DNA from: Fidelibacterota bacterium | GTDB taxonomy: Bacteria > Fidelibacterota > Marinisomatia > Marinisomatales > S15-B10 | Reading direction: 5' to 3' | Length of the DNA stretch: 12,047 nucleotides | NCBI GenBank assembly: GCA_046861655.1 | Contig: JBHIAI010000051.1 | Span: 1 to 12,047 of the forward strand | In this document: positions 1 through 12,047 of the stretch, piece by piece | How the letters are laid out: each line of letters opens with the position of its first letter | Numbering within the stretch: position 1 is the first letter of the stretch | Notes under the pieces: model-generated | Databases searched by the model: none | What the model saw: the letters and a program-made list of their open reading frames with translations, nothing else | What the model was told of the DNA's origin: nothing | Program-made: the position numbers and the translations under genes

Positions 1-52
1 CGCCGGGGCGGGATAACAGCCACCCGTCCCGACCCTTCGGGACTACGCCGGA
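1..52 (-). pseudogene. tRNA-Asn(GTT)-like remnant, copy 2, truncated by the window edge
   Basis: Identical to the first 52 nt of copy 1 (162->111); anticodon-position GTT at 17-15. Confidence 0.65.
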
Positions 53-97
53 ATTATCAAGAATCTGTTCCCAGGACGGCTACCTTCTGAACGAACA

Positions 98-162
98 CGA
101 ACCCCTATCCCGCCGGGGCGGGATAACAGCCACCCGTCCCGACCCTTCGGGACTACGCCGGA
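98..162 (-). pseudogene. tRNA-Asn(GTT)-like remnant, copy 1, with palindrome-substituted arms and no 3' acceptor strand
   Basis: Minus strand reads TCCGGCG-TA-GTCCCGAAGGGTCGGGAC-G-GGTGG-CT-GTT-A-TCCCGCCCCGGCGGGAT-AGGGG-TTCG. This follows tRNA register: 7-nt acceptor strand, U8 A9, D-arm-sized hairpin, 5-nt anticodon stem, CT+GTT+A, then GGTTCG. The expected 3' T-stem and CGCCGGA are absent. Confidence 0.7.
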
Positions 163-186
163 ATTGTGGTGTCAAAAAGCGGGGAG

Positions 187-215
187 AATATATTAAGAAC
201 CTTTGAGAAGGGCAA
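187..215 (-). promoter_or_regulatory. sigma70-type promoter (-35 TTGCCC, 17-nt spacer, -10 TATATT) with a GC-rich discriminator
   Basis: Minus strand: TTGCCC (215-210), ttctcaaaggttcttaa (17 nt), TATATT (192-187), then CTCCCCGC. The -10 box lies about 25 nt upstream of the tRNA-like 5' end at 162. Confidence 0.7.
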
Positions 216-220
216 AGTCC

Positions 221-2065
221 CTACATCTCTTTTTCCGCGATCAAAACCTTTCCCTTGCTAAACAGGCTGCGCTGCAATTGTTCCCGGTTAATCATGACGA
301 CCCCGTCCTCGTCGTGGCTTTCACCGAAGACCGAGTGGATGGACTTCAATCCACCCAGCCATTTTCGTTTGTCGCACAGGTACACGAGATCACCCACTTC
401 CGCCGCCATGGCCTCCATATCGTTCTTTGACAGTCTCACCACATCCTCAGTCCCTTCTTCCACCCTCCAGTGAACCTCCACTTTCTTGCCTTCCCTGTCA
501 TTGGGTTTACCCCCCTTGAACAATTCCCGGGCCCGGCTGATATCAAAAACGGTCAGTCCTTTGATGTCTTTGTCTGGGTCGTGTCTTGAGAAAAGACTCA
601 CTGTCACCCCCACCAGAGCGCACACGAAGATATTGTAGAGTGCGCCGATGTAGATGAAGGGCTTGTCGGTCTGCATCTCAATGCCGTGGGAAAAAGGGAT
701 GATCAGCTGAGGAAAGACCTGTCCCAGTATCATGAGGGCTGCGCCTGCGGTGAAGGTTGCCACTACCGCTGTGGATGTAAACCGCCGCCAGAACACCCCC
801 AGAAAGACGGCCACCACCAGAGGAGGTGTGAAGGTGGAATGAAACCAGCCATGGGCTTCGTAGATCGTCCCGAACGAGTTGAAAACAGGGACCAGGGCGA
901 CACTCACGGCAGTGACGCCTACTGAAACCCACCGGGACACCTCCAGGAAATGGTGGTCCGAACGCTCCTTCTTGATCATGGGTTTGTAGATGTCGTTCAC
1001 GAATACGGCAGCCGAGGCATTCACCAGGGTATCGACGGTGGACATGAGGGCCGCACTCAAGGCGGCAATGATGAAACCGAAAACCCCGGGTTTTGCCACC
1101 AGGTTGGTGACTACCACAAACACATCGTTGGGATCCATCGCCGGATCGATCCGTCCCGGGAACACCTCCAGAACGGCCCGTCCGATCCAGCCCGCATTGG
1201 AGACCACGATGGCCGAGATCGGCAGGACGAGCAGTACGTTAAACGTAGCCGCCTTTCTCCCCTCGTTCACGCTCCGGGCGGCCATAAACCGCATGATCAA
1301 TCCCTGGTTCAAGAACAGAAATCCCACACTCCCTGCAATGCCATCCTGCCAGAAAATCCCCACAAAATTGAAATCGGGAGGCCGGTTGAAATTGGCCAGC
1401 GGCAGTTTGGCTTCAGTGGGAAGAGCATTCCAGAAAACGTCTATTCCACCCAGATACGTAAGCCCTAGGAAAAACAACAGTAGACCGGCAAATAACAGAA
1501 TAAATCCCTGGAGCAGATCGGTGAAAATCACAGACGTCTGTCCCCCGAAGTGCATGTAGACAGCGGTCAGGACGGCCACAACGATCACCGTTCCCATCAG
1601 GGGCAGTCCCAGGATCTTGTATAAAGCCGTAGCCAGAGTCAGGAATCCGATGGCGATGTAGCCGATCATGTACAGAAGAATCATGAGGGTGGCGAGTCTG
1701 CGGGCGGTGGGATTGAACCTGCGCTCGAAGTATTCCGGGATGGACCTAACCCGGGTATAGTAGATGATGGGCAGCCACCCGAACATGAAAAATGGCATGA
1801 AAAACCAATCATTCATGTAGGTCATGGTGGAGGAGAAACCGTACTGGAAAGCCTTTGAAGAATACTTTATGAAGCTGTGGGAGCCCACCCCTGTGGCCAC
1901 GATGGATATGGTGATGAGCCACCAGGCAAACCGCCGGCCCCCGAAGAAGAAGTCGGAGGTGGTTTTTGCATACCGGCCAAAATAGCTGCCGAATAGAAGG
2001 ATGATGACAAAATAGGTGACGATGATCACCTGGTCCAGACCTGTGCCCACGATCGATTCCGACAT
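221..2065 (-). CDS. Sodium:solute symporter (SSS/SLC5 family), 614 aa, with a soluble C-terminal extension
   Basis: SSS motifs DFFFGGR, SIPEYFERRF, Y..GGQTSVIFTDLLQ, QGLIMRFMAA and AALMSTVDT; many transmembrane segments. Start placed at ATG 2065 (MSESIV), 4 nt after the upstream stop. Confidence 0.93.
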   Translation of the reverse strand: MSESIVGTGLDQVIIVTYFVIILLFGSYFGRYAKTTSDFFFGGRRFAWWLITISIVATGVGSHSFIKYSSKAFQYGFSSTMTYMNDWFFMPFFMFGWLPIIYYTRVRSIPEYFERRFNPTARRLATLMILLYMIGYIAIGFLTLATALYKILGLPLMGTVIVVAVLTAVYMHFGGQTSVIFTDLLQGFILLFAGLLLFFLGLTYLGGIDVFWNALPTEAKLPLANFNRPPDFNFVGIFWQDGIAGSVGFLFLNQGLIMRFMAARSVNEGRKAATFNVLLVLPISAIVVSNAGWIGRAVLEVFPGRIDPAMDPNDVFVVVTNLVAKPGVFGFIIAALSAALMSTVDTLVNASAAVFVNDIYKPMIKKERSDHHFLEVSRWVSVGVTAVSVALVPVFNSFGTIYEAHGWFHSTFTPPLVVAVFLGVFWRRFTSTAVVATFTAGAALMILGQVFPQLIIPFSHGIEMQTDKPFIYIGALYNIFVCALVGVTVSLFSRHDPDKDIKGLTVFDISRARELFKGGKPNDREGKKVEVHWRVEEGTEDVVRLSKNDMEAMAAEVGDLVYLCDKRKWLGGLKSIHSVFGESHDEDGVVMINREQLQRSLFSKGKVLIAEKEM

Positions 2066-2069
2066 GGGA

Positions 2070-2279
2070 CTACCCGTTAAGGGCCCCCAGGATGACGGCG
2101 GCATGCATGAAAGCATACCACACGAAACCCACGAGCAGAATGACCAGCCACTTTCGATCTTTGCGCAGCTTCAGATCCAGGGAGTGGTGTTTGAGGATCA
2201 GGACCATGCCCACGACAAAGAACAAACCGCCCACTCCGTACAGATAGAGGTAGGGAAGCCAGGTTCGAAAGAAACCCAT
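2070..2279 (-). CDS. Small two-TM membrane protein (69 aa), candidate SSS partner subunit
   Basis: Two hydrophobic segments separated by the basic loop KHHSLDLKLRKDRK; fills the gap between the HIT and SSS genes with 2-nt and 4-nt spacers. Confidence 0.8.
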   Translation of the reverse strand: MGFFRTWLPYLYLYGVGGLFFVVGMVLILKHHSLDLKLRKDRKWLVILLVGFVWYAFMHAAVILGALNG

Positions 2280-2281
2280 TC

Positions 2282-2788
2282 TCAGTCCGAAATGCGGATC
2301 TTGTCGAATTCCGGTCTCAAAGAATCGTACGTTTCTTTGAGCCCCTCGACCACCATTTTGGTATGCCCGATGACGGGCATGTAATTGGTGTCCCCGACCC
2401 AGCGTGGAACCAGATGATAGTGGACGTGTTCCTCAATGCCGGCACCGGCTGCCTTCCCGATATTGATGCCGAAATTAAATCCTTCTGGATGAAGCTTTTT
2501 CTTCAATATGGTGATGGCGTGATCCACCAGGATCATGATCTCCGTTTTGACTTTGACCGGGAGGTCCGTGGGATCGTCCAAGTGGGCATAAGGAGCAAAC
2601 ATGAGGTGGGCATTGTTATAAGGATAAAGATTCATTATGACGAAAGAAGCGTCTCCCCGGTAGAGGATCAGTGCGTCCCGGTCATCGTTCTGTCCGGGTT
2701 TGTCACAGAAAATACACCCCTCCTCATGAGGGGCCTTGATGTAATCGATTCGCCAGGGGGCCCAAAGGGTGTCGGGAGGGTCACCCAT
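2282..2788 (-). CDS. HIT family nucleotide hydrolase/phosphorylase (Ap4A-type, FHIT/Rv2613c-like), 168 aa
   Basis: LWAPWR, CIFC, NLYPYNNAHLM, and the histidine triad GAGIEEHVHYHLVPRW. AGGAGG lies about 10 nt upstream of ATG 2788, favouring it over TTG 2809. Confidence 0.93.
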   Translation of the reverse strand: MGDPPDTLWAPWRIDYIKAPHEEGCIFCDKPGQNDDRDALILYRGDASFVIMNLYPYNNAHLMFAPYAHLDDPTDLPVKVKTEIMILVDHAITILKKKLHPEGFNFGINIGKAAGAGIEEHVHYHLVPRWVGDTNYMPVIGHTKMVVEGLKETYDSLRPEFDKIRISD

Positions 2789-2805
2789 TCCAGGCTTTCC
2801 TCCTT

Positions 2806-4893
2806 TCAACCGCTGTCGTTTTTTCTTTTGCTGGCTTCAACGATTTTCTGTTCCAGCTCCCTGGGCAGCTCCTCATAGTGGCTGAACTTCTCAGTATGGG
2901 TGCTTCTTCCCCCGGTCAACGAGCGCAACGAGGTGGAATAACGGTACAGGTTGGCCTGGGGAATAAGGGCCCGGATGATCTGGACGTCCCCTTCCGAATC
3001 CATCCCCAGAATCTTGCCCCTTCTGCCCGATATGTCACCCATGACATCCCCCATATACTCCTCGGGAACTCTCACCTCGATCTCATAGATAGGTTCCAGC
3101 AGGGAAGGCTGGGCCGCCAGAAACGATTCCTTGAACGCTTCCTTTCCGGCAATCTGGAAAGCGATATCTTTTGAATCCACAGGGTGCTGCTTACCGTCGT
3201 AGAAGTTCGCTTTCACATCCACCACCTTATACCCGGCGAGGATTCCTTCCTCACAGGCCGACTTGACCCCCTTCTCAACGGAGGGGACGAAAACCCGGTC
3301 CACACTCTGCCCCACTAATGAATTCTCGAATTCCACTCCGGACCCTCTGGGGAGAGGTTCAACTGTCATCCACACTTCAGCAAACTGGCCCGCACCCCCG
3401 GTTTGCTTCTTGTGGCGGTATTTCGACTCCCCGCGGGACCTGACGGTCTCCCGGTACGGAACCCGGGGTTCCACCAGGTCAACGTCAACGTTGAACTTCC
3501 GCTTCAGCCGTTCGGTTACGATCTCCAGTTGAAGTTCCCCCTGGCCGGAAATAATGGTCTGTTTCAGTTCAGGGTCCACGCGAAACAGGAAGGTGGGGTC
3601 TTCCTCGTGGAGGGTGGCCAGTCCGGTGGCAATCTTCTCCTCGTCTCCCTTTGACTTGGTGACCACCGCTTCATGGATATTGGGCAAAGGAAAGTCAATT
3701 TTTGGCAGTTCGATGCTCAAGCGCCTGTCGCACAGCGTATCGCCCGTATGGGTATTCTTGAGTTTCACCACGGCACCCATGTCGCCTGAAATCAGGGAGC
3801 CCGTCTCTCTGCGGCTCTTTCCATTCATGACAAACAGCTGGCCCAGACGTTCGGAGGTTTGCCGTGAGGTATTCTTGAGATCCATTCCACTTTTCACCGA
3901 TCCTGAGTAGACCCGGAAGAACGAAAGTTCCCCCACGTGCGGTTCGCTTACTGTCTTGAACACGAACAAGCTCGCCGGGGCTTCGGTGGCCGTGGGAATC
4001 TCTTCCTCCTCATCGGTCCCCGCCTTGAGGGCCCGGGTCACTTCCAGATCCGCCGGGGAAGGACAATACTTGGCGATGAGTTCCATCAACCGTCGAACGC
4101 CGATATTGCCCCCGGCAGCTGTGCAGACCAGGGGAATGAGGGAACCGCTTCTTATGGCGTCGTGGAGCCCGGCCCGGAGTTCATCTTCAGAAAGACTGCC
4201 CTGATCAAAGAACTTCTCCAAAAGCACGTCATCCGACTCGGCGATGTCTTCGATCAGTTCATCGTGAAGGGTCTCCACCCTGTCAGCCCAGTCCTCCGGG
4301 ACTTCCTCCTCCCTGTAGGACCCGCTCCCATCGGTCTCATGGGTGAGGACCTTTTTTCTGAGCACGTCTACGATCCGGTTAAAGCCCGGACCCGGATTCA
4401 AGGGGAGCTGAAAGGGTACAATCCTCCGTGAGTACCGCTCCCGGAGGGTTTCGACCACGGAATCAAAATGGCAGTTTTCCTTATCGAGCATGGTAACGGC
4501 CACCAGTCTGGGCAGCCCGTAATCCCGGGCGAATCGCCAGGCAACGTCCGTTCCTGCCTCAGGGCCCGTGACGCCGTGAACCGCGGTCACGGCAAAATCG
4601 GACACCCGGAGGGCGCTCTTGACTTCCCCGGAAAAATCGAGGAATCCGGGGGCGTCGAGAATATTGAATTTCATATCCATCCACTGGCAGGTAAGCAAAG
4701 TGGAGTTTATGGAAATCTGTCTTTCGACCTCATCGTCATGGTAATCCGAAATCGTGGTTCCATCCTCAATCCTGCCAATCCTGTTTACCTGCCCCGCATT
4801 GTACAGGAAAGCTTCAGAGAGGATCGTCTTTCCCGACGTTCCGTGACCGATAAGGGAGAAATTGCGAATATGGTGAGGGTCAACAGATGTCAT
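2806..4893 (-). CDS. fusA2: Elongation factor G paralog (EF-G2 / EF-G-like), 695 aa
   Basis: IRNFSLIGHGTSGKT, ERQISI, DAPGF, GQGELQLE, PRVPYRET, KKQTGGAGQFAEV, HPVDS, LLEPI, DVMGDISGRRGKI and LRSLTGG. Full five-domain EF-G length with non-canonical G motifs. Confidence 0.95.
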   Translation of the reverse strand: MTSVDPHHIRNFSLIGHGTSGKTILSEAFLYNAGQVNRIGRIEDGTTISDYHDDEVERQISINSTLLTCQWMDMKFNILDAPGFLDFSGEVKSALRVSDFAVTAVHGVTGPEAGTDVAWRFARDYGLPRLVAVTMLDKENCHFDSVVETLRERYSRRIVPFQLPLNPGPGFNRIVDVLRKKVLTHETDGSGSYREEEVPEDWADRVETLHDELIEDIAESDDVLLEKFFDQGSLSEDELRAGLHDAIRSGSLIPLVCTAAGGNIGVRRLMELIAKYCPSPADLEVTRALKAGTDEEEEIPTATEAPASLFVFKTVSEPHVGELSFFRVYSGSVKSGMDLKNTSRQTSERLGQLFVMNGKSRRETGSLISGDMGAVVKLKNTHTGDTLCDRRLSIELPKIDFPLPNIHEAVVTKSKGDEEKIATGLATLHEEDPTFLFRVDPELKQTIISGQGELQLEIVTERLKRKFNVDVDLVEPRVPYRETVRSRGESKYRHKKQTGGAGQFAEVWMTVEPLPRGSGVEFENSLVGQSVDRVFVPSVEKGVKSACEEGILAGYKVVDVKANFYDGKQHPVDSKDIAFQIAGKEAFKESFLAAQPSLLEPIYEIEVRVPEEYMGDVMGDISGRRGKILGMDSEGDVQIIRALIPQANLYRYSTSLRSLTGGRSTHTEKFSHYEELPRELEQKIVEASKRKNDSG

Positions 4894-5186
4894 GAAGAAT
4901 CCTTTCTCACCCCCTGCGGTACTCCCTTGGATACTCTGGAAGTCTTGTCGATAAACTCTCTGAGTGCCGGTACAAGGTACCGACCCGTGATATCAAGATT
5001 CCCGAAGGTTTCACCCAGGATCCGCAGGCGAGACTCCAGGGGTTTGGTTTGATTGATAACGATGAATTCTTCGTCCCGGACCTTGCAATACCCGCCTCTA
5101 AAATCACCTCTTCCTTCAACCAGAACGATTCCCATCTGTTCCGCCAGCTGCTCAAAATGAGAAAAAAGCTCCTCCGGTTTCATCAC
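4890..5186 (-). CDS. Conserved-looking hypothetical protein, 97-98 aa (start GTG 5186 or ATG 5183)
   Basis: Overlaps the upstream stop (GTGATG) and the fusA2 start (ATGA); globular composition (GDFRGGYC, IVIN, YLVPALREFI). Confidence 0.8.
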   Translation of the reverse strand: MMKPEELFSHFEQLAEQMGIVLVEGRGDFRGGYCKVRDEEFIVINQTKPLESRLRILGETFGNLDITGRYLVPALREFIDKTSRVSKGVPQGVRKDSS

Positions 5187-6286
5187 AAAAGGTCCTGTCG
5201 TCCGGCTTTTTTCAGAAGGGTCACAATCTTCTTGACGTCCTCCACCCGGTCCATGCGGGCCACCAGGGTCGCGTCCTCCACATTGATGACCACCACGTTC
5301 TCCAGACCCACCACCGCCGTCATCCTTCCGTTGGAGTGAATCAGGTTGTTCCGGGAGTCCAGCACAAGAACGTCCCCTTTCAGGACGTTTCCCTCACCGT
5401 TCTTGGTCAACAATTCGTAATAGGAGTTCCACGATCCCACATCGCTCCATTCGAAGGAGGTCTTCACGACGCAGATGTTGTCGGCTTTTTCCAGGATGCC
5501 GTAATCGACAGACTCGGGCCTGAGAAGTTCCCACCGGGACTCCAGGGTGTCTTCATACTCTTTTGACCCGATAGCACCACCTATTTGCCCGAGAATTTCA
5601 TGATGTTCGGGAAGGTGACGTTCCATGGCTTCAAGGTAGGTGGAAGCCTGCCAAACGAATATGCCGCTGTTCCAGAGGAAATCTCCACTTTTTAGGAACT
5701 TTTCAGCCACAGACCGGGTGGGTTTCTCAGCAAACGTTTTTACTTTGTAGGCCCTACCTTCGACCAGTTCATGACGTTTATCAAACTGGATGTAACCGTA
5801 TCCTGTATGGGGAGAGGAAGGCGTGATACCGATGGTCACCAGAACGTCCTGGGATTGGGCCAGATCTCGGGCAGTCTCAAGAGTTCTGGCAAATATCCTA
5901 TGCCCCACAATCAGATGGTCCGACGGAAAGACGCCCACCACGGATGCGCCGTCATTTTTCACGATGTGGTGAATGGCAAGTCCGATGCAGGGAGCGGTGT
6001 TCTTACCCGAAGGTTCCACGATGACGTGCTCTGGAGGGACGCCCTCAATACCGTCCACCACATGATCCGCCAGGTCCTCTCCCGTGATGATGTAGGTCCC
6101 CTTCACGAAATCGATTTTCCTCAACCGGTCGACGGTCATCTGAAGCATGGACCGCTCCCCGATGATGTTCAACAACTGCTTGGGGCGGCTATTCCGGCTT
6201 AGGGGCCAGAACCGGGTTCCCCGGCCTCCTGCCATGATCACAGCGTGAAATCGTGGGGATTTCATATCCTGAGTACTACTCCTCAT
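5183..6286 (-). CDS. manC: Mannose-1-phosphate guanylyltransferase, monofunctional (no C-terminal PMI cupin); alternative start at 6265
   Basis: AVIMAGGRGTRFWPLSR..RPKQ, EPSGKNTAP, GYGYI, FAEKP, WNSGIF, SVDYGILEK and WSDVGSW, followed by a short beta-helix-like tail. Confidence 0.93.
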   Translation of the reverse strand: MRSSTQDMKSPRFHAVIMAGGRGTRFWPLSRNSRPKQLLNIIGERSMLQMTVDRLRKIDFVKGTYIITGEDLADHVVDGIEGVPPEHVIVEPSGKNTAPCIGLAIHHIVKNDGASVVGVFPSDHLIVGHRIFARTLETARDLAQSQDVLVTIGITPSSPHTGYGYIQFDKRHELVEGRAYKVKTFAEKPTRSVAEKFLKSGDFLWNSGIFVWQASTYLEAMERHLPEHHEILGQIGGAIGSKEYEDTLESRWELLRPESVDYGILEKADNICVVKTSFEWSDVGSWNSYYELLTKNGEGNVLKGDVLVLDSRNNLIHSNGRMTAVVGLENVVVINVEDATLVARMDRVEDVKKIVTLLKKAGRQDLL

Positions 6287-7991
6287 CTCCCTGGCCGGGA
6301 TACGCCAGCCGCAGCCCCTGTACCGTCCAATTCGCCCTCACTTCAAGTGTATCAGAAAAGGGGTGGAAGGGTTCGGAGGACAAAAAAGGAACGGCCGACC
6401 CTCGCGTGTGGCGGCCGTTGCGGTCCCTGTCCTGGTAAACACTCAACAACCAAAAGCCCGAAGGGATGTTCTCGAACTCAAAACTGCCCTGAGAATTTAC
6501 AGCAGTGTGATAAGAAATTGAGGGTTTTTCTAGGGCCCTGGCCAGCACCACGGAGTTCTCCGCGTATTTTCCGGTCACTGACCCCTCCAGTCCACCTTCC
6601 CCCACCTTCAATCCCACCTTGACCGGGAATGATACCACGGAATCTTTCAGTGCGACACCACGGTCACTGTGAACCAGATGGCCCAGCAATCGCACCCGAT
6701 AGTCCTGTTCCTCCATCCACCCATCTTCAGGCATGAGTTGAACCCGGGTAGGGTTTGCCCACTGTGTTATGGCGGGAAGAGCTGTCCCGGAGGTGTCCAG
6801 AAGCTGCAACGCATCCCGAAAGCTGCCCGAGTCCACGGCGTCACTGAACTGAATCTCCAGACGGGCCTCCCCCGGTCGCAGCCGGATGCTCCCATTGGGT
6901 TCCGGATCGACAATCCGGAGAGTATCTGCTTCCCTTTCCGGCACCTGAAGATCCCCCTGAAACGAAGGAAACACCCGGTCCATCAGGTCCGTGAGTCCGG
7001 TGAGAAACAGGGTGTAGTCCCCCCCGGGGATCAAACCGGAAACCCGGAACCGGAATTCACTAGAAGGGTCTTCGACTTGAAAAAGAAAATCAGGATGGAA
7101 TACCTGTTGGGTTGGAATATCTTCCACGGCGAGAACCAGGGTGTCCTGCCTACCGAGACTAACGGGATGGGTCAATCGAACGATGCCCAGTCGCCGCGTT
7201 TCCATTCCGACGCTGATAACCCTCAAGGGTGGCGGTTCCGGTGACACCCTCATGTTGACATGCTTCACTCTGGGGACGCCCGGTCCGAGAACGATAGGCA
7301 CATCCCAATGCACCCCGTATGGCATTCTCGAAGGGACGATGGGAGCCGGAGGGGATCCCCCTCGAAAAGCCAGAACCTGATAAGAGCCTGGCTCCAGGAA
7401 GGAAAAACCAAACCGGCCAGAATCGTCCGTCTGTGTATAGTAATCCGGGGGCTCGAGAAACAGACTGTCCAAACCCCGCTCATCCACCCGGTAAAGATAC
7501 ACAGTTGACGCCCCCTTTGCGTCAAATACGGACCCCGAAATCGTCCCTTCCGAAATGGTTTCTCCCGTACTGAACGCCATCTGGTAAGTCTGATCCAGGC
7601 GGTTCCCGTGTTCATCAAGAATATCCCGGGTGGCAGTCAGGATATAGGTCTGATTCTCGGCCAGCTCACCGGGAAAGACCACCCTCATTTGTTCCTTTCT
7701 GAGGGATATCCTTAAAGGATCCTTCAATGCGGGTGCTATGCGAACCCCCTTTTCCCGGGCAGAGAGATCCAGCCGTTCTGAAAACACCAGCCTTACTGTG
7801 AGCCCCGGCTCAATCCTGGTGGACCCCGAGGGGGGATCCACAGATTCCAGGGTGGGCGGTGTTTTGTCCTCCGGCCCCCCGGGAGGAGGTCCTACCGCTG
7901 CACACCCAGTGATGGCTGCGCATCCCGCCAGAACAAGAAATCCCTCTCGAAAACGGAAGGGGATCCTATTGGACGAGGACGACGGAAACAA
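6276..7991 (-). CDS. Lipoprotein with Ig-like (Big_5/SbsA-like) and carboxypeptidase-regulatory-like beta-sandwich domains
   Basis: Basic/hydrophobic signal ending in the lipobox ITG-C, followed by CAAVGPPPGGPEDKTPP, LVFSERLD, ILDEHGNRL and AFSTG..ISEGTISGSV. TTG start 2 nt after the sfsA stop; exact start uncertain. Confidence 0.85.
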   Translation of the reverse strand: MFPSSSSNRIPFRFREGFLVLAGCAAITGCAAVGPPPGGPEDKTPPTLESVDPPSGSTRIEPGLTVRLVFSERLDLSAREKGVRIAPALKDPLRISLRKEQMRVVFPGELAENQTYILTATRDILDEHGNRLDQTYQMAFSTGETISEGTISGSVFDAKGASTVYLYRVDERGLDSLFLEPPDYYTQTDDSGRFGFSFLEPGSYQVLAFRGGSPPAPIVPSRMPYGVHWDVPIVLGPGVPRVKHVNMRVSPEPPPLRVISVGMETRRLGIVRLTHPVSLGRQDTLVLAVEDIPTQQVFHPDFLFQVEDPSSEFRFRVSGLIPGGDYTLFLTGLTDLMDRVFPSFQGDLQVPEREADTLRIVDPEPNGSIRLRPGEARLEIQFSDAVDSGSFRDALQLLDTSGTALPAITQWANPTRVQLMPEDGWMEEQDYRVRLLGHLVHSDRGVALKDSVVSFPVKVGLKVGEGGLEGSVTGKYAENSVVLARALEKPSISYHTAVNSQGSFEFENIPSGFWLLSVYQDRDRNGRHTRGSAVPFLSSEPFHPFSDTLEVRANWTVQGLRLAYPGQGDEE

Positions 7992-7993
7992 TC

Positions 7994-8701
7994 CTAGAAT
8001 GGGGATAGATCATAAGGAACGACGCGATGGTACCGGATGGAAGCGGGTGTCACCTTTCCCGAGATGACCCATACGTTTACTCCAGCATTCTCAGCTTCGA
8101 CCAGGGCATGGGCAAACCCGGGGTCCCTGTCCCACTGGGGGCGGAACAGCCGGACATCCGGACGCTGGCATACAAACAGAACACCGGCCTCTGCCCCGGT
8201 ACCCGCCAAGCCGGCCAGGGCCACCATATGCTTCCTTCCCCGCCCGGACACGGCATCAGGAAACATGGCCACCCCATCCATGACCAGAGTCACCGATTTT
8301 ACCTCAAGATAAAGGGGAACGCCGTCCTTTTCGAGGAGAAAGTCAAATCTGTGCCGCCCCACCGTCACCTCCCTTTTCACCAGGGTATACCCTTCGAACA
8401 TATCCAACTGTCCATTTTCCAACAGGGAGGACACCCACCGGTTGGGGAGGGTGCTGTCGATGGACACCCACAGGTCACCGCTCTGGACCATGACCGTGGT
8501 TAACCGGGTTTTCCGGTGGACGCCATCCCGCCAATCCACGGGCCGAACTTTCAGTCTGGCCCCCGGAAGCAACAACTCCTTCAGCCTCCCCGGATCCGGA
8601 AGGTGACTCTCCAACCGCCTCCCTCCCAGATCCACGATCGTGAGAAACCGGTTCGGCCGGTCCACAAAGGTGGCATCCTGCAAAGGACCTTCAATCTTCA
8701 C
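7994..8701 (-). CDS. sfsA: DNA/RNA nuclease SfsA (sugar fermentation stimulation protein A)
   Basis: RPNRF, HLPDPGRLKELL, PD-(D/E)xK-type RFDFLL...YLEVKSVTL, FPDAVSGRGRKH and DPGFA; GTG start. Confidence 0.95.
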   Translation of the reverse strand: MKIEGPLQDATFVDRPNRFLTIVDLGGRRLESHLPDPGRLKELLLPGARLKVRPVDWRDGVHRKTRLTTVMVQSGDLWVSIDSTLPNRWVSSLLENGQLDMFEGYTLVKREVTVGRHRFDFLLEKDGVPLYLEVKSVTLVMDGVAMFPDAVSGRGRKHMVALAGLAGTGAEAGVLFVCQRPDVRLFRPQWDRDPGFAHALVEAENAGVNVWVISGKVTPASIRYHRVVPYDLSPF

Positions 8702-8823
8702 TTCGGAAAAGTTTGTTTGAAAATCGCCATAAACAAAGGAAAATCAGGGGGGCTACAGGCCCCGGAATAGCGGTGAGAATGGAACTGTCATGGGCTGCCG
8801 CACCCAAAGAAAAAGGAAGAGCT

Positions 8824-9867
8824 ATGATTCATAGACTTGCGATCATCGGGTTTGGGACGGTGGGCCAGGGGCTCTGTGAAATCCTGAAGGACCGGCGATC
8901 CGGGCTAAAGAGCCGCTACGGTTTTGAGTACTCCGTTGTGGCCGTATCCGATCTCCAGAAGGGATCGGTATCCTGTGAAGACGGTCTGGATGAGGGACAA
9001 CTGCTACAGTTGGCGAAGTCTGGAATCCCCCTGGACCAGTACCCTCCCCGGGGCCATGGGTGTGTCACCGGTTGGGATTCAGTGAAAACCATCAGAGATA
9101 CCGATGCCACGGTGGTGTGTGAACTCACCCCCACAGACATCGAGACCGGGGAGCCGGCCATCTCTCACGTCCGGGAGGCCCTGGCATTGGGCAAGCACGT
9201 GGTCACCTCCAACAAAGGACCGCCGGCCCTGGCCTACCGGGAACTGGCTCGGCTCGCATCGCAGCAGGGGACTCAGTTCCTTATTGAAGGGTCTGTTATG
9301 GCGGGAACCCCTCTTATCAAGATGGCCCGGCACCATCTGGCCGGAGCCAACCTATCGAGCATCAAAGGAATCCTCAACGGAACCACCAACTTCATACTCA
9401 CTGAGATGGAACGGGGCATGTCCTATGAGTCCGCCCTTGTCCAGGCGCAGGAAATGGGGTATGCAGAGACCGATCCCACCGCCGATGTTGAAGGACTCGA
9501 TGCCCTGGCCAAGGTGGCCATCCTGGCCGGTGCCGTCCTGGATGAGGATCTGAAGCTGAATGCTATCCCTGTTCAGGGGATCACCCATCTCACCAGTAGG
9601 GATGTGGCAGCCGCGATATCACGGAAGAAACGGTGGAAACTTCTGGGTCAGGTGGTAAGGACGAGCCGCGGTCTGGAAGCCTCCGTCGGTCCGGAAATGG
9701 TGGACCTGTCCCACCCGCTGGCTGAGGTCAGCGGTCCCACCAACGCTGTGACGTTCTCCACGGATGTACTGGGTGATGTTACCATCAAGGGGCCGGGCGC
9801 CGGAAAGGAAGCCACCGGATTCGCGGTCTTATCGGACCTGTTGGAAATACACCGGCACACTGCGTGA
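8824..9867 (+). CDS. hom: Homoserine dehydrogenase, short form without ACT domain, 347 aa
   Basis: IIGFGTVGQG Rossmann motif, HVVTSNKGP, EGSVMAGTP, GILNGTTNFIL, GYAETDPTADVEGLD and GPGAGKEATG. AAGGAAGA precedes ATG 8824. Confidence 0.95.
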   Translation: MIHRLAIIGFGTVGQGLCEILKDRRSGLKSRYGFEYSVVAVSDLQKGSVSCEDGLDEGQLLQLAKSGIPLDQYPPRGHGCVTGWDSVKTIRDTDATVVCELTPTDIETGEPAISHVREALALGKHVVTSNKGPPALAYRELARLASQQGTQFLIEGSVMAGTPLIKMARHHLAGANLSSIKGILNGTTNFILTEMERGMSYESALVQAQEMGYAETDPTADVEGLDALAKVAILAGAVLDEDLKLNAIPVQGITHLTSRDVAAAISRKKRWKLLGQVVRTSRGLEASVGPEMVDLSHPLAEVSGPTNAVTFSTDVLGDVTIKGPGAGKEATGFAVLSDLLEIHRHTA

Positions 9868-9905
9868 TTCGGAATGTGTGATTCGTGATTCGTACTGCGT
9901 AACGT
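9864..9905 (+). repeat. Degenerate heptamer tandem repeat (consensus GTGATTC, six units)
   Basis: GTGATTC GGAATGT GTGATTC GTGATTC GTACTGC GTAACGT in exact 7-nt phase; the first unit contains the hom stop codon. Confidence 0.7.
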
Positions 9906-9922
9906 TATACATTGGCATGCTT

Positions 9923-11065
9923 CTACACTCGGTCCAGGGCCTGCTGAATATCCTCCAGAATGTCGTCCGGATCCTCGATACCCACCGAGAGTCTGACCAG
10001 GCCGTCCGTCAAGCCACGGGCGATCCTTTGGTCCCGGGGCACCTCGCCGTGGGTCATGGTTGCCGGATGGGTCACCATGGTTTCAACCGCCCCCAGACTT
10101 TCAGCCAGTGAGCACAGTTTCACCCCGTTCATGAAAATCTTTCCAGCTTCCAATCCCCCCTCAAGCTCAAATGAGATCATCCCTCCGAATCCTCCCATCT
10201 GTTCCACGGCCACCGCATGCTGGGCGTGGGACCTAAGGCCTGGATAGGTGACGGTTTTCACCTTGGGGTGACCTGCCAGGAATTCCGCCACCGCCTGGGC
10301 GTTGGCGGCGTGACGGATCATCCTGAGGGACAGGGTCTTGACCCCCAACAGAGTAAGCCAGCAGTCAAAGGGACCTGGAACGGCGCCTATGGTCTTCTGC
10401 ACAAACTTCATCTTTTCAAAGATATCCCTGCGGTTCGTGATGACTGCCCCCCCAATGAGCTGATTGTGCCCGCTCAAGTACTTGGTCGTGCTGTGCATGA
10501 CAATGTCGGCTCCAAACTCCAGCGGTCGAAGGAACACGGGGGTCGCGAAGGTGGAATCCACGCCGAACAGCAGGTCGTGATCCTGGGCGATGGTTCTCAT
10601 GGCCTTCAGGTCAGTCACTTTGAGCAGGGGATTGGTCGGTGTTTCCACCCAGAGCATCCTGGTGTTGGGGAGAATGGCTTCCACAACACTGTCAGGATGG
10701 GACGTGTCCACATAGGAGAACCGGAGATCGTAGTTGACCAGGATGTTGTTGAAGTGACGGGATACACCCCCGTATACGTCATCGGAGCAGACCACATGGT
10801 CCCCGGCTTTGAGCAGTTTCAGACATGCGTCCACGGCGGACATTCCGCTGGCAAAACAGATACCGTATTCGCCCCCTTCAATGGCGGCAAGATTGTGTTC
10901 CAGAACCTCCCGGGTGGGATTGGCCGACCGGCTGTAGTCAAATCCTTTGTCGTGCCCCACCTCCTCCAGGACATAGGTGGCCGTCTGGTAAAGAGGGGGA
11001 AGAATGGACCCTGTGGTGGGATCGGGTTTGATTCCCGCCCGCACCACCTTGGTATCGAATCTCAT
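9923..11065 (-). CDS. PLP-dependent transsulfuration enzyme, most likely cystathionine gamma-lyase (MetB/MccB family)
   Basis: YSRSANPT, FASGMSA, DVYGG, ETPTNP, DSTFATP, PLP-lysine motif HSTTKYLSGH, ESLGAVET and RLSVGIE; RBS AAGGAG. Gamma-lyase is inferred from adjacency to CBS. Confidence 0.92.
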   Translation of the reverse strand: MRFDTKVVRAGIKPDPTTGSILPPLYQTATYVLEEVGHDKGFDYSRSANPTREVLEHNLAAIEGGEYGICFASGMSAVDACLKLLKAGDHVVCSDDVYGGVSRHFNNILVNYDLRFSYVDTSHPDSVVEAILPNTRMLWVETPTNPLLKVTDLKAMRTIAQDHDLLFGVDSTFATPVFLRPLEFGADIVMHSTTKYLSGHNQLIGGAVITNRRDIFEKMKFVQKTIGAVPGPFDCWLTLLGVKTLSLRMIRHAANAQAVAEFLAGHPKVKTVTYPGLRSHAQHAVAVEQMGGFGGMISFELEGGLEAGKIFMNGVKLCSLAESLGAVETMVTHPATMTHGEVPRDQRIARGLTDGLVRLSVGIEDPDDILEDIQQALDRV

Positions 11066-11142
11066 GGATGTCTCCTTTCTCCGAGGGGCCCTACTCCGTC
11101 AGGAACTCCTTCAGCCCGAAGGATCTCCTTCCAGGGAGCGGG

Positions 11143-12047
11143 TCAATCGATGAATCCGTGCTTTCTCATCCAGTCGTCATTCGCAAATTTGTTCAGGTAA
11201 TTCCGGATGGAGTCCGGCAGGATCACCAGACACCGTTCGCCTTTCTTCAACCTGGGAGCCACCTGGAGGGCGGCCCACACCGCCGAACCGGAGGATCCCC
11301 CTACCAGAAGGCCTTCCTCACGGACCAACCTGCGGGCCATAAGAAAGGAGTCCCTGTCGTTCACCTTCACGTATTCGTCCACCAGGGAGTTATCCAGAAC
11401 CTCCGGATAAAAATCGTATCCGATCCCTTCCACTTTGTAGGGAAAAATCTCATCTCCGCCCCCCAGGATGGATCCGTAGGGGTCCACACCGATGACAAGG
11501 ACCTGCGTCAATTGTTCTTTTATCCGTTTCGCCACTCCCGTTACCGTACCTCCCGTGCCGACACCGATGACCACCATACTCAGGTTCTCTCCCATGTCGT
11601 CCAGGATCTCGTGGCCCGTGTCATGGTAATGGGCATCGGGGTTATGGGGATTGGAGTACTGATCCAGAATGTGCGAACCGGGAATCTCCCGGTGCAACTT
11701 CCTGGCCACTCCGATGTGACTCTCCGGTGAATCCCACGGGGCATCGGTGGGTGTCCGGACGATTTCAGCCCCCAGGGCCTTGAGAACGACCTCCTTTTCC
11801 AGGCTCATTTTTTCGGGCATGGTGACAATCATCCTGTACCCCTTCACAGCCGCGGCCATGGCCATTCCGATCCCCGTATTCCCCGAGGTGGGTTCAATCA
11901 GGGTATCCCCTGGCTTTATGCGGCCGGATCGTTCAGCCTCTTCGATCATCCTGACCCCGATGCGATCTTTCAATGATCCCGCGGGGTTTAAGAACTCACA
12001 CTTCCCGTACAGGTCGCACTTCAGGTCTTTTCCTATTTGGTGGAGTT
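11143..12047 (-). CDS. cbs: Cystathionine beta-synthase (fold-type II PLP enzyme), 5'-truncated by the window edge
   Basis: Frame is open to the window end ([28 protein letters not shown], containing the PLP lysine). Also [40 protein letters not shown] and [16 protein letters not shown]. Confidence 0.9.

Follow-up and report, generated by a model that had tools for sequence, protein, structure and literature searches.

Hairpin-plugged partial copies of tRNA-Asn at a Fidelibacterota contig end, probable scars of a tRNA-nested GIY-YIG/hairpin element

Introduction

Tandem repeats linked to tRNA genes, such as those behind E. coli tyrT, and the att duplications of integrases copy the 3' end of a tRNA gene; tRNA genes are common integration sites, and the T-loop is a known crossover region. 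REP/BIME sequences are short palindromes, many of them outside genes, that are tied to a small enzyme that processes single-stranded DNA.

The closest described systems both involve GIY-YIG nucleases. In the Ssn system, SsnA of Neisseria meningitidis (cd10448) is associated with NTS/SRM hairpin repeats; a small, single-domain GIY-YIG gene is flanked by hairpin repeats that are also scattered genome-wide, SsnA cuts single-stranded DNA beside its hairpin, and nuclease and repeat co-vary, an arrangement that its authors liken to an insertion sequence, with REP/BIME and their RAYT (IS200/IS605-like HUH) transposases discussed as a comparison (PMC11893778). SegB is a free-standing GIY-YIG homing endonuclease of T4/T6 phages that adjoins tRNA genes and drives tandem amplification of tRNA-bearing segments (PMC13096335).

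Here, we describe a repeat array at the end of a contig from a Fidelibacterota bacterium, in a stretch of 12,047 nt (the window). The tRNA-nested GIY-YIG/hairpin element to which we relate it works most like Ssn/SRM; it resembles both Ssn/SRM and SegB, yet departs from each in one defining respect. As in Ssn, the nuclease genes of relatives encode small single-domain GIY-YIG proteins, and the NTS core shares TCCCGC..GCGGGA with the second hairpin of the window (by eye). The flanks here, in contrast, are pieces of tRNA genes, with one tRNA type per nuclease clade, and the SRM pattern has no match in window positions 1-200 and 30 scattered matches in the genome; in the main text of the Ssn paper, the term tRNA occurs 0 times (PMC11893778). 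The likeness to SegB lies in a GIY-YIG nuclease next to tRNA genes, but SegB is phage-borne and has no preference for a tRNA type (PMC13096335), whereas the nucleases here are chromosomal and sorted by tRNA type, have no phage or viral-contig relatives in our searches, and leave partial, hairpin-plugged copies. The enzyme here is GIY-YIG, in contrast to the HUH enzymes of REP/RAYT, and the hairpins take the place of arms in the tRNA copies. The tyrT-type repeats and att duplications share short tandem units with a piece of the neighboring tRNA gene, but here the units derive from the 5' part, have some of its arms replaced, are situated downstream of the promoter and ahead of the gene, and have a nuclease gene nearby in relatives. 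In a literature search that covered subscription journals thinly, we found no published description of an arrangement of tRNA pieces, GIY-YIG gene, and hairpins.

Results

The left end of the window carries an exact 55-nt direct repeat (1-55 and 111-165) with a 110-nt period, as stated by the initial annotation and confirmed by a repeat listing of the window, in which it is the longest family and the sole one at 100% identity. Because position 1 is the first base of the contig (C92 of the source MAG, G000), the array is truncated by the assembly and not merely by the window. The array and its surroundings comprise the following features.

221..2116, minus strand: sodium:solute symporter gene, outside the element (PF00474, E 1.9e-50)
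187..215, minus strand: predicted sigma-70-like promoter (TTGCCC-17-TATATT) of the tRNA-Asn transcription unit, then a G+C-rich stretch
98..162, minus strand: unit 1, which begins at +1 of tRNA-Asn(GTT), covers its 5' part as far as the T-loop, and is disabled by two hairpins (alignment to the tRNA-Asn of G003)
136..153, minus strand: GTCCCGA-N4-TCGGGAC, which folds as a hairpin, in place of the D arm
124..135, minus strand: 5' strand of the anticodon stem plus the loop as far as position 37; 127-125 is the GTT anticodon (sequence match)
108..123, minus strand: hairpin TCCCGC-N4-GCGGGA that substitutes for the 3' anticodon stem and variable loop (found at this position in 34 of 37 loci selected by protein)
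56..97, minus strand: 42-nt between-segment, part of the repeated 110-nt unit (contigs of public runs X1, X2, and X3)
1..55, minus strand: unit 2, identical to 111-165, broken off by the contig end within the second hairpin (repeat listing and public contigs)

Read on the minus strand, the unit has the 5' acceptor strand TCCGGCG (162-156), TA, the first hairpin (153-136), GGGTGG-CT-GTT-A (135-124), the second hairpin (123-108), and the start of the T arm up to GGTTCG (106-98). The tRNA-Asn origin proposed by the initial annotation, which was to fall if no tRNA-Asn of this or related genomes aligned outside the palindromes, holds: an intact tRNA-Asn gene from the same family (G003) matches the unit outside the hairpins in exact blocks of 10, 13, and 8 nt, the 124..135 segment is identical in the tRNA-Asn genes of G003, G006, and G010, and the unit occupies a syntenic tRNA-Asn site; we therefore class it as a tRNA-Asn-derived copy on both its alignment and its place. 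It lacks the RF00005 cloverleaf with both acceptor strands, since it ends in the T-loop and cannot build a tRNA acceptor stem; ARAGORN calls no tRNA in the window and Rfam none in 1-1500 at E<=10, whereas the intact G003 gene scores 71 bits. The units are thus hairpin-plugged partial copies of a tRNA-Asn gene, stacked ahead of the working gene. The replacement of the D arm by a TCCCGA hairpin is also seen at two other loci (L148 and L155), and the TCCCGC hairpin at 108..123 is the signature of the Asn-linked GIY-YIG clade described below.

The promoter-like site (215-187) is the single one detected in 1-400 (shuffle mean, 0.1), and its minus-strand position upholds the earlier placement of the array within a transcription unit; at the equivalent position, relatives keep a TAAATT-CGCC-like box. 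The symporter gene is a synteny marker just upstream of tRNA-Asn across the order, with relatives present in 134 of its 151 genomes. We took the downstream DNA at 80 of the best-scoring symporter places, with seven top rows omitted and two genomes represented twice, and an intact tRNA-Asn is present in 71 of these 80 stretches; eight of the nine without one stop at a contig edge. Exact partial copies of at least 11 nt occur at 10 of the 71 intact loci and hairpin traces at 8 more, and 53 are clean, with neither, such that clean and occupied alleles both exist among relatives. Decoration of the site (10 + 8 decorated versus 53 clean) is therefore patchy, a pattern that a mobile or unstable element would be predicted to leave, and in some relatives' tRNA-Asn loci the copies decay. 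None of the 36 ARAGORN calls in G000 is a tRNA-Asn, and the working gene is therefore expected to the left of position 1.

Among the 11 window proteins scanned, there is no integrase, transposase, or RT, and the remaining scanned genes are housekeeping genes or have no assigned family; the DNA left of position 1 is absent from the MAG. Two small minus-strand ORFs (2070-2279, 69 aa; 4890-5186, 98 aa) match no Pfam family and share an operon with EF-G-like, HIT, and nucleotidyltransferase genes. These gene contents bear on a derivation of the units from att sites of an integrase-driven island or prophage at tRNA-Asn, a reading consistent with 5' pieces that stop near the T-loop. We regard it as very improbable, as the window genes scanned are housekeeping genes or unassigned, the copies are situated upstream of the tRNA gene and downstream of its promoter, the complete loci read in relatives have just a tiny GIY-YIG gene between the tRNA pieces, and att duplication leaves the hairpin-replaced arms unexplained.

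To extend the locus beyond the contig edge, we compared window positions 1-700 with contigs of four public DNA runs (X1-X4) from one study, possibly the source samples. The junction from unit to between-segment is assembled in three runs (X1-X3), which speaks against misassembly, the outcome in read data that the initial annotation had named as fatal to its reading. In X1 and X2, positions 43-72 are joined leftward to a normal D arm, and in X2 a normal anticodon arm likewise follows the 42-nt segment; the segment thus leads into a normal tRNA-Asn in both runs, of which the 5' half is seen. In X3, one contig loops the full 110 nt, with a joint from 110 back to 1. The depth of the unit contig is ~2.1-2.2x that of the flank in each of X1-X3, and because depth is not copy number, we describe the array just as short, with roughly 2-3 units. 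An assembly artefact at the contig end could be suspected from the edge position, and the confirming runs come from one study and perhaps from the source samples; with a junction specific to unit 2 assembled in three runs, unit depth at ~2x flank in each, and an equal architecture inside long contigs of other genomes, we find this explanation scarcely credible.

These runs also show signs of strain variation at the array, in that window position 81 differs (T>C) between X1 and X2-X4 and a depth-3 contig of X1 (window 153-182 area), possibly a second allele, has a normal D arm immediately behind the leader. X1-X3 also contain a further contig that agrees with 98-134 apart from one difference and continues to a tRNA 3' end with CCA; the letters ahead of the CCA-ended piece (30 letters per side visible) read by eye as MKGDFDWKR-stop, which resembles the GEFDWKM/GEFDWEK C-terminal ends of the Asn nuclease clade. 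No contig in X1-X3 bridges this GIY-like contig to the window, its sequence is absent from the MAG, and it could come from another organism; G000 has none of the normal D arm, the tRNA 3' end, or the GIY-like end. A candidate continuation of the locus on contig C180 (a 13-nt match) proved unrelated.

The initial annotation left two readings of the 42-nt segment, a unique spacer or part of a full unit. Its occurrence ahead of normal tRNA-Asn, together with the 110-to-1 joint, makes it part of the 110-nt unit, and the unique spacer is rejected, as the segment repeats with the unit and precedes both the unit and the normal tRNA. The array does not have the constant repeats and unique spacers of a CRISPR-like array, since relatives' tandem arrays are whole-unit copies with identical or nearly identical between-segments (109/110, 103/103, and 87/88). 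Origin as a phage-derived spacer, for which comparison of 56-97 with phages had been proposed, found no support (no phage match better than E 8). Other candidates fared no better: as a remnant of an Asn-clade GIY-YIG gene, its best local score is equalled by 106 of 1000 shuffles and as a second-clade remnant by 277 of 1000, with no nhmmer match to GIY-YIG genes, and we set the remnant reading aside as unproven regardless of an 11-nt match to the RPW-coding region; descent from an ancestral tRNA leader is no better founded, given that the score against 76 leaders is equalled by 206 of 300 shuffles.

These results do not support the repeat-spacer RNA array put forward in the initial annotation, with the 42-nt segment part of the unit and followed by a normal tRNA-Asn. 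A broader version, a functional RNA array in which tRNA-like leaders are cut to small RNAs or act as decoys for anticodon nucleases and the like, gains from the position of the units directly behind the tRNA promoter-like site, the retained GTT loop, and the recurrence of 5' units at tRNA-Asn in several phyla. Nonetheless, we judge it improbable: units share their between-segment and lack an acceptor stem, the unit folds as RNA no better than shuffles (z -0.34), copies decay in relatives, and the locus is clean in 53 of 71.

We scanned 185,579 genomes for a 17-nt pattern (anticodon arm plus hairpin start) and found 77 loci, three of which duplicate loci of the symporter-relative set; ARAGORN calls a tRNA-Asn at 28 of the 77, and the named loci are mostly in Calditrichota, KSB1, and Neomarinimicrobiota/Fidelibacterota. 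The recurring layout is a promoter, a hairpin-plugged 5' piece, a short segment, an intact tRNA-Asn, a GIY-YIG gene, and a hairpin-plugged 3' piece. Several loci show parts of the series, the first three as close analogues of the array described here: L130 has two gene-less, double-hairpin 5' units followed by tRNA-Asn and the start of a GIY-YIG gene; L169 has three units at a 110-nt period (identity, 109/110 and 71/71 letters); L148 has a double-hairpin unit, tRNA, GIY-YIG gene, and 3' piece; in G033 and G018, the gene is preceded by the 5' piece and followed by another tRNA copy; and in L134, L102, and L136, gene and tRNA piece are duplicated jointly as a single unit. Of the annotation's overall reading, then, the tRNA-Asn origin and the footprint of a tRNA-targeting element are supported, the latter through small GIY-YIG genes at the same layout in relatives, and the repeat-spacer array is not. 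The adjacent small nuclease that it recommended looking for is a GIY-YIG gene beside tRNA-Asn in relatives; there is none within the window, nor in the MAG at the tRNA-Asn locus. Repeated 5' portions, which it considered unusual, are common at the tRNA-Asn site in relatives.

The copies match the tRNA of their own host in 54 of 65 features (24 loci), compared with a permutation mean of 23.9 and maximum of 41 (0/10,000 permutations reach 54), and this resemblance indicates that the local gene is their source or that copies and gene are held similar to each other. At 6 of 13 loci, the hairpin loops on the two sides of the tRNA, upstream and downstream, have the same sequence (permutation mean, 1.1), although several of these loci are close kin, and kin are not independent in any of the permutation tests. 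The 5' pieces break off within the T arm, ~8-13 nt from its start, and the 3' pieces begin 10-19 nt ahead of the hairpin; the ends thus fall in narrow zones but vary by several bases, and no single precise cut or att site is indicated. The exact double-hairpin 25-mer has no match in JGI metagenomes, a set from which records of the source genome were perhaps left out.

The GIY-YIG proteins of relatives are single-domain proteins of 83-90 aa (PF01541) with invariant Y, G, R, H, and E residues of the GIY-YIG site in a 14-row alignment. All of their Atlas neighbors are GIY-YIG, none of four proteins has an NCBIfam family, and the best match to a solved structure, UPF0213 protein 1ywl, is weak (E 5.5e-4). 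A metagenome scan by a protein alignment built from Asn-linked proteins yielded 44 loci; in the best 37, an Asn-plus-hairpin piece is close to the gene in 34, and in 6 of the other 7 there is a tRNA-Met piece. At E<=1e-10, the profile has matches, often more than one, in 63 of the order's 151 genomes, and the 30 profile loci read lie beside tRNAs for Gly, Ala, Pro, Met, or Asn, except that one has no label.

The nuclease clades sort by tRNA type. In an 80-row tree (87 alignment columns, with tRNA labels from our own patterns and an Asn-derived query), all 36 Asn-labelled rows fall inside one 40-row clade (99/98). Separate supported clades unite the 8 Met rows, the 7 Ala rows, the 5 rows of a second Asn type, and 12 of the 13 Gly rows, but the 5 Pro rows are not grouped in this way. 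The type and position of the hairpin co-vary with nuclease clade and tRNA type. The second Asn clade, unlike the first, has a TCCG(G/C)C-type hairpin over the anticodon arm; it occurs at L262 (G001:C275), L013 (G003:C17), L100, and L033, with the same-genus G001 carrying a second-clade GIY-YIG gene between tRNA-Asn 3' pieces and the same-family G003 also occupied. We note that both Asn clades are present at one locus (L138), where two elements may compete for one tRNA. With the Asn-clade query, we found no nuclease relatives in 50,697 phage records or viral contigs; 72,556 plasmid records likewise hold none.

The hairpin is not confined to tRNA loci. G000 has 78 TCCCG(A/C)..CGGGA hairpins (TCCCGA, 32; TCCCGC, 46), against a median of 2 for 150 permuted arms, and 27 of the 78 are in long ORFs, which make up 84% of the genome. 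Three such hairpins lie at variable positions of the RNase P RNA (G000:C24:5005-5396, L259; 270 bits), one in an FMN riboswitch loop (C86, L260), and one in the long arm of tRNA-Ser(CGA) (C196), and the hairpin thus seems to be tolerated inside working RNAs. Its presence in RNase P RNA, the FMN riboswitch, and many intergenic sites implies that it may spread apart from the tRNA cassette.

This distribution raises the question as to whether the hairpins are independent, REP-like repeats, with tRNA copies made by ordinary slippage and GIY-YIG genes that merely accumulate beside tRNAs. The excess of hairpins in G000 (78 versus 2), their insertion in RNase P RNA, the FMN riboswitch, and the tRNA-Ser arm, and the many decorated loci without a nuclease gene are all in keeping with such a view. 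It is nevertheless unlikely, if less so than the other alternatives, given the co-variation of nuclease clade and tRNA type with both type and position of the hairpin, the different hairpin at a different place in the second Asn clade, and the joint duplication of gene and tRNA piece in L134, L102, and L136.

Discussion

We conclude that the units are probably gene-less tandem scars of a small, tRNA-nested, selfish element that would consist of a gene for a single-domain GIY-YIG nuclease of ~88 aa and a GC-rich TCCCG..CGGGA hairpin. The window shows the 5' margin of the tRNA-Asn locus of this genome, which the element has probably remodelled. The units, their place in a tRNA operon, and the normal 5' half of tRNA-Asn after the last 42-nt segment are observed; the full layout is likely to be promoter, 2-3 gene-less units, intact tRNA-Asn, GIY-YIG gene, and a CCA-ended, hairpin-plugged 3' part. 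The units themselves are probably passengers in the pre-tRNA leader without a function of their own, and the window holds only the gene-less scar of the system.

By analogy with SsnA and SegB, nicking, duplication by repair, and spread can be pictured as follows. The nuclease would nick the tRNA gene or the hairpin while the DNA is single-stranded and folded, and recombinational repair could then duplicate part of the tRNA locus, with selection retaining one working tRNA. Slippage or unequal exchange between the copies might subsequently produce short tandem arrays, from which the gene may be missing.

A wider generalization, which we offer tentatively and hold to be somewhat doubtful, is an undescribed class of minimal selfish elements, devoid of transposase and integrase, in which each clade of ~85-aa GIY-YIG nuclease addresses one tRNA type, leaves a clade-specific hairpin mark on its own tRNA copies, and both spreads and amplifies by cut and repair. 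Under this generalization, the target would be recognized as folded single-stranded DNA or as RNA, one working tRNA would be kept, and the hairpins within RNase P RNA and riboswitches would stem from the same element family; nature would thus offer a collection of tiny nucleases, each directed to a particular tRNA type. If the relationships described here are correct, thousands of genes annotated as 'hypothetical GIY-YIG' or 'excinuclease C' gain a testable substrate, the adjoining tRNA type plus hairpin, and the Ssn idea of a tiny nuclease with a hairpin is extended to tRNA genes with a predicted clade-to-tRNA code. Moreover, assemblies are interrupted by such arrays where a tRNA gene lies, with the consequence that MAGs lack tRNAs.

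Hairpin-plugged partial copies of other tRNA genes are found in G000, including tRNA-Glu(TTC) (C27:12319-12489), Glu(CTC) (C116:4698-4860), Pro(GGG) (C58:26408-26580), Met(CAT) (C143:7888-8100), and probably Phe (C101:6070-6231), with the Met copies in tandem and running off the contig end; a tRNA-Gln 12-mer was rejected as probably due to chance (374 nt away, in coding DNA). At a further contig end of G000 (L178, C181:5700-6006), an 84-aa GIY-YIG frame with a long tree branch is followed by a hairpin-plugged tRNA 3' piece, Val-like by eye, and tRNA-Val(TAC) is absent from the ARAGORN list of G000.

Elsewhere, four or five tandem 103-nt units of the 3' type lie behind tRNA-Asn at L026 (G016:C76), with identities of 103, 103, and 100 of 103 letters for three of the steps from unit to unit and no nuclease gene detected in 4 kb. 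At L092 (G079:C27), a tRNA-Asn copy breaks at the anticodon into a long non-tRNA sequence truncated by the contig end, an insert that by eye looks like the start of a group I intron. G000 also has GTCA..GCGA-type hairpins with a TCCCG hairpin in the loop (C15:4380-4430, C186:7870-7905, and C8:18335-18380), which we take to be reminiscent of SRM-like repeats.

Follow-up and report, generated by a model that had tools for sequence, protein, structure and literature searches.

A dispersed 16-nt hairpin that replaces native mini stem-loops in tRNA-Asn copies, and its linkage to small GIY-YIG genes

Described hairpin repeats and small GIY-YIG proteins

The closest described system is Ssn/NTS, as presented in the main text of PMC11893778. 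The nuclease SsnA of Neisseria meningitidis (cd10448) needs Y6, Y17 and E64, binds a hairpin on single-stranded DNA, has no dsDNA or RNA activity and cuts upstream of the hairpin, at a distance that we estimate from the wording of that text as ~9 nt before the matching core. As at the loci reported here, a single-domain GIY-YIG protein of <100 aa is encoded next to short hairpin repeats, of which further copies are scattered over the genome. The catalytic positions are the same, with Y5, Y16 and E62 invariant in 40 of 40 of our proteins; the NTS core printed in PMC11893778 fits our pattern TCCCG-N6-CGGGA; and the ends of the copies that we describe below would agree with cutting on the upstream side of the hairpin. 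Profile similarity is 98.8%, at 28% identity.

Other features separate the two systems. The CGTC-type leader is absent here and 0 of 74 hairpin copies lie inside the SRM pattern. No SRM match was found within 400 bp of 30 GIY-YIG genes picked by Pfam score, although four Ssn-type genes among the 30 gave none either, so that the pattern may lack sensitivity in this order. Our tRNA-linked proteins lack the C-terminal extension of four NTS-adjacent Ssn-type proteins, and in a tree of 86 columns, which uses these four as proxies and does not contain SsnA itself, they are set off from them by a branch of 2.95 (support 100/99) and do not come out as members of cd10448. The genes studied here are anchored at tRNAs, which the main text of PMC11893778 does not mention, and here the hairpin replaces native stem-loops. 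The hairpin system works most like Ssn/NTS, yet it stands apart in clade and in SRM matches, and its mode of replacement is possibly new.

REP/BIME elements and REPtrons, in the portion of PMC3733652 consulted, are also short dispersed palindromes, mostly intergenic and sometimes within genes, and the REPtron shares with our loci the combination of an autonomous gene-bearing unit with gene-less arrays. Our repeat differs in having neither a GTAG nor a CGTC tag, in measuring 16 nt only, in its linkage to GIY-YIG rather than HUH genes and in replacing sequence rather than inserting. Rickettsia palindromic elements (portion of PMC1779305 consulted) likewise place palindromic repeats in protein-coding genes and show lineage-specific bursts, but they are insertions of 100–150 bp, whereas the repeat here has 16 nt, a net gain of ~6 nt and a candidate enzyme. 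Phage T4 SegB is encoded, as are our proteins, by a free-standing GIY-YIG gene in a tRNA region and is tied to tRNA sequence; it is a dsDNA homing enzyme acting between phages, for which the consulted portion of PMC2330249 describes no partial tRNA duplicates or hairpin repeat, whereas the genes here are chromosomal and encode the catalytic domain only. By sequence profile, the closest solved relatives are UPF0213 and Slx1-like GIY-YIG proteins (1zg2, 1ywl, Slx1). We know of no tRNA anchoring or hairpin repeat for proteins of this group. In our literature search, which took in few subscription papers and was confined to main texts, we found neither tRNA-anchored GIY-YIG arrays nor hairpin replacement described.

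Truncated tRNA-Asn copies and the exchange of native segments

The window (the whole stretch of DNA analysed, 12,047 nt) is an entire contig, with position 1 at a contig end. It harbours a 110-bp tandem unit containing a truncated tRNA-Asn(GTT) copy with two palindromes (Table 1). P1 (TCCCGA-CCCT-TCGGGA) occurs at 137–152 and again at 27–42, and extends to a 7-bp stem at 136–153; P2 (TCCCGC-CGGG-GCGGGA) extends to an 8-bp stem at 106–125. These palindrome coordinates and stem lengths, given in the initial annotation, were all reproduced, and TCCCG-N6-CGGGA matches the window exactly three times. Read on the minus strand from 162 to 98, the sequence corresponds to tRNA-Asn(GTT), beginning at tRNA position 1 and reaching the T-loop. 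It consists of positions 1–10, P1 (152–137, following G10), the 5' stem and loop of the anticodon arm, P2 (123–108, following the anticodon loop), the 5' side of the T-stem and the start of the T-loop; the 3' half is absent. The outer pair of P1, 136/153, is the native G10–C25 pair. Bases 1–55 are identical to 111–165. Base 106, directly after P2 on the minus strand, is an A where the T-stem of the relatives' intact tRNA-Asn has a G.

Table 1. Features of the tandem unit and its host anchor (positions in the window)
Feature	Position	Strand	Basis
Truncated 5' tRNA-Asn(GTT) copy 1	98..162	-	Alignment with intact and pseudo copies of relatives
Hairpin P1, 16 nt, replacing the native 14-nt D-arm interior	137..152	.	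Native D-arm at run-contig loose ends 43 and 153; alignment
Hairpin P2, 16 nt, replacing a 10-nt ACC-N4-GG(T/C) segment 3' of the anticodon	108..123	.	Alignment with relatives
GTAG, native tRNA positions 7–10, not a REP tag	153..156	-	Alignment with relatives
Anticodon GTT, retained; anticodon stem destroyed by P2	125..127	-	Alignment
45-nt spacer of the 110-bp tandem unit, without ORF	53..97	-	Single occurrence in assembly
tRNA-Asn copy 2, cut by the contig end; P1 at 27–42, part of P2 at 1–13	1..52	-	55-nt identity; joint 110 to 1 in run X3
Sodium:solute symporter gene, conserved host anchor; orthologues followed by tRNA-Asn	221..2116	-	Comparison with relatives

Neither ARAGORN nor Rfam made a tRNA or other RNA call in the window; with the 3' half missing and the cloverleaf incomplete, a functional tRNA-Asn, intact or rearranged, is excluded. 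ARAGORN also found no tRNA-Asn anywhere in the assembly, which is 93% complete. Folding of the whole region was unremarkable (z from -0.15 to -1.5, with one positive value). The 45-nt spacer has no homologue in the source genome or the retrieved loci, and carries a T>C variant at 81 in three of four sequencing runs. An exact 34-nt search of metagenome contigs gave 0 matches. We also considered an assembly artefact at the contig end, where the 55-nt overlap resembles a k-mer break. Run contigs, which come from four runs of one study and are possibly the source of the assembly, nevertheless hold both the unit and the 110-to-1 joint, and the array layout is also present in other families, which contradicts such an artefact.

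Comparison with relatives reveals the state before the exchange. Among 29 orthologous loci 3' of the symporter gene, classified by eye, 17 have a single intact tRNA-Asn free of palindromes, one is cut at a contig end and 11 have partial 5' copies upstream. All 11 loci with partial copies bear a palindrome-like insert, some imperfect and some of other motif families (by eye). In G040, from another family, both swaps are found at identical junctions with different inner bases. The congener G001 gave weak symporter matches only, and nothing in it matched the tRNA-Asn pattern. Contigs from the four runs show the native D-arm after the unit, and a depth-3 contig of run X1 has it at 153 instead of the P1 of the first copy. 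P1 thus stands at the D-arm position, with 16 nt for 14 native ones, and P2 lies 3' of the anticodon, with 16 nt for 10, the native 10-mer being inferred from relatives, as the reads give its first three bases only. These lengths indicate replacement rather than insertion. The initial annotation had suggested that replacement, not simple insertion, puts a small palindrome into existing stem-loops, and the orthologues, the contigs with a native D-arm and the fixed junctions all support this suggestion.

We extended the comparison by scanning GTDB for an anticodon loop followed by the motif, a query that returned 99 loci and overlaps the set of 29 relatives. By a rule on the 3' flank, 75 of the 99 are tRNA-like, with three more added by eye, and 57 of the 75 retain an intact tRNA-Asn. 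The locus titles name Chlorobiota, Ignavibacteriota, Calditrichota, KSB1, Neomarinimicrobiota/Fidelibacterota, Bacteroidota and three CPR genomes. The junction is common to several FCB phyla, the flanks match each lineage's own tRNA and the 99 loci show 66 inner-base forms. The inner pair is complementary in 138 of 138 tRNA-like matches, compared to 13 of 24 others (tandem copies being non-independent). A binding site for a dimeric protein, which had been offered as an alternative to replacement, is the less likely reading, as the inner pair shows the covariation of a base pair. An automatic raw count, made without a null, found a perfect stem of at least 6 bp in 30 of 45 partial tRNA copies. 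Other hairpin families occupy sites of their own in tRNA copies, including a TCCGCC-N4-GGCGGA type and longer D-loop inserts ending in CAGGC (loci L006, L011, L024, L028, L075 and L188).

Genome-wide spread and the target sites

The palindrome pair of the window consists of copies of a dispersed genome-wide repeat, confirmed as exceeding chance by the genome scan, which found enrichment in the source genome and in its relatives. TCCCG-N6-CGGGA has 74 copies in the source genome at spacer 6, against 3–23 at the other spacers from 0 to 15 (Poisson p 1.7e-30, with a mean of 13.4 taken from spacers 14–30). The five best hits of a de novo scan for palindromes with 5-mer arms all belong to this family, which is the top palindrome family of the genome. 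A stricter pattern gave 59 matches in the source genome and 1 for the reversed control; in 201 genomes of the phylum it gave 1776 and 95, respectively, with at least one match in 140 genomes. The inner pair is complementary in 59 of the 74 copies, where base margins predict 33. By our own simple gene calls, under which 88% of the genome is predicted coding, 42 of the 59 perfect copies are intergenic and 17 lie in predicted genes. Three variants account for 12, 11 and 7 of the 59 (30 together), P2 being the second commonest (11/59), and such dominance of a few variants per genome suggests copying from master copies. Sixteen streamlined f12 genomes that were searched have no motif, and no GIY-YIG or Y1 match either.

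Three observations concern the surroundings of single copies. By eye, the motif apparently sits in loops of CGTC-like REP hairpins at four places in the source genome (G000; C8:18348, C15:4399, C157:6609 and C186:7880). Two ORFs of 699 aa with equal scores and the same flanks (G000 C43:13113-15212 and C48:12348-14447) have the motif at the gene end and represent either a duplication or binning redundancy. In the single-contig genome G064 (C1:2679429-2682000), three 104-bp hairpin units plus a GIY-YIG gene are repeated about four times.

Functional RNAs and proteins also contain the hairpin. In the RNase P RNA of the source genome (270 bits) the motif occupies three helix tips. Across 30 genomes, inspected by eye, the peripheral helices of this RNA carry variants that differ between genomes, the congener included, with nesting in some of them; other genomes keep short native loops. 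Hairpins of other families are nested in RNase P helices at loci L138, L155 and L160. The variable arm of tRNA-Ser(CGA) has one variant in the source genome and another in G001. We compared eight of the 17 coding sites with orthologues, and in five of these the gain is exactly two residues (10 to 16 nt), one of the five genes being presumably uvrA, as judged from its sequence. The other three sites comprise a gain of three residues, a 23-residue insert that includes the motif and a C-terminal extension. At the uvrA site the 10-mer of the congener can pair with itself, which is not so at two others; the congener's genes are only ~76–87% identical. ARAGORN additionally reported, at G000 C172:1471-1563, a 93-nt tRNA without an assignable anticodon, which may be an overwritten tRNA.

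What the hairpin replaces was determined from alignments in which each decorated copy was set against the intact tRNA of its own locus. This yielded 24 distinct sites, compiled by hand with the commonest segment for each, keeping doubtful alignments and dropping two 1–2-nt entries as misalignments. The lost segment ends in at least two terminal Watson–Crick pairs at 20 of the 24 sites, and nine sites are whole cloverleaf arms. Among the 15 non-cloverleaf sites, 11 start and end with at least two Watson–Crick pairs, while 0.94 would be expected from random tRNA segments and 0 of 200,000 simulations reached this number. The process therefore reads small inverted repeats and not the tRNA fold. 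Many of the target inverted repeats are cryptic, with 2–4 bp. The Asn +4 site runs contrary to the rule, its outer base being unpaired in the present host tRNA in 16 of 66 locus entries.

The GIY-YIG linkage, competing explanations and a model

Small GIY-YIG genes accompany the decorated tRNAs. An ORF of ~85 aa scoring above the PF01541 cut-off is present in 45 of the 75 tRNA-like GTDB loci and, among loci of at least 2 kb, a small GIY-YIG ORF is found in 21 of 33 tRNA-like ones compared to 1 of 13 others. These counts are lower bounds, because the table-11 search missed the TGA-interrupted ORF of a Gracilibacteria tRNA-Asn locus (L114, ~1070-1290), which is GIY-YIG-like and likely recoded (by eye). 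Nine residues are invariant in 40 of 40 proteins, including the catalytic-type Y5, Y16, R26, H30 and E62. A clade of 46 rows (support 100/95) spans six phyla, with a tRNA-Asn within 900 bp in 36 rows and no tRNA called in 10; further GIY-YIG clades stand at Asp, Gly, Pro and Ala tRNAs, and seven Asn-linked rows fall outside the 46-row clade (86-column tree). None of five small GIY-YIG proteins tried has an NCBIfam family.

The assembly of the source genome does not contain the tRNA-Asn GIY-YIG gene, its GIY-YIG genes being a tRNA-Asp one and UvrC. In three runs, however, the downstream tRNA-Asn copy is preceded by codons that we read by hand as MKGDFDWKR-stop. These resemble the C-termini of the tRNA-Asn GIY-YIG clade in position and style, in 30-letter loose ends from one study that is possibly the source of the assembly. 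The array in the window is very probably a non-autonomous part of such a GIY-YIG cassette, dependent in trans on the gene of which the run contigs show the C-terminus beyond the intact tRNA. At another place in the source genome (L001; end of C181 and start of C189) a small GIY-YIG gene is followed by a tRNA-Asp copy in which a 20-nt family hairpin replaces the whole anticodon arm. The tRNA-Asp GIY-YIG gene has a run-contig depth of 2.3–3.1 against 6–7 in the flank, a weak hint that only part of the population carries it.

At loci picked by Pfam score, a tRNA adjoins 20 of 30 GIY-YIG genes and 0 of 30 RAYT genes. The family hairpin lies within 400 bp of 18 of 30 GIY-YIG and 3 of 30 RAYT loci (p 9e-5); for the strict 16-mer the counts are 9 of 30 and 3 of 30, which is not significant (p 0.10). 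Of the two gene types that the initial annotation named as candidates for co-occurrence with the motif, GIY-YIG was borne out, at both tRNA-like and Pfam-picked loci, and RAYT was not. At the level of whole genomes GIY-YIG and Y1 transposases tie, with a within-family rho of 0.35 each, in a comparison that used counts transferred by hand, non-independent kin and a profile made from motif-selected loci. Seven genomes with at least 10 hairpins have no GIY-YIG match. In family f23 small GIY-YIG genes are numerous (median 6) but TCCCG hairpins almost absent; the family may use another hairpin or nuclease clade.

An HUH tyrosine transposase (RAYT/TnpA-REP) that cuts and rejoins single-stranded DNA at hairpin bases could in principle write the motif, leaving the GIY-YIG cassettes as neutral sinks. 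A precise swap is easier to reconcile with covalent strand transfer than with a hydrolytic nuclease, the source genome has a RAYT above the NCBIfam cut-off, and Y1 transposases track the motif about as well as GIY-YIG proteins. We nonetheless consider this explanation unlikely. In addition to the scarcity of the motif near RAYT genes, the RAYT of the source genome is flanked by an unrelated repeat, and seven genomes with at least 10 hairpins have no PF01797 match (one of them, G003, has a weak NF047646 match). The GTAG tetranucleotide, read initially as a possible REP tag, precedes only 2 of the 59 perfect copies, both in the window, and alignment with relatives confirmed the other reading offered for it, native tRNA positions 7–10. 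A transposase of this kind would also leave unexplained why copy ends follow the hairpin. The repeat at the RAYT itself (L004; G000 C110, ~9400-10100) is a direct repeat of ~50 nt with internal hairpins, present on both sides of the gene and unrelated to the TCCCG motif.

The ends of the tRNA copies keep a narrow distance from the hairpin. Upstream tRNA-Asn copies end 8–15 nt past P2 in 33 of 34 cases (10 nt for the copy in the window), and downstream copies start 8–19 nt before P2 in 56 of 61. Across isotypes, where the outermost hairpin sits in the D-arm, anticodon arm or T-arm, the end moves with the hairpin and the median arm measures 10–12 nt with up to 52 nt available; the lower bound of arm length is partly set by the search pattern, and the printed rank correlation is partly built in. 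Both the upstream and the downstream layout place the end 5' of the hairpin on one strand. An enzyme of the SsnA type that recognises the hairpin and nicks the strand upstream of it would produce such tracking.

Homing of the SegB type offers a different account: the intact tRNA gene, as dsDNA, would be the substrate of the GIY-YIG enzyme, and the palindrome a patch that abolishes the cleavage site and so immunizes the spare copy. SegB, a GIY-YIG protein, does recognise a tRNA T-loop motif (portion of PMC2330249 consulted). Our nuclease clades group by tRNA isotype, and upstream Asn copies often end at the T-loop. Against this, the copy ends move with the hairpin and not with the T-loop, an intact, uncut tRNA stands beside the gene in 57 of 75 loci, immunity requires no conserved hairpin with co-varying pairs (138/138), and the copies in RNase P RNA and the presumed uvrA would go unexplained. 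Taken together, these points render it quite improbable.

We regard it as very unlikely that no dedicated enzyme is involved, whether the hairpins arose by local template switching or are host sites (for a dimeric protein, or as RNA stabilisers) kept by selection. Perfect stems and GC-rich tips would be tolerated or even favoured in functional RNAs, and most perfect copies are intergenic (42/59); but local switching cannot turn unrelated targets, such as the one in uvrA with its two added residues, into hairpins that agree in length (16 nt) and in their 5+5 outer bases. The dominance of a few variants per genome (12, 11 and 7 of 59) and the absence of the motif from the 16 f12 genomes searched, which likewise gave no GIY-YIG or Y1 match, also speak against this account. 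A decorated tRNA copy acting as a guide strand (RNA or ssDNA), whose hairpin holds the nuclease while arms of 8–17 nt anneal to the intact tRNA gene and target integration to it, would fit the 8–19-nt arms retained on the truncated side in nearly all copies, the match of the arms to each host's own tRNA and the cutting by SsnA of a site split over two oligos, but SsnA does not bind RNA (both in the main text of PMC11893778), swaps in genes and RNase P RNA have no such arms and a fixed nick distance explains arm retention equally well, so that we give it hardly any credence.

The loci examined here combine replacement at fixed junctions, inverted-repeat targets, spread into functional RNAs and, in frame, into genes, linkage to GIY-YIG genes and copy ends that track the hairpin. 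We postulate that the dispersed 16-nt hairpin, in standing in for native mini stem-loops, probably serves as the binding signal of the small GIY-YIG nuclease, with a predicted ssDNA nick ~8–17 nt 5' of it. First, the nuclease would bind the hairpin on single-stranded DNA and nick upstream; judged from the copy ends, such binding and nicking on either strand seems somewhat more plausible than not as the event that sets the ends of the units. Second, unit-length pieces would re-enter or expand through tRNA-gene homology, always leaving one intact tRNA, and the units in the window would be gene-less passengers. Third, and tentatively, the swap might arise if, during a polymerase or repair step, the hairpin fragment bound by the nuclease were used to span the base of the target mini-hairpin. 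Lastly, swaps would survive where they are neutral, that is in spare tRNA copies, peripheral RNA helices and in-frame loops. The passage from nick to precise swap is the least certain part of this model, since an upstream nick alone does not account for a base-to-base swap.

In its broadest form, to which we lend slightly less than even weight, this model would make the 16-nt hairpin a mobile element driven by a tRNA-anchored GIY-YIG protein of ~85 aa. Such an element would exchange itself base to base for any stem-loop, even a cryptic one of 2–3 bp, without target-site duplication, transposase or integrase, rewriting peripheral helices of RNase P RNA and tRNA and adding residues to proteins across FCB and CPR. 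If true, this would be an undescribed route by which very short selfish DNA spreads. It provides a very short repeat with a landing rule, the replacement of an inverted repeat, and with a candidate enzyme that has a predicted cut distance, and it is relevant to how REP-like repeats that have no transposase come to spread. The tRNA-linked clade could enlarge the set of site-specific ssDNA nucleases. The exchange may also explain short lineage-specific inserts in conserved proteins and tRNA genes that are often missing from assemblies. Finally, in these phyla the variable helices of RNase P RNA and tRNA would seem to have been overwritten by selfish DNA instead of evolving slowly, a point that matters for covariation and phylogeny work.
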